This document shows, piece by piece, positions 1 to 64,000 of a DNA stretch of 64,000 nucleotides. Within the stretch, counting starts at the first letter, position 1. The number at the start of each line of letters is the position of its first letter. The DNA is from an uncultured Gammaproteobacteria bacterium (GTDB lineage Bacteria; Patescibacteriota; Patescibacteriia; UBA1558; S5-K13), in contig CAYRHT010000005.1 in the NCBI GenBank assembly GCA_964424195.1, positions 8,864-72,863 on the forward strand, in the 5' to 3' direction. Made by a program: the position numbers and the translations under genes. Below the pieces are notes generated by a model. The model made no database searches. It was not told where the DNA came from and was given only the letters and a program-made list of their open reading frames with translations.

Positions 1-17
1 GAGAAACGGTTGGGATT

Positions 18-443
18 TTGTTTCTTGATGATAAGACTGAAGTAAAACCAGGAGATGAATTTATAATTAGTTCCTCTGGTAAAAATTGTAATTTTTCTAA
101 TTCTTACATTGTAGAGAGTTATGATAAAGGAAGTAACAATATCGCTACTGTAAGAAGAGGTAATGTTATTCCTCTGAGACATATAGAATTGGAAATTTTA
201 CAGAAAGTAGGCAATCATAATTATTATCTAACTAGTTTTCTTTATCCTCAAAAGAATCTCTCTAAATTAAGAGAATTAAAAACAAAAATATTCTTTTTAA
301 GATTAAAGAGAGGTCGAAGGATTATTAAAAAATCGGCTTACAATGTTTTAAGTTTTGATGGTGATACTTTTGTTTGTGAAATATTTCTTAATCAAATCTT
401 TCTATGGTTTAAGAAAGTATTTTTCTGGCGTAAAAGAAAATAA
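18..443 (+). CDS. hypothetical protein (141 aa), basic C-terminus
   Basis: ORF track only; no recognisable motifs; followed by a hairpin with T-run at 468-500. Confidence 0.3.
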   Translation: MFLDDKTEVKPGDEFIISSSGKNCNFSNSYIVESYDKGSNNIATVRRGNVIPLRHIELEILQKVGNHNYYLTSFLYPQKNLSKLRELKTKIFFLRLKRGRRIIKKSAYNVLSFDGDTFVCEIFLNQIFLWFKKVFFWRKRK

Positions 444-467
444 GTTTATTTAAATGTTATTATTTAA

Positions 468-500
468 TATTAAACTCAGTTCAAAAAGGCTGAGTTTTTT
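468..500 (+). terminator. rho-independent terminator-like hairpin (aactcag...ctgagtt + T-run)
   Basis: inverted repeat followed by TTTTTTATTT read directly. Confidence 0.5.
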
Positions 501-558
501 ATTTCTCAAACTTAGTGTGTTATAATGAAGTTAAGAGAATTATTAATCCCATTATTTT

Positions 559-2391
559 ATGTTTAAAAGATTTAAAACTTTAATTAGTTTCTTGTTAATA
601 GCTAGTTTTTTAATACCTACTTTAAATGTCAGTTCTCAGGAATTTGATCCTGACTTTAATAAAAATGAGATTATTTCTCAATTTCAGATGTTTGATTATA
701 ATTCTATGAGTGAATCTGAAATTCAAAGCTTTTTAGTTTCTAAAAGCTCTTATCTAGCTAATTATTATACTGAAGGTTGGCCAATTAATTGTGATATGAA
801 AACTGGTTCAGATACAAGTAATTGTCAAACTATGATTCGAATGAAAGCTTCAGCTATTATTTATTCTGCAGCTCAAAGATATCGAGTTAATCCTCGATTT
901 ATTTTAACTATGCTTCAAAAAGAACAAGGTTTAATCCAATGGAATGGAACTCCACCACAAAAAAGATTAGATTGGGCTACTGGTTATGCAGTTTGTGATG
1001 GATGCTCTTTAAGTAGTCCTAAAGTAGTTAAATACAAAGGATTTGGTAAACAAATTGATAATGTTGCGGGAGCAATGAGATTTTATTCTGATAATGCTAA
1101 TACTTATGCTTATATCAAAAAAGCAGGAGTATCCTATGCTATTGATGGAGAAGCAATTAAAGCTCAGAATCAACCAACAGCTAATCTATATACTTACACT
1201 CCACATATTAGTGGTAATTATACTTTTTGGAGAGTCTATCAGAGATACTTTGGTGATCCTTTAGCTACTATTAGAGACAAACAGGCTACAATTTCTACGG
1301 AGTATATGGCTCAAATGATTGATAGTAGTGATCAAGAATTAAATGTTAATGAAGGTGAAAAGACAGCAATGTGGGTAGAATATTTAAATATGGGTACTCA
1401 GACTTGGTCTAATGTTAATAAAGAAAGTCTGTATTTAATTGATAGTAAATACAAAGCTCAAATTCCAATGATTTCTAAAACTTCTAGTTTTGTGTTAGAA
1501 GAATCAATGAAGTCAGACATTGCAGTTCATTCTCAAAGAGATGCTGTGGCTCCAGGAGAAGTTCTAAGGTTAACTATTCCTTTGGCTGTTGATTATGAAA
1601 AGTATAGAGCAGGAGAGTATATTTTAGTCCTTAATGGTAAGGGTTGGTTTGCTGATAGTGATATTGGATTTGACTTAACTCGAACTTTCCGTTATGATGC
1701 TCAGTTGACCAAAGGTATTCCAAATGCTTTAGAAGCTCGTAAGAGTAATGCTATTAGAGTAGAATACAAAAATGTTGGTTTAACTGCTTGGTATCGTTCA
1801 GATGTGAAATTACAATGGAAATCTTCTGATTATACTAACTATCAAACTATGAATGAATGGAAAGTTTTACCAGGAGAAATAGCTAGTTTTACTTTTTACT
1901 CTAAAGTTAATGAAGTTGGTGATCATCTCTATGATTTAAGTCTCTGGAAGGATGTGGGTTGGAAATTAAATCAATTTCCAACAGGAACAGCTAGTTTCAA
2001 GACTAATATGACCGTGAAATATGCTGCTAAATTAGTTTATGAAAGTATACCAGAAGAGATAAATTCTGGCAGTGAAAAATATATAATGTTGAGATTTAAA
2101 AATGTAGGAACTGAAGAATGGAATGATGAATTAGTCTTGAGATCATATAGTGATATTAGTCCATTCTCAGCGAGTTATTTTAAACACAATTCTTGGATTT
2201 CAGGATTCGCTGTTGATAAAATTAAAAGAACTGTGAAACCAGGACAAACCTATACTTTTAGATTTAAAGTTAAAGCTCCGGTTTCTAAGTATGTCTATGA
2301 TCAGTATTATCAATTAGAATGGGGACCAGCTTTTAAAGAAATATATATTGATGGAAAATTAACTAAACATTTTGAAACTAGAGTTAAATAG
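559..2391 (+). CDS. secreted hypothetical protein with N-terminal signal peptide and about three repeats of a ~100-aa module (recurring NVGT[EQ]xW motif)
   Basis: N-terminal hydrophobic leader MFKRFKTLISFLLIASFLIPTLNVSSQ; repeated NVGTQTWSN / KNVGLTAWYRSD / KNVGTEEWNDE segments in the translation. Confidence 0.55.
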   Translation: MFKRFKTLISFLLIASFLIPTLNVSSQEFDPDFNKNEIISQFQMFDYNSMSESEIQSFLVSKSSYLANYYTEGWPINCDMKTGSDTSNCQTMIRMKASAIIYSAAQRYRVNPRFILTMLQKEQGLIQWNGTPPQKRLDWATGYAVCDGCSLSSPKVVKYKGFGKQIDNVAGAMRFYSDNANTYAYIKKAGVSYAIDGEAIKAQNQPTANLYTYTPHISGNYTFWRVYQRYFGDPLATIRDKQATISTEYMAQMIDSSDQELNVNEGEKTAMWVEYLNMGTQTWSNVNKESLYLIDSKYKAQIPMISKTSSFVLEESMKSDIAVHSQRDAVAPGEVLRLTIPLAVDYEKYRAGEYILVLNGKGWFADSDIGFDLTRTFRYDAQLTKGIPNALEARKSNAIRVEYKNVGLTAWYRSDVKLQWKSSDYTNYQTMNEWKVLPGEIASFTFYSKVNEVGDHLYDLSLWKDVGWKLNQFPTGTASFKTNMTVKYAAKLVYESIPEEINSGSEKYIMLRFKNVGTEEWNDELVLRSYSDISPFSASYFKHNSWISGFAVDKIKRTVKPGQTYTFRFKVKAPVSKYVYDQYYQLEWGPAFKEIYIDGKLTKHFETRVK

Positions 2392-2403
2392 GAATTAAAA
2401 AAT

Positions 2404-3330
2404 ATGTTAGATATCTATTACAAAAATGCAAAGGATAAGAATTTTAAGAAAACTAAATCACTTCGTGATGGAGCCTGGATTAATATTGATAATGCTCAAA
2501 AAGAAGACTTAGAAAAAATTGTAAAACTAACAGATTTAGACTATGCAGATTTACAAGACGCTTTAGATCCTTATGAATTACCTCGTATTGAGAGACATGA
2601 AGGCAGTGTAATTATTTTTATGAGAAATCCAAGGGATAAGAGTAAGAATGAGTTTTTATACACTCAACCTCTAACTATTATTATTACCAACAAGTATTTT
2701 ATAACCATCTCTATTACTAAGAATAAGATTATAGAACCAATCTTGGAGAAAGGAATTAACTTTGCTACTACTCAAAGACCTCGATTATTAATCTATATTT
2801 TACTAAAGATTGCTCAGAAGTTTACTAGAGAAATTAAGGCTACTAAAAATAATGTTTTATCTCAAAAGAAACATATTAAACATATAGAAAGTTCAGATAT
2901 TGTTAATTTAATTGAAAATGAAGAAATTTTAAATCAATATACTTCATCTTTGAGTCCAATGAAGAGTGTGTTTAAAACAATTGCTAAGGGTAAATATATA
3001 TATTTATTCGAATATGATGAAGATTCATTACAAGATATGATTATTAGTATTAATCAGTCAGTAGATCTTTGTGATGTGAGTATTAAGAGTATTCAATCTC
3101 TCAGAGACTCTTATCAAATTATATTTACTAATAGATTAAACAAGGTTATTAAGTTTTTAACAGCCTTTACTATTATTATGACCATTCCAACCATTATTGC
3201 TAGTGTTTATGGAATGAATGTTAAACTTCCTTTAGCTAATAATCCTTTAGCTTTTATACTTATCTTAATTATTAGTTTTGTAATAGCATTTTTATTCTAT
3301 ATACTCTTTACTAAGAAGAAGTGGATGTAG
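2404..3330 (+). CDS. corA: CorA-family Mg2+/Co2+ transporter
   Basis: C-terminal YGMN motif (VYGMNVKLP) followed by two hydrophobic helices; length ~308 aa typical of CorA. Confidence 0.8.
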   Translation: MLDIYYKNAKDKNFKKTKSLRDGAWINIDNAQKEDLEKIVKLTDLDYADLQDALDPYELPRIERHEGSVIIFMRNPRDKSKNEFLYTQPLTIIITNKYFITISITKNKIIEPILEKGINFATTQRPRLLIYILLKIAQKFTREIKATKNNVLSQKKHIKHIESSDIVNLIENEEILNQYTSSLSPMKSVFKTIAKGKYIYLFEYDEDSLQDMIISINQSVDLCDVSIKSIQSLRDSYQIIFTNRLNKVIKFLTAFTIIMTIPTIIASVYGMNVKLPLANNPLAFILILIISFVIAFLFYILFTKKKWM

Positions 3331-3354
3331 GAGTGAGTTTAAAGTTATAAGTTT

Positions 3355-3389
3355 AAAAAAGACTATCAATTTCTCGATAGTCTTTCTTT
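3355..3389. terminator. bidirectional terminator between corA (+) and typA (-)
   Basis: aaaaaagactatc-aatttctc-gatagtcttt flanked by A-run and T-run. Confidence 0.6.
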
Positions 3390-3406
3390 ATTTAAAGTAT
3401 TTAATA

Positions 3407-5197
3407 TTATTTCTTTCTACTAGCTTTAATTCGATCACTTTCATTTAAATGTTGTTTTCTTAAACGAATATTACTAGGAGTAATTTCTAAATATTCATCT
3501 TCATGCATAATACTCATTCCAGTTTCTAAAGTTAATTCTTTAGGAGGAGTTAAGTTAATAGCTTCATCAGCTCCAGAGGATCTCATATTACTCAATTGTT
3601 TACCTTTAATTGGGTTTACAATTAAATCATTACCTTTAGCTGCATCTCCAATAACCATACCTTCATACACCTCAGTATTAGCTTTGATATAGAGAGCTCC
3701 TCTAGTTTGAAGATTGAATAATGAGAAACCTAGAGCTTTTCCAGTAGCCATAGAGATCATAGAACCTACGGTAGCTTTTTCAATTTCTCCAACATAGGGT
3801 TTAAATCCAACAACTCGAGTATAGATGATTCCTTCTCCCCGAGTATCAACTACAAATTCATTTCGATAACCAAGTAATCCTCGAGTAGGAATTTCAAAAA
3901 CAATTCTAGAATTGTTATGCTCTGGGGACATATTAGTCATATTTCCTTTACGAGCAGAAAGTTTTTGAATAACAGTTCCAGACATTTCTGTAGGAACGGT
4001 AATAGTAACCTCTTCAAATGGTTCTAACTTCTGACCATCTTTTTCTTTAATAATTACATGAGGTTGAGAGATTTGCATTTCATAACCTTCTCTTCTCATA
4101 TTCTCTAAAAGAATAGCAATATGCATTTCACCTCGTCCATAGACTTTGTAATGATCAATAGCATCAAAATCAATCTTTAATCCAACATTAACTTCTAATT
4201 CTTTTTCTAATCTTTCTTTTAATTGACTATTAGTAACAAACTTTCCATCTTTACCTGAGAAAGGAGAATTGTTAATTAAGAGGTTTAAAGAAATAGTTGG
4301 TTCATCAATACTAATAGCTGGAAGAGCTTCTTGCTTTTCATTATTACAAATAGTTTCTCCAATAAATATATCAGGAAGTCCAGCTACCATTACAATATCT
4401 CCAGCTTGAGCAGATTCAACTTCTTTCCTATTCAAGCCTTCAAAAGTAAATAGTTTAGTAATTTTACCCTTACGAGTTTTTCCTTCAGCATCTTTAATGA
4501 TAATTTGAGAAGCATTTTTAACCTCTCCTTCATAAATTCTACCAATAGCTAATCTTCCCAAGAAGTTATCATAGGCTAGATTAAAAGCTTGCATTCGTAA
4601 AGGTTTAGCTTGAATTTCTTCACCAGAAGCAATAGCAACTTCTTCTAATATTGTATCTAAAAGAGGAGTAAGGTCTTGAGAATTGTCTTCTAGTTCTTTC
4701 TTAGCAATTCCATCACGAGCAATACTGTAAAGGGTAGTAAAATCTAATTGTTCATCACTAGCTCCTAAATCAAAGAAAAGTTCAAAAACTAATTCTTCTA
4801 CAATATTTGGTCGGGCAGCCTCTTTATCAATCTTGTTTAATACTACAATTGGTTTTAATCCTAATTCTAAAGATTTCTTTAAAACAAATTTAGTTTGAGG
4901 CATTGGTCCTTCTTGAGCATCTACAACTAAAAGCACTGAATCAATAGATCTTAATACTCGTTCTACTTCAGAACCAAAATCAGCATGGCCCGGAGTGTCC
5001 ACGATATTAATCTTAGTATCTTTGTAATATACTGAAGTATTTTTAGAATAAATTGTAATACCTCTTTCTTTTTCTAATGTGTCACTATCCATGCTGTCTC
5101 CCTCTTTGGACATTCCAGTTTGTTTCATTAAGGCATCAGTCAAAGCTGTTTTCCCATGGTCAACGTGAGCAATGATAGCGATATTTCTTATTTCCAT
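3407..5197 (-). CDS. typA: translational GTPase TypA/BipA
   Basis: N-terminus IRNIAIIAHVDHGKTALTD (G1 motif), DTPGHADF (G3), NKIDK (G4); ~596 aa EF-G-like architecture. Confidence 0.9.
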   Translation of the reverse strand: MEIRNIAIIAHVDHGKTALTDALMKQTGMSKEGDSMDSDTLEKERGITIYSKNTSVYYKDTKINIVDTPGHADFGSEVERVLRSIDSVLLVVDAQEGPMPQTKFVLKKSLELGLKPIVVLNKIDKEAARPNIVEELVFELFFDLGASDEQLDFTTLYSIARDGIAKKELEDNSQDLTPLLDTILEEVAIASGEEIQAKPLRMQAFNLAYDNFLGRLAIGRIYEGEVKNASQIIIKDAEGKTRKGKITKLFTFEGLNRKEVESAQAGDIVMVAGLPDIFIGETICNNEKQEALPAISIDEPTISLNLLINNSPFSGKDGKFVTNSQLKERLEKELEVNVGLKIDFDAIDHYKVYGRGEMHIAILLENMRREGYEMQISQPHVIIKEKDGQKLEPFEEVTITVPTEMSGTVIQKLSARKGNMTNMSPEHNNSRIVFEIPTRGLLGYRNEFVVDTRGEGIIYTRVVGFKPYVGEIEKATVGSMISMATGKALGFSLFNLQTRGALYIKANTEVYEGMVIGDAAKGNDLIVNPIKGKQLSNMRSSGADEAINLTPPKELTLETGMSIMHEDEYLEITPSNIRLRKQHLNESDRIKASRKK

Positions 5198-5379
5198 ATT
5201 TTTTAAAATTAAAACCGCTTCTTAAAAGCGGATCAAGGCTTTAAATTTAACTTGTACCCTTATGTATACTATATTTTACTTAAAAAGTAAAGAGTAAGAC
5301 CTGTTTTAAGTGTATTAAATACCTTTACAAGTCTAATGAAAAAGATTAAGATAGGGGTAAATAAAAAATAGGAGGAAAA

Positions 5380-6099
5380 ATGAAAAAGATACTTTTAGTA
5401 GTAGTATTCTTTGTTTATGCTTTTACTTTTTTAGGAGCAACTGATTTTACAAAAATAAACAAAGAAGATGCTGTTGGTTGTGATTGGATAGAATTTGATG
5501 ATACAAGTGCTTTGTATCAGGAAGAAAAGGATATATTGAAATTTGTTTTGGAAAATCCAGAAGATATTTTAATTTTTTCCTATTCTGCCGTTGGTCATGA
5601 AAGATTAAATTTCTTTTTCCATCAAGAATTAAAAGAGTATACTAAGTTAATTAAATTTAGTAAGGGTAAATACTACATAGCTAACCATGTTGGACAAATA
5701 ATGGAGGAAAAGAAGTTTTCTTGGCATATATTATTTTTAATAATTTCTATTATTGGGATGATCAATTTAAATAGAATAGTTAAGAATAAAGTTGAAAAAA
5801 TAGCAAACGGAGACGACATGATGTTTGCTGCATTAGCCTTGGTTTTTGGAGGATTTTTTATGATGAATAGTTCCTTAGTAGGAACAATGAGATTTATTTC
5901 TATGTTAATTCCGACTATTGTTTTTGGAGCATATTTCAGTTTACGAATAAGTATCAGGTCTTGTGAATTCTATGAAGAACTTGAAGATAAAAGCGATGAT
6001 CCTAATTTAGAATCATGCAGAATGTTTTATAAGGTTTATAAAATATTCAGTATTCTTTATTACCCACTAGCAGTCTTTTTCTTATTTTATAAGCTCTAG
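5380..6099 (+). CDS. hypothetical membrane protein (signal/TM at N-terminus, 3-4 internal TM helices)
   Basis: RBS aggagg upstream; hydrophobic segments in translation. Confidence 0.5.
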   Translation: MKKILLVVVFFVYAFTFLGATDFTKINKEDAVGCDWIEFDDTSALYQEEKDILKFVLENPEDILIFSYSAVGHERLNFFFHQELKEYTKLIKFSKGKYYIANHVGQIMEEKKFSWHILFLIISIIGMINLNRIVKNKVEKIANGDDMMFAALALVFGGFFMMNSSLVGTMRFISMLIPTIVFGAYFSLRISIRSCEFYEELEDKSDDPNLESCRMFYKVYKIFSILYYPLAVFFLFYKL

Positions 6100-6117
6100 A
6101 ATTTTTTTAAAATTAAA

Positions 6118-6150
6118 ACTCGGTCTAATTAAAATAGTCCGAGTTTTTTA
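6118..6150. terminator. bidirectional terminator hairpin (actcgg...ccgagt + T-run)
   Basis: inverted repeat with flanking A/T runs between convergent ORFs. Confidence 0.55.
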
Positions 6151-6155
6151 TTTAA

Positions 6156-6380
6156 CTATTTTAAGTGGACCAAAAGTCTTTTTAAATACTTTTCATCAAT
6201 TTCAGATATTTTGTAATCTCTTCTCAGTTTCATAATAACATTATATAGTTCCATGTAAGATATTCCACCACCACCAGAGAACTTTTTTAATTCATTAAAT
6301 ACTAAACTCCTTTCTTTATCAGTTAAAGAAGTTATTTTTAAGAGCTCTTTTCTTAATTCAATTAAATTATATTGTTTCAT
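6156..6380 (-). CDS. small hypothetical protein (74 aa)
   Basis: ORF only; terminator downstream. Confidence 0.35.
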   Translation of the reverse strand: MKQYNLIELRKELLKITSLTDKERSLVFNELKKFSGGGGISYMELYNVIMKLRRDYKISEIDEKYLKRLLVHLK

Positions 6381-6458
6381 CTTATTTAAATGTTATTAAT
6401 TATATTTTAAGTATAGCAAATTTAGACTTAAGTCTAAATGTGTTATAATACTTGCACT

Positions 6459-8432
6459 ATGCAAGAAATAGATTTTCAAAAAGAGCTCAATCAAGAGCAA
6501 TACAAAGTGGTGAGTGCGGGTGATGGCCCTCACTTAGTTTTGGCTGGAGCTGGTTCGGGAAAGACTAGAACTTTAGTCTATCGAGTAGCTTGGCTATTAT
6601 CTCAAGGAGTAAGTCCGGAGAAAATTCTTTTAGTTACTTTTACTAACAAAGCTGCTCGAGAAATGATGGACCGAGTTCGGTCATTATTAATGTTGCCCGA
6701 AGATGAAAAAATTAGTCTTTGGGGTGGAACATTTCATTCTCTGGCTCATCGCCTATTAAGAATTTATGGAAAACAAATTGGAATTGCTACAGACTTTGTT
6801 ATTTTAGATGCTGAAGATAGTAAAACCTTAATTAAAGAAATTTCTAAGGAATATTTTAAAAATGTAGAATTAAAACATAAGCCTTCAGTTAATTTATTAA
6901 GAGAGGCAATTAGTTTTGCAATTAATTCAGACATTTCTTTAAAAGAAAGTGTAGGTATTAAATTTCCAGAATGGAAATCATTGCTTGGTGCTTTTGAAAC
7001 TATCGACAAAGAATATGCTGAAAGAAAAAAGAAGAATAAGTTTTTAGACTTTGATGATTTATTATTCTATTGGAAAAAGCTAACTTTAAATCCAGATATC
7101 ATGAAAAAGTTTTCTGAGAAATGGCAATATGTTTTAGTTGATGAATATCAGGATACTAATTCTATTCAAGCTGAGATTGTATATAATTTAGCTCAGAAAC
7201 ATCAGAATATAATTGTAGTTGGTGATGACGCTCAGAGTATTTATTCTTTTCGAGCAGCGGATGTAAAAAATATATTAGAATTTCCAGATCTTTTTAAAAA
7301 ATGTCAGATTCATAAATTAGAAACCAATTATCGTTCTAGTTCAGAGATAGTTAGTTTGGCTAATAATGTTATTAAAGAAAATCAAAATCAGTTCTTTAAA
7401 AACCTCAGAGCTAGTAAAGGCGGCTTTATTAAGCCTGTTTTAGTAGCTTCTAAAAGTACCCGAGAAGAAGCTTATTTCGTAGCAGATAAGATTGAAGAAC
7501 TTATTGAAGATGGAATGCCACATAAAGAGATAGCTGTTTTATTCAGAGCAGCTAATCATTCTCAGTTATTAGAAATGGAATTGAATCGGAGAGGTATTAG
7601 TTATGAGATGCGAGGAGGATTTAGATTTTTTGAGAGAGCTCATATTAAAGATGTGATTGCCTATTTAAGAATTATTCATAACATCAAAGATGAAATTGCT
7701 TGGTCACGAGTCTTGAAACTTTATGAAGGAATTGGAATTGCTACAGTTAAGAAAATTTATGAGCAAGTTTCTCAGATGAGAGACTTGGAAGATTTATTAG
7801 CTTTGAATATAAAAATATCTGGAAAGGCTAAAGTTTCTTGGGATCAATTCTTTCAAGTACTTCAGATATTGGATAAGCACAAGAAAGATAGTCCAGAAAA
7901 ATTATTAAGATTGATAATTGATTTTTATACTCCTTATGTAATGGCCGAGTATACTGATTATCGACAAAGAAAAGATGATTTAAATCAATTAGCATTTTTT
8001 ACTATTAGTTATACTGAATTAGAATTATTCTTAGCAGAAGTTGCTCTCCAAGAAAGCTTTAGTTTGAAATCTAAGGAGGATAAAGTTCAGAAAGTTATTC
8101 TAAGCACAGTTCATCAAGCCAAAGGATTAGAATGGAATGCAGTTTTTGTTTTAAATTTGTCTAATCAAGGATTTCCACATCCTCGTTGTGTGGAACAACA
8201 TGAATATGAAGAAGAAAGAAGATTATTTTATGTAGCAATTACTCGAGCTAAAGAATATTTATTTCTTTCTTATCCAACTTCAATTTATAGGTATGGGTCT
8301 TATGAAAATTTAGAACCTTCAGATTTTATTAAGAATATTAACAAAGATTTATTAAATTATAATGAGCTTGCTCATCGAGTTCGAGAGTCATCAGGGAGTG
8401 GAGTACAATATATTGAATCTTCAGATTGGTAA
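6459..8432 (+). CDS. UvrD/PcrA/Rep-type superfamily-1 ATP-dependent DNA helicase (start may be 6438)
   Basis: LNQEQYKVV...HLVLAGAGSGKTRTLVYR (motif I/Walker A), VDEYQDTN (motif II), VGDDAQSIY, C-terminal VHQAKGLEW..LFYVAITRAK motifs. Confidence 0.85.
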   Translation: MQEIDFQKELNQEQYKVVSAGDGPHLVLAGAGSGKTRTLVYRVAWLLSQGVSPEKILLVTFTNKAAREMMDRVRSLLMLPEDEKISLWGGTFHSLAHRLLRIYGKQIGIATDFVILDAEDSKTLIKEISKEYFKNVELKHKPSVNLLREAISFAINSDISLKESVGIKFPEWKSLLGAFETIDKEYAERKKKNKFLDFDDLLFYWKKLTLNPDIMKKFSEKWQYVLVDEYQDTNSIQAEIVYNLAQKHQNIIVVGDDAQSIYSFRAADVKNILEFPDLFKKCQIHKLETNYRSSSEIVSLANNVIKENQNQFFKNLRASKGGFIKPVLVASKSTREEAYFVADKIEELIEDGMPHKEIAVLFRAANHSQLLEMELNRRGISYEMRGGFRFFERAHIKDVIAYLRIIHNIKDEIAWSRVLKLYEGIGIATVKKIYEQVSQMRDLEDLLALNIKISGKAKVSWDQFFQVLQILDKHKKDSPEKLLRLIIDFYTPYVMAEYTDYRQRKDDLNQLAFFTISYTELELFLAEVALQESFSLKSKEDKVQKVILSTVHQAKGLEWNAVFVLNLSNQGFPHPRCVEQHEYEEERRLFYVAITRAKEYLFLSYPTSIYRYGSYENLEPSDFIKNINKDLLNYNELAHRVRESSGSGVQYIESSDW

Positions 8433-8461
8433 AATTTTATTTTTAGGTTTATAATATAGAC

Positions 8462-9250
8462 ATGGTAAAAAAGGATACAATAGTTTTGGATCTGGAAACC
8501 AAGAAGACCTTTGACGAGGTTGGTGGTCAACACAATAAGCACTTATTAGGTGTTTCTTTTGTTGGAGTTTATTCTTATAACCAAAAAAAGTATTTAGGAT
8601 TTAAAGAAGATCAATTTGATGAACTTTTAGAGCTATTTAAAAACACAGAGTTGGTAATTGGTTTTAATAGTAAGTATTTTGATTTACCAGTTTTACAACC
8701 TTACTATGATAACTTTGATCTTTTAAAAATTCCACACTTAGACATTCTAGAAGAGATAACAAATAGTCTAGGACATCGTTTAAAATTAGAAAGCATTGCT
8801 CAAAGCACTTTAGGTTATGGAAAATCTGGCAGTGGCTTAGATGCTATTAAGTATTTTAGAGAGAATGATTGGGAGTCTTTAATAAAGTATTGTTTAGATG
8901 ATGTAAAGGTAACCATGGAAGTATATGAATATGGTTTAGCTCATGGACATATTCTTTATACTAATTATGGTAAAAAAGAACAAATTCCAATTTCCTGGGC
9001 AAAAAAAGAGGATATTAAAATTGAGGATTTAATTCAAGATGCTTTTAAAAAAGGAGAACAATTAGAAATAGATTATATAGATGATGAAGGTAATGTCTCC
9101 AAAAGAAAGATTGATATTAAGCGTATAGATGGAACAATGATTAAAGCTCATTGTCATTTACGAGATGCGATTCGAAAGTTTGATTTGTATAAGATCAAGA
9201 AAGCTAAGATAGTTGGTAAGATGGCTAATTTCCAAGGATTCTTATTCTAA
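8462..9250 (+). CDS. DEDDy-type 3'-5' exonuclease domain fused to a C-terminal WYL-like domain
   Basis: Exo I LDLET, Exo II FNSKYFDLPVL, Exo III YCLDDV (tyrosine variant); C-terminal ...KAHCHLRDAIRKFDLYKIKKAKI resembles the WYL-domain conserved core. Confidence 0.6.
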   Translation: MVKKDTIVLDLETKKTFDEVGGQHNKHLLGVSFVGVYSYNQKKYLGFKEDQFDELLELFKNTELVIGFNSKYFDLPVLQPYYDNFDLLKIPHLDILEEITNSLGHRLKLESIAQSTLGYGKSGSGLDAIKYFRENDWESLIKYCLDDVKVTMEVYEYGLAHGHILYTNYGKKEQIPISWAKKEDIKIEDLIQDAFKKGEQLEIDYIDDEGNVSKRKIDIKRIDGTMIKAHCHLRDAIRKFDLYKIKKAKIVGKMANFQGFLF

Positions 9251-9295
9251 TCTATGTTATTTTATTAGAGCTACTTTGAAGAAGTAGTTTTTTTG

Positions 9296-9336
9296 TTAAA
9301 TAAAAAAACAGCTCCCTCTTCATATTAATATGAAAT
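9296..9336. terminator. bidirectional terminator (tccctc...gaggga flanked by A-run and T-run)
   Basis: aaaaaacagctccctcttcatattaatatgaaattgagggaactg. Confidence 0.55.
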
Positions 9337-9428
9337 TGAGGGAACTGAGTGAAATCTTTGTTCTGATTTAGTAGGATTTTTGTTTACCGTCCAATCTATA
9401 AATTTGGTTCCTAACAACAAATGTTAAT

Positions 9429-9689
9429 TTATAGACAGACTGATGTCGAAGTTTTTCTGCTCCAGAATTCCTGACAATGATTTTCAAGGCTTGATTCTTT
9501 AGGAATAGATAGAATAAGCTGGTTTCGAAATCCATTTTCTTCTCTTCTGGAGGGTAATTCCGGCATCATAGCTATTTGATCAATTTCTGAATCTAATGAG
9601 ATTAACGGGGACCGATCAGGTACAACAAGATAAGTTCGGTTTTCCATAGGATTACTCATTAGTAGAAAGCAAAACAGCAATATATGCAT
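9429..9689 (-). CDS. small hypothetical protein (86 aa) with hydrophobic N-terminus; strong RBS
   Basis: aaggagga 6 nt upstream of ATG on minus strand; flanked by terminator at 9296-9336; no family recognised. Confidence 0.35.
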   Translation of the reverse strand: MHILLFCFLLMSNPMENRTYLVVPDRSPLISLDSEIDQIAMMPELPSRREENGFRNQLILSIPKESSLENHCQEFWSRKTSTSVCL

Positions 9690-9842
9690 TTATCCTCCTT
9701 TATTTTTTTACAATATAAAAATATTAGCGTATTATAAAAATATTGTCAAATCTATATATTTCATTTAGTGAATAAGGTCTTGACAAAATAGCTAAAAAAG
9801 GCTAAGATAAGCTATTAATTAATATCTGACACTAATACATTA

Positions 9843-11915
9843 ATGTCTATTATTAAGTCAAAAGGAATATTTGTAATTCAGAGAACTATCCTGTTTTTAA
9901 TGGTTTTTGTTTTGTCTTTTAATCCTTTTTTTACTAAAGCTGAAAGAGAAGATATTCTTAATAATCAAGAGTACCCTAAGATAGCTAATTACTTTTTAAG
10001 TTGGTCTTTGAATGATCAGAATATTTTAGATTTGTCTAAATGGGATGTTTTAATTTTAGATATGGAAAATCAAGTTAATAATCCTGAGAGGTTAGAGAGA
10101 ATTAGAGAATTAAATCCAGATATTCTAATTTTAGCCTATGTTCCAGCAGAAGAGATTGCTTATGACTCTCAGAACTACAATTTTACTAGATTAAGAGCAG
10201 GGCAAGTTGCTTATGTTCCAGAATCTTGGTATTTGCATAATACTCAAAGACAGAGATTAAGTTTTTGGCCAGGAGCAGACTTAATGAATGTTACTAATAA
10301 TGTTCCTTTAAAGAATGGAGAAAGATGGAATTCCTATTTAGCTAACTTTGTAAAAAACAGAATTCTTTCTACTGGTTTATGGGACGGTGTTTTTTATGAT
10401 AATACTTCTGCTAGTATCTCTTGGGTTGATTCCGGAAAGATAGATTTGAATAATGATTATCGAGCAGAAAGTAATTCCTATGTTGATGCTCAATGGAAAG
10501 CTGGAACTATGGATATTTTAAGATTAACTAGAGAAGCTAATCCAAATTATATTATTATTGGTAATTCAGCTTCAGACATTGATTTTCAAGAATATTTAAA
10601 TGGAAGAATGTTTGAAACCTTTCCTACTCCTTGGGAATTAAATGGTAGATGGGATCAAGTAACAGATTTATATTTGAATAAATTTCCAGAGAGAAGTTTG
10701 AATCCTCAAGTTTATGTTATAAATTCTAATACTGAAAATACTGGTGAGATGGATAATTATCGAAAAATGCGTTTTGGCTTAACAAGTACTTTATTAGGTA
10801 AAGGGTATTATTCTTTTGATTTTGGAGATCGTTCTCATACTCAGGCTTGGTGGTATGATGAATATAATTCTTTTTTAGGAAATCCTCAGTCTGAAGCATA
10901 TAATCTTTTAGATAATAATAGTCAAGATATGAAGTTAGGACTATGGCGAAGAGATTTTGAAGATGGAGTAGTAATTGTTAATTCTACTAAAGAAGAACAA
11001 ACTCATGTTTTTTCTAAGGAAAGTTTTGAAAAGATAAATGGGCAACAAGACCGAAGAGTTAATAATGGTTCAAAAATTAATTGGTTAAGAATAGCTCCTG
11101 AAGATGGAGTTGTTTTGTTAAAAATAAATACTGATATTATAGATGACAAATATTCAAATGGAAGTTTTATGCGAGTATTTGATTATCAAGGTAATCAGAC
11201 TAGAAATGGTTTCTTTGCTTTTGAAGAGTATCATCAAGGTCAGGTAGAAGTATTGAAAACTGATTTAGATAATGATGAAAAGTTAGAAACTTTAGTGAAT
11301 GGAGAAGGAAAGATTTCTATTTATCAAGATGGTCAAGAAATAAAAAACTTTTATCCTTATACAGAGAATTTTAAAGAACATATTTCTTTTGCAGTCAGTG
11401 ATTTAGATAATGATGGAAACAAAGAAATTATCACAGGAGCTGGACCAGGTGGAGGACCTCATGTTAGAGTCTTTAACAAAGATGGTGAATTGATTGATCC
11501 AGGATTTTTTGCCTATGGACATAACTTTTATGGAGGTATTTCAGTGACAGTCAGTGATTTAGATAATGATGGAAACAAAGAAATTATCACAGGAGCTGGA
11601 CCAGGCGGAGGACCTCATGTTAGAGTCTTTAACAAAGATGGTGAATTGATCAACCAGTTCTTTGCTTACGATGCTAATTTCTATGGTGGTATTACAGTCA
11701 CCACTGGAGATATTAATGGTGATGGTATTCAGGAAATAATTACCAGTCCAGGTCTTGGAGGACAATCTGAAGTTAAAACATTTACTCAGTATGGGTATCT
11801 TTTAGATAGTTTTTTTGCTTACAATAATCAAGATGATAGTAGTACTAGAGTTATTGCTAATGATCTTAATCAAGATGGTGTAGATGAAATATTGGTCAGT
11901 ATCAATGATTTTTAA
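9843..11915 (+). CDS. secreted/membrane-anchored protein: N-terminal glycoside-hydrolase-like (TIM-barrel, GH114/GHL-like) region plus C-terminal FG-GAP/VCBS-type repeats
   Basis: N-terminal TM/signal; repeats SDLDNDGNKEIITGAGPGGGPHVRVFNKDGELI x2, TGDINGDGIQEIITSPGLGGQSEV, ANDLNQDGVDEIL; N-domain assignment is tentative. Confidence 0.6.
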   Translation: MSIIKSKGIFVIQRTILFLMVFVLSFNPFFTKAEREDILNNQEYPKIANYFLSWSLNDQNILDLSKWDVLILDMENQVNNPERLERIRELNPDILILAYVPAEEIAYDSQNYNFTRLRAGQVAYVPESWYLHNTQRQRLSFWPGADLMNVTNNVPLKNGERWNSYLANFVKNRILSTGLWDGVFYDNTSASISWVDSGKIDLNNDYRAESNSYVDAQWKAGTMDILRLTREANPNYIIIGNSASDIDFQEYLNGRMFETFPTPWELNGRWDQVTDLYLNKFPERSLNPQVYVINSNTENTGEMDNYRKMRFGLTSTLLGKGYYSFDFGDRSHTQAWWYDEYNSFLGNPQSEAYNLLDNNSQDMKLGLWRRDFEDGVVIVNSTKEEQTHVFSKESFEKINGQQDRRVNNGSKINWLRIAPEDGVVLLKINTDIIDDKYSNGSFMRVFDYQGNQTRNGFFAFEEYHQGQVEVLKTDLDNDEKLETLVNGEGKISIYQDGQEIKNFYPYTENFKEHISFAVSDLDNDGNKEIITGAGPGGGPHVRVFNKDGELIDPGFFAYGHNFYGGISVTVSDLDNDGNKEIITGAGPGGGPHVRVFNKDGELINQFFAYDANFYGGITVTTGDINGDGIQEIITSPGLGGQSEVKTFTQYGYLLDSFFAYNNQDDSSTRVIANDLNQDGVDEILVSINDF
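11393..11650 (+). repeat. intragenic tandem duplication: two ~102-bp copies offset by 156 bp with a single mismatch
   Basis: agtcagtgatttagataatgatggaaacaaagaaattatcacaggagctggaccagg[t/c]ggaggacctcatgttagagtctttaacaaagatggtgaattgat occurs at 11393-11494 and 11549-11650. Confidence 0.9.
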
Positions 11916-11940
11916 TATAATTAATATATAATTAAAATAT

Positions 11941-13731
11941 ATGGATAAAGAACAAAATAAATATAGTCGAGAAAATAACAATCTGAGTGTTATTCCTAGG
12001 AATGATAGTAAGAAGGGAAAAGTTGTTATTGGTACTCTAAATGTTTTAACTAAAGAACGGAGACTTTTGGGTCGTTCTAAAAAGATGAGATGGATTACTG
12101 ATTCTGGATTAATAATTGCAGTAGCTATTTTACTTTTCTTAGGATCTTCTTATTTAATTAGAACTTACAATATTGGTAAAAATGTTATCCTAGAAGCTCG
12201 AACTTTAAGTGAAAGAGTGAGTAGCGGGAATTTAGAAACATTTGAGTTAATTTACAAGAATGATAATAAAGAAAGTATCTATGATGCTAGTATTGCTTTA
12301 GAGCTTCCAGGAAATTTTATTTTAAAAGAAGTTCTGCCAAAGGATATTTTTGATCAAAACACTAATACTGTTAATTTAGGAAATTTAGTTAGTGGAGCTA
12401 ATGGGAAGATAAAAATAAATGGTTATATCTTAGGAGAAGTAAGTTCACGACAATTTATAAGATTCTCTTTAAATTATTCTAAGGACGGTTTTCATCGAAA
12501 GTCTCAGAACCTATTAGCTTATCTAATTGAAGACTCTGTTTTAGATTTTAAATTTTCTTGGCCAAAAGAACTATATCAAGGAGTTCTATTCTCTGATGAA
12601 TTAATTTTACATAATAAAGGACAAAGAGATTTAGAAAATATTAAAGTTGTTTTTGATAAAAATATTGAAATACATAAAGTTGATCAATTTCCAGGTTTGA
12701 ATTTTGATATTAATAATATCTATTTAAATATTTTAAAAAAGAATGAAAAAATACATTTAAATTTAGATTTACTAGTTAAGAATATCCAAGGAGAGTCTAA
12801 TTTAAGTATTGGTTCAGAAGTTAATGGTTTAAGCCAGAAGAAAGTGGAGTCAGAAGTTTTTGTAGAAGTGCCTAGGTTTGGAGTGAATATTCTTTCTGAC
12901 CAAAAACAAATGAAAGCTGGAGAATATTTAAGTTTTAAAGTCAATTATCAAAATAATGAAGATCAGGAAGTAAATAATATTAATTTAGATTTTAAACCAC
13001 TCTCTGGTTTTTTAATTAAAGACTTTAAATTAAAAGATCAGGCTAGATTTACTCAAGATGGACATGTTATTCGTTTTAATAATAGTCTAGCTCCGCAAGA
13101 AAGTGGTAGTTTTAATATTGAAGTATTGTTAAACAGAAGTAAGATGGAATTAAATCAAGAAGCTGGTTTATTTGCTAATATTAATTATACTCATCAAGGA
13201 AAGAGAATCAGTTATCCAAATTATTCTTCTAGGGCTAAGCTCTGTTCTAATTTAAATGTAAAATCAGCTGGCTATTATTACAGTCCTCAGGGTGATCAAT
13301 TAGGAGCTGGACCAGTTCCACCAATGGTGGATATTCCAACTAATTATTGGGTATTTTGGGAGTTAGATAATTTTGGTAATGATTTGGAATCTTTTTCTCT
13401 TTCAGCTGACTTACCAAAAGAATTAGTTTGGACAAATAACAAGAGTGTTTTAGCTGGTAACTTACAATTTGGTGAGATTAGTAGAAGAGTGATTTGGAAT
13501 ATAGATAGTGTTTTAGCTCAAAATGGTAAATATCAAGCTAAGTTTGAAATTGGATTAATTCCAGAAGAAAATGATATTGGAAAAGTATTAGATTTATTAA
13601 AAAATATTCAGTTTTCAGCTGAAGATAGTTTTTGTGGATCTGAGATTTTAGGAAATAAAGAGAAGATAGATACTAATTTAAAAGATGATAATTTAATTTC
13701 AGGACAAGGTAGTGTAGAGGAATTTAAATAA
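11941..13731 (+). CDS. membrane-anchored hypothetical protein (596 aa), large extracytoplasmic region
   Basis: single TM near residue 50 (WITDSGLIIAVAILLFLGSSYLI); no catalytic motifs recognised. Confidence 0.5.
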   Translation: MDKEQNKYSRENNNLSVIPRNDSKKGKVVIGTLNVLTKERRLLGRSKKMRWITDSGLIIAVAILLFLGSSYLIRTYNIGKNVILEARTLSERVSSGNLETFELIYKNDNKESIYDASIALELPGNFILKEVLPKDIFDQNTNTVNLGNLVSGANGKIKINGYILGEVSSRQFIRFSLNYSKDGFHRKSQNLLAYLIEDSVLDFKFSWPKELYQGVLFSDELILHNKGQRDLENIKVVFDKNIEIHKVDQFPGLNFDINNIYLNILKKNEKIHLNLDLLVKNIQGESNLSIGSEVNGLSQKKVESEVFVEVPRFGVNILSDQKQMKAGEYLSFKVNYQNNEDQEVNNINLDFKPLSGFLIKDFKLKDQARFTQDGHVIRFNNSLAPQESGSFNIEVLLNRSKMELNQEAGLFANINYTHQGKRISYPNYSSRAKLCSNLNVKSAGYYYSPQGDQLGAGPVPPMVDIPTNYWVFWELDNFGNDLESFSLSADLPKELVWTNNKSVLAGNLQFGEISRRVIWNIDSVLAQNGKYQAKFEIGLIPEENDIGKVLDLLKNIQFSAEDSFCGSEILGNKEKIDTNLKDDNLISGQGSVEEFK

Positions 13732-13740
13732 AATAAATTT

Positions 13741-15105
13741 ATGAAAAAAACAAGATTAATTTTATTATTCATTATAGTAATTTTGGGAGCTATGTTGGTT
13801 TTATTGGGAGCATATTTTATAAAGAATAGTATCAAAAAAAATGAGTCTAAAGTTTTGAATTCAAATTATGTAATTAATTTAATAGAAAAGCAAAAGATAG
13901 ACGAATACTATTCTAAGGATGAAAATAATATATATTGTAATGACTCTGTTATGAAAATGGTTGATTACAATACATTTCAATCCTTGGGTTATGGATATGC
14001 TAAAGACAAAAATGCTATTTATAAAAATTGCAAGCTCAGTTTATTTAGTGATCTAAAGAGGATAGATCATTTTTCAGAATTAGTTAATAAAATTGATTTA
14101 TCTAGTTTTGAGGTACTAAATTCGATTTATTTTAAGGATAAAAATATTGTTATATTTCAAGATCGTCAAGGTGGTGGTACTGATTTTAGGGAGATAAATG
14201 GAGCTAATCCAAGTAATTTTGAAATTATAGAAAAACAATACTCTAAGGATAAGAATTATTTTTATTTTAAATCCAAAAAATCTGACATTGTTGATTTTAA
14301 TAGTTTAGATTTCAATTTAGAAAATGATCTTTATAAGAATTATGCCAAGGATAAATATGGTGTATATTATGAAGGTCAAAAAATTAATGAAGTTGATTTA
14401 TTAACTTTTGAAGTTATATCTTGTCAGTTAGGTACTGGATGTTTTGCTAAAGATAAAGATAATATTTATTTTGAAGATAAAATTTTAGAAAAGGCGGATG
14501 TTCAAACTTTTGAGATAATGTTTCCAGATCAACCAGAATATGAAAAAGATAAAAATCATGTCTGGAAGAGAGGTGAATTAGTTAAGGACTTTAAAAAGGA
14601 CATAAATTGGCAAGATTTTTCTTTGAATTTAGAGGAAATTGATAGTTGGGAATTATTTAATGACGATTATTTAAGATTAAGTTTTAGAATACCAAGTAAA
14701 TTAAATAATCAAGAAATCGATTATACAGATGCTAGTTACGGATATATGCCATATGAAATAGAAAGATATCAAATAATTGGTTTTGGACTTCCAATGGAAG
14801 AGAATGAATGGAGAGTCTTTGATCACAATTATACAATAGAAATTTATCCCTTTTTAGAAGTAAAAGATTTCCAAAAGGAATTATTAGTTAACAAAGGTAA
14901 TTATTTAATGGATGATCCTTTATATCTGATAGTGAATAATAATAAAGTAATTCTGTATTCAGAGATGGGAATGCTTCCTAATAAAACAGCAATAATTTTT
15001 GGAACAGATAATACGATAATTTTTCATTTAAAAAGCGGAGACAATTCAGATTTGAATAAGATTGATGAATTTAAGAAAATTTTATCAACTATTAATTTAA
15101 AATAA
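13741..15105 (+). CDS. membrane-anchored DKNYY-repeat protein
   Basis: N-terminal TM; at least 7 repeats of Y[SAE]KDKN.[IVF]Y (YSKDENNIY, YAKDKNAIY, YFKDKNIVIF, YSKDKNYFYF, YAKDKYGVYY, FAKDKDNIYF, YEKDKNHVW) matching the DKNYY family pattern. Confidence 0.65.
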   Translation: MKKTRLILLFIIVILGAMLVLLGAYFIKNSIKKNESKVLNSNYVINLIEKQKIDEYYSKDENNIYCNDSVMKMVDYNTFQSLGYGYAKDKNAIYKNCKLSLFSDLKRIDHFSELVNKIDLSSFEVLNSIYFKDKNIVIFQDRQGGGTDFREINGANPSNFEIIEKQYSKDKNYFYFKSKKSDIVDFNSLDFNLENDLYKNYAKDKYGVYYEGQKINEVDLLTFEVISCQLGTGCFAKDKDNIYFEDKILEKADVQTFEIMFPDQPEYEKDKNHVWKRGELVKDFKKDINWQDFSLNLEEIDSWELFNDDYLRLSFRIPSKLNNQEIDYTDASYGYMPYEIERYQIIGFGLPMEENEWRVFDHNYTIEIYPFLEVKDFQKELLVNKGNYLMDDPLYLIVNNNKVILYSEMGMLPNKTAIIFGTDNTIIFHLKSGDNSDLNKIDEFKKILSTINLK

Positions 15106-15143
15106 TATTGTATTTGTTTAAATAAAGATTTTTTAAAAATAAA

Positions 15144-15180
15144 AGGCTCTCTGTAGATTATTTACAAAGAGCCTTTTAAA
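15144..15180 (+). terminator. terminator hairpin (aggctct...agagcct + TTTTAAA)
   Basis: 7-bp perfect stem after DKNYY gene stop. Confidence 0.5.
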
Positions 15181-15230
15181 ATACTTTTCTTATGTTATGC
15201 TTATAATATATTAAAAATAAATATAAATAT

Positions 15231-16199
15231 ATGCCTTTAGTAACAATGAAACAAGTTTTAGACCATGCTCAAGAGAATAATTATGGTGTTGGAGCTTTTA
15301 ATATCAACAATATGGAGCAAATGCAAGCTGTGATGCAAGCTGCTGCTCAAACTAAAAGCCCAGTGATTATTGGGGCTACTCGAGGAGCTTTGAAATATAC
15401 TGAATTAGTCTATCTCAAGCATCTAATTCGAGCTGCTGTGGAAGAATATCCAGATATTCCGGTAGTAATGCATTTAGATCATGGAGATAATCTAGAAACA
15501 GTTCAGAAAGTTATTGAACTTGGTTTTACATCAGTAATGATTGATGCTTCAGCAGAATCTTTTGAAGATAATATTAGGATTACTAAAGAAGTTGTAGATT
15601 ATGCTCATGGCTTTGGTGTTAGTGTAGAAGCAGAATTGGGAACCTTAGGAGGTATTGAAGAAGATGTTGTTAATGAAGTGCAATTAACTGATCCAGAGCA
15701 AGTACAGGAGTTTGTAGAGAGAACTGGAGTGGATGCTTTAGCAATTGCTATTGGAACTAGTCATGGAGCTTACAAATTTAAATCAGAGCCAAAACTAGCT
15801 TTGGATTTGATAAAAGAAGTTGCTAAGAAAGTTGATGTAGCTTTAGTAATGCATGGTTCAAGCTCAGTACCAGCAGAATTAAGAGACAAGATTAACAAAT
15901 ATGGTGGAGATATGCCAAATGCTTGTGGAGTTCCAATTGAGAGTATTCAAGAAGGAATTAAGAGTGGTGTTGCTAAAATTAATGTGGATACAGATTGTCG
16001 AATGGCTATGACTGGAGAAATTAGAAAAGTATTTACTGATACTCCAGAAAAGTTTGATCCGCGAGATTATCTTGGTCCAGCTCGAGAAGCTATGGTAGAA
16101 ATAGTATCTTCTAGAATGAAGTCTTTTGGTCAAACCGGACATGCTGGGGGTTATGAAGCAATTAGTTTAGATGAAGCCAAAGAAAAGTATTATCAATAA
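15231..16199 (+). CDS. fba: class II fructose-bisphosphate aldolase
   Basis: MKQVLDHAQENNYGVGAFNINNMEQ..., HLDHG zinc-binding motif, GTSHGAYKF; ~322 aa. Confidence 0.9.
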   Translation: MPLVTMKQVLDHAQENNYGVGAFNINNMEQMQAVMQAAAQTKSPVIIGATRGALKYTELVYLKHLIRAAVEEYPDIPVVMHLDHGDNLETVQKVIELGFTSVMIDASAESFEDNIRITKEVVDYAHGFGVSVEAELGTLGGIEEDVVNEVQLTDPEQVQEFVERTGVDALAIAIGTSHGAYKFKSEPKLALDLIKEVAKKVDVALVMHGSSSVPAELRDKINKYGGDMPNACGVPIESIQEGIKSGVAKINVDTDCRMAMTGEIRKVFTDTPEKFDPRDYLGPAREAMVEIVSSRMKSFGQTGHAGGYEAISLDEAKEKYYQ

Positions 16200-16208
16200 T
16201 TTAAAATA

Positions 16209-17267
16209 ATGACAATTACAGGTAAAAAACAGAAGCAAATAGCGGTAATTACTGGTGGTGGTGATGCTCCAGGATTAAATGCTGTGATTAAAGGAATTGT
16301 AACTAAATCTAAATCCTTAGGTTATGATGTACTTGGTTTTAAACAGGGCTGGAAAGGTTTAATAGAAGATTCTACTTATGGAAGTTTAGATTTAGATGAA
16401 GTAGAAGATATTCATATGACTGGTGGAACAATTTTAGGTTCTTCTCGAACAAATCCATATAAAATTAAAGATGGAGAAGAAAAGATTATTGAATCTCTAA
16501 AGAAAAATAATTGTGATTATTTAATAGCTATTGGAGGAGATGATACTTTAGGAGTAGCTAGTAAGTTGTTTAAGAAGGGAGTTAAAGTAGTAGGAATTCC
16601 TAAAACTATTGATAATGACTTATCAGGAACAGATTGTACTTTTGGTTTTGATACAGCTATTAACAGAGCTATGGAACAAATTGAAAACTTGCATACTACT
16701 GCTAAAAGTCATGACCGAGTAATTGTAGTAGAAGTTATGGGTCGACATGCTGGTTGGTTAACTTTAGATTCTGGTTTAGCTGGTGGTGCTCATTATATTA
16801 TTCTTCCAGAAGAGAAGTTTGATATTGAAGATATTTGTAATTTAGTTAAGAAAAGAAAAACAGAAGGTAAAAGTTATTCTATCATTACTGTTTCTGAAGG
16901 AGCTTTACCAACAAAAGATGATTGGTTTCAAGCAGAAGAGGAAAAAGATGCTTTTGGAAACATAGTTTTAAAAAAGAGAAATATAGCTAAACATCTAGCT
17001 CAAGAGATAGAGAAGAGGACTGGTGTTGATACTAGACATGTGGTTTTAGGACATACTCAGCGAGCTGGTAGTCCTACAGCTTTTGATAGAGTTTTAGGTT
17101 TAAGATTAGGAGTAGAAGCTGTAGGGTTAGTTGATAAGAGTGATTTTGGAAAAATGATAAGTGTGCGAGGTACAGAAATAGAGACTGTAGCTTTAGAAAA
17201 AGCTACAGAGAGAAACAGAATCGTTCCAGAGGAGAGAATTAAGCATATGAAGTTATTTAGAGAGTAG
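16209..17267 (+). CDS. pfkA: 6-phosphofructokinase (PFK-A family; ATP- or PPi-dependent not decidable here)
   Basis: AVITGGGDAPGLNAVIKG, IGGDDTLGVA, MGRHAGWLTL, HVVLGHTQRAG motifs. Confidence 0.85.
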   Translation: MTITGKKQKQIAVITGGGDAPGLNAVIKGIVTKSKSLGYDVLGFKQGWKGLIEDSTYGSLDLDEVEDIHMTGGTILGSSRTNPYKIKDGEEKIIESLKKNNCDYLIAIGGDDTLGVASKLFKKGVKVVGIPKTIDNDLSGTDCTFGFDTAINRAMEQIENLHTTAKSHDRVIVVEVMGRHAGWLTLDSGLAGGAHYIILPEEKFDIEDICNLVKKRKTEGKSYSIITVSEGALPTKDDWFQAEEEKDAFGNIVLKKRNIAKHLAQEIEKRTGVDTRHVVLGHTQRAGSPTAFDRVLGLRLGVEAVGLVDKSDFGKMISVRGTEIETVALEKATERNRIVPEERIKHMKLFRE

Positions 17268-17290
17268 ATTAAAATAGATTAGATTGTATA

Positions 17291-17330
17291 AAAAAGTCCC
17301 TACTTTTGAGAAGTAAGGACTTTTTAAAAA
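17291..17330. terminator. bidirectional terminator (aaaaagtccctactt...aagtaaggacttttt)
   Basis: inverted repeat with A-run and T-run read directly. Confidence 0.6.
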
Positions 17331-17494
17331 CACTTATTTTATTTAATGCTGTTTATTACTTAATTTTTTCTTTAGGAACTTCTTTCTTTTTAGGGGAATA
17401 ATTTGGAGGCATAAATGAGAATTCAGGGGCTACTTCAGTCATATATTTATTTATTATTTGATTACTTTAATAATATAGCATATTTAGAAAAAGA

Positions 17495-17521
17495 AAACAG
17501 CTTTGAATTTCAAAGCTGTTT
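17495..17521 (-). terminator. terminator for minus-strand ORF 17523-18119 (aaacagctttgaa-t-ttcaaagctgttt)
   Basis: perfect 13-bp inverted repeat, T-run on minus strand. Confidence 0.6.
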
Positions 17522-17522
17522 G

Positions 17523-18119
17523 TTAGAGTATAAGTTTTGATTGTTCCCCCTCAAATTCTACAGGAAAACCATAAAGTTCCATTGTCTGAGCTTTTCTTTT
17601 AAACCAATTAAAAATGTAAAGTCGAGATGTTTTTTCGATTTGAAAAGCTTTTAGAAAAACTTTTTTAACTTTTCTTGCTATTGGCTTGGGGGTAAGTCTT
17701 CTCTTCTTGTAATTATAGTGATAGAATTTTTTAAGAGAGGAGAATGTAAGGGGAATAAGCAAAGGAGTTCCAATTTGAGCTTTTTCAAGAAGCCGATCAG
17801 AACACCCTGAACAGCAGATATGATCTTCATTTATTTTAGTATTTTCTCCGATAGTTTGAATCATAAAGTATTCTACTCTTCTGCTTTTGCAAATAGGGCA
17901 GATAGCTGTTGGTTTTACGTTTTTTAATACCCCAAGAAGCCATTTTAAATGTTGATGTATCTTGCTTTCTTCTTTTCGTCCTTTATCTTCTTGTTTTCTG
18001 ATTCCTAGTTGTTGTTCTAGAAATCCAATATCATTTAAGGCTAAGAGACCTAAGGCCTCTCCAGCATGATCTCCAGATTTTAAAATATACGGCCTTTCTG
18101 GAACATATTCCTTTTTCAT
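17523..18119 (-). CDS. hypothetical protein with Cys cluster (CPICKSRR...CCSGCSDR)
   Basis: ORF with downstream terminator; possible zinc-binding motif. Confidence 0.45.
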   Translation of the reverse strand: MKKEYVPERPYILKSGDHAGEALGLLALNDIGFLEQQLGIRKQEDKGRKEESKIHQHLKWLLGVLKNVKPTAICPICKSRRVEYFMIQTIGENTKINEDHICCSGCSDRLLEKAQIGTPLLIPLTFSSLKKFYHYNYKKRRLTPKPIARKVKKVFLKAFQIEKTSRLYIFNWFKRKAQTMELYGFPVEFEGEQSKLIL

Positions 18120-18538
18120 TTTTCCTCCTTGATTTTTTTCTTATTTAAATAATAACATAAAAATGTATCATATCTATATAGCTATGTCAATATTCTTGGT
18201 TTTATGATTTGACAAATATATAAATATGATATACATTTACATCATAAGAGTTATATTTATATATTATGGATAAAAAATGTTTAAAATCAGAGTGTTTAAA
18301 GAAATACAAAACCAAGGAAGGTCGTTTTAAGTGTTTGGCTGAATATCGAACTAATGAGATTTTAAGAAAGATAAGAATTTTAGGTAATTGTTCTAATCGA
18401 AGCACTTATAAGTACTCAGAAGAAGAACTTGAAAAAATATTTAATGAATTAGAAGATGCTTTAATCAAAACTAAAGCTAAGTTTACTTTTTCTAAAAAGA
18501 ATAAATTTAAATTATAATTAATAAATAAAAGAAAAAAT

Positions 18539-18862
18539 ATGGCAAAAATATTAAATGATACAAACTTTGATCAATTTATCAAAGACAATGAAAATGTAAT
18601 GGTAGATTTTTTTGCAGAGTGGTGTGGGCCTTGTAAGATGCTAGGACCAATAGTTGATGAGCTTGCAGAAGAGTTAAAAGATAAAGATGTTAAAATTGTT
18701 AAAGTAAATGTAGAGGAATCACCCAAGTCTGCTCAAAAATTTGAAGTAATGAGTATCCCAACTATTATTTACCTTAAAAAAGGAGAGGCTAAGGAAACTA
18801 CTATGGGATTAATGGATAAAAATTCATTGAAAGAAAAGATAGATGCTTTGATTAGTAGTTAG
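18539..18862 (+). CDS. trxA: thioredoxin
   Basis: WCGPC active site (FAEWCGPCKMLGP), 107 aa. Confidence 0.9.
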   Translation: MAKILNDTNFDQFIKDNENVMVDFFAEWCGPCKMLGPIVDELAEELKDKDVKIVKVNVEESPKSAQKFEVMSIPTIIYLKKGEAKETTMGLMDKNSLKEKIDALISS

Positions 18863-18938
18863 ACATTTTTAAAACTTGTTGTATAATATATTTTACAGCA
18901 AGTTTATTTTCGAAAAAATATTATTAATAATTTAATAT

Positions 18939-20159
18939 ATGAATCCTTTTTTAAACACTATTGATAATCTAATTAAAGCTGGAAAAATTGCTTCAATTGA
19001 TGAAGAAATTCTTTTAAAGTTACAAAGTCCAGATAGATTTGTGGAAGCCTCTTTACCAGTTAGAATGGATAGTGGTGACTTAAAGTTCTTTAAAGCTTAT
19101 CGAGTGCAATATGATGATAGTCGTGGTCCTTACAAAGGTGGAATTAGATTTCATCCTCAAGTTGATTTAGAAGAAATTAAAGCTCTATCGTCTTTGATGG
19201 CTATTAAATGTGCTGTAGTTAATATTCCAATGGGTGGAGGCAAAGGAGGGGCTTCAGTTAATCCTAAAGAGTTATCAGAGAAAGAATTAGAGAATCTATC
19301 TCGAGCTTGGATTAGAGCTTTTGCAGATGTTATTGGACCAAAAAAAGATGTTCCTGCTCCAGATGTTTACACTAATTCTCAAATCATGGATTGGATGGAA
19401 GATGAGTATTCTCAGATTGTTGGAAAGAAGACTCCAGCCATGATTACTGGTAAGTCATTAGAGAATGGTGGATCTTTAGGAAGAGATAAAGCTACTGGCT
19501 TAGGAGCTTTTTATGTATTTGAAAGTTTATTAAAGAAACTAAACTTAAAAAGTCCTTTAAAGATTGTTATACAAGGATTTGGTAATGCTGGTGGAGTATT
19601 TACAGACTTTGCTCAGGAAGCCGGGTACAAGATTGTAGCTGTTTCTGATTCTCAAGGTGGAATTTATAATGAGAATGGTTTAGATATAGGAAGCCTTAAG
19701 AAACATAAAAAAGAAACTGGTTCTGTTCAGGACTTTTCAGGAGCTCAGAATATAAGTAATGAAGAGTTATTAGAACTATCAGTAGATGTTTTAAGTTTAG
19801 CAGCTTTAGAAAATCAAATTACTAATGAAAATGCAGATAATATTAAAGCTAATCTGGTACTAGAAGTTGCTAATAGTCCAATTACTAAAGATGCAGATGA
19901 AATATTAGAGAAAAAAGGTATTATAGTTTTACCTGATATTTTAACTAATGCTGGTGGAGTAGTAGTTTCCTACTTTGAATGGTTTCAGAATACGAATGAT
20001 GAAAAATGGGAGTTAGATAAAATTAATCAAGAATTAAAAGAAATAATGAATAAAGCTTTTAATGAAGTTTGGGATATTAGTGAAAAACATCAGACTAGTT
20101 TAAGAATGAGCGCTTTTATTTCAGCTTTACAAAGATTAGAAAAATCTATTAAGTTATAA
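18939..20159 (+). CDS. gdhA: glutamate dehydrogenase (Glu/Leu/Phe/Val dehydrogenase family)
   Basis: KGGIRFHPQV...AIKCAVVNIPMGGGKGG catalytic region; GFGNAGG Rossmann motif. Confidence 0.85.
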   Translation: MNPFLNTIDNLIKAGKIASIDEEILLKLQSPDRFVEASLPVRMDSGDLKFFKAYRVQYDDSRGPYKGGIRFHPQVDLEEIKALSSLMAIKCAVVNIPMGGGKGGASVNPKELSEKELENLSRAWIRAFADVIGPKKDVPAPDVYTNSQIMDWMEDEYSQIVGKKTPAMITGKSLENGGSLGRDKATGLGAFYVFESLLKKLNLKSPLKIVIQGFGNAGGVFTDFAQEAGYKIVAVSDSQGGIYNENGLDIGSLKKHKKETGSVQDFSGAQNISNEELLELSVDVLSLAALENQITNENADNIKANLVLEVANSPITKDADEILEKKGIIVLPDILTNAGGVVVSYFEWFQNTNDEKWELDKINQELKEIMNKAFNEVWDISEKHQTSLRMSAFISALQRLEKSIKL

Positions 20160-20174
20160 AAAGTTTTTAATATA

Positions 20175-20205
20175 AAAAAAGAACCGAGTTAAGCTCGGTT
20201 CTTTT
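20175..20205. terminator. bidirectional terminator (agaaccgag-ttaag-ctcggttct)
   Basis: perfect 9-bp stem flanked by A-run/T-run. Confidence 0.65.
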
Positions 20206-20220
20206 AAATTTAAATAGTAT

Positions 20221-20616
20221 TTATTTCTGACATCCGCAATCTCTTATTCCTTTACTAAGACCCCTACCCATTCCTATTTTTCCTTCAATTCCTAATTCTT
20301 TCATTATTTCTTGGGCTCCTTTATAATCTCCTGCTTGTTTTAGTCGATGAGCTTCTTGGAATCTAGCAAAGTTATCAGCAGTGATATAGTCAGTTATTTT
20401 TCGTCTTTCTTCTAAGGCTTCTTTCCATTCTTCAAAGGTACCGCTTTCCATAATTTCTTGCATTTTTGCTTGATGAGCTTCTCTTTCAACTTTTATCTCA
20501 GTAGTAAGTTCTGGCCGATTCATTTCTCTCTTTTCTTTTATTTGAGCATCCACTAAAGATACTGTTCCCGCTGTTATTACTAAAGCAATAGCAGCGATAA
20601 GTAACGTCTTTTTCAT
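20221..20616 (-). CDS. small secreted hypothetical protein (signal peptide, Glu/Lys-rich, C-terminal CGCQK)
   Basis: MKKTLLIAAIALVITAGTVSLVDAQ signal-peptide-like N-terminus. Confidence 0.45.
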   Translation of the reverse strand: MKKTLLIAAIALVITAGTVSLVDAQIKEKREMNRPELTTEIKVEREAHQAKMQEIMESGTFEEWKEALEERRKITDYITADNFARFQEAHRLKQAGDYKGAQEIMKELGIEGKIGMGRGLSKGIRDCGCQK

Positions 20617-20682
20617 ATTGTTATTTTATTTTTTAAATAGCTTTGCGCGCTTGTTATTTAGTATTACGCAAATTTTAAAAAA

Positions 20683-21426
20683 TTATTTCATTGAACAACT
20701 AGAACAAGAACAAGATGGAGCAGGTTTAATTATGAAAGCATGAAAAGTATCTTTATTTATTTTTTCTCCTAGAGTCCTTATTTCTAAACCAAGTTCTAAA
20801 TCTATTTTTGGAGAAGTTATTCTTTTAAATTTAGCTGCAGTAATTTTATTTTTAACTATAATAATTTTCCATTGTTTTTTATTAAAGTCTTCTAAGTTAA
20901 AATTATTTTGGTCAGTAATTGAGATTATTTTTCCAGAAAGCATTCCTTGGTCTTCTTGGAGCCATAATTTCTTCCGGGAAGCCATAATTTCTTCATAAAA
21001 TGGTGATTTATGAGAGAAGGAACTATCAATATTATTTCCTATTCCTTGAGCATAGAAGAAGCTTCCTAAAAGGATATTTAGAACTACACTGATAATTATT
21101 ATTTTATATACTTCAATCTTATAACCATCTTTAGTTTGTTTTAGGGTGTAGCGAAAGACTATTACAAAAATAATCATGCCTATTATCCAAAAGTAAGGTA
21201 AAGTTTGAACAATTAGTCTTAGAGGCGCAGGATGCATCATTCTAAAAAGGGGATAATCGTTATTATTAATAATATTGATGATAACTGAAACACTTAAAGA
21301 ACTGATTACTAAAGATAGAATTCCCAAGGACCAGGCTAGAAGATTTTTTAATACAAAAATCCATTTAGCTTTAGGTTCAAGCTTATCTTTTTTTATTTCT
21401 TTTAAAATATCTTTTCCTAAGCTCAT
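20683..21426 (-). CDS. membrane protein, candidate anti-sigma factor (start overlaps the ECF sigma stop by 4 nt)
   Basis: 4-nt overlap with upstream ECF sigma gene; multiple TM helices; C-terminal SCSCSSCS tail. Confidence 0.5.
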   Translation of the reverse strand: MSLGKDILKEIKKDKLEPKAKWIFVLKNLLAWSLGILSLVISSLSVSVIINIINNNDYPLFRMMHPAPLRLIVQTLPYFWIIGMIIFVIVFRYTLKQTKDGYKIEVYKIIIISVVLNILLGSFFYAQGIGNNIDSSFSHKSPFYEEIMASRKKLWLQEDQGMLSGKIISITDQNNFNLEDFNKKQWKIIIVKNKITAAKFKRITSPKIDLELGLEIRTLGEKINKDTFHAFIIKPAPSCSCSSCSMK

Positions 21427-22004
21427 ATAGTTATATTTTCATTTTTTATAATATTATTTAATTTCTTTTTAGCTCGATTAATTAATGTCCCAACACTATT
21501 TCTTGGTTTTTTAATAATATCTGATATTTCTTCGTAAGTTTTTTCTTCCAAATACTTCAAAATTATGACTTCTTTATATTTAATATCTAATTTATTAATA
21601 ATATTTGTTATCTTATTCTTCAGAATCTTTTGGTCTATTTCTTTTTCAATATTTAAATCACTTTTGATTCTTTCTAGGATATCTTCATTTATTTCAGAAT
21701 TTATTTTCTCAGGACGAACTTTTAGTTTTCTAAAGTTAGAAATTACTTCATTATGAGCAATCCTGTATATCCAAGAGGAGAATTTTAATTTAGAATCAAA
21801 TCCATTTAAGTTAGTATATACTTTAATAAATATTTCTTGTAATAGGTCTTCTGCATCTTCAAAATTAATATTAGTAATTCTTCTAATGTACCTCATTAAA
21901 GGGTCTTCATATTTTTTTACGATGCATAAAAAATAGTCTGAGTTTTCAAGACTTAATTTCACTAGTTCAATATCTTTTTTATCTAAACAATCTTTTTCTT
22001 CCAT
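21423..22004 (-). CDS. ECF-type RNA polymerase sigma-70 factor
   Basis: region 2 (LLQEIFIKVYTNLNGFD...WIYRIAHNEVISNFRK) and region 4 (TYEEISDIIKKPRNSVGTLINRAKKKL). Confidence 0.8.
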   Translation of the reverse strand: MEEKDCLDKKDIELVKLSLENSDYFLCIVKKYEDPLMRYIRRITNINFEDAEDLLQEIFIKVYTNLNGFDSKLKFSSWIYRIAHNEVISNFRKLKVRPEKINSEINEDILERIKSDLNIEKEIDQKILKNKITNIINKLDIKYKEVIILKYLEEKTYEEISDIIKKPRNSVGTLINRAKKKLNNIIKNENITI

Positions 22005-22136
22005 AAGTTCACTATATTACATAATACGCAGATTACCAAGAATTATTTCGATTGATACTCATTTTGTTAATAAAACCCTTTTATTTGTGAGGATTCAGTG
22101 TTAATATAAACATATTATAAATAAGAAGGGAAAAAT

Positions 22137-23189
22137 ATGGCTATTAAAATAGATACAATACTTTTACCAAAAGAACTTACTGTTGATTCAATAGTTAGCT
22201 TAGCTATTGTTTACAAATACTGTAAGAAGAAAATGACTGGCTTATCAAAAGCTAAATTAGAATTTAGAGCTTCATTACCTAAAGGAAAGGTAATGAACTA
22301 TTATCTTAAACAAGGAATACTACCTCTAATGCCTTTAGAAGACAATGTATTAGTCTTAGAACAAACAGCAAATTGTAATGACACTTCTTTACATGACTAT
22401 CCAATAGTTAATCAAGTAATCACTACCTTAAAAGATACTAGTCATACTCCAGATGAACGGGGTCTTATTTTCTCTTGGAATTATTTAACTGAGATTTTAA
22501 AAGATGACCCAGAAAAGATTTTTAAATTAGTTTTACCAATTTTAAAAGAATATATTAATTACTTAGAAGACAAGAGAGTAGAGTTTTTAGATTATTGTCA
22601 GAAAGCTATCGAGAAAGGTAAATTAACTAGCTTTGTTACTTATCAAAACCAACAAAAGTTAAAAGTAGTTTTTATAGGGTACAATTCTGATGATATGGTT
22701 AAATACTTGTTCTATAAGAAAGAAGTTATGGCTGATGTAGTAGTATTATTTAAAGAAAAGGGAGAGATATTTATCAAAGCTCGAGAAGACAAGCAAATTG
22801 ATTTAATGGACGTAGTAGCTATTCTGAGAGTAGAAACAGCTCGGCACAAGAAGATTCCTTTTGATAAGATAAATAAACATGTTTTGAATAGAAGTGGTAT
22901 TATGGAAGGTATTGAGTATTGGAACTTTGAACCAGCTTATCATAGAATTAGGTCAATTAAGAATAGTAATTTAGATAAATTAACCATTAAGAAAGCTTTA
23001 ATGATTGGTTTAGATATTGAAAGAATGGCTAAGGGAGAATGTCCACCACAAGTAGGTTGTAAAGGAAAGAAATGTTCATACTATTCATACAATATGCTAA
23101 GATGTCGAAAGAGAAGAGCTGGAGCTAAAGATAATTATCAACCTAAAGATAAAGGCAATAGAAGTAATATTAGGGTAGTTAGGAAATAA
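22137..23189 (+). CDS. hypothetical protein (350 aa), Cys-rich C-terminal segment
   Basis: RBS gaagggaaaaat ATG; no family recognised. Confidence 0.45.
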   Translation: MAIKIDTILLPKELTVDSIVSLAIVYKYCKKKMTGLSKAKLEFRASLPKGKVMNYYLKQGILPLMPLEDNVLVLEQTANCNDTSLHDYPIVNQVITTLKDTSHTPDERGLIFSWNYLTEILKDDPEKIFKLVLPILKEYINYLEDKRVEFLDYCQKAIEKGKLTSFVTYQNQQKLKVVFIGYNSDDMVKYLFYKKEVMADVVVLFKEKGEIFIKAREDKQIDLMDVVAILRVETARHKKIPFDKINKHVLNRSGIMEGIEYWNFEPAYHRIRSIKNSNLDKLTIKKALMIGLDIERMAKGECPPQVGCKGKKCSYYSYNMLRCRKRRAGAKDNYQPKDKGNRSNIRVVRK

Positions 23190-23333
23190 ATATAATATTT
23201 AAAATAAAAAATATAAAAAGTTCGTTAAAGTTAATGGACTTTTTATATTTTTCTTAGCTCTTGACTCAAAAGGCATTTGGTAGTAAAATTGTAGCTACCT
23301 TGTATCTAATTTAAATATTAAATTATATAATAT

Positions 23334-26141
23334 ATGCCTTCAAAAAATATTGTCATTAAAGGTGCTAGAGTCCATAATTTACAGAATGTGGACTTAGAAC
23401 TTCCTAAGAATAAATTTACAGTAATTAGTGGGCTTTCTGGTTCAGGAAAGTCTTCTTTAGCTTTTGATACTCTTTATGCTGAAAGTCAGAGAAGATATAT
23501 GGAATCTCTTTCAGCTTATTCTAAACAATTCTTAGATTTAATGGATAAGCCTGATGTAGATAGTATTGAAGGTCTTCCCCCAGCTATATCTATTGGTCAG
23601 GGAAGTAATAATCGGAGCCCTAGATCAACAGTGGGAACAGTTACTGAAATTTATGATTATCTTAGATTATTATTTGCTAGAATTGGAAAAGTATATTGTC
23701 CAAAGTGTAATAATTTAATTGAAAAACAAGATTTAAAGAAAATTAATAGCAATGTCCAAAAGAAATATTTGAATAAAGAGATTATAATCTTAGCTCCAAT
23801 TACTAAGAGTCACAAAACTAGTAATGCTAGTGTTTTAAAAAAGATTAAGAAGTCTAGCTATGATTTAGTAAGAGTGGATAAAGATTTTTATACCATTGAT
23901 GAAGCTCTTAAGTTAAACTTTGATGGAAACAAGTCTCATCAAATAGATATTATAGTTGATAAATTAAAACCAAGTTCAGAAAAGAAAGCTAAGAACTCTT
24001 TAGCAGAAGCAATTGCCACAGCCATAGATTTATCTAATGGTTATCTTGTTGTTTACGATAATGTTTTAGCAGAAGAAAGTATTTTTAGTAAACAATTATA
24101 CTGCCCCAGCTGTGATGTTAGCTTTCCAGATATAGAGCCAAGAAACTTTTCATTTAATAGTCCTCATGGAGCTTGTCAGAAATGTGGTGGTTTAGGCATT
24201 AAGTTAAAACTTGATTCAGAATTAGTTATTCCTAATTCAAAACTTAGTTTAAATCAAGGAGCTATTAGGCTTTTGTTTAAGATTTCAGTAAATCAGAATA
24301 ATTATTACAAGATATTAGAAAAAGCAGTAGGTAGTTCTAAGATAGATATCAATATTCCAGTTAATAATCTTAAGAAAGAAGATTTAGATATAATTTTATA
24401 CGGTTCTAAAGAAAAAGATGCTTTTGAAGGTGTGATTCCTTTTTTAGAAAAGAAACACCAGGAAACAGATTCAGACTATGTAAGATCAGAGATTGAAAAA
24501 TGTATGAGAACCTATGAATGTCCTTCTTGTCATGGTAAAAGATTAAAAAAAGAGTCTTTAGCTGTAAAAATACTAGATAATAATATTAGTGATATTGGTT
24601 CTTTGACTATTGAAGTAGCTAAGAAGTTTTTTGAAGGTATTGCTAAACAAAAAAAAGACCATTTATTGAATAAAAAAGATTTTCAGATTGCAGAGAGAAT
24701 ACTTAAGGAAATTACTTTCAGATTAAATTCAATTAATGAGGTTGGTTTAAACTATTTAACGTTAGATAGATCAGCTGTTTCTTTGTCAGGTGGTGAAATG
24801 CAGAGAATTAGACTAGCTACTCAAATTAATTCTTCTTTATCAGGTGTTTTATATATTCTTGATGAACCTTCAATTGGTCTTCATCAAAAAGATAATTTTA
24901 GATTAATTAAAACTCTAAAAAATCTTCAAGATTTGGGTAACACCATTATTGTTATTGAACATGATCGGGATACTATCTTAGCTTCTGATTATTTAGTTGA
25001 TGTTGGTCCTGGTGCTGGAGAAAATGGTGGTAAAATTATTTCTGTTGGAACTCCAGAGCAAGTTAAAAAAGACAAGAACTCTATTACTGGTAAATATTTA
25101 TCAAATAAATTGAAAATTGAAGTTCCTAAGAAACATCACAAGGGAAATGGTAAATATTTAGAAATAATTGGAGCTAATGAGTTTAATTTAAAGAATATTG
25201 ATGTTAAAATACCTTTAGGGAAGTTAGTTTGTGTAACTGGAGTTTCTGGTTCTGGAAAATCTACTTTAATATTTGAAATACTAGGCAAAGCTTTATCAAA
25301 TAAATTAACTAGAGCAAAAGATCTTCCGGGAGAGCATCAAGAAATTAAAGGATTAAAGAATATTGATAAAGTAATTAATATTGATCAATCTCCAATTGGT
25401 AGAACTCCTCGTTCAAATCCAGCTACTTATACTGGAGTTTTCACCTACATTAGAGATTTATTTGCTAATTTACCAGAATCTAAAATTAGAGGTTATAAGT
25501 TAGGTAAATTTAGTTTTAATGTTCGAGGTGGAAGATGTGAAGAATGTCAGGGAAATGGTTTAGTTAAGATAGGTATGAATTTCTTACCAGATATGTATGT
25601 TGAATGTGAAGAGTGCCGAGGTAAGAGATATAATTCTGATATTTTAGAAATTCATTATAAAGATAAAGATATTGCCGAGGTCTTAGATATGACAGTTAGT
25701 GAAGCAATGATTTTCTTCAAGAATATTCCAAACATTTCTAATAAATTGAAAACTTTGAATAATGTTGGCCTAGGATATTTGAAATTAGGACAATCAGCAA
25801 CAACTTTGTCGGGTGGTGAAGCTCAGAGAGTTAAATTAGCCACAGAATTATCAAGAAAGGCTACTGGTAAAACTCTATACATTCTTGATGAGCCAACAAC
25901 AGGTTTACATTTTGATGATATTAACAAATTGATTGATGTTTTACAAAAACTAGTTGATAAAGGTAATAGTGTTTTAATTATTGAACATAACCTAGATGTT
26001 ATTAAATGTGCTGATTGGATTATAGATTTAGGACCAGGTGGTGGTGATAAAGGTGGTGAAATTGTTGCTCAAGGAACACCTAAAGAAGTTGTTAAAGTTA
26101 AAAAATCATATACTGGAAAATATTTGTCTGAATTAATATAA
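23334..26141 (+). CDS. uvrA: excinuclease ABC subunit A
   Basis: VIKGARVHNLQNVDLELP...TVISGLSGSGKSSLAFDTLYAE, two ABC modules (second Walker A GVSGSGKST), LSGGE signatures, zinc-finger cysteines. Confidence 0.95.
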   Translation: MPSKNIVIKGARVHNLQNVDLELPKNKFTVISGLSGSGKSSLAFDTLYAESQRRYMESLSAYSKQFLDLMDKPDVDSIEGLPPAISIGQGSNNRSPRSTVGTVTEIYDYLRLLFARIGKVYCPKCNNLIEKQDLKKINSNVQKKYLNKEIIILAPITKSHKTSNASVLKKIKKSSYDLVRVDKDFYTIDEALKLNFDGNKSHQIDIIVDKLKPSSEKKAKNSLAEAIATAIDLSNGYLVVYDNVLAEESIFSKQLYCPSCDVSFPDIEPRNFSFNSPHGACQKCGGLGIKLKLDSELVIPNSKLSLNQGAIRLLFKISVNQNNYYKILEKAVGSSKIDINIPVNNLKKEDLDIILYGSKEKDAFEGVIPFLEKKHQETDSDYVRSEIEKCMRTYECPSCHGKRLKKESLAVKILDNNISDIGSLTIEVAKKFFEGIAKQKKDHLLNKKDFQIAERILKEITFRLNSINEVGLNYLTLDRSAVSLSGGEMQRIRLATQINSSLSGVLYILDEPSIGLHQKDNFRLIKTLKNLQDLGNTIIVIEHDRDTILASDYLVDVGPGAGENGGKIISVGTPEQVKKDKNSITGKYLSNKLKIEVPKKHHKGNGKYLEIIGANEFNLKNIDVKIPLGKLVCVTGVSGSGKSTLIFEILGKALSNKLTRAKDLPGEHQEIKGLKNIDKVINIDQSPIGRTPRSNPATYTGVFTYIRDLFANLPESKIRGYKLGKFSFNVRGGRCEECQGNGLVKIGMNFLPDMYVECEECRGKRYNSDILEIHYKDKDIAEVLDMTVSEAMIFFKNIPNISNKLKTLNNVGLGYLKLGQSATTLSGGEAQRVKLATELSRKATGKTLYILDEPTTGLHFDDINKLIDVLQKLVDKGNSVLIIEHNLDVIKCADWIIDLGPGGGDKGGEIVAQGTPKEVVKVKKSYTGKYLSELI

Positions 26142-26145
26142 AAAA

Positions 26146-27066
26146 ATGGACAATCTAGAAAAAGCAGTAATTAAAACTATAATTTATTATGATATTTTTG
26201 ATTACCCTTTAACTGTCGTAGAATTATGGCAGTGGCTTTGGAAATACAAATGCAAGTTATCAGAACTTGTTTTTTGTTTAGAAAATGGTGAGGATTTAAG
26301 AAGACAGATAGAGACTAAGAATGGTTTTTATTTCTTAAAAGGTCGGAAAGACTTATTAAACACTCGTAAGACAAGAAGAGATTATAGTGTAAATAAGTGG
26401 AAAATAGCTTTAAAGGCTACAAAGTTTCTAAGAACTATTCCCTTTATTAAAACAATTATGCTTTGCAATTCCATTGCTTATTTTAATGCTGAGAAAGATA
26501 GTGATATTGATTTTTTTATTATTGTGAAAGAAAAATATTTGTGGTTAACTAGATTTTTAATTACAAGTACTTTACATATTTTAAGACTTAGAAGACATGG
26601 TAATAAGATAAATAACAGAATTTGTTTAAGTTTTTATATAACAGATAATAACTTAGATTTAGAAAAACTTTATAATAAAAATAATATGTATCTTCATGCT
26701 TGGATAAAAGATTTAGTGCCAATATTTGATAGAGATACATATGCTAATTTATGGGTTGCTAATAATTGGATTAAAAATTACATTCCTAACATTGTTCCTA
26801 TAGAAATAATTAATAATTGGATTGTAAAAGATAATAATTTAACTGTATTCATAAGAAATTTTCAAGAAACTATTTTGGATAACATCTTTGGTATATCGTT
26901 AAATTTTATTTTTAAAAAAATACAATTAATGAAGATGAGTTTGAATAAGAAATCTAGAAGACAAGAAAAAAATGATTGTGTTATTATAAATGATCAAATA
27001 TTGAAGTTTCACGAAGCTGGCTTAGAAAAAATAAACAAGTTACTTTCTCAAATGAGAAATGTATAA
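26146..27066 (+). CDS. hypothetical protein with possible nucleotidyltransferase-fold motif
   Basis: CNSIAYFNAEKDSDIDFFII fits the hG[GS]x9-13DhDh pattern loosely. Confidence 0.35.
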   Translation: MDNLEKAVIKTIIYYDIFDYPLTVVELWQWLWKYKCKLSELVFCLENGEDLRRQIETKNGFYFLKGRKDLLNTRKTRRDYSVNKWKIALKATKFLRTIPFIKTIMLCNSIAYFNAEKDSDIDFFIIVKEKYLWLTRFLITSTLHILRLRRHGNKINNRICLSFYITDNNLDLEKLYNKNNMYLHAWIKDLVPIFDRDTYANLWVANNWIKNYIPNIVPIEIINNWIVKDNNLTVFIRNFQETILDNIFGISLNFIFKKIQLMKMSLNKKSRRQEKNDCVIINDQILKFHEAGLEKINKLLSQMRNV

Positions 27067-27071
27067 AAAAT

Positions 27072-27797
27072 ATGAATCTATTTTTTAAAAGTATTGATGA
27101 ACAGAGAAAATTTATTAATTCTAGAATTAATAAAATATATCCAGATTTCAAAACAGGTGGAGATTTTTTTAGAGAGTATATTGAGGACAATATTAGTAAT
27201 AAAGTTGTTCTAGATGCGGGGTGTGGTGATAGTGGAATTGTGGCTGAATTTAAGAGTAAAACAAAATTAATAATAGGTGTTGATTTAAATAATATATTGT
27301 TAATGAATAATAATATAGTTGATAAAAAAATATTATCCGATTTAGAAAATATTTCATTGGAAAATTCTTCTATTGATGTGATTATTTGTGAATTTGTTAT
27401 TGAACACTTAAAACATCCATTATTAGTTTTTAAGGAATTTAACAGAGTTTTAAAAAAGAATGGTGTTTTAATTTTTATTACTCCAAATATATTAAACCCA
27501 ATAATGAGTATAAGTAAAATTTTACCTTTAAGTGTCCATAAGACTTTAAGGAAGAAAATATTAAATAAGAGGGAGGACACACATCAAACATACTATTATA
27601 CTAATAAATATTCCAAATTATTAGAGATTGGTTTTAAAGTTGGTTTTTCTAAATGCGATATTGTTCGTGCTGGGAATCCGGAATATTTTGGGTTTTGTAA
27701 AATTTTAGTCTATCCTTCGATTTTCTTTGAAAAAATTATCGATAATAGTCTTTTCGATTTTTTAAAGATGTATTTGGTAGGTTTGTATAGAAAGTAA
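27072..27797 (+). CDS. class I SAM-dependent methyltransferase
   Basis: motif I VLDAGCGDSGIV; motif post-I/II spacing typical of Methyltransf_11-like. Confidence 0.7.
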   Translation: MNLFFKSIDEQRKFINSRINKIYPDFKTGGDFFREYIEDNISNKVVLDAGCGDSGIVAEFKSKTKLIIGVDLNNILLMNNNIVDKKILSDLENISLENSSIDVIICEFVIEHLKHPLLVFKEFNRVLKKNGVLIFITPNILNPIMSISKILPLSVHKTLRKKILNKREDTHQTYYYTNKYSKLLEIGFKVGFSKCDIVRAGNPEYFGFCKILVYPSIFFEKIIDNSLFDFLKMYLVGLYRK

Positions 27798-27808
27798 TAA
27801 ATAAAAGT

Positions 27809-29071
27809 ATGTTTAATAAATTAATAGAATATCTGCTCTACATCTTTGTTTTTTTAATTCCTTGGCAAACTAGGTATATTTATAGGTCTTTAACTTTAGG
27901 TGGCGAGTTATTTGAATATGGAAAACTATCTTTTTATTTGAGCGAATTATTCTTAATTTTATTTATCATTTGCTCAATGATTTATATAAAAAAGAATAGT
28001 CTGTCTAAAGAAAAAGTATCTAAGACTTCAGTTATTATTTTTGTTTTTTTATTAATTACAATAATTTCTTTCTTTGGAGCTTTAAGTCAACAACTATATC
28101 TTTATGGTTTAATAAAGCTAATGGAAGTGATTATTTTATACTTTTTAATTACTAGAATAAAGTTTAATTACATAAAGATAGGTCTAGTCTTTGTTATTAG
28201 CATGCTTGTTCATAGTATTTTAGGGATATATCAATTCTTCTCTCAAAGCATCTTTGCTAGTAAATATTTAGGAATTGCCGAACAAGCTTCAAGTCAGGGC
28301 GGAGTATCAGTTTTAGAAGGAGGTTTTGGAAGATTATTAAGAGTTTATGGTGGATTTTCTCACCCTAATATTTTTGGAGGATTTTTAGTGATAGCAATTT
28401 TAATTTTAATTAGTATTTACTTAAAACAAAAAAAGAAAGCTATTTTATTTTACTTTAGTTTAATAATATTATTTAGTGCTCTAATTTTAACTTTCTCTCG
28501 TTCAGCATTTTTAGCTTTATTCTTAAGTTTATTTATTCTACTTATCTATTCTGTTTCTAAAAAGGTAGAAGTTAAGAAAATTATCTCTGTTTTATTAATC
28601 TTAATTCTAGTTTCTGGTATTAGCTTTGTTTTATTTAATGACCTTTTAAAGACTAGAATGCAGGGACAAGAGAGGTTAGAAGTAAAATCAAATACAGAGA
28701 GGACTGTTTTAAAGAATCAGGCTTTTAAATTATTAAATAAGAATTGGTTTCTAGGAGCTGGGATTAATAATTATATTTTTACTGTACATGAAAAGATTGA
28801 TAATGCCTTAGATGTTTGGGAGTATCAACCAGTTCACAATGTTTATTTATTGATTTTAATAGAGCTAGGTATTTTAGGTTTAATTTCTTATATTTATCTT
28901 TTAATTTATAGTCTTTATAAAGCTTTTAGCTCTAATGATTTGAATAAAGTTATTTTAGGACTAATTATTTTAACTATTATCATAATTAATTTCTTTGATC
29001 ATTATTTTTGGACTTATTGGAGTGGATTAGTTATGACTTTCTTAATTATTGGTCTGGTAAATAAAAAATAG
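27809..29071 (+). CDS. O-antigen ligase/polymerase-like (Wzy_C domain) polytopic membrane protein
   Basis: about 10-12 TM helices; LTFSRSAFLALFLSL region resembles the Wzy_C signature. Confidence 0.55.
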   Translation: MFNKLIEYLLYIFVFLIPWQTRYIYRSLTLGGELFEYGKLSFYLSELFLILFIICSMIYIKKNSLSKEKVSKTSVIIFVFLLITIISFFGALSQQLYLYGLIKLMEVIILYFLITRIKFNYIKIGLVFVISMLVHSILGIYQFFSQSIFASKYLGIAEQASSQGGVSVLEGGFGRLLRVYGGFSHPNIFGGFLVIAILILISIYLKQKKKAILFYFSLIILFSALILTFSRSAFLALFLSLFILLIYSVSKKVEVKKIISVLLILILVSGISFVLFNDLLKTRMQGQERLEVKSNTERTVLKNQAFKLLNKNWFLGAGINNYIFTVHEKIDNALDVWEYQPVHNVYLLILIELGILGLISYIYLLIYSLYKAFSSNDLNKVILGLIILTIIIINFFDHYFWTYWSGLVMTFLIIGLVNKK

Positions 29072-29114
29072 AGAAGAATACTTCTCTATTTCTAAAAGTC
29101 TCATTAATTTGAGA

Positions 29115-29813
29115 TTATTTTTTTGTCTTTAAATGAATTAAGTAAGAGCCTAGAGTAGTTCCAATTAGTATAGTAGCTATTGCTAGGATAAATATTGGCA
29201 GACGATAATTTACTGGTAAGAATCCTTCAATAGCTATCAATAATCCAGAGAGCATGAATAATTTACCACCAAAGCTATGAGTCTTATTCCAAACCTCTTC
29301 CGAAGAAAGAGTCCAGGGAGTTCTAATTCCCATAAACCAGTTCATTTTTATCTTACTCATATATTTTCCAAGGATTATGAATAACAAGCCAATCATTAAA
29401 GGTATATAGATGCTTATGTTTATACTATAACCAATAGCACTGAGATTAGTTATTAAGAGAATTAGAGCAAAGAATAACAGTAAGACACTTTTAAAGATAT
29501 GATATACTTTTTTGAATTGTTCGTACCTTTCTCGTCGAGGGTCAATATAGGGAATAAATAAAAATAATAGATAAATACCAATCATTACTAAATTAATAGT
29601 TATGAGATGAGAAAAACTAGATCCCCAATTATCAATTTCTCCTTTAAAGTTCCAATGAGTAGGAATTTTTTCTGGCATTTGTTGGAAGAAATAAAAAGAA
29701 GAGATAATTGAAAAAACAATTAAGAGAATTGGTAGAATCTCTGTTTTCCAAGTTGGTTTGATAGGATTTTTCATAATTTTAATGTTAATTATCTTATATT
29801 TTAAGTATATCAT
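29115..29813 (-). CDS. SdpI/YhfL-family membrane protein (with DUF1648-like N-terminus)
   Basis: NWFMGIRTPWTLSSEEVW motif (GxRT.WT) and 6 TM helices. Confidence 0.5.
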   Translation of the reverse strand: MIYLKYKIINIKIMKNPIKPTWKTEILPILLIVFSIISSFYFFQQMPEKIPTHWNFKGEIDNWGSSFSHLITINLVMIGIYLLFLFIPYIDPRRERYEQFKKVYHIFKSVLLLFFALILLITNLSAIGYSINISIYIPLMIGLLFIILGKYMSKIKMNWFMGIRTPWTLSSEEVWNKTHSFGGKLFMLSGLLIAIEGFLPVNYRLPIFILAIATILIGTTLGSYLIHLKTKK

Positions 29814-29882
29814 ATTATATAAGTTAGAATATTTTTAGATTATTGCTATAATAAAGGTAAGTATATTAATTAATATTAAAGT

Positions 29883-30131
29883 ATGGAAAAAATGCAGGAA
29901 GGTATTAGTTCAGAGAATGAGAACTCTTGTAAAGAATGTGGAGATGAAGTAATTTTCATGGATGGTCTTTGTGAAGCTTGTTATGAAGAAAGTTTCTATG
30001 AAAATAATAGTTTTGAAAGTCGTAAAAAAGCTCCAGATATGAAGGTCAGCGGGCGAGCAATGCAAGATCCTCATCAACAAGAGATCAGTAGAAAAAGAAC
30101 AATATCTAAAATTAGTAGAAAGAAAAAGTAG
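29883..30131 (+). CDS. small Cys-containing hypothetical protein (82 aa)
   Basis: CKECGDE...CEAC zinc-ribbon-like pairs. Confidence 0.3.
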   Translation: MEKMQEGISSENENSCKECGDEVIFMDGLCEACYEESFYENNSFESRKKAPDMKVSGRAMQDPHQQEISRKRTISKISRKKK

Positions 30132-30201
30132 GTTTAAATATTGACTTTTTCAAATTTTCTGGTATATTAAGAGAACATTGTTATTCGTATTTTTTTATTT
30201 T

Positions 30202-30276
30202 GCCCCGGTAGTTCAGTGGATAGAACAAGAGCCTTCTAAGCTTTAGACCTAAGTTCGATTCTTAGCCGGGGTACCA
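30202..30276 (+). tRNA. tRNA-Arg (anticodon TCT), CCA encoded
   Basis: cloverleaf folded by hand: acceptor gccccgg/ccggggt, D-arm gttc...gaac, anticodon loop cTTCTaa, T-arm ctaag-ttcgatt-cttag. Confidence 0.9.
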
Positions 30277-30277
30277 T

Positions 30278-30342
30278 GGTGAGTGTAGCTCAATGGTAGA
30301 GCCCTGGTTTGTGGTACCAGTGGTTGTGGGTTCAAATCCCGT
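30278..30342 (+). pseudogene. truncated copy of tRNA-His 5' portion (G-1 through T-arm); 3' acceptor strand missing
   Basis: ~62 nt nearly identical (1 mismatch) to 31026-31088, then diverges (gttaaccaaa instead of atcactcacc), so no acceptor pairing possible. Confidence 0.7.
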
Positions 30343-30402
30343 TAACCAAACACTTTCATATAGTAACGTTAAGACTTTGGAAAAGAATTAAATTATTAAG
30401 TT

Positions 30403-48057: not shown

Positions 48058-48642
48058 ATGGAAAAAACAATTAAAAACTTAGCAGCAGCTTTTATTGGAG
48101 AAAGCCAAGCTAGAAATCGCTATACTTTGTATAGTGGTATTGCTAAAAAAGAAGGTTATGAAAAAATAGCTGGAATTTTTGAAACAACTGCTAACCAAGA
48201 AAGAGAACATGCTAAATGGTTAATGCGAATGATTAATGAATTAAAGTGTAAAGCTGAAAATGCTAGTGATTATGATGAAATTAAGGTTGATGCTGGATGT
48301 CCAACCATCTTGAAGGATACAGTTAATAATCTCAAAGCAGCTATTGTTGGTGAGAATCATGAATATACCAGTATGTATCCAGAGTTTGCTAAGATTGCAG
48401 AAGAAGAAGGTCTAACAGAAGTAGCTAAGAGATTAAAAGCTATTGCTGTAGCTGAATCATTTCATGAAGAAAGATATCAAAAAGCATTAACAGAATTAGA
48501 AAACAAATCTGTCTTTAAAAAAGAAGAAAAAACCTATTGGGTTTGTCGAAATTGTGGTTATGTTCACGAAGGAGAAGAATCTTTAGAAGTTTGTCCTTCT
48601 TGTTCTCATCCTCAAGCTTATTTCGAAGAAAAATGTCTTTAG
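48058..48642 (+). CDS. rbr: rubrerythrin with C-terminal rubredoxin-like domain
   Basis: LAAAFIGESQARNRY...ANQEREHAKW diiron helices; C-terminal CRNCGY...CPSC. Confidence 0.85.
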   Translation: MEKTIKNLAAAFIGESQARNRYTLYSGIAKKEGYEKIAGIFETTANQEREHAKWLMRMINELKCKAENASDYDEIKVDAGCPTILKDTVNNLKAAIVGENHEYTSMYPEFAKIAEEEGLTEVAKRLKAIAVAESFHEERYQKALTELENKSVFKKEEKTYWVCRNCGYVHEGEESLEVCPSCSHPQAYFEEKCL

Positions 48643-48669
48643 AATTAATTAAATATTAAATAAAATTAT

Positions 48670-49077
48670 ATGACTAAGAAAAGAGAAATTTATAAATGTG
48701 AAGTCTGTGGAAATGTTACTGAAGTTCTACATACTGGTGCTGGAGAATTAGTTTGTTGTGGTCAGGCCATGAAATTAATTACTGAAAAAACAGAAGACGA
48801 AGGTCAGGAAAAACATTTACCAGTTATTGAACAATTACCAGACAATGTTTGTCGAGGTGGTGATGGAATTATTGTTAAAGTTGGAGAAGTTACTCATCCG
48901 ATGGAAGAAGAGCATTATATTGAATGGGTAGAAGTAGAAACTAAAACTGGTAAAATTGGTAAACACTTTCTAAAACCAGGAGACAGTACAGAAATGGAAT
49001 TTCAAACTAGAGATGAGATAATTGAAGTTAGAGTTTATTGTAATATTCATGGTTTGTGGGTTAAAAAGATTAATTAA
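48670..49077 (+). CDS. dfx: desulfoferrodoxin (2Fe superoxide reductase)
   Basis: N-terminal desulforedoxin CEVCGN...CCGQ; neelaredoxin-type domain with KHLPV, EHYIEW, CNIHGLW. Confidence 0.85.
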   Translation: MTKKREIYKCEVCGNVTEVLHTGAGELVCCGQAMKLITEKTEDEGQEKHLPVIEQLPDNVCRGGDGIIVKVGEVTHPMEEEHYIEWVEVETKTGKIGKHFLKPGDSTEMEFQTRDEIIEVRVYCNIHGLWVKKIN

Positions 49078-49090
49078 TTATTTGAAAATA

Positions 49091-49125
49091 AAAAACTGCG
49101 ATAACTTATAGCTATCGCAGTATAT
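49091..49125. terminator. bidirectional terminator (ctgcgata-acttatagc-tatcgcag)
   Basis: read directly. Confidence 0.6.
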
Positions 49126-49136
49126 GAGAGGATTAG

Positions 49137-49520
49137 TTACAGATTAGTTTTTACTGTAATTATTCCTGTCGTAAGATATGTAGTTATTGTTTCATTGATT
49201 GAAGGTTCCGGGCATATTCTGTTGAAAGCAACTTCAATTTTGATTTCTGCACTACCGCTAACTCTTTCAATAATCATTTTTCCCAATGTATAATCATATG
49301 TTATTTTTACTACGCTTCCGTCGGGAAGAGTTATATTTTCTACTTCCGGCAATGGTTCAGGAATTGTCTCGCTGCAATCATAGATTTCTTGTTCAGAGAA
49401 ACTTCCTAAGCTTGTCTGTCCTGCTACGGTTAATTTTACTTTTGCTTGGTAATAAGTATTATCAGCATAAGCAAATCCTGCCAACACTAATACGACTAAG
49501 ACTAACATGATCTTTTTCAT
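49137..49520 (-). CDS. small secreted hypothetical protein (signal peptide)
   Basis: MKKIMLVLVVLVLAGFAYA leader; RBS aaggagaaaaaatg. Confidence 0.45.
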   Translation of the reverse strand: MKKIMLVLVVLVLAGFAYADNTYYQAKVKLTVAGQTSLGSFSEQEIYDCSETIPEPLPEVENITLPDGSVVKITYDYTLGKMIIERVSGSAEIKIEVAFNRICPEPSINETITTYLTTGIITVKTNL

Positions 49521-49667
49521 TTTTTCTCCTTTGTTTAGTTTTTTACGATTACAAGTACAAATTCTATGTACCTTTTTCTAAACTATTTTTTAATTCCTCC
49601 TTATCTAAGGTAAAATATCAAGAATTCATTAATATGTCAAGTATTTGAAGTATCATATAATAAATTT

Positions 49668-50528
49668 ATGCCAGAATTGCCAGAAGTACAAACTATCGTA
49701 GATGATTTGAATCAAAGTGCTCTTAATAAAAAGATTAAGAAGATCGATATTCTATTATCTAAGATTGTTAAAAGAGCTAATAAGAGGTTTATTGATGTCT
49801 TAAAGAATAATAGTTTTCAAAATATAAGTCGAAGAGGGAAATATATCATTTTTTCTTTAAAGAATAATCAATTTTTAGTTATTCATTTACGAATGACTGG
49901 TCAAATTATTTATAGACAGAAAGATAGTCTAATTGCTGGTGGACATAGTGATCAAAATAATAATTTTAACTTACCAAGCAAACAAACTCATGTAATTATC
50001 TATTTTAATGATGATTCACAGTTATTTTACAATGATCAGAGACAATTTGGTTATTTAGAAATTATTAACCGAGAAGAATTAAAAAAACTTGATAATAGAA
50101 TTGGTATTGAACCTTTATGTCCTCAGTTTACTCTAAAATATTTTAAAGATTTATTAAAAAATAGTAAGAGAAATGTTAAAGCTTTCTTATTAGATCAAAA
50201 ATATGTAGCAGGCTTAGGAAATATTTATGTAGATGAATCTTTGTTTCTAGCCTATGTTCTACCAACTCGTTCAGTAGATTCTCTAAATGAAAAAGAGACT
50301 AAGGATTTATATCAAGCTATTAAAAAAGTTTTAAAACAAGCTATTAAACATCGGGGAACTACTTTTAACAATTACAAAGATGCTCATGGTCGGAAAGGTA
50401 GTTTTATAAACAGATTAAAGGTTTATGGACAGGAGAATAAGGAGTGTTTTCGATGTCATCAGGGAGTTATTAAAAAGATTCGAGTAGCTGGACGAGGAAC
50501 TAGATATTGTCCAAAGTGTCAAAAATAA
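49668..50528 (+). CDS. mutM: formamidopyrimidine-DNA glycosylase
   Basis: N-terminal MPELPEV (catalytic Pro2/Glu3), H2TH region, C-terminal zinc finger CFRC...CPKC. Confidence 0.9.
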   Translation: MPELPEVQTIVDDLNQSALNKKIKKIDILLSKIVKRANKRFIDVLKNNSFQNISRRGKYIIFSLKNNQFLVIHLRMTGQIIYRQKDSLIAGGHSDQNNNFNLPSKQTHVIIYFNDDSQLFYNDQRQFGYLEIINREELKKLDNRIGIEPLCPQFTLKYFKDLLKNSKRNVKAFLLDQKYVAGLGNIYVDESLFLAYVLPTRSVDSLNEKETKDLYQAIKKVLKQAIKHRGTTFNNYKDAHGRKGSFINRLKVYGQENKECFRCHQGVIKKIRVAGRGTRYCPKCQK

Positions 50529-50545
50529 TTAATTAATATAATATT

Positions 50546-51082
50546 ATGAAAAAATCAATAAAATGGATTGTAATTAGCTTAATAATAATTGTCGTACTTA
50601 TAGTATTCGCTGGGATGTATAAATTTAACTATTTAGCTAACCAAAAGGGATATGACGTGGATGGTAATAAAATTAAAAATGAGGAAAAAATTACTGAGAA
50701 AAATATCAAACCAGAAGCAGAGTTAGAATTAGAGGCAAAATTTACTTATCAAGGGAATTTAATAGATGTCTCTGGAGGATTAGCTTCGGGAATAGCTCAA
50801 GCAAATTTTTCTGAAGGGATTTATGATTTATTAGCAGAATTTAAAGACTTACCAGAACCTCAAGGAACAGATTTCTATGAAGGTTGGGTTGTTAGAAAGA
50901 GTCCTTTTGCTTTTATTAGTACTGGTAAAGCAATTAAAGAGGATGGAATTTATTCAAACTCTTTTTCAACTGAAAAAAACTATTTAGAATATGATTTCTA
51001 TGTTTTAACTATTGAACCTGATGATGGAGATCCTGCACCAGATAAACATATTTTAGAAGGAACTATGGAAGAGATTAATTAA
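50546..51082 (+). CDS. membrane-anchored hypothetical protein
   Basis: N-terminal TM WIVISLIIIVVLIVFAGMY. Confidence 0.45.
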   Translation: MKKSIKWIVISLIIIVVLIVFAGMYKFNYLANQKGYDVDGNKIKNEEKITEKNIKPEAELELEAKFTYQGNLIDVSGGLASGIAQANFSEGIYDLLAEFKDLPEPQGTDFYEGWVVRKSPFAFISTGKAIKEDGIYSNSFSTEKNYLEYDFYVLTIEPDDGDPAPDKHILEGTMEEIN

Positions 51083-51126
51083 TGATTTTTTGCTATAATA
51101 GACTCATTATAATTAAATAAAAATAC

Positions 51127-51633
51127 ATGGAAGTAAATCAATTGCCAATTATGAACATGGATAATTCTGAAACTAAGTGTTGTCCTAAATTTAATCCAGA
51201 AGCATGGGAGAATCAAACTATTGTTTTTGATAACAAATTATTTGTTAAAACTCAGACAAAAAGTTTTTTACACATACCTCTGGGTCTAGGAAAAATGTGG
51301 ATGAGAACTTTAAACGCTATCAAAGGAGTAGATGCAGAATTGAAAGATAATTATTTTACACTTTCTTATGATCCATCACCTTGGAAAGGAGAACATTATT
51401 TTGCAGTAACTAAAGATGTTCCGGGAGAAGAAATGGTTAAATTGAGTGGAGAATATTTAACTAAGGTTTTTGAAGGTCCTTTTAGTCAGGTTGGTAAATG
51501 GGCTAAAGAAATGGAAACATATGTAGAGTCTAAAGATAAAGAAGTGAAGAAAGTTTATTTCTTCTATACTTCTTGTCCTAAATGTGCAAAACATTATGGA
51601 AAAAATTATGTAGTAGCTTTGGCTCAAGTATAA
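51127..51633 (+). CDS. hypothetical protein (168 aa)
   Basis: ORF with downstream terminator. Confidence 0.45.
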   Translation: MEVNQLPIMNMDNSETKCCPKFNPEAWENQTIVFDNKLFVKTQTKSFLHIPLGLGKMWMRTLNAIKGVDAELKDNYFTLSYDPSPWKGEHYFAVTKDVPGEEMVKLSGEYLTKVFEGPFSQVGKWAKEMETYVESKDKEVKKVYFFYTSCPKCAKHYGKNYVVALAQV

Positions 51634-51650
51634 TAAGTTTATATTATTTT

Positions 51651-51680
51651 AAAACCGAGTTAGTAATAGCTCGGTTTTTT
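51651..51680 (+). terminator. terminator aaaaccgagttagtaatagctcggtttttt (copy 1 of a repeated terminator module)
   Basis: near-identical to 52151-52180. Confidence 0.65.
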
Positions 51681-51752
51681 GTTTGACATAATTTTTAGAT
51701 GGAGATAATATTAAATATTATTAATAAAAAATAAATTAAATTAGGAGGAAGA

Positions 51753-52142
51753 ATGTCTAGATTTTACTATTATATTTTTGATGGTAATAAACTTCGAAAG
51801 ATTAGTAAAAAAGAAGCAAAGGAATCTTGTCAGTTTTTTAGAGCTATTAATATGAAAGTAGTTTTAGAAAATTTAGAACCGATCTCTGAGAAATCTGGCA
51901 AGGTTAAGAGCAGTTTATTAGAGGAATTTGAAGTTGGGGAAAAATATGTTTTAAGAACGGCTGAACATAGTCTTAATGGACTGGTAGTCTCTAAATCTTT
52001 TTCTAATGCTGATTTTTTGGGAACAGAAATTGTATCAAAAGAGGTATATTTTTATGCCTGTTGGGGGGATACAAGAGAAGGTTGTGTATTTGATTTTAGT
52101 GATAGAACTAAAAAATTGGAAATACTCTCCCATATTAAATAA
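51753..52142 (+). CDS. hypothetical protein (129 aa)
   Basis: RBS aggaggaagaATG. Confidence 0.45.
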   Translation: MSRFYYYIFDGNKLRKISKKEAKESCQFFRAINMKVVLENLEPISEKSGKVKSSLLEEFEVGEKYVLRTAEHSLNGLVVSKSFSNADFLGTEIVSKEVYFYACWGDTREGCVFDFSDRTKKLEILSHIK

Positions 52143-52150
52143 AATAAATA

Positions 52151-52180
52151 AACCGAGTTAGCAATAGCTCGGTTTTTTTG
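52151..52180 (+). terminator. terminator aaccgagttagcaatagctcggttttttt (copy 2)
   Basis: 28/29 nt identical to 51652-51680. Confidence 0.65.
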
Positions 52181-52241
52181 TTCTTTATATTCTCCTTTTT
52201 TTCCTTTATACTAAATATATTACTAAATTAATAAAAAATTT

Positions 52242-53078
52242 ATGACTTGGTTTGTGTTATCAATATTATCTGGATTATTATTTGCCTTGGCAAGAGCAAT
52301 TTCTAGAGTATATCTAAAAAAACAAGGTAATGCTTTGGCTTTTACAGCAATCCACGATTTTATTGCTGGACTTGTTTTATTGCCAATAATTTTTATTGGT
52401 TTTCATTGGCCAACTAAAGCTATAACTTGGTTATATTTTGCAGGTATTGTAGTTTTTGCTTTTTTGTCAGATTGGTTAGCATTTATTGCTTTGAAAAAAA
52501 TTGATATTTCAACATATCAAATAGTTAGTCAGGTGAGACATTTTTTTGTGCTTATTAGCGGTTTGTTTTTATTTTCAGAAGTTATTGTAATGAATAAACT
52601 TCTAGCAATTAGTTTAATTATAGTTGGTGTAATAGTCTCTTTGTATCGAAAAACAAAAATTGATTGGAATAAGGGAATAGGTTTAACTATTCTAAGCACT
52701 TTATCAGCTGTTATTGCTTTTGCATTTGCTAAGTTTGCAGTGAGAGATTTTTCAGAAATTATGGTAGCCTCTTTGGAATTAATGTTAATTGGTTTATTAA
52801 GTTTTAGTTTAATGAAATTTGATATAAGAAGTTTATCAAAAGAATTTAAGATAAATAAATGGGGTTTAATTTTAGCAGGACTTTTCTTTGGACTCTTCGA
52901 AATGTTCTTGTTCTATGCTTTAAAAATTGGTGAAATATCAAAAGTAATTCCAGTGACTCAGAGCTCTTTGGTATTTGGAGTTTTAATAGGGATTATATTT
53001 ATGGGAGAAAAGAAAAATCTTATTCGAAAAATTATAGGTATGTTAATTATAGTTGGAGGAATTATTTTGTTAAATTAG
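52242..53078 (+). CDS. EamA/DMT-superfamily-like transporter (about 10 TM helices)
   Basis: two 5-TM halves in hydropathy pattern; assignment by topology only. Confidence 0.5.
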   Translation: MTWFVLSILSGLLFALARAISRVYLKKQGNALAFTAIHDFIAGLVLLPIIFIGFHWPTKAITWLYFAGIVVFAFLSDWLAFIALKKIDISTYQIVSQVRHFFVLISGLFLFSEVIVMNKLLAISLIIVGVIVSLYRKTKIDWNKGIGLTILSTLSAVIAFAFAKFAVRDFSEIMVASLELMLIGLLSFSLMKFDIRSLSKEFKINKWGLILAGLFFGLFEMFLFYALKIGEISKVIPVTQSSLVFGVLIGIIFMGEKKNLIRKIIGMLIIVGGIILLN

Positions 53079-53088
53079 GGATAATCAT

Positions 53089-54354
53089 ATGAAAGTAATT
53101 GCGGATTTACATATTCATTCTCGTTTTTCGAGATGTTGTTCAAAAAATATTACTATTCCTGAATTAGCTAAATGGGCTGAGATAAAAGGAATAGATATTT
53201 TGGCTACTTCTGATTTTACTCATCCACAATGGTTAGCGGAGATAAAAGAGAATTTAAAAGATAATGGCCAGGGTTTATTTGTTTTTAAAAAAGGGGAATA
53301 CAAAACTCATTTTATTTTATCTACGGAAGTTGCTTGTATTTACAAAAGAGGAGATCAATGTCGACGATTACATCTTTGTATCTTATTCCCTAGTATTATA
53401 GCTGTAGAGAAGTTTAACAAGAAATTAGAGAGTTTAGATAAAAATTTAAAATCAGATGGTCGACCAATTTTAGGACTAGATGTTCGAGAAGTTGTTGATA
53501 TAGCTTTGCAGGCTAATGAAAGAGCTTTAATTATTCCAGCTCATATTTGGACTCCTTGGTTTGCAATGTTTGGCTCTAAATCTGGTTTTAATACTGCTGA
53601 AGAATGTTTTGGAGAATATACTAAACATATTTATGCTGTAGAAACTGGATTGTCATCAGATCCTTTAATGAATTGGATGGTTTCAGACTTAGACAAGTTT
53701 TTGTTAGTCTCTAATTCAGATGCTCATAGTCCAGAGAACCTAGGAAGAGAAGCTAATGCTTGGGAATTAGAAGATTTTTCTTATGATGAGATATATAATA
53801 TTTTTAAGAACAAAGATAAGAAGAAATTCTTATACACTATTGAATTTTATCCAGAAGAAGGTAAATATCATCATGATGGGCATTTAAAATGTGGAATTTC
53901 TTTAACTCCTGAAGAAAGCAAAAAGAATAAAGGGATTTGTCCGGTTTGTAAGAAACCATTGATTATTGGAACTATGAATCGAGTAATGGAATTAGCAGAT
54001 CGAAGTATAGAAGAGGTAGAAAAAATAAGAGAGCAGTTTGTTCCTTATAAGTCTTTAATTCCTTTGAAGGAAATTATTGGAGAAATTGAGAATGTTGGTT
54101 CAAAAAGTAAGAAAGTTGATCATATTTATCACAAACTAATTAAAAAAGGAGAAAACGAATTTAACCTTTTGTTGAATATTGATATTGAGAATCTTAAAAT
54201 TATTGGTGGTGAAGTCTTTGCCGAAGCAATTCAAAGAATGAGGGATGCTAAAGTTAATTTGCAACCAGGGTACGATGGTAAGTATGGAGTTATTAAAGTT
54301 TTTAAGGAAAATGAATTGAAAAAGATTAGAGGTAAGCAAAAGAGTTTGTTTTAG
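53089..54354 (+). CDS. PHP-domain nuclease with zinc ribbon, endonuclease Q-like
   Basis: N-terminal ADLHIHSRFSR PHP metal-binding motif; internal CGIS...CPVCKK zinc-finger; ~420 aa. Confidence 0.6.
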   Translation: MKVIADLHIHSRFSRCCSKNITIPELAKWAEIKGIDILATSDFTHPQWLAEIKENLKDNGQGLFVFKKGEYKTHFILSTEVACIYKRGDQCRRLHLCILFPSIIAVEKFNKKLESLDKNLKSDGRPILGLDVREVVDIALQANERALIIPAHIWTPWFAMFGSKSGFNTAEECFGEYTKHIYAVETGLSSDPLMNWMVSDLDKFLLVSNSDAHSPENLGREANAWELEDFSYDEIYNIFKNKDKKKFLYTIEFYPEEGKYHHDGHLKCGISLTPEESKKNKGICPVCKKPLIIGTMNRVMELADRSIEEVEKIREQFVPYKSLIPLKEIIGEIENVGSKSKKVDHIYHKLIKKGENEFNLLLNIDIENLKIIGGEVFAEAIQRMRDAKVNLQPGYDGKYGVIKVFKENELKKIRGKQKSLF

Positions 54355-54458
54355 ATTTTAAATGTAATAAAAAATCTCCTCACGACAAGGAGGGAGATTT
54401 TTGTTTTTATTTTAGCAGCATCCGCAGCCTTCTTTAGGAGGTGTCATATATTTTTATT

Positions 54459-54704
54459 TTATCTATTAAACATTTTTCCAATAGTAGCTCTGAGGAATTC
54501 ATCATTTAAACCAGTAACCATTAACATACCAAAGAACAAGACAATTAAACCTATAAATTTATACATCAACCTAGTTCCACCAGAAGATCCTAATTTAGAC
54601 TCAGCCCAATTACTATAACCAAAGTTATTAACTATCCAATCAGCTTTCCAAACTGTTAAAAATCCTACGCCAGCCATTAATAGTCCACCAATTATTTTAC
54701 CCAT
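54459..54704 (-). CDS. small membrane protein (81 aa, two TM helices)
   Basis: hydrophobic segments; ORF only. Confidence 0.4.
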   Translation of the reverse strand: MGKIIGGLLMAGVGFLTVWKADWIVNNFGYSNWAESKLGSSGGTRLMYKFIGLIVLFFGMLMVTGLNDEFLRATIGKMFNR

Positions 54705-54857
54705 AGTTTTTATTTATTTAAGTATATTTTATCAGAAAAAATACTATCATTCCAGCTTAGATTAAAGACTTGAAGTATGATATTATTAGAATAGTGCTGT
54801 TTTAGCTTATTTTTTAATAAATAGACATCAGCTATTGTAATTTTTATATCTCAAGAA

Positions 54858-55751
54858 ATGAAAAACGTTCATTGTAAAAAAAATAAAAAATCCTTTAAAA
54901 ATAAAGATTTTGTTTTTGAAAATTTAGGATTCCAACCACAAGTATTAGAAATTATTAAAAGAAATATTTATCGTTCTCGAGGTATTATTTTAGTAAGTGG
55001 AATTATTGGTTCTGGTAAATCAACTACCTTGTATTCTATTTTAAAGATTTTAGATGCCCAGAGATTTAAGATTGCTACTATTGAAGATGCTATTAGATAT
55101 AAAGTGAAAGGGATTGATCAATCGAGAGTAAATTCTAAAATTGGACTTAACTTTCTTACTAGTTTGAAGTCATTTCTTCGTCAAGATTCAGATATTATCA
55201 TGATTGATGAGATTCAAGATTTAGAAGTTCTAAAAGTCATGACAGAAGCTGTTTTAACGGGACATTTAATCCTCTCAAGTATCAATAGTGAAAATGTTTT
55301 AGAGACTCTGAAATTGCTTTCAGATGCAGATATTCCAAACTTTTTAATAGCAGATACTATTAATGTTGTAATTTCTCAAAAATTAGTTAGAAAAATATGT
55401 CCACACTGTATTCAAGACCATAATCCTAGTAAAAAAGACATAAATCAATTAAAAAAAATATCAGACTTTAATTATCTTTTAGAAAAAATAGACAAGAAAT
55501 CCGATTTATCTTTCCATAAAGGTAAGGGATGTCGAAAATGTAAATATACTGGATATCAAGGAAAGATTGGAATATATGAAGTTTTAGAAAATAGTAGAGA
55601 AATAAGTGGTTTAATTTTAAAAGGTATAAGTTTAGAAGAAATTAGAAAACAAGCTATAAAAAATGGTATGATTACCATATTAGAAGATGCTTTTCTAAAA
55701 GCTCAGAACGGTATTACTACCATAGAAGAGATTTTAAAAGTTTTTAAATAA
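54858..55751 (+). CDS. PilB/GspE-family secretion ATPase core (no N-terminal domains)
   Basis: Walker A SGIIGSGKST, Walker B IIMIDEIQD, His-box, tetracysteine CPHC...CRKC motif typical of GspE/PilB. Confidence 0.7.
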   Translation: MKNVHCKKNKKSFKNKDFVFENLGFQPQVLEIIKRNIYRSRGIILVSGIIGSGKSTTLYSILKILDAQRFKIATIEDAIRYKVKGIDQSRVNSKIGLNFLTSLKSFLRQDSDIIMIDEIQDLEVLKVMTEAVLTGHLILSSINSENVLETLKLLSDADIPNFLIADTINVVISQKLVRKICPHCIQDHNPSKKDINQLKKISDFNYLLEKIDKKSDLSFHKGKGCRKCKYTGYQGKIGIYEVLENSREISGLILKGISLEEIRKQAIKNGMITILEDAFLKAQNGITTIEEILKVFK

Positions 55752-55772
55752 TATAATTTTAAGATAAATACT

Positions 55773-56471
55773 ATGCTTCAATCAGCTCCCAAAAGTTTTA
55801 GAGATAATAAATCAAGCTTACCTGCTAGGAAGAGTGTTTTTGATTCCATTGACGCTCAAAAGATTGGAGAGGGTAAGTATTTTAGAGAAGGAAAATTTGG
55901 TCATAAAAGGAATGCAGGACTTAAGGGGCAATTAAGTAAAATTAAAAGAACTGGTAAATTAGCTGCTAAGAATCTTTCTAAAAAGAATTTGAATGATATT
56001 TATGGCATGATATCTGGTCGTTTAAAAAAACATAATAGAGGTTATGGAGCGCATATTAACAGAAAAGATAAAGTAGGGATTATGCGAGATGCTGAGAAAT
56101 TAGTTCGTACCAAGGGCAGCAAGTTTAGTAGAGAGGATAAAGCTGATTTAAAAAAGATAGTGAATTCTTTAGAAAATCAAAGCAGTAAGAATATTTTAAA
56201 AAAGAGAAATAATTTTGAACAAGCAGAGTTGCATAATCCAAAAGAGAATATTTCAGAAACTAGTTTAAACAAAAAAGTAAATCTAAATAGTTCTATTCAA
56301 AGTTTAAATAATATAAATAATTCTCAGCAAAAAGAGCAGAAAGATATTACTGAAGAAATAGAGCCTGAATCAGAAGAGGATTTAAATATTCCAATACCAA
56401 ATATTAGTCAAAATCAACCTGATGAAGAAATAGAAGAGTCAGAAAACCAAGTTGAAGAAATGGTAATTTAA
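55773..56471 (+). CDS. hypothetical Lys-rich protein with acidic C-terminus
   Basis: low-complexity translation; ORF only. Confidence 0.35.
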   Translation: MLQSAPKSFRDNKSSLPARKSVFDSIDAQKIGEGKYFREGKFGHKRNAGLKGQLSKIKRTGKLAAKNLSKKNLNDIYGMISGRLKKHNRGYGAHINRKDKVGIMRDAEKLVRTKGSKFSREDKADLKKIVNSLENQSSKNILKKRNNFEQAELHNPKENISETSLNKKVNLNSSIQSLNNINNSQQKEQKDITEEIEPESEEDLNIPIPNISQNQPDEEIEESENQVEEMVI

Positions 56472-56494
56472 ATTATTAATAATTATAGAAAAAT

Positions 56495-57139
56495 ATGAAA
56501 ATTAGTTCTTATGGACATTCCTGTTTTAAAATTAAATGTAAGGATTTAACATTGTTAATAGATCCTTATGACAATACTATTGGTTTGAAAGCTCCTAAAA
56601 CAAAAGCAGATGCTGTTTTAGTTACTCATGATCATCGTGATCATAATAATGTGGGTGCTGCTGGTAAAGAGGCTATTGTTATCAATGGTCCTGGAGAATA
56701 TGAGATCAAGGGAACATTTATTTACGGTAAGGAAGCTAATCATGATAATAAAGATGGAGTAGAAAGAGGTGTAATGACTATGTATTTAATTGAAGATGAA
56801 AAAGTTAGAGTTGCTCATTTAGGAGATTTAGGACAAAAACAGTTAACTAAAGATCAATTAGAATTTTTAGATAATGTCGATGTGCTATTAATTCCAGTTG
56901 GAGGAGAATATACTATCAATAGTAGTGAGGCTATTAATATAATTAATGATATTGAGCCTCGGATTGTTATTCCAATGCATTATAATGTTCCAGGATTAAA
57001 ATTATCTAAAACTTTGGATAAAGTTGATAATTTTGTTAAGGAAATTGGTTTAACGCCGGAAAATTTAGATGAACTTAAAGTTACTCATGATAGTTTACCA
57101 AGTAGTGAGTTAAGATTAGTTACTTTAAAGTCTCAATAA
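56495..57139 (+). CDS. metallo-beta-lactamase-fold hydrolase
   Basis: VLVTHDHRDH (HxHxDH) motif. Confidence 0.7.
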   Translation: MKISSYGHSCFKIKCKDLTLLIDPYDNTIGLKAPKTKADAVLVTHDHRDHNNVGAAGKEAIVINGPGEYEIKGTFIYGKEANHDNKDGVERGVMTMYLIEDEKVRVAHLGDLGQKQLTKDQLEFLDNVDVLLIPVGGEYTINSSEAINIINDIEPRIVIPMHYNVPGLKLSKTLDKVDNFVKEIGLTPENLDELKVTHDSLPSSELRLVTLKSQ

Positions 57140-57140
57140 G

Positions 57141-57821
57141 ATGAATAAGAAATTACAATTAAAATTTTTAGTCTTTGTTTGTATAATAATTGTAGTTATT
57201 GTCTATTTGTATTTTAATCAAAATTTTTCATTTGGATTTAGTGAAGATTTCAAAGGTCTAAGAGATTCTGTTGGATTAGAAATTAAGGAATTGTCTAAAG
57301 CAGACATAGTGGAGAATTTAAAAAATAATTTTAAAGATCTAAAAGATCAAATGAACGAAGACGAAGTAGATCTAGAATCTAAAATAACTGACAATGTTCT
57401 AAGTAAATTATCTCAAAGAGAAAATATTATTTATGAATATGAGCCTTGGGGAATTAAATTTAGTTATGATAGTTTAATGAGTAAAGATATTGATCGAGAC
57501 AATGAAAAGATTTTATTATTTTATGAGGAAGTTCAAACTCTAAAAGCTTCCATAGGGAGATATGTTTTGGAAGAAACTTTTGATGATTGGTTAAATAATA
57601 ATTATAATTTACAAAAATTGGATAAGTTAGAATATAATGGATTGATTTTTTGGATGCAAGATCTTAGTAAGGAAGAGAATAAGTTGAAAGAGTATTATGT
57701 AAATTTAGATGATAATGTATTTATTATCGTTTTAGAATCAAGTCAGGATCAAGAAGAATATTGGAAATCTTTAGAGACTATAGTTAAGTCTTTTAATATA
57801 ATTAAATCTAATAATTTATAA
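57141..57821 (+). CDS. membrane-anchored hypothetical protein
   Basis: N-terminal TM. Confidence 0.4.
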   Translation: MNKKLQLKFLVFVCIIIVVIVYLYFNQNFSFGFSEDFKGLRDSVGLEIKELSKADIVENLKNNFKDLKDQMNEDEVDLESKITDNVLSKLSQRENIIYEYEPWGIKFSYDSLMSKDIDRDNEKILLFYEEVQTLKASIGRYVLEETFDDWLNNNYNLQKLDKLEYNGLIFWMQDLSKEENKLKEYYVNLDDNVFIIVLESSQDQEEYWKSLETIVKSFNIIKSNNL

Positions 57822-57831
57822 TAATAAAATT

Positions 57832-58143
57832 ATGTCTGAAGAAAATAAAATTAATCAACCCGTAGAAGATGTATTTTCAAATGTAAATGAAGCTCCTAAT
57901 TCTGTGACCCCAGTTTCTCCAGAACCAGAAGAGAAGGCTCAAGAAAGCATTGATATTTCAGAAGCCTCTCTAGGACAAACAGCTCCGATAGATGCAAAGC
58001 AGAAGAATGAAGCCATTGGAGAACCTCAGGTTTATCAGGGAGTAAAAGAAGAAGGATTTAAAATGGGTAAAATCCTATTTTACTTAATCTTATCCTTAAT
58101 TGTTGTCCTCGGAGCTTTTGCAATTTGGGCTTTGGTTTTTTAA
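57832..58143 (+). CDS. hypothetical protein with C-terminal TM anchor
   Basis: ILFYLILSLIVVLGAFAIWALVF. Confidence 0.4.
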   Translation: MSEENKINQPVEDVFSNVNEAPNSVTPVSPEPEEKAQESIDISEASLGQTAPIDAKQKNEAIGEPQVYQGVKEEGFKMGKILFYLILSLIVVLGAFAIWALVF

Positions 58144-58146
58144 AAT

Positions 58147-58174
58147 TTGACAGCTCTAGTTCTTAAGCTATAAT
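58147..58174 (+). promoter_or_regulatory. near-consensus sigma-70 promoter TTGACA-16-TATAAT with no downstream ORF
   Basis: read directly. Confidence 0.5.
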
Positions 58175-58180
58175 TAAAGA

Positions 58181-58250
58181 TGATATTTTTCTATTCGTTA
58201 GTGGTCTTATCTAAACCGTAGGACTGGGATAGAAGATATCATCTTTTTCT
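58181..58250 (+). ncRNA. candidate small RNA: long imperfect hairpin (11-bp perfect stem aaagatgatat/atatcatcttt plus second stem segment) followed by U-run
   Basis: directly downstream of the orphan promoter; no coding potential. Confidence 0.3.
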
Positions 58251-58394
58251 TCCCTCGCTTATCTGTCTTAGTAGTTAGTTTAAATTAACTATTAGGATAG
58301 GTATGTGGGGGAAGATTTTTTTCGTATAGATTTCTAATTTCATCTTCTAATTGTTGATGGTTAGATAGTTTTTTAAATATTTTAAACATAATTA

Positions 58395-58937
58395 TTATTT
58401 TTTAATTTTAAATCCAATTTCTTTATTTAAAGGAAGGGGTTTTTCTTGAATTAATTTTTTAATTACTTGAAATATGGTTTTAAATTTTTGATCGTATTCA
58501 GTTTCAATTTTCTCAATTTTCTTTCTTAATTCTTTATGAGTTAGAAGGATTTCTCTTAATTTGGTAAATGTTCTAATAATTTGAATATTTACTTGGATGG
58601 CTTTTTTGTTTTTAAGAACAGAAGATAACATAGCCACTCCTTGCTCTGTAAATACATAAGGTAGGTACCGAGATCCACCTCTCTTTGAGGTCACAATTTG
58701 TGACCTCAAAGAGAGGTCTTGATTTAGAATTCTCGCTTTCCAGTTTTTAAATTCTGCCTCAGTTAATTCAAACATAAAATCCTTTGGAAAACGTCCCATA
58801 TTTCTTTTTACCTGTTGTTTTAAAATTTTGGTTTCCACTCCATAAAGTCTTGCTAAATATTTATCAAACATTACTTTTTTACTCCGAATAAAAAATATTT
58901 TATTAATAATTTTTTCAGAGGTAATTAAATTTTTCAT
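58395..58937 (-). CDS. ORF6N-domain (KilA-N-related) DNA-binding protein
   Basis: IRSKKVMFDKYLARLYGVETKILKQQVKRNMGRFPKDFMFELT...SQIVTSKRGGSRYLPYVFTEQGVAMLSSVL matches the ORF6N conserved block. Confidence 0.75.
   Translation of the reverse strand: MKNLITSEKIINKIFFIRSKKVMFDKYLARLYGVETKILKQQVKRNMGRFPKDFMFELTEAEFKNWKARILNQDLSLRSQIVTSKRGGSRYLPYVFTEQGVAMLSSVLKNKKAIQVNIQIIRTFTKLREILLTHKELRKKIEKIETEYDQKFKTIFQVIKKLIQEKPLPLNKEIGFKIKK
58677..58717. repeat. 41-bp perfect palindrome (20-bp arms, 1-nt centre) inside the ORF6N coding sequence
   Basis: acctctctttgaggtcacaa-t-ttgtgacctcaaagagaggt verified base by base. Confidence 0.9.
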
Positions 58938-58938
58938 A

Positions 58939-61629
58939 TTATTTTTTTAGTAATTGAATAAACTTATTTTTAAATATAAAACCAAGACTAGTGACTAATC
59001 CTGAGCCTAAGAGTAAATTAGTTGTATCAGTTTTTTTCTTACTCTCATCCAAATTAATTATTTCAGTTTCTGTATTTAAATTTGATATTAGCTCTTCTTC
59101 TTTTTCTCCTAGAATTTCTGATTTTATCAAATCATTTTGATTTCGAGGGATAAGTATTAGATCATCGTTATACTGAGTTAAAAAACCATTAATTGTTACA
59201 AAATCATCCTTGGAGAATTCGTCTAGTTTGATCTTAGAACTATTAATTTTGATTTTTAATTCTTCTTCATTGTCTATGATATAGAAACTCTTTTTATTTA
59301 ATTTACTTATTTGACCATTTGTAGATATGAAAGAGTTAATAATATCTTCATTTATTTCTTCTATATAATATTCAGTTAAATCAAGGGGAATCTTAGGTTT
59401 AATAATATTAATATCATTAGGGCTCATTATTTTTATTCGAGAATAGTTTTTTAAGTGATTAATCTTACCTTTAACTTGAATCAAGTCTCCATAGTTTAAT
59501 GAAGGCCACTTATTATTTAGATAAATCGCTATACATTCATTTAAATCACTTAATTCATAGTTTATATCGTAATAACAGATATGAGCTGTATTTTTATATA
59601 TTTCATTTGCTAAAGTAATTACAATACCACTAACTAGAATTTCTTTATTTTTTTCTAAATCTGAAATCTCTTCTATTTCTATAAATCCAGTCTCTAGATT
59701 CAAATCTTCATCTTCTAACTTTTCTTCATTTAATCTGAAGATATTTGTTTCATTCGGAGTTTGATTGTCTGTCCAAAAATACTCATTATTAATTTCATCG
59801 TAAGCATAGGATTGTCCCTCAAAGCTTTTGGAATAAGAGAGGCTATTAATTAAATTATTCTGGCAATCAAAGAGTTCTAATTCTTCATTAGAATTATTAA
59901 GGGTGATTTTTGACTCTTCTTTCTTAATTAGTAAATAATTATTAGCTTTAATAGTCTTTTCCATTTTAAAAGAAGAGCTAGCATCATTGATAGTCCAATT
60001 ATTTAAATTAATGTCTTGATTATTTGGGTTATATAATTCTATCCATTCCAGATCATCAGATCCTTCAGGATTAGGTAAAACTTCGTTGATGATGATATTT
60101 TTGTTAGTTGATGAACAAAGTCCATCTGTCTCTTCTGATGATTCTTCTGAACCTTCTGTGGAATTTATGATGTAGAGATAAATAATTGTTTCATCTTCTA
60201 ATTCAGATTCATTAATGACTTTTAATTTAATTTCTTTTAATCCTACAGTAGTAAAAGTAATTTTGAATTCCTCTTCATCATCTTGAAAGGAATTATTAAG
60301 GTACCATTTGTATTCTAAATCTTGATTATTAGGATCTTCTGAATTATTAGCGCTTAGAATAATTTCTTGATTAGTATTTAATTCATTACTAATTAGATTA
60401 ATGATGGCAACTGGAGGAACAAGAGGTTCTTTTTCATTTTCATAACCTTTAGTTAAAAGAGAGGTTTGTTCCCATTGATTATTAAATCTAGCCCAAGAAT
60501 AGTTTTCTTTAGAAGTAGTATAATTTACTTCATCTATTTTCTCACTAAGATTATTAAATAGTGAGATTGTCTCTTCAGAATTGTTTAAAGATATTCCAGA
60601 AATAGATCTTTCCAAGACAAGGTAATTATTAATAGTATCGTCTGAAAAAGTATATCTATTTCCAGAAGCATCTTCTAGATAACAATCTTTTAAATTAACA
60701 TTGTCATTATTCTCATTTTTTAATTCAATCCATTCAGCATCATCACTTCCAGTTGGATTTGGCAATAATTCATTAATGATAATATTATTTATTGGTATAG
60801 GAAGAGGATCATTTATTTCCTCCTCCTCTATAGTTACTATTAAAGAATCAGTACTAGAAGTCTTTCCGTCACTGACTGTTAGAAAAATAGTATAAGTTCC
60901 TATTTGGGGAAATTGATAACTAGCTATTTCTAAGCTAGAAGTAGCTAATTCATTAAAATTCCATAGGAAACTTATTTCATCACCGTTTGGGTCATAGGAT
61001 GCACTAGCATCAAATAATATTTCTTCATTCGTGTAAGTATTTATATCCTCACCAGCTATAGCGACAGGAGCTTGGTTTAGGGGAGGAGTACTAGATTCAT
61101 TTCCTGGTGTTCCGTTGATGATATAGCTCTCTTGCCAATTATTTTCAAGGCTATAAATGTTTATTTTTTCTAAAGTTTTTCCATTACCATTAGCACCTAA
61201 ATTAGAATCATAAGTAAATTCATTTATTAATTGATCATTATTCAATAATTGAAGAGTGTCAGTAGAATTATTTAAGCTCAGGGAAGATTCAAATATTGTT
61301 CCATCAAAGTTTTGATAATTATTTAAAAAAGTTTGAACATCAGCCGTGATGATAAAGAAAGTAGTATCGGCTATTTGATTATCTCCTTGGTAAAGATTTA
61401 GTAAGTGATTAGATCCATCATTAAATCTCCAATTAGAATTAATCTCTATTGTGGAAGTTGATAAATTAAATACTTCTACCCATTCTTGATTAGTATCTGT
61501 TCCTTCGGGGTTATACATTATTTCAGTAAAGATTAAATCTTCAGCCTGAGCTGTGTTAATGAATATTAGAACTACAAAAAATATAATAGATATTATAGTA
61601 ATGTAGAAATTTTGATATTTTAAATACAT
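58939..61629 (-). CDS. large cell-surface protein with three lamin-tail-domain (LTD) repeats, a PKD-like segment and C-terminal TM anchor
   Basis: N-terminal TM/signal; LTD signatures IFTEIMYNPEGTDTNQEWVEVFN, IIINELLPNPTGSDDAEWIELKN, IIINEVLPNPEGSDDLEWIELYN. Confidence 0.7.
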   Translation of the reverse strand: MYLKYQNFYITIISIIFFVVLIFINTAQAEDLIFTEIMYNPEGTDTNQEWVEVFNLSTSTIEINSNWRFNDGSNHLLNLYQGDNQIADTTFFIITADVQTFLNNYQNFDGTIFESSLSLNNSTDTLQLLNNDQLINEFTYDSNLGANGNGKTLEKINIYSLENNWQESYIINGTPGNESSTPPLNQAPVAIAGEDINTYTNEEILFDASASYDPNGDEISFLWNFNELATSSLEIASYQFPQIGTYTIFLTVSDGKTSSTDSLIVTIEEEEINDPLPIPINNIIINELLPNPTGSDDAEWIELKNENNDNVNLKDCYLEDASGNRYTFSDDTINNYLVLERSISGISLNNSEETISLFNNLSEKIDEVNYTTSKENYSWARFNNQWEQTSLLTKGYENEKEPLVPPVAIINLISNELNTNQEIILSANNSEDPNNQDLEYKWYLNNSFQDDEEEFKITFTTVGLKEIKLKVINESELEDETIIYLYIINSTEGSEESSEETDGLCSSTNKNIIINEVLPNPEGSDDLEWIELYNPNNQDINLNNWTINDASSSFKMEKTIKANNYLLIKKEESKITLNNSNEELELFDCQNNLINSLSYSKSFEGQSYAYDEINNEYFWTDNQTPNETNIFRLNEEKLEDEDLNLETGFIEIEEISDLEKNKEILVSGIVITLANEIYKNTAHICYYDINYELSDLNECIAIYLNNKWPSLNYGDLIQVKGKINHLKNYSRIKIMSPNDINIIKPKIPLDLTEYYIEEINEDIINSFISTNGQISKLNKKSFYIIDNEEELKIKINSSKIKLDEFSKDDFVTINGFLTQYNDDLILIPRNQNDLIKSEILGEKEEELISNLNTETEIINLDESKKKTDTTNLLLGSGLVTSLGFIFKNKFIQLLKK

Positions 61630-61710
61630 ATATTTATATATAAGTTATATATAAGGGCACTGTTTTGATGAGTGGTCGCGAACACCAAAACAGTGCCAGC
61701 TTATAACTAG

Positions 61711-62103
61711 TTATTTTTCCTCCTCAATGACTACTTCCTCGACTGCCATTTCTTTATTACTCTCTTCTTTTTTCTTTCCACCCAACATAATCATCTCTTT
61801 AACAACAACTTCGGTCTTATAATGTTTAACTTTTTTGTCATCATCCCAAGTTCTAGTTTGTAATCTTCCTTCAATATATACCTTGTCACCTTTTTTCATA
61901 TACTTTTCGGTAATATCAGCCAAACTTCTCCAGAAAACTAAGTTATGAAATTCAACTCTATTTTCTGTTTTCTTAGTTTTGGAATTTTTCCAAAAAAGAT
62001 TTGTAGCTAGTCCGCAATAAGCTACACTTATTCCAGAATCTAACTTTTTGTTAACTGGGTCATTAGTTAAACGCCCAATTAAGATTACTTTGTTTACGTC
62101 CAT
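61711..62103 (-). CDS. ssb: single-stranded DNA-binding protein
   Basis: MDVNKVILIGRLTNDP...FHNLVFWRSLAD...VYIEGRLQTRTW OB-fold signature. Confidence 0.9.
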   Translation of the reverse strand: MDVNKVILIGRLTNDPVNKKLDSGISVAYCGLATNLFWKNSKTKKTENRVEFHNLVFWRSLADITEKYMKKGDKVYIEGRLQTRTWDDDKKVKHYKTEVVVKEMIMLGGKKKEESNKEMAVEEVVIEEEK

Positions 62104-62142
62104 TTTTTTCTGATTATTTATTAAACTTGGATTTAAGAAGTG

Positions 62143-62170
62143 TTGACTTTTGAATTATTTAACCTATAAT
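62143..62170 (+). promoter_or_regulatory. near-consensus promoter TTGACT-16-TATAAT on plus strand with no downstream ORF
   Basis: read directly. Confidence 0.5.
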
Positions 62171-62176
62171 CAAAAC

Positions 62177-62353
62177 GAGGCTAAAGTCTACTCTTCAGAG
62201 TAGAGTCTACGCTTCATAAATCGCTTTTCTCCAAATTCCTCCGCAAGGAGGTTTTTGGTTTCTCAAACTGCTTTTCAATTAGTTTGAGATATATTAATGC
62301 ATTAATCCCCATAACAAAAGACACCTTTATCTAATAGATGTCTTTTTGTTTTT
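62177..62353 (+). ncRNA. candidate ~180-nt structured small RNA ending in terminator (aaagaca...tgtcttt + T-run)
   Basis: internal hairpins ctactct-tcag-agtagag, cctcc-gcaa-ggagg (GNRA loop), ctcaaact...agtttgag; no ORF. Confidence 0.3.
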
Positions 62354-62535
62354 ATATTTGTTTTAAGCTATTTTTGGCTTTTTTAGGGCTTTTTATTTTT
62401 ATAAACCGACGGCTCTATATTTATAGACGGCTCTTTTTTCTTATATATCCATCTTACTACTTTCATTTTTTTAGTCAATAGAATATTTTAGACAAAACAA
62501 AAAGCCAATAAATATCTTATCGGCTTTTATATTGT

Positions 62536-62850
62536 TTAAGCAATCTGATTTGTTTCAATCTGAGAACTTAAGTTTTTAAATTTGTTTTTAGTTGCTCTGT
62601 TTGTCCCTGTCCATGAGACATTTCCTTTCCTCATGTAATAGTCCCATAGTTCTGTAGGAATCTCTAAAGGTTTGTTCTCTTCATTTAGAGCTAGGGTTAA
62701 TTGATTTGTGTTAACTCTTCTTCCTGCTACACCCATTTCTAATTGAATAGCTACAATAAGAGAATCATTTTTTATGGGAGTAATCACTAATCCTCTCATG
62801 CCACTATGAATGTTTACCATTTTTCCGGGAACTATTTTTTCCGCGATCAT
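62536..62850 (-). CDS. hypothetical protein (104 aa)
   Basis: ORF only. Confidence 0.35.
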   Translation of the reverse strand: MIAEKIVPGKMVNIHSGMRGLVITPIKNDSLIVAIQLEMGVAGRRVNTNQLTLALNEENKPLEIPTELWDYYMRKGNVSWTGTNRATKNKFKNLSSQIETNQIA

Positions 62851-62852
62851 TT

Positions 62853-63101
62853 CTATGACCCCACTTCTGAGAATGTAAATTCTTCGATATTGAAAGATAT
62901 GTCAGGCCACTCTAACTTGTTATTAGAAAAGATGATTGATTTTTCTTTCTCTTCTTTAACCACGAATTCTTCATCACAACCACAAATGGCTTTAAATTCT
63001 TTGAAGCCACCATTTTCAAGTTCTTTTTTAATTTTCATTTTAATGTGATTTGGAATTGGTGAACGACCCAAAGCTACGTTACAATGCATTTTTATACACA
63101 T
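62853..63101 (-). CDS. hypothetical protein (82 aa), abuts next ORF in a different frame
   Basis: ORF only. Confidence 0.3.
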   Translation of the reverse strand: MCIKMHCNVALGRSPIPNHIKMKIKKELENGGFKEFKAICGCDEEFVVKEEKEKSIIFSNNKLEWPDISFNIEEFTFSEVGS

Positions 63102-63215
63102 TTTACTTCCTCCTTTATTTTACTCACTGTCTAATGAGCATTGTTTTGAATGTTTGAATGGTAAATAAAAAAATCCAGAACAATTGTCACTAAACTTACC
63201 TAATACTGTATACTA

Positions 63216-63857
63216 TTATTTCTTTCTTGTCAATACCTGAAGATAATGCTTCATTTTAGATTTAAATATGAGCAAAAGAACTACTAAGACTAGTAGTAAT
63301 ATTAAATAAATAATAGATTTATAACTTTCAAATTTTAAATTATGTCCAAAATAATATCCTAGACTTTGCCAGAGCAGAGCCCAAATAAATATACCACTAA
63401 AAGTATAAGAAGCGAAGATATGGTGAGGCATTTTAATCATGCCAGCTGGTAAAGAAATAATTGATCTGATTACTGGAACACAACGAAATATTCCAATCCA
63501 TTTAGCTTCATTATTATTAAATTTATTAGTTAGGAATGTAAAAGTTTTTTCTTCGGGAATTAGTTTAACAATCAATTTGTATTTATTCTTTAAAACTAAT
63601 TTATTTCTAAAATTAATTAACCATTGGTAACCAATCCAAGTCCCAACAAAGTAAACAAGATATGTACCTATAAAATTTCCTAGAGTTCCTACTATTAGGA
63701 TATAGAAGAAATTAATTCCAGAGGCATAGGCTATGACACCGGCTAGGGATAATATTAATTCACTGGGAGGCATTCCAATTAATCCATTAAAAAACATGAA
63801 CCAGAAGATGGCTAGGACACCGTAGTTTTCTATAAATATTTTTATAAGTTCAGACAT
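63216..63857 (-). CDS. DedA/TVP38-family membrane protein
   Basis: FWFMFFNGLIGMPPSELILSLAGVIAY region and topology typical of DedA. Confidence 0.65.
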   Translation of the reverse strand: MSELIKIFIENYGVLAIFWFMFFNGLIGMPPSELILSLAGVIAYASGINFFYILIVGTLGNFIGTYLVYFVGTWIGYQWLINFRNKLVLKNKYKLIVKLIPEEKTFTFLTNKFNNNEAKWIGIFRCVPVIRSIISLPAGMIKMPHHIFASYTFSGIFIWALLWQSLGYYFGHNLKFESYKSIIYLILLLVLVVLLLIFKSKMKHYLQVLTRKK

Positions 63858-63960
63858 ATATGTTTGATTATATCTATCTAATTATCTCTGATACATTTTT
63901 CTCTGTCAATGCACTTGAAAAATAAATAAAAATATGTATAATAGTATGTATGCACAGCAT

Positions 63961-64000
63961 GCTGAAGTGGCGGAATTGGTATACGCGATGGACTTAAAAT
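63961..64000 (+). tRNA. 5' portion of tRNA-Leu (anticodon TAA), truncated by window end
   Basis: gctgaag-tg-gcggaattggtatacgcg-atgga-ctTAAaat: acceptor 5' strand, long D-loop and anticodon loop typical of tRNA-Leu. Confidence 0.65.

Follow-up and report, generated by a model that had tools for sequence, protein, structure and literature searches.

In Patescibacteria (CPR), whose genomes are tiny, the toolkit for DNA replication and repair is poorly understood. The locus described here raises the question of what a small exonuclease that carries a WYL domain, and whose gene directly follows a helicase gene, does in such a cell. It lies in a window of 64,000 nt, the whole stretch of DNA that was analysed (contig CAYRHT010000005.1 of the Patescibacteriota assembly GCA_964424195.1, positions 8,864 to 72,863 of the forward strand). 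All coordinates below are those of the window. A preliminary description, made from the sequence, had placed the helicase gene and the exonuclease gene at 6459-9250 with 29 bp between them. The ORF positions agree, as the last base of the helicase stop codon is 8432 and the exonuclease ATG is at 8462. The features of the locus are as follows.

6421..6449, + strand: promoter-like element of the helicase gene (TTTAGA, 17 nt, TG-extended TATAAT; the ATG is 10 nt downstream)
6459..8432, + strand: PcrA/UvrD-type SF1A DNA helicase, 657 aa (from profiles and the alignment to 1pjr)
8426..8455, + strand: promoter-like element of the exonuclease gene (TTGGTA, 18 nt, TATAAT)
8462..9250, + strand: complete exonuclease-WYL ORF, 262 aa plus stop, in the order DEDDy exonuclease, WYL, clamp-binding-type tail
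8462..8995, + strand: predicted 3'-5' exonuclease domain, aa 1-178, with an RNase H-like fold (from Pfam, alignment, AF2 and Foldseek)
8489..8497, + strand: putative catalytic codons D10/E12
8681..8683, + strand: putative catalytic codon D74
8888..8902, + strand: putative catalytic codons Y143..D147
9017..9220, + strand: WYL domain, aa ~186-253, one helix and a five-strand Sm-like barrel (from profiles, AF2 and Foldseek)
9233..9247, + strand: predicted beta-sliding-clamp-binding pentapeptide Q258-G-F-L261-F262 (Q-x-x-L-[LFI]), in a tail modelled with low confidence

The helicase gene

The helicase ORF (6438/6459..8432, + strand) has two candidate ATGs. We prefer the one at 6459 because homologues align from its residue 1, and because a TGnTATAAT sequence (6441-6449) overlaps the ATG at 6438. 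The promoter-like element matches the consensus at 10/12 positions and the TG is present, which in AT-rich DNA is only suggestive. We did not find a Shine-Dalgarno sequence before the ATG at 6459.

The product was first described as a UvrD-like helicase, and Pfam (UvrD-helicase, 1.9e-78; UvrD_C, 1.6e-62), NCBIfam and the closest solved structure all identify it as an intact PcrA/UvrD-type SF1 helicase. It scores 484 bits against the NCBIfam pcrA model, under the equivalog cutoff of 911. Its best solved relative is PcrA (1pjr, 8.9e-98), with residues 9-633 of the helicase aligning to residues 11-647 of the 724-aa PcrA. The 1A, 1B, 2A and 2B domains and the full set of SF1 motifs are intact (GAGSGKT, DEYQD, VGDDAQSIY, TVHQAKGLEW and YVAITRAK). 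The ~75-aa C-terminal (Tudor-like) domain of PcrA/UvrD is missing, and 24 residues follow the core vs. 77 in PcrA. The protein ends in a short acidic tail (..GVQYIESSDW), which in relatives has the form ..DGFLPDVxxW.

Exonuclease core, WYL domain and C-terminal tail

The N-terminal domain of the exonuclease matches RNase_H_2 (PF13482, 1.2e-10) and DNA_pol_B_exo2 (6e-06) in Pfam. The three motifs are D10-L-E12 (Exo I), N69..D74 (Exo II) and Y143-C-L-D-D147 (Exo III). The DEDDy assignment, made earlier from the YCLDDV motif, is thus upheld by the tyrosine variant Y143..D147, and D10, E12, D74, Y143 and D147 are invariant across 60 homologues of 55-91% identity. The domain closes with a beta-hairpin (aa 163-176), which is followed by a conserved W179. 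The AF2 model of the 262-aa protein has a pLDDT of 92.4 and a pTM of 0.88. With Foldseek, the N-terminal domain of this model recovers the proofreading domains of T7, RB69, KOD and Pol epsilon with a probability of 1.00, and the family profile has a weak match to the E. coli Pol II exonuclease. These family B/A polymerase domains (Pol II, RB69, KOD, Pol epsilon, T7) share the DEDDy site, the fold and the DNA_pol_B_exo2 match. Unlike them, the window protein is without a polymerase domain and consists of a free-standing 20-kDa core plus the WYL domain. By its active-site residues and modelled fold it is a DEDDy 3'-5' exonuclease, the activity itself being predicted.

The pair of genes had been likened to B. 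subtilis MrfA/MrfB, in which a helicase gene and an exonuclease gene also lie side by side. The likeness goes beyond analogy to homology, through the Pfam family PF13482, to which both MrfB/YprB and the window exonuclease belong, and through relatives that form part of MrfA-type helicases. MrfB, a 3'-5' DNA exonuclease that depends on metal, has a fold closest to PolB proofreading domains; it is a DEDDh enzyme with a long N-terminal extension, a C-terminal TPR and an SF2 partner with MZB/DUF1998 (PMC11194089). In contrast, the window exonuclease is DEDDy, is without a TPR, has a WYL domain and a clamp-type tail, and adjoins an SF1 PcrA/UvrD helicase, so the different domain composition noted at the outset stands. 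MrfA-type domains were seen only in the fused relatives outside Patescibacteria, and not in the adjacent helicase. The solved MrfB (8UN9) was recovered neither by the family profile nor among the best 50 Foldseek matches, and we gave up a direct sequence or fold link to it.

The C-terminal ~80 aa contain AHCHLRDAIRKFDLYKI at residues 229-245. Pfam WYL scores this protein at 21.5 bits (E 2.4e-4), just below the cutoff of 21.8. The PADLOC WYL models give 36 bits (E 1e-9), the family profile matches the WYL domain of PafBC (6sj9) at 3e-4, and most homologues have a precomputed PF13280 match (33.8 bits in one relative, L034). In the AF2 model the domain has a helix (187-196) and strands at 199-206, 212-223, 226-231, 236-241 and 245-253, and Foldseek pairs it with the WYL domains of PafBC, CapW and BrxR. 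The profile matches and the model both indicate that the WYL domain is genuine and not a chance match. The PADLOC and PafBC matches and the AF2 fold bear out the earlier placing of a WYL domain at the C-terminus rather than an ordinary exonuclease extension; the literal W-Y-L tripeptide is nonetheless replaced. In the third strand, where it would stand, the window protein has T225-M226-I227 and the family consensus has N-K-I. Variants of the tripeptide are documented, e.g., WHV in CapW (PMC11662680). We also considered whether the barrel might be the displaced Tudor-like domain that the helicase lacks, and rejected this because the barrel matches WYL profiles and structures specifically.

The conserved residues of the WYL domain are Y205, R215, D218, A229, C231, H232, R234, R238, F240 and K244-I245. 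R238 is R or K in 43/52 diverse members and aligns with CapW R184/Ec R200, an arginine that contacts ssDNA and whose mutation abolishes the response (PMC11662680). R215, R234 and K/R244 are largely conserved, whereas the equivalents of the CapW RWHVR arginines are not, and K228 is replaced by E in 20/52 diverse members. The Sm-like barrel and the A-x-C-H...R-x-F...R-I core are also those of the WYL domains of PafBC, DriD, CapW/BrxR and Pif1. Unlike the WYL sensors, the window protein has no HTH or WCX, and its WYL domain is fused to a nuclease, not to a transcription factor. The domain had been introduced as a ligand-sensing one. Nothing here requires a small-molecule role, and in the cited studies the solved WYL ligands are ssDNA throughout (PMC11662680, PMC11804915, PMC9186387). 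From homology and the arginine equivalent to the CapW contact, we infer that the barrel binds ssDNA.

The exonuclease ends in the pentapeptide QGFLF, at the extreme C-terminus, and Q258 and L261 are invariant in the 60-homologue alignment. The pattern Qxx[LMF][LFIVM]$ is present in 63/67 complete family members, vs. 1/708 neighbouring proteins. It stays terminal both in the forms with exonuclease and WYL domains and in 194-aa exo-only forms, whereas the linker is variable in sequence. Among the representatives at 50% identity, some exo-WYL lineages have other ends, e.g., ..Y.IP.DF... Across the tail, the AF2 pLDDT falls from 76 to 42. This clamp-type tail, overlooked in the preliminary description, is the most constant feature of the family after the active site. 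The exo-only tail QMSL[IL] is the same as the clamp motif of E. coli MutS, and E. coli Pol II ends in a C-terminal clamp motif, QLGLF. Short Q-x-x-L-[FL] peptides, lying in disordered segments like the tail predicted here, also occur in Pol III epsilon, MutS, MutL and Pol IV. The window tail is consistent with the QxxLF clamp motif as used in PMC12926913. On the basis of this five-residue pattern, we predict that the tail binds the beta sliding clamp.

Both the fold and the tail would suit a proofreader acting in trans, i.e., a clamp-bound exonuclease that corrects 3' termini on behalf of the replicative polymerase or Pol I in place of epsilon (DnaQ), with the neighbouring helicase incidental. 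Polymerase proofreading domains are the closest matches by fold and by profile, and the C-terminal clamp motif is family-wide, the minimal 194-aa form included. Several Patescibacteria lineages have the gene once per genome, and in the absence of PHP and DnaQ a non-canonical proofreader is to be expected (PMC12926913). Yet a polymerase gene neighbours the exonuclease in none of the examined loci, and the nearest relatives outside the phylum are joined to repair helicases, not to polymerases. Epsilon, too, is a 3'-5' exonuclease that contacts the clamp (PMC3664792). It differs in being a DEDDh enzyme, in having its clamp motif at an internal position and in binding the PHP domain of the alpha subunit; the window protein has no such interaction module, and its clamp binding is predicted only. 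We regard this role as unlikely. No paper on the exonuclease family, on its clamp motif or on whether Patescibacteria have DnaQ turned up in a literature search.

Family distribution and gene neighbourhoods

The exonuclease family occurs as one copy per assembly (71 assemblies) in several Patescibacteria lineages; one member (L033) is labelled as Saccharibacteria. A survey of co-occurrence with the helicase found the pairing in one clade only: a PcrA/UvrD helicase lies upstream in 25/25 close relatives (directly adjacent in 19, with another gene between in six) and in 0/46 more distant family members. The pairing had been called operon-like. The operon is not sustained, because the flanking YchF/FolD synteny is kept about as well as the pairing itself and because the exonuclease ATG, here as in many relatives, has an extended -10 element just ahead of it. 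In the window, the promoter-like element (8426..8455) runs from the 3' end of the helicase gene into the 29-bp spacer, leaving 6 nt before the ATG, and a TGTTATAAT-type box is in the same position in many relatives (L004, L005, L006, L008, L009, L012, L015, L022, L024 and others). We found no Shine-Dalgarno sequence before this ATG. A firm co-transcribed operon was therefore dropped. Neither an operon nor separate transcription is established, because promoter-like matches are common in this DNA of 29% GC (35 found vs. 20 expected).

The window neighbours include CorA, BipA, a glycosyl hydrolase, an aldolase and PFK, with UvrA and Fpg also in the window; those in relatives include YchF, FolD and NUDIX. 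The NUDIX neighbours recur in three lineages, and an assignment to MutT or another subfamily was not obtained. In Kerfeldbacteria-type loci a PD-(D/E)XK nuclease gene is directly upstream of the exonuclease and LexA comes after it. The closest relatives outside Patescibacteria are C-terminal domains of MrfA-type helicases (DEAD, Helicase_C, WHD_HRQ1, MZB), and a rough NJ tree sets this tail-less MrfA-associated branch apart from the Patescibacteria branch. Links to DNA repair thus recur independently, as a PcrA/UvrD helicase upstream, as PD-(D/E)XK and LexA loci, and as MrfA-type fusions.

These neighbours bear on the nature of the substrate. The fusion of WYL to an exonuclease was already listed by Makarova et al. 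2014, under the label '3'-5' exoRNase' (PMC4012209), and because of that name an RNA substrate has to be weighed: the protein, resembling RNase D or NrnC, would then degrade RNA 3'-5' during its turnover or maturation, with WYL binding ssRNA. RNase D and NrnC are themselves among the DEDDy enzymes (PMC11194089), and in the exo-only lineage (194 aa, without WYL) PNPase lies three or four genes upstream. However, RNase D/T and Orn family models (Pfam, NCBIfam) gave no match to the exonuclease, its structural neighbours are DNA polymerases, and the clamp-type tail, the fusions to MrfA helicases and the PcrA/UvrD, PD-(D/E)XK and LexA neighbours indicate DNA. An RNA exonuclease is accordingly improbable in our judgement.

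An anti-phage system, with WYL as sensor, the nuclease as effector and a UvrD-like helicase as in Gabija (GajB), or akin to the CRISPR- and DRT-associated WYL proteins, we hold to be very improbable. The helicase does match the PADLOC GajB models (301 bits), but its PcrA score is greater (484 bits). PADLOC models of WYL proteins associated with CRISPR and DRT match the WYL part, and defence loci show an enrichment of WYL domains (PMC4012209); still, we did not find a GajA/OLD-type, CRISPR, DRT, CBASS or BREX partner, or any other defence gene, near the window locus or in the loci of relatives, and the clamp motif is not known as a feature of defence effectors. The housekeeping synteny is stable, with one copy per genome over 55-91% identity, and no relatives of the exonuclease were found on viral contigs. 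We rejected the defence reading on gene context, copy number and this absence from viral contigs. The protein looks like a housekeeping DNA-repair factor and not a defence system.

Proposed function

These computations establish what the domains are, the catalytic residues, the fold, how far the motifs are conserved and which genes lie nearby. They lead us to favour, with moderate confidence, a clamp-recruited DEDDy 3'-5' DNA exonuclease, with a MrfB/YprB-like core of the polymerase-proofreading type, in which WYL holds ssDNA and which would serve helicase-coupled excision or resection as a housekeeping function. The disordered Q-x-x-L-F tail, judging by its motif, would dock the exonuclease on the beta clamp and would therefore bring it to the places where clamps are found, such as nicks, gaps and 3' ends. 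The WYL barrel, between the core and the tail, may grip the single strand entering or leaving the active site, and would so hold the substrate or gate ssDNA in the way of the WYL domains of Pif1, DriD, PafBC and CapW. In the helicase-paired clade, the PcrA/UvrD-type helicase would most likely supply an unwound 3'-ended strand, which is the weakest step. The exonuclease would then probably trim the strands that the helicase unwinds, and the two would therefore form an excision or resection pair, functionally parallel to MrfA/MrfB or to UvrD with ExoI/ExoX.

A broader reading is more tentative, and we would call it doubtful. The free-standing, clamp-docked DEDDy exonuclease could be a general 3'-end editor across Patescibacteria (trans proofreading and/or resection in mismatch or excision repair), and WYL, acquired in one large lineage, could tie its activity or processivity to ssDNA from the PcrA/UvrD helicase that lacks its C-terminal domain. 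If true, this would be a minimal clamp-helicase-exonuclease repair machine, unlike MrfAB and the E. coli UvrD/ExoI scheme. A single-copy exonuclease with a clamp-type tail in several lineages is a candidate for a missing 3'-5' editing or excision activity. The fusion also offers a simple enzyme system for the role of WYL on a catalytic domain, not a transcription factor, and the locus connects a second helicase class and, by the predicted tail, the replication clamp with the MrfB/YprB exonuclease family. We propose no new category of system, as the architecture was catalogued in 2014; its functions as given here are what we infer.

In E. coli mismatch repair, an SF1A 3'-5' helicase and a 3'-5' ssDNA exonuclease remove the displaced strand. 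The scheme of UvrD/PcrA with ExoI/ExoX is similar to the one proposed here, but ExoI/ExoX (DEDDh) are unrelated to the window exonuclease at the family level, and the window helicase is without the C-terminal domain. The presence of UvrA and Fpg in the same window is a further point of likeness.

The helicase and exonuclease-WYL genes

The window is ~29% GC and its coding is mostly on the + strand. The preliminary description had placed a UvrD-like helicase gene 29 bp ahead of a gene for a DEDDy exonuclease fused to a WYL-like domain, and both ORFs and the gap are present as written:

6438/6459-8432, +, helicase ORF, followed by the 29-bp gap
8358-8432, helicase C-terminus, a shortened tail (..GVQYIESSDW$) that is the same in the related locus L001
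8462-9250, +, exonuclease-WYL ORF, 262 aa, starting 29 bp past the helicase ORF
6441-6449, extended -10 box
8450-8455, extended -10 box
upstream of 559, extended -10 box

The helicase ORF encodes an intact SF1A protein (Pfam UvrD-helicase, 1.9e-78; UvrD_C, 1.6e-62), in keeping with the UvrD-like assignment. Its top NCBIfam model is PcrA (484 bits, under the equivalog cutoff). The closest solved relative is PcrA 1pjr; the alignment (query 9-633) covers chain residues 11-647 out of 724, so that the protein is without the usual C-terminal domain. The ATG at 6459, used in the preliminary description, is the preferred start, since homologues match from its residue 1 and the other candidate, the ATG at 6438, is overlapped by a TATAAT element with a TG extension. 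The helicases of the clade (loci L002-L024 and L036) are also without the PcrA/UvrD C-terminal domain and end instead in a tail that is conserved, acidic and hydrophobic at its tip, ..DGFLPD[VI]xxW$ or, in one sub-clade, ..SFLPSIDRL$. This tail resembles a short linear interaction motif.

Shine-Dalgarno sequences are rare across the window (GGAGG occurs at only a handful of genes), and an extended -10 box of the TGTTATAAT type precedes the ATG of many genes by ~10-25 nt. Ahead of the exonuclease gene, in the window as in many relatives, the distance from such a box to the ATG is 6-25 nt. The closeness of the boxes to the ATG and the few Shine-Dalgarno sequences suggest that 5′ leaders in this organism are very short or absent. 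The 29-bp gap contains no terminator, and co-transcription of the two genes is thus possible.

Fold and relatives of the exonuclease-WYL protein

Pfam detects RNase_H_2 (PF13482, 1.2e-10) and DNA_pol_B_exo2 (6e-06) in the 262-aa protein. The catalytic set D10, E12, D74, Y143 and D147 is invariant in a 60-sequence alignment, which upholds the DEDDy call. An AlphaFold2 model built from this alignment (pLDDT 92.4, pTM 0.88) consists of an alpha/beta exonuclease core, a beta-hairpin, one helix and five strands. In Foldseek searches of the PDB, the N-terminal part matches the proofreading domains of the T7, RB69, KOD and Pol epsilon polymerases; BFVD matches are to viral polymerase exonucleases and YprB-like proteins. 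A trans-acting replicative proofreader is a rival reading of the protein.

The C-terminal part matches the WYL domains of PafBC, CapW and BrxR (Foldseek vs PDB). The Pfam WYL score falls just short of the cutoff (21.5 vs 21.8 bits), and profile comparison supports the WYL call made earlier (PADLOC WYL models, E 1e-9; family profile to the PafBC WYL domain, 3e-4). When HVRAYCHKRKAFRDF is aligned to CapW MIKAHCHLRDAIRKF, R238 lies opposite CapW R184/Ec R200, a residue that contacts ssDNA and cannot be mutated without loss of signalling (PMC11662680). Across 52 diverse exonuclease-WYL proteins, Y205, R215, D218, A229, C231, H232, R234, R238, F240 and R/K244 are conserved; K228 (the CapW R168 equivalent) is not, and there is no W-Y-L tripeptide as such.

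A database search returned 564 homologues. The best 120 of these are all ~260 aa with 55-91% identity, are labelled Parcubacteria, Komeilibacteria, Nomurabacteria or Patescibacteria, and mostly have precomputed PF13482 and PF13280 hits. Many MAG records with the Patescibacteria-type gene and synteny (L002, L007-L009, L016-L020, L040-L042 and others) are titled "uncultured Gammaproteobacteria" or "Pseudomonadales", probably through wrong taxonomic labelling. An exhaustive profile search gave 3,279 cluster representatives at E<=1e-3, of which 346 also pass E<=1e-30. The relatives have three architectures: exonuclease plus WYL (~260 aa), exonuclease only (~190 aa), and proteins of 920-1,176 aa with a C-terminal exonuclease. 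Each long relative inspected carries the exonuclease fused to a helicase of the MrfA type, with DEAD, Helicase_C, WHD_HRQ1 and MZB domains, which gives the earlier comparison with MrfA/MrfB support from homology. B. subtilis MrfB differs in being a DEDDh enzyme with a TPR domain (PMC11194089), and neither the family profile search nor Foldseek retrieved it.

Public records name the homologues "ribonuclease H-like" or "WYL domain-containing". WYL fused to a "3′-5′ exoRNase" was already among the WYL architectures of 2014 (PMC4012209); our literature search found no paper on exonuclease-WYL function, the C-terminal tail described below or PcrA/UvrD pairing. Its interest is moderate and lies mainly in what the protein may tell about replication and repair in Patescibacteria and about WYL domains attached to enzymes.

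The C-terminal tail, gene neighbourhoods and likely role

Bacterial clamp-binding motifs have the classical form QL[SD]LF, and that of E. coli MutS is QMSLL. The related loci that we took, 71 in all, come from species-representative genomes and from a different assembly each. A Q-x-x-[LMF]-[LFIVM] ending occurs in 63 of the 67 complete family members vs one of 708 neighbouring proteins. Both the exonuclease-WYL proteins of 260 aa (e.g., QNTLL, QKGLF, and QGFLF in the window) and the exonuclease-only proteins have it as their very last residues; among the relatives of 194 aa that lack WYL, which come from Microgenomates- and Pacebacteria-type genomes, most end in QMSLI or QMSLL. The linker before the motif varies in both groups. 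Q258 and L261 are invariant, and the rest of the tail is variable, with low model confidence. Helicase-fused relatives (L066:3604-6570, P0198, P0219, P0234, P0236, P0240, P0241, P0243, P0260) are without the tail and end directly after the hairpin. The motif fits the bacterial beta-clamp-binding consensus, from which we infer that the family may be clamp-tethered exonucleases; a QxxLF clamp motif is used in PMC12926913. The window protein is an MrfB/YprB-type exonuclease re-equipped with a WYL domain and a predicted clamp tether.

The pairing with a helicase, called operon-like in the preliminary description, holds among close relatives only. A PcrA/UvrD-like helicase lies upstream on the same strand in 25/25 loci at >=55% identity, typically as YchF(-) / helicase, exonuclease / FolD(-). 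The two genes are directly adjacent in 19 of these (gaps -11 to 139 nt) and separated by one gene in six, a NUDIX gene in three of the six. No helicase occurs within 6 kb in the 11 more distant exonuclease-WYL loci. Thus, the pairing is clade-specific and no better kept than the surrounding synteny. In Kerfeldbacteria-type loci, the gene directly before that for the exonuclease-WYL protein encodes a PD-(D/E)XK (Cas4/AddB-like) nuclease, and LexA follows just downstream, an independent DNA-damage context; the LexA gene is oriented divergently in L029, L031, L032 and L035. The 35 exonuclease-only loci have the order PNPase, DeoC, YGGT, SOD, [exo], NUDIX, SufC, NUDIX, SufBD. NUDIX hydrolase genes, with weak matches to MutT, are neighbours of the exonuclease gene in three separate lineages:

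L021, L022, L023, L025, L026, L036, NUDIX neighbours of cluster c20
L040-L069, NUDIX neighbours of clusters c5 and c10

The protein is most likely a housekeeping 3′-5′ DNA exonuclease. Its tail would bring it to nicks, gaps or 3′ ends marked by a clamp, its WYL barrel would hold on to the single strand and, in the window's clade, the enzyme would probably degrade the strand displaced by the adjoining helicase. An RNA exonuclease is the rival on substrate; the evidence for DNA is indirect but convergent, as it combines the proofreading-like fold, the clamp motif and three independent DNA-repair associations (PcrA/UvrD, PD-(D/E)XK plus LexA, and the MrfA fusions). A defence module is disfavoured because the gene is single copy per genome, no relatives were found in viral contigs, the helicase has a better score with PcrA than with GajB models, and the context is housekeeping, including two repair genes within the window:

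23334-26141, +, UvrA
49668-50528, +, Fpg/MutM

Nucleotide- and base-excision repair functions are therefore present in the organism, and the helicase could be involved in them.

Other features of the window

30202-30349 and 31016-31090, +, tRNA cluster
35446-35560, +, LOOT RNA (Rfam RF03000, 70 bits), intergenic
35841-36950, staphylococcal-nuclease-like protein gene, downstream of the LOOT RNA
38499-40088, +, large serine recombinase (Resolvase plus Recombinase domains)
40350-41549, arginine deiminase
41663-41882, +, T-box leader (98 bits), directly upstream of argininosuccinate synthase
41937-43178, argininosuccinate synthase
43187-44368, argininosuccinate lyase
44464-46323, ArgRS

An integrated element, marked by the serine recombinase, may lie between the tRNA cluster and the arginine genes. 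Within the cluster, tRNA-Arg(TCT) abuts tRNA-His(GTG) with zero spacer at 30202-30349; another tRNA-His(GTG), at 31016-31090, follows ~670 nt downstream.

Follow-up and report, generated by a model that had tools for sequence, protein, structure and literature searches.

The 64-kb stretch of DNA analyzed here, referred to as the window, contains a minus-strand gene for a protein with an ORF6N domain, and a perfect palindrome lies within its coding sequence. The features discussed below are as follows:

58395..58937, minus strand: ORF6N-domain gene, 180 aa, with the ORF6N domain at the N-terminus and long helices towards the C-terminus
58677..58717, no strand assigned: perfect 41-bp palindrome with 20-nt arms, centre at 58697, inside the ORF6N gene
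58684..58710, no strand assigned: family-conserved dyad core, TTTGAGGTCACAA-n-TTGTGACCTCAAA, positions 2-13 on each side of the centre
58719..58742, minus strand: codons W66-Q73 (WKARILNQ), tentatively assigned a role from the protein alignment, the homologue arrays, and the sequence
58939..61629, minus strand: LTD/PKD-domain gene, 896 aa, upstream of and co-oriented with the ORF6N gene, ending 1 nt before its start

In a Pfam search, residues 12-107 of the 180-aa protein matched ORF6N (PF10543) with an E-value of 6.9e-32; the score of 110 bits exceeds the curated cut-off of 27.8. Residues 1-172 of the 180 matched the PADLOC profile PDLC04856 for PDC-S05 (E = 1.9e-55), a candidate single-gene anti-phage system in PADLOC. 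The protein also matched PHROG "anti-repressor" families; it is a member of the Bro/KilA-N "anti-repressor" network, and the domain-swapping typical of the Bro network is seen in its family. Phages have been used to challenge one PDC-S05 representative, of the RhuM-domain type, which in E. coli cut the plating of both T7 and T5 by a factor of about 1000 (bioRxiv 10.1101/2024.09.26.614923). Because it is described as a RhuM-domain carrier, this representative may belong to a different subtype from the window protein. A PDB sequence search with the ORF6N protein returned no match, and a Foldseek search with the AlphaFold model found no significant neighbour (best E = 1.5). The weak, non-significant Foldseek neighbours were the coiled-coil palindrome binders MerR and RacA. 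In the AlphaFold model residues 72-84 have a pLDDT below 50 and their flanks 80-86, although the input alignment was shallow (36 sequences) and the low loop confidence may partly reflect indels.

The exact 180-aa protein is indexed in approximately 50 blocks of the collection (NCBI, JGI, ENA, and Logan assemblies), and the synteny of the LTD/PKD and ORF6N genes is retained in orthologous contigs. The upstream gene, which ends 1 nt before the ORF6N start, leaves the ORF6N gene without a separate intergenic promoter region and without an upstream palindrome copy. Members of the ORF6N family number in the thousands; they are spread over many phyla and reside on plasmids, phages, and conjugative elements as well as in streamlined Patescibacteria-like genomes. 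Settings elsewhere include conjugative elements, where the gene lies near ArdA and integrases, and plasmids of 3-4 kb that carry Rep and ORF6N. Integrases adjoin the gene in some mobile elements, but none lies beside it in the window or in its orthologues.

A repeat search recovered the palindrome as the sequence-only reading had described it: the arms at 58677-58696 and 58698-58717 are 20 nt each, 100% complementary, and separated by a 1-nt spacer. On the minus (coding) strand it reads ACCTCTCTTTGAGGTCACAA-A-TTGTGACCTCAAAGAGAGGT, which is translated as (D)LSLRSQ-I-VTSKRG; it encodes residues 74-87 of the protein, DLSLRSQIVTSKRG. With the peptide fixed and the codon usage of the window, the probability of exactly these codons is about 1e-10, and the longest arm among 200,000 synonymous resamples was 10, against the observed 20, in agreement with the earlier claim that chance is not responsible. 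Several of the codons are rare in this 29%-GC genome (CTC 2.5%, GTG 7.6%, ACC 7.8%, AGG 8.3%, and TTG 12%). A JGI metagenome contig from an independent assembly (L001) contains the same 41-mer unchanged, and in four lineages of syntenic orthologues the core of the palindrome is retained while silent sites elsewhere have diverged. Since it recurs in an independent contig and its core is kept in orthologues, the palindrome is not an assembly artefact, and the earlier judgement that a foldback is unlikely holds. The 41-bp palindrome is confirmed as real.

Arm length differs among the four orthologue lineages (13, 16, 19, and 20). Beyond the dyad core, each arm is extended outwards by 7 bp in a lineage-specific manner; the core itself is the part that is retained and that co-varies across phyla. 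A search of the 64-kb window with the half-site, allowing up to three mismatches, found no second match, nor did 100 shuffles yield any. The covariance model (R1) likewise had one match in the window, at 58681-58713 with 48 bits; the runner-up scored 16.5 bits (E = 0.25). Codons W66-Q73, next to the palindrome, appear to mark the site of a second, upstream in-frame palindrome (WKSQIVTS...) present in many homologues. In the window this copy seems to be degenerate, its probable remnant being the 8-bp palindrome AGAATTCT at 58726-58733.

Approximately 250 homologous loci from many phyla carry a dyad with 12-13-bp arms at the same codons. What they share is a perfectly symmetric dyad whose centre, A/T-rich and 1-3 nt long, is conserved across the family; the consensus is TTGAGGTCACAA-n-TTGTGACCTCAA. 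The alignment of homologues, which had been proposed as a check, thus found the palindrome to be conserved and not a strain-specific accident. As far as sequence comparison goes, the 41-bp palindrome of the window is a lengthened local version of an element present at the same nucleotide position in almost every gene that combines ORF6N with a coiled coil. The sequence-only reading had missed that the feature is family-wide, that it occurs in two reading frames, and that extra copies lie outside coding sequence. A search of the literature on ORF6N, on KilA-N together with palindromes, and on palindromes in coding sequences gave no description of the element; the mentions of ORF6N were incidental.

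In 169 unique sequences of diverse phyla, aligned in a protein-anchored register, positions 2-13 are Watson-Crick paired in 1903 of 2028 cells (94%). In alignment A3 the paired fraction is 95.6%, whereas slid registers give 26-46%; double-sided changes are found in 10 of the 12 pairs, and the alignment contains 192 compensated cells, compared with 46+-5 in shuffles. The compensatory changes often alter the amino acids on both arms (S/V, S/A, C/G, and F/G). The codons are locked in pairs: TCA/GTG (94), TCG/GCG (19), TTC/GGA (12), TGC/GGC (9), AGG/ACC (92), AAG/ACT (6), and TTG/TCA (118). Arm positions 4-5 and 7-8 vary even among copies of one gene or locus, yet every copy is internally symmetric. 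A plain B-DNA operator is therefore insufficient, and intrastrand pairing fits better than base-specific reading by a dimer.

Synonymous resampling predicted 4.6 of 12 pairs, across GC contents from 0.2 to 0.75, against the 10.8 of 12 observed, which bears out the earlier claim that the palindrome constrains the codons. In a divergent subfamily the same core, ATCACAAnTTGTGAT, is read in frame +1 as ..VITICDNL.., with its position shifted by just 2 nt; frame-shifted distant members still match Pfam ORF6N (for example, locus L253 at 7.3e-28). Arrays of two to three in-frame palindrome copies within the gene are tolerated as well. Judged from these alignments, selection is shown to act on nucleotide complementarity and not on the peptide. 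What determines the best-conserved "protein motif" of ORF6N seems to be the symmetry of the DNA and not the protein, and the encoded peptide LRSQIVTS would be largely a passenger in a loop tolerant of other sequences. The block DLSLRSQIVTSKRGG, which the sequence-only reading had regarded as a conserved part of the protein, is probably conserved owing to the DNA, not the reverse.

In 692 kb of loci, 286 copies of the palindrome were found, compared with two in shuffled sequence. The copies keep close to ORF6N genes: 234 are in the gene, 36 lie no more than 150 nt upstream of an ORF6N start, and seven lie just past the stop. An upstream copy is present in 35 of 224 loci (approximately 15%), mostly in intergenic DNA at -16 to -95 from the start. 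In the approximately 15 loci viewed in detail, the upstream copies have stop codons in all frames. Upstream and in-gene copies from the same locus differ at 7.6 of 27 nt, and random pairs at 9.3 (permutation p = 0.0004). The 100 kb of a Legionella plasmid contain two copies only, one in the gene and one 2 nt past the stop; the latter is followed by AGTTACTAATTAC. Regulon-like copies away from ORF6N were found neither in the 64-kb window nor in these 100 kb, and the single copy in the window does not fit a dispersed element of the REP/BIME type. Plasmids of 3-4 kb from Segatella have no second palindrome, and they carry separate iteron-type repeats near rep. A dyad-symmetric site in or beside the gene of a predicted DNA-binding protein is the arrangement expected of a self-operator. 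The distance from an upstream copy to the in-gene one follows no helical phasing, which disfavours DNA looping between copies, and scans for sigma-70 promoters around the upstream copies were uninformative. The idea that an upstream copy replaces a lost in-gene copy was also dropped (4 of 20 versus 31 of 204 loci, not significant).

Several explanations compete for these observations. The palindrome as a by-product of protein constraint, with LRSQIVTS simply encodable in this form, or as a foldback artefact of assembly or amplification, is already refuted by the resampling and the sequence comparisons. The Pfam domain does conserve the peptide, but with the peptide fixed neither the family-wide resampling nor the window trials approached the observed symmetry; the palindrome is also retained in the other reading frame and in non-coding copies, and an artefact would not recur in an independent assembly with its core kept in orthologues. 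An RNA hairpin in the ORF6N transcript, in the 5' UTR, the coding region, or the 3' UTR, would control stability or translation in cis, perhaps through binding by the ORF6N protein or cleavage by a double-strand-specific RNase. The copies all fall within the expected transcript, be it near the start, in the gene, or just past the stop, and the predicted RNA fold of the palindrome segment is very stable (-42.5 kcal/mol, z = -5.85). We nevertheless consider this reading improbable. Synonymous transitions that give G.U in the mRNA, and that should be free, are absent (0 of 304, with 132 expected); those that give G.U in the antisense strand, the A.C class, are if anything commoner (14 of 431, with 196 expected). 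This scarcity of G.U wobble for both strands points to DNA rather than RNA, although the test is weaker if template switching in DNA homogenizes the arms, wherever the function lies. Mismatches over the 169 sequences total 21 G.T versus 59 A.C, and in non-coding copies the two kinds are, by eye, roughly equal. The covariation is strong, but it comes without G.U wobble on the transcribed strand, which argues against a structured cis-regulatory RNA. In a search of the region against Rfam 15 at a permissive E-value, the best score was 23.7 bits against a threshold of 39 (Yfr13), with the others far below, and a gathering-score search of the whole window placed no family at the palindrome. In the window, neither strand has a T run after the stem; lacking such a U run, the palindrome is not an intrinsic terminator. 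The missing G.U tolerance on either strand also leaves the earlier suggestion that the constraint acts through mRNA structure unsupported.

Still less probable, in our estimate, is a functionless, self-perpetuating palindrome that arm-to-arm template switching (quasi-palindrome correction) keeps perfect; "compensatory" changes may then arise in one step, and a recombination hot-spot may be incidental. The loop does tolerate other peptides, frames, and additional copies, arm copying easily explains double changes of two residues, and one locus (L034) has an identical 29-nt upstream copy, asymmetry included. A few homologue pairs also switch similarity near the palindrome. However, such a process leaves unexplained the conservation of the sequence across phyla and GC contents, non-coding TTGAGGTCACAA copies included, its persistence at one position in thousands of genes, and the extra copies specifically beside ORF6N genes. 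Among 166 strongly mosaic pairs, the max-chi-square breakpoints fall at residues ~120-135, and just one at residues 85-89. Because the breakpoints cluster away from the palindrome, and with no recombinase adjacent in the window or its orthologues, we rejected a recombination site or hot-spot, another of the earlier proposals, as the main role. The remaining alternative is a structural DNA element, a single-stranded hairpin or cruciform, that serves some process other than ORF6N binding, such as priming or replication initiation, single-stranded entry during transfer, or the action of a structure-specific nuclease or recombinase, with the ORF6N gene a mere carrier. All arm positions are symmetric, even where copies of one gene differ, the A/T-rich centre is conserved, and mismatches of any kind are untolerated, as cruciform extrusion would need; the presence of ORF6N on conjugative elements by ArdA and integrases and on small Rep-bearing plasmids would also suit such a role. 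This alternative is nonetheless unlikely. In the 64 kb of chromosome and the 100 kb of plasmid, the element is confined to ORF6N genes and their flanks; chromosomal orthologues that are stably inherited, and whose synteny is conserved, carry it too, and HUH, relaxase, or recombinase genes are not consistently adjacent. The small plasmids, moreover, have iteron-type repeats of their own near rep and no second palindrome.

The reading that we prefer, with a probability of roughly 45%, is that the palindrome may be the DNA site at which the ORF6N protein acts in cis, possibly by forming a cruciform, so that the gene would carry its own operator. The element would work at the DNA level, either in duplex form as a symmetric site or after extrusion of a cruciform or hairpin, and its cognate binder would be the ORF6N protein itself, with its predicted DNA-binding domain and long helical oligomerization tail. 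By way of the site in its coding sequence, the gene would be held down by its own product, through a roadblock or through looping to the optional upstream copies, wherever it is inserted. A self-carried site would be fitting for a regulator or defence gene that moves horizontally and is possibly toxic. In the window the in-gene copy is the sole copy, in a gene without its own promoter region. Template switching from arm to arm is probably one of the ways in which the arms stay identical. Several observations sit less easily with a self-operator: upstream copies occur in only the minority of loci given above, copies right after the stop are odd for an operator, the variable but symmetric positions 4-5 and 7-8 favour intrastrand pairing, and neither copy spacing nor promoter scans lend support. 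A further, more tentative proposal is that LRSQIVTS may be a translated DNA palindrome and not a protein motif, recognized by its own protein, probably as a cruciform or hairpin. Gene and site would then form an inseparable portable module, and the amino-acid covariation (S/V, C/G, F/G, and R-T/K-T) would be set by Watson-Crick pairing. Of the possibilities listed in the sequence-only reading, a protein-binding or cruciform site with self-recognition is the one that the alignments now favour; its palindrome, codon constraint, and dismissal of an artefact stand, whereas the mRNA constraint and the hot-spot as a main role find no support.

Origins of replication with demonstrated binding can lie in coding sequence, as do the lambda ori iterons within the O (initiator) gene and the phiX174 origin within gene A. 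They resemble the ORF6N element in that dyad sites, in one to several tandem copies, lie in the coding sequence of a DNA-binding protein and specify a flexible linker in which the order of residues carries little weight. In contrast, the ORF6N gene of the window is in a chromosomal operon and the element is mostly single-copy, with no sign of replication and a putative binder; the element is also conserved over a huge family in many phyla, with arm-to-arm covariation. Binding sites in coding regions include parS in spo0J/parB, lac O2 in lacZ, gal OI in galE, and the PurR roadblock in purB. Here too a palindromic regulator or partition site lies in a gene, sometimes that of its own binder, and acts through roadblock, looping, or nucleation; however, these sites are fixed sequences read base by base, whereas the ORF6N arms vary freely if they vary jointly. 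In quasi-palindrome template-switch mutagenesis (the Ripley model) one arm is copied onto the other. This would yield perfect symmetry and simultaneous double changes, but it is a mutational process rather than a function, and it leaves the conservation of sequence, position, and gene association unexplained.

DNA hairpins read by their structure and a few bases are known from REP/BIME elements with RAYT transposases, IS200/IS605 ends, and integron attC sites. These are short hairpins that sometimes flank the gene for their own handling protein, much as extra copies of the palindrome flank ORF6N genes. Unlike the ORF6N element, of which there is one per 64 kb with no such enzyme nearby, they are dispersed or arrayed and are handled by HUH enzymes or tyrosine recombinases; attC sites and IS ends are, moreover, imperfect hairpins with extrahelical bases. 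Cruciform-dependent origins such as that of pT181 (IR-II), bound by Rep, and the hairpin promoters of phage N4, bound by the virion RNA polymerase, share with the ORF6N palindrome perfect inverted repeats, short A/T-rich centres, and high sensitivity to mismatches. They have to be extruded from supercoiled DNA before use, as the ORF6N palindrome may be, but no Rep- or polymerase-like partner or function is evident for the latter. The PDC-S05 and Bro/KilA-N labels apply to the ORF6N protein and not to the palindrome.

The conservation that defines a widespread protein domain seems here to be largely imposed by DNA, which changes how the ORF6N "motif" should be read and serves as a warning that covariation of residues need not mean contacts in the protein. 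The defined 27-bp site gives experiments a way into a family whose function is unknown and that is listed as the defence candidate PDC-S05. Should the protein bind within the coding sequence of its own gene, the family as a whole would exemplify a gene with its own operator, whose regulation is independent of the insertion site. If LRSQIVTS is indeed such a translated palindrome, it would be a general instance in which a cis-element overrides the evolution of protein sequence in thousands of genes, possibly tied to the control of an anti-phage gene.

An inverted-repeat search of the window returned the palindrome at 58677-58717, where two 20-nt arms are 100% complementary around a single central base at 58697, as the sequence-only reading had described. 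It lies wholly within one ORF, of which it encodes residues 74-87 (DLSLRSQIVTSKRG):

58395..58937, minus strand: ORF6N gene, 180-aa protein (Pfam ORF6N, E = 6.9e-32)

The half-site had no second match in the 64-kb window at up to 3 mismatches, and none in shuffles. The G+C content of the window is 29%, yet the palindrome is made of rare G+C-rich codons (shares of their synonymous sets: CTC 2.5%, GTG 7.6%, ACC 7.8%, AGG 8.3%, and TTG 12%). With the peptide fixed and the codon usage of the window, the probability of exactly these codons is ~1e-10. The longest arm at the palindrome centre in 200,000 synonymous resamples was 10 nt, versus the 20 nt observed, which agrees with the earlier judgement that chance was essentially impossible. 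The identical 41-mer is present in an independent JGI metagenome contig (L001), in line with the earlier view that a foldback artefact was unlikely, and the exact ORF6N protein occurs in ~50 blocks of the sequence collection, from four sources; together these rule out an assembly artefact.

Homologue alignment had been suggested for deciding whether the palindrome is conserved or unique; its core is invariant in orthologues and the dyad is family-wide. Three further lineages encode proteins with 79-82% identity to the window ORF6N and have neighbours in common with it (SSB, a large LTD/PKD protein, ORF6N, small ORFs, and a metallo-beta-lactamase-fold protein). In the orthologue DNA alignment, silent-site differences occur all along the gene, and the core TCTTTGAGGTCACAA-[A/T]-TTGTGACCTCAAA changes only at the central base (Ile to Phe). 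The perfect arms measure 13, 16, 19, and 20 nt in the four lineages; the window thus holds the longest version of a common element. ORF6N in the window's lineage is a stable chromosomal gene and not obvious mobile-element cargo. Gene order around it is kept in four related lineages (window 56495-61629, homologous loci L001-L011), with a T2SSE-type ATPase further on, and relatives of the window protein are annotated as Patescibacteria.

A further 240 loci with relatives were collected, 80 each from species-representative genomes (very diverse phyla), viral contigs, and metagenome contigs. The register was set by aligning each protein to the family profile and reading the DNA around the codon after the conserved Gln, which avoids a register chosen by symmetry. 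In the 169 unique sequences anchored in this way, 1903 of 2028 cells (94%) at positions 2-13, counted outward from the centre on each arm, formed Watson-Crick pairs; about half of the sequences still paired at positions 14-15, and from position 16 outward pairing was at background. A gapless alignment of 110 unique 33-mers, each first required to have 10 or more of 12 pairs (the 169-sequence counts are less biased), had 95.6% of its cells paired, versus 26-46% with the partner slid by 1-3 columns. Both-sided changes were found in 10 of its 12 pairs, and 192 cells were compensated versus 46 +- 5 in shuffles. The compensation between arms acts at the nucleotide level and rewrites protein residues.

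Codon pairs (left arm / right arm), residues encoded, and counts
TCA / GTG, Ser / Val: 94
TCG / GCG, Ser / Ala: 19
TTC / GGA, Phe / Gly: 12
TGC / GGC, Cys / Gly: 9
TTG / GCA, Leu / Ala: 1
TTT / GAA, Phe / Glu: 1
AGG / ACC, Arg / Thr: 92
AGA / ATC, Arg / Ile: 12
AAG / ACT, Lys / Thr: 6
TTG / TCA, Leu / Ser: 118
TTA / TTA, Leu / Leu: 15

The outer arms fall into classes as well: AACTTG...CAAGTT(GG) encodes the peptide NL...SSW, TCTTTG...CAAAGA encodes SL...SKR, and AATTGG...CCAATT encodes NW...SN. When each peptide was fixed and codons were resampled from the locus's own usage, 4.6 of 12 positions paired versus 10.8 observed. This deficit was seen at all loci G+C contents, from 20% to 75%, and 88% of sequences beat every one of their 300 synonymous resamples. 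Conserved amino acids therefore fail to account for the palindrome. Chance, protein constraint, and assembly artefact are all excluded as origins.

The encoded peptide looks like a passenger. In a divergent subfamily, which is otherwise the same protein and matches Pfam ORF6N, the stretch ..E-V-I-T-I-C-D-N-L.. replaces ..N-L-R-S-Q-I-V-T-S.. between the conserved DFMF and FTEQG blocks, and the DNA retains the core as AGGTTATCACAA-T-TTGTGATAACCT. The palindrome centre is there the second codon base, versus the first in the main family, and lies 50 nt rather than 52 nt after the Asp codon of DFMF. Still more distant members on two Segatella plasmids have GTGGTCGAAA-A-TTTCGACCAC and GAGGTTATCAAA-AAA-TTTGATAACCTC at the same place in the gene. 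Some ORF6N genes contain two or three in-frame copies spaced 36-54 nt apart, which accounts for the duplicated "KSQIVTS...LRSQIVTS" peptide in many homologues. In an AlphaFold model from a shallow alignment (mean pLDDT 69), residues 72-84 score below 50 and the flanking blocks 80-86. The window has a mini-palindrome, AGAATTCT, at 58726-58733 in codons WKARILNQ, where many homologues repeat the big palindrome in frame and the orthologous protein gene P0002 reads AAAATTTT; it may be a decayed second copy.

We scanned 224 non-identical loci (692 kb) for a CA...TG centre with at least 10 of 12 pairs, and found 286 copies versus 2 in shuffled sequence.

Placement of the copies relative to the ORF6N gene
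Canonical in-gene: 234 of 286
Upstream, within 150 nt of the estimated ORF6N start, mostly -16 to -95: 36 of 286
Just past the ORF6N stop: 7 of 286

In ~15 loci inspected closely, the upstream copies are intergenic, with stops in every frame and flanks without similarity to the gene, and they retain the full consensus. Paired upstream copies were found in three inspected loci (L230, L063, and L070), spaced 37 nt in L230 and 44 nt in L063. Arrays of two or three different family palindromes, 30-44 nt apart, lie just up- or downstream of ORF6N genes:

L193, 1040-1104: non-coding palindrome array
L230, 1386-1423: non-coding palindrome array
L063, 1090-1134: non-coding palindrome array
L070, ~1340-1426: non-coding palindrome array

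A covariance model built from in-gene copies matched 100 kb of a Legionella pneumophila conjugative plasmid only twice, at the in-gene copy and at another, identical in its core, that lies 2 nt past the stop codon. In the 64-kb window it had one match (48 bits; runner-up 16.5 bits, E = 0.25), and the in-gene copy is the sole copy there. The window gene lies 1 nt from the upstream LTD/PKD gene and so has no promoter region of its own. In L070 (Oligoflexia) and L079 (Gemmataceae), the in-gene palindrome is lost or degenerate and one or two perfect copies sit upstream, 50-55 nt from the start; this arrangement was not statistically enriched over the loci as a whole. Two or three adjoining ORF6N paralogues carry differing palindrome variants in L044, L058, L080, L183, L173, and others, and the homologous proteins P0005 and P0010 have two fused ORF6N domains.

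Upstream and in-gene copies of one locus differ at 7.6 of 27 nt, versus 9.3 for random pairs (permutation p = 0.0004). The likeness is bimodal: ~10 loci have nearly identical copies, and in one of these a 29-nt stretch is identical, an asymmetry included; at arm positions 4-5 and 7-8, copies from other loci show no relationship. Copies inside one gene also differ at these positions, each being internally symmetric. This argues for a need for symmetry in its own right, with the arms pairing within a strand or forming a cruciform, and not only for the sake of one dimer that reads both half-sites.

Pairing between the arms joins a third-codon position to a non-third one, which provides a natural test of wobble-creating synonymous transitions, with the caveat that, if the arms are homogenised by template switching (a known behaviour of quasi-palindromes), wobble states would be short-lived whatever level function acts on. 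A hairpin in the sense RNA would make G.T mismatches commoner than A.C; even with this caveat the data are the reverse (21 G.T, 59 A.C, and 45 others in the 169 unique sequences), and sense-strand wobble was absent at the synonymous sites counted below.

Changes giving G.U in the mRNA, observed and expected from codon usage
ACC to ACT opposite AGG: 0/92, 37 expected
TCA to TCG opposite GTG: 0/94, 42 expected
TCA to TCG opposite TTG: 0/118, 53 expected

Changes giving G.U in antisense RNA (A.C on the sense strand) numbered 14 of 431 versus 196 expected, 12 of the 14 at one position (AGA opposite ACC). Wobble-creating changes are scarce on both strands, so neither strand behaves as folded RNA. 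No Rfam family matches the palindrome region, and the stem lacks a trailing U run. Strict DNA complementarity seems to be what is constrained, and we infer that the element acts in DNA. We consider the RNA hairpin less likely than a structural DNA element serving another process, which is the leading alternative to a site for the ORF6N protein; a functionless palindrome kept perfect by template switching is the least likely of the three. The dyad is a family-wide, nucleotide-level element at a fixed position in the ORF6N gene and strictly tied to such genes. It has been kept across phyla in spite of codon usage, in either of two reading frames, and also in copies that are non-coding.

In the AlphaFold model, the ORF6N domain is followed by long helices. 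PHROGs labels relatives as anti-repressors, Pfam gives a weak Rha match, and searches returned neither a solved structure nor a significant structural neighbour. Similarity between homologues switches abruptly in 166 pairs at residues ~120-135 (window ~58530-58580), where the ORF6N domain gives way to the C-terminal helices; this strong mosaicism fits the domain-swapping Bro network to which ORF6N belongs (PMC10111431). Along its full length the protein matches PDC-S05, a candidate defence family in PADLOC (E = 1.9e-55). One PDC-S05 representative, described as RhuM-domain, is reported to have lowered T7 and T5 plating ~1000-fold in E. coli (preprint 10.1101/2024.09.26.614923). More than 8000 relatives were found at E <1e-10. 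Relatives occur on Bacteroides conjugative elements, adjoining integrases and ArdA, and on Legionella plasmids. On Segatella copri plasmids of 3.0 and 4.1 kb, the ORF6N relative is the only gene besides rep. These two plasmids, L252 (NZ_CP152354.1, 2955 bp) and L253 (NZ_CP152486.1, 4140 bp), annotated with only a replication initiator and ORF6N, each bear a variant palindrome in the alternative reading frame of ORF6N and iteron-like direct repeats elsewhere.

The window also has a T-box leader (98 bits), a LOOT RNA (70 bits), and three tRNAs at Rfam gathering scores:

41663-41882, plus strand: Rfam-match region
35446-35560, plus strand: Rfam-match region
30202-31087, plus strand: Rfam-match region

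An inverted repeat whose 22-nt arms match perfectly across a 30-nt spacer (34073-34094, ATAACAAAATCATTGTTTCAAA; 34125-34146, TTTGAAACAATGATTTTGTTAT), its arms longer than those of the ORF6N palindrome, overlies the end of a 59-aa ORF just upstream of a gene starting at 34164. Near-palindromes at 15140-15178 (19-nt arms, 89% complementarity) and 23207-23252 (22-nt arms, 91%), both with 1-2-nt centres, showed no sequence kinship with the ORF6N element in the covariance-model search of the window.

Sites within coding regions have precedents in the lambda ori iterons inside gene O (which encode a flexible linker), parS inside spo0J, and the operators lac O2, gal OI, and PurR in purB. A cis-site inside its own gene is a known kind; its scale here, the residue-rewriting covariation, the use of two reading frames, and the probable structural requirement have no known precedent, and neither Rfam nor the searchable literature yielded a description of the element. 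Symmetry that must be perfect even where the sequence varies, an A/T-rich centre that is conserved, and the lack of mismatch tolerance are more in keeping with a cruciform-forming site than with a plain operator. The element is a putative cognate cis site of the ORF6N protein, and its likely use would be to place the gene under the control of its own product, whatever the promoter context.
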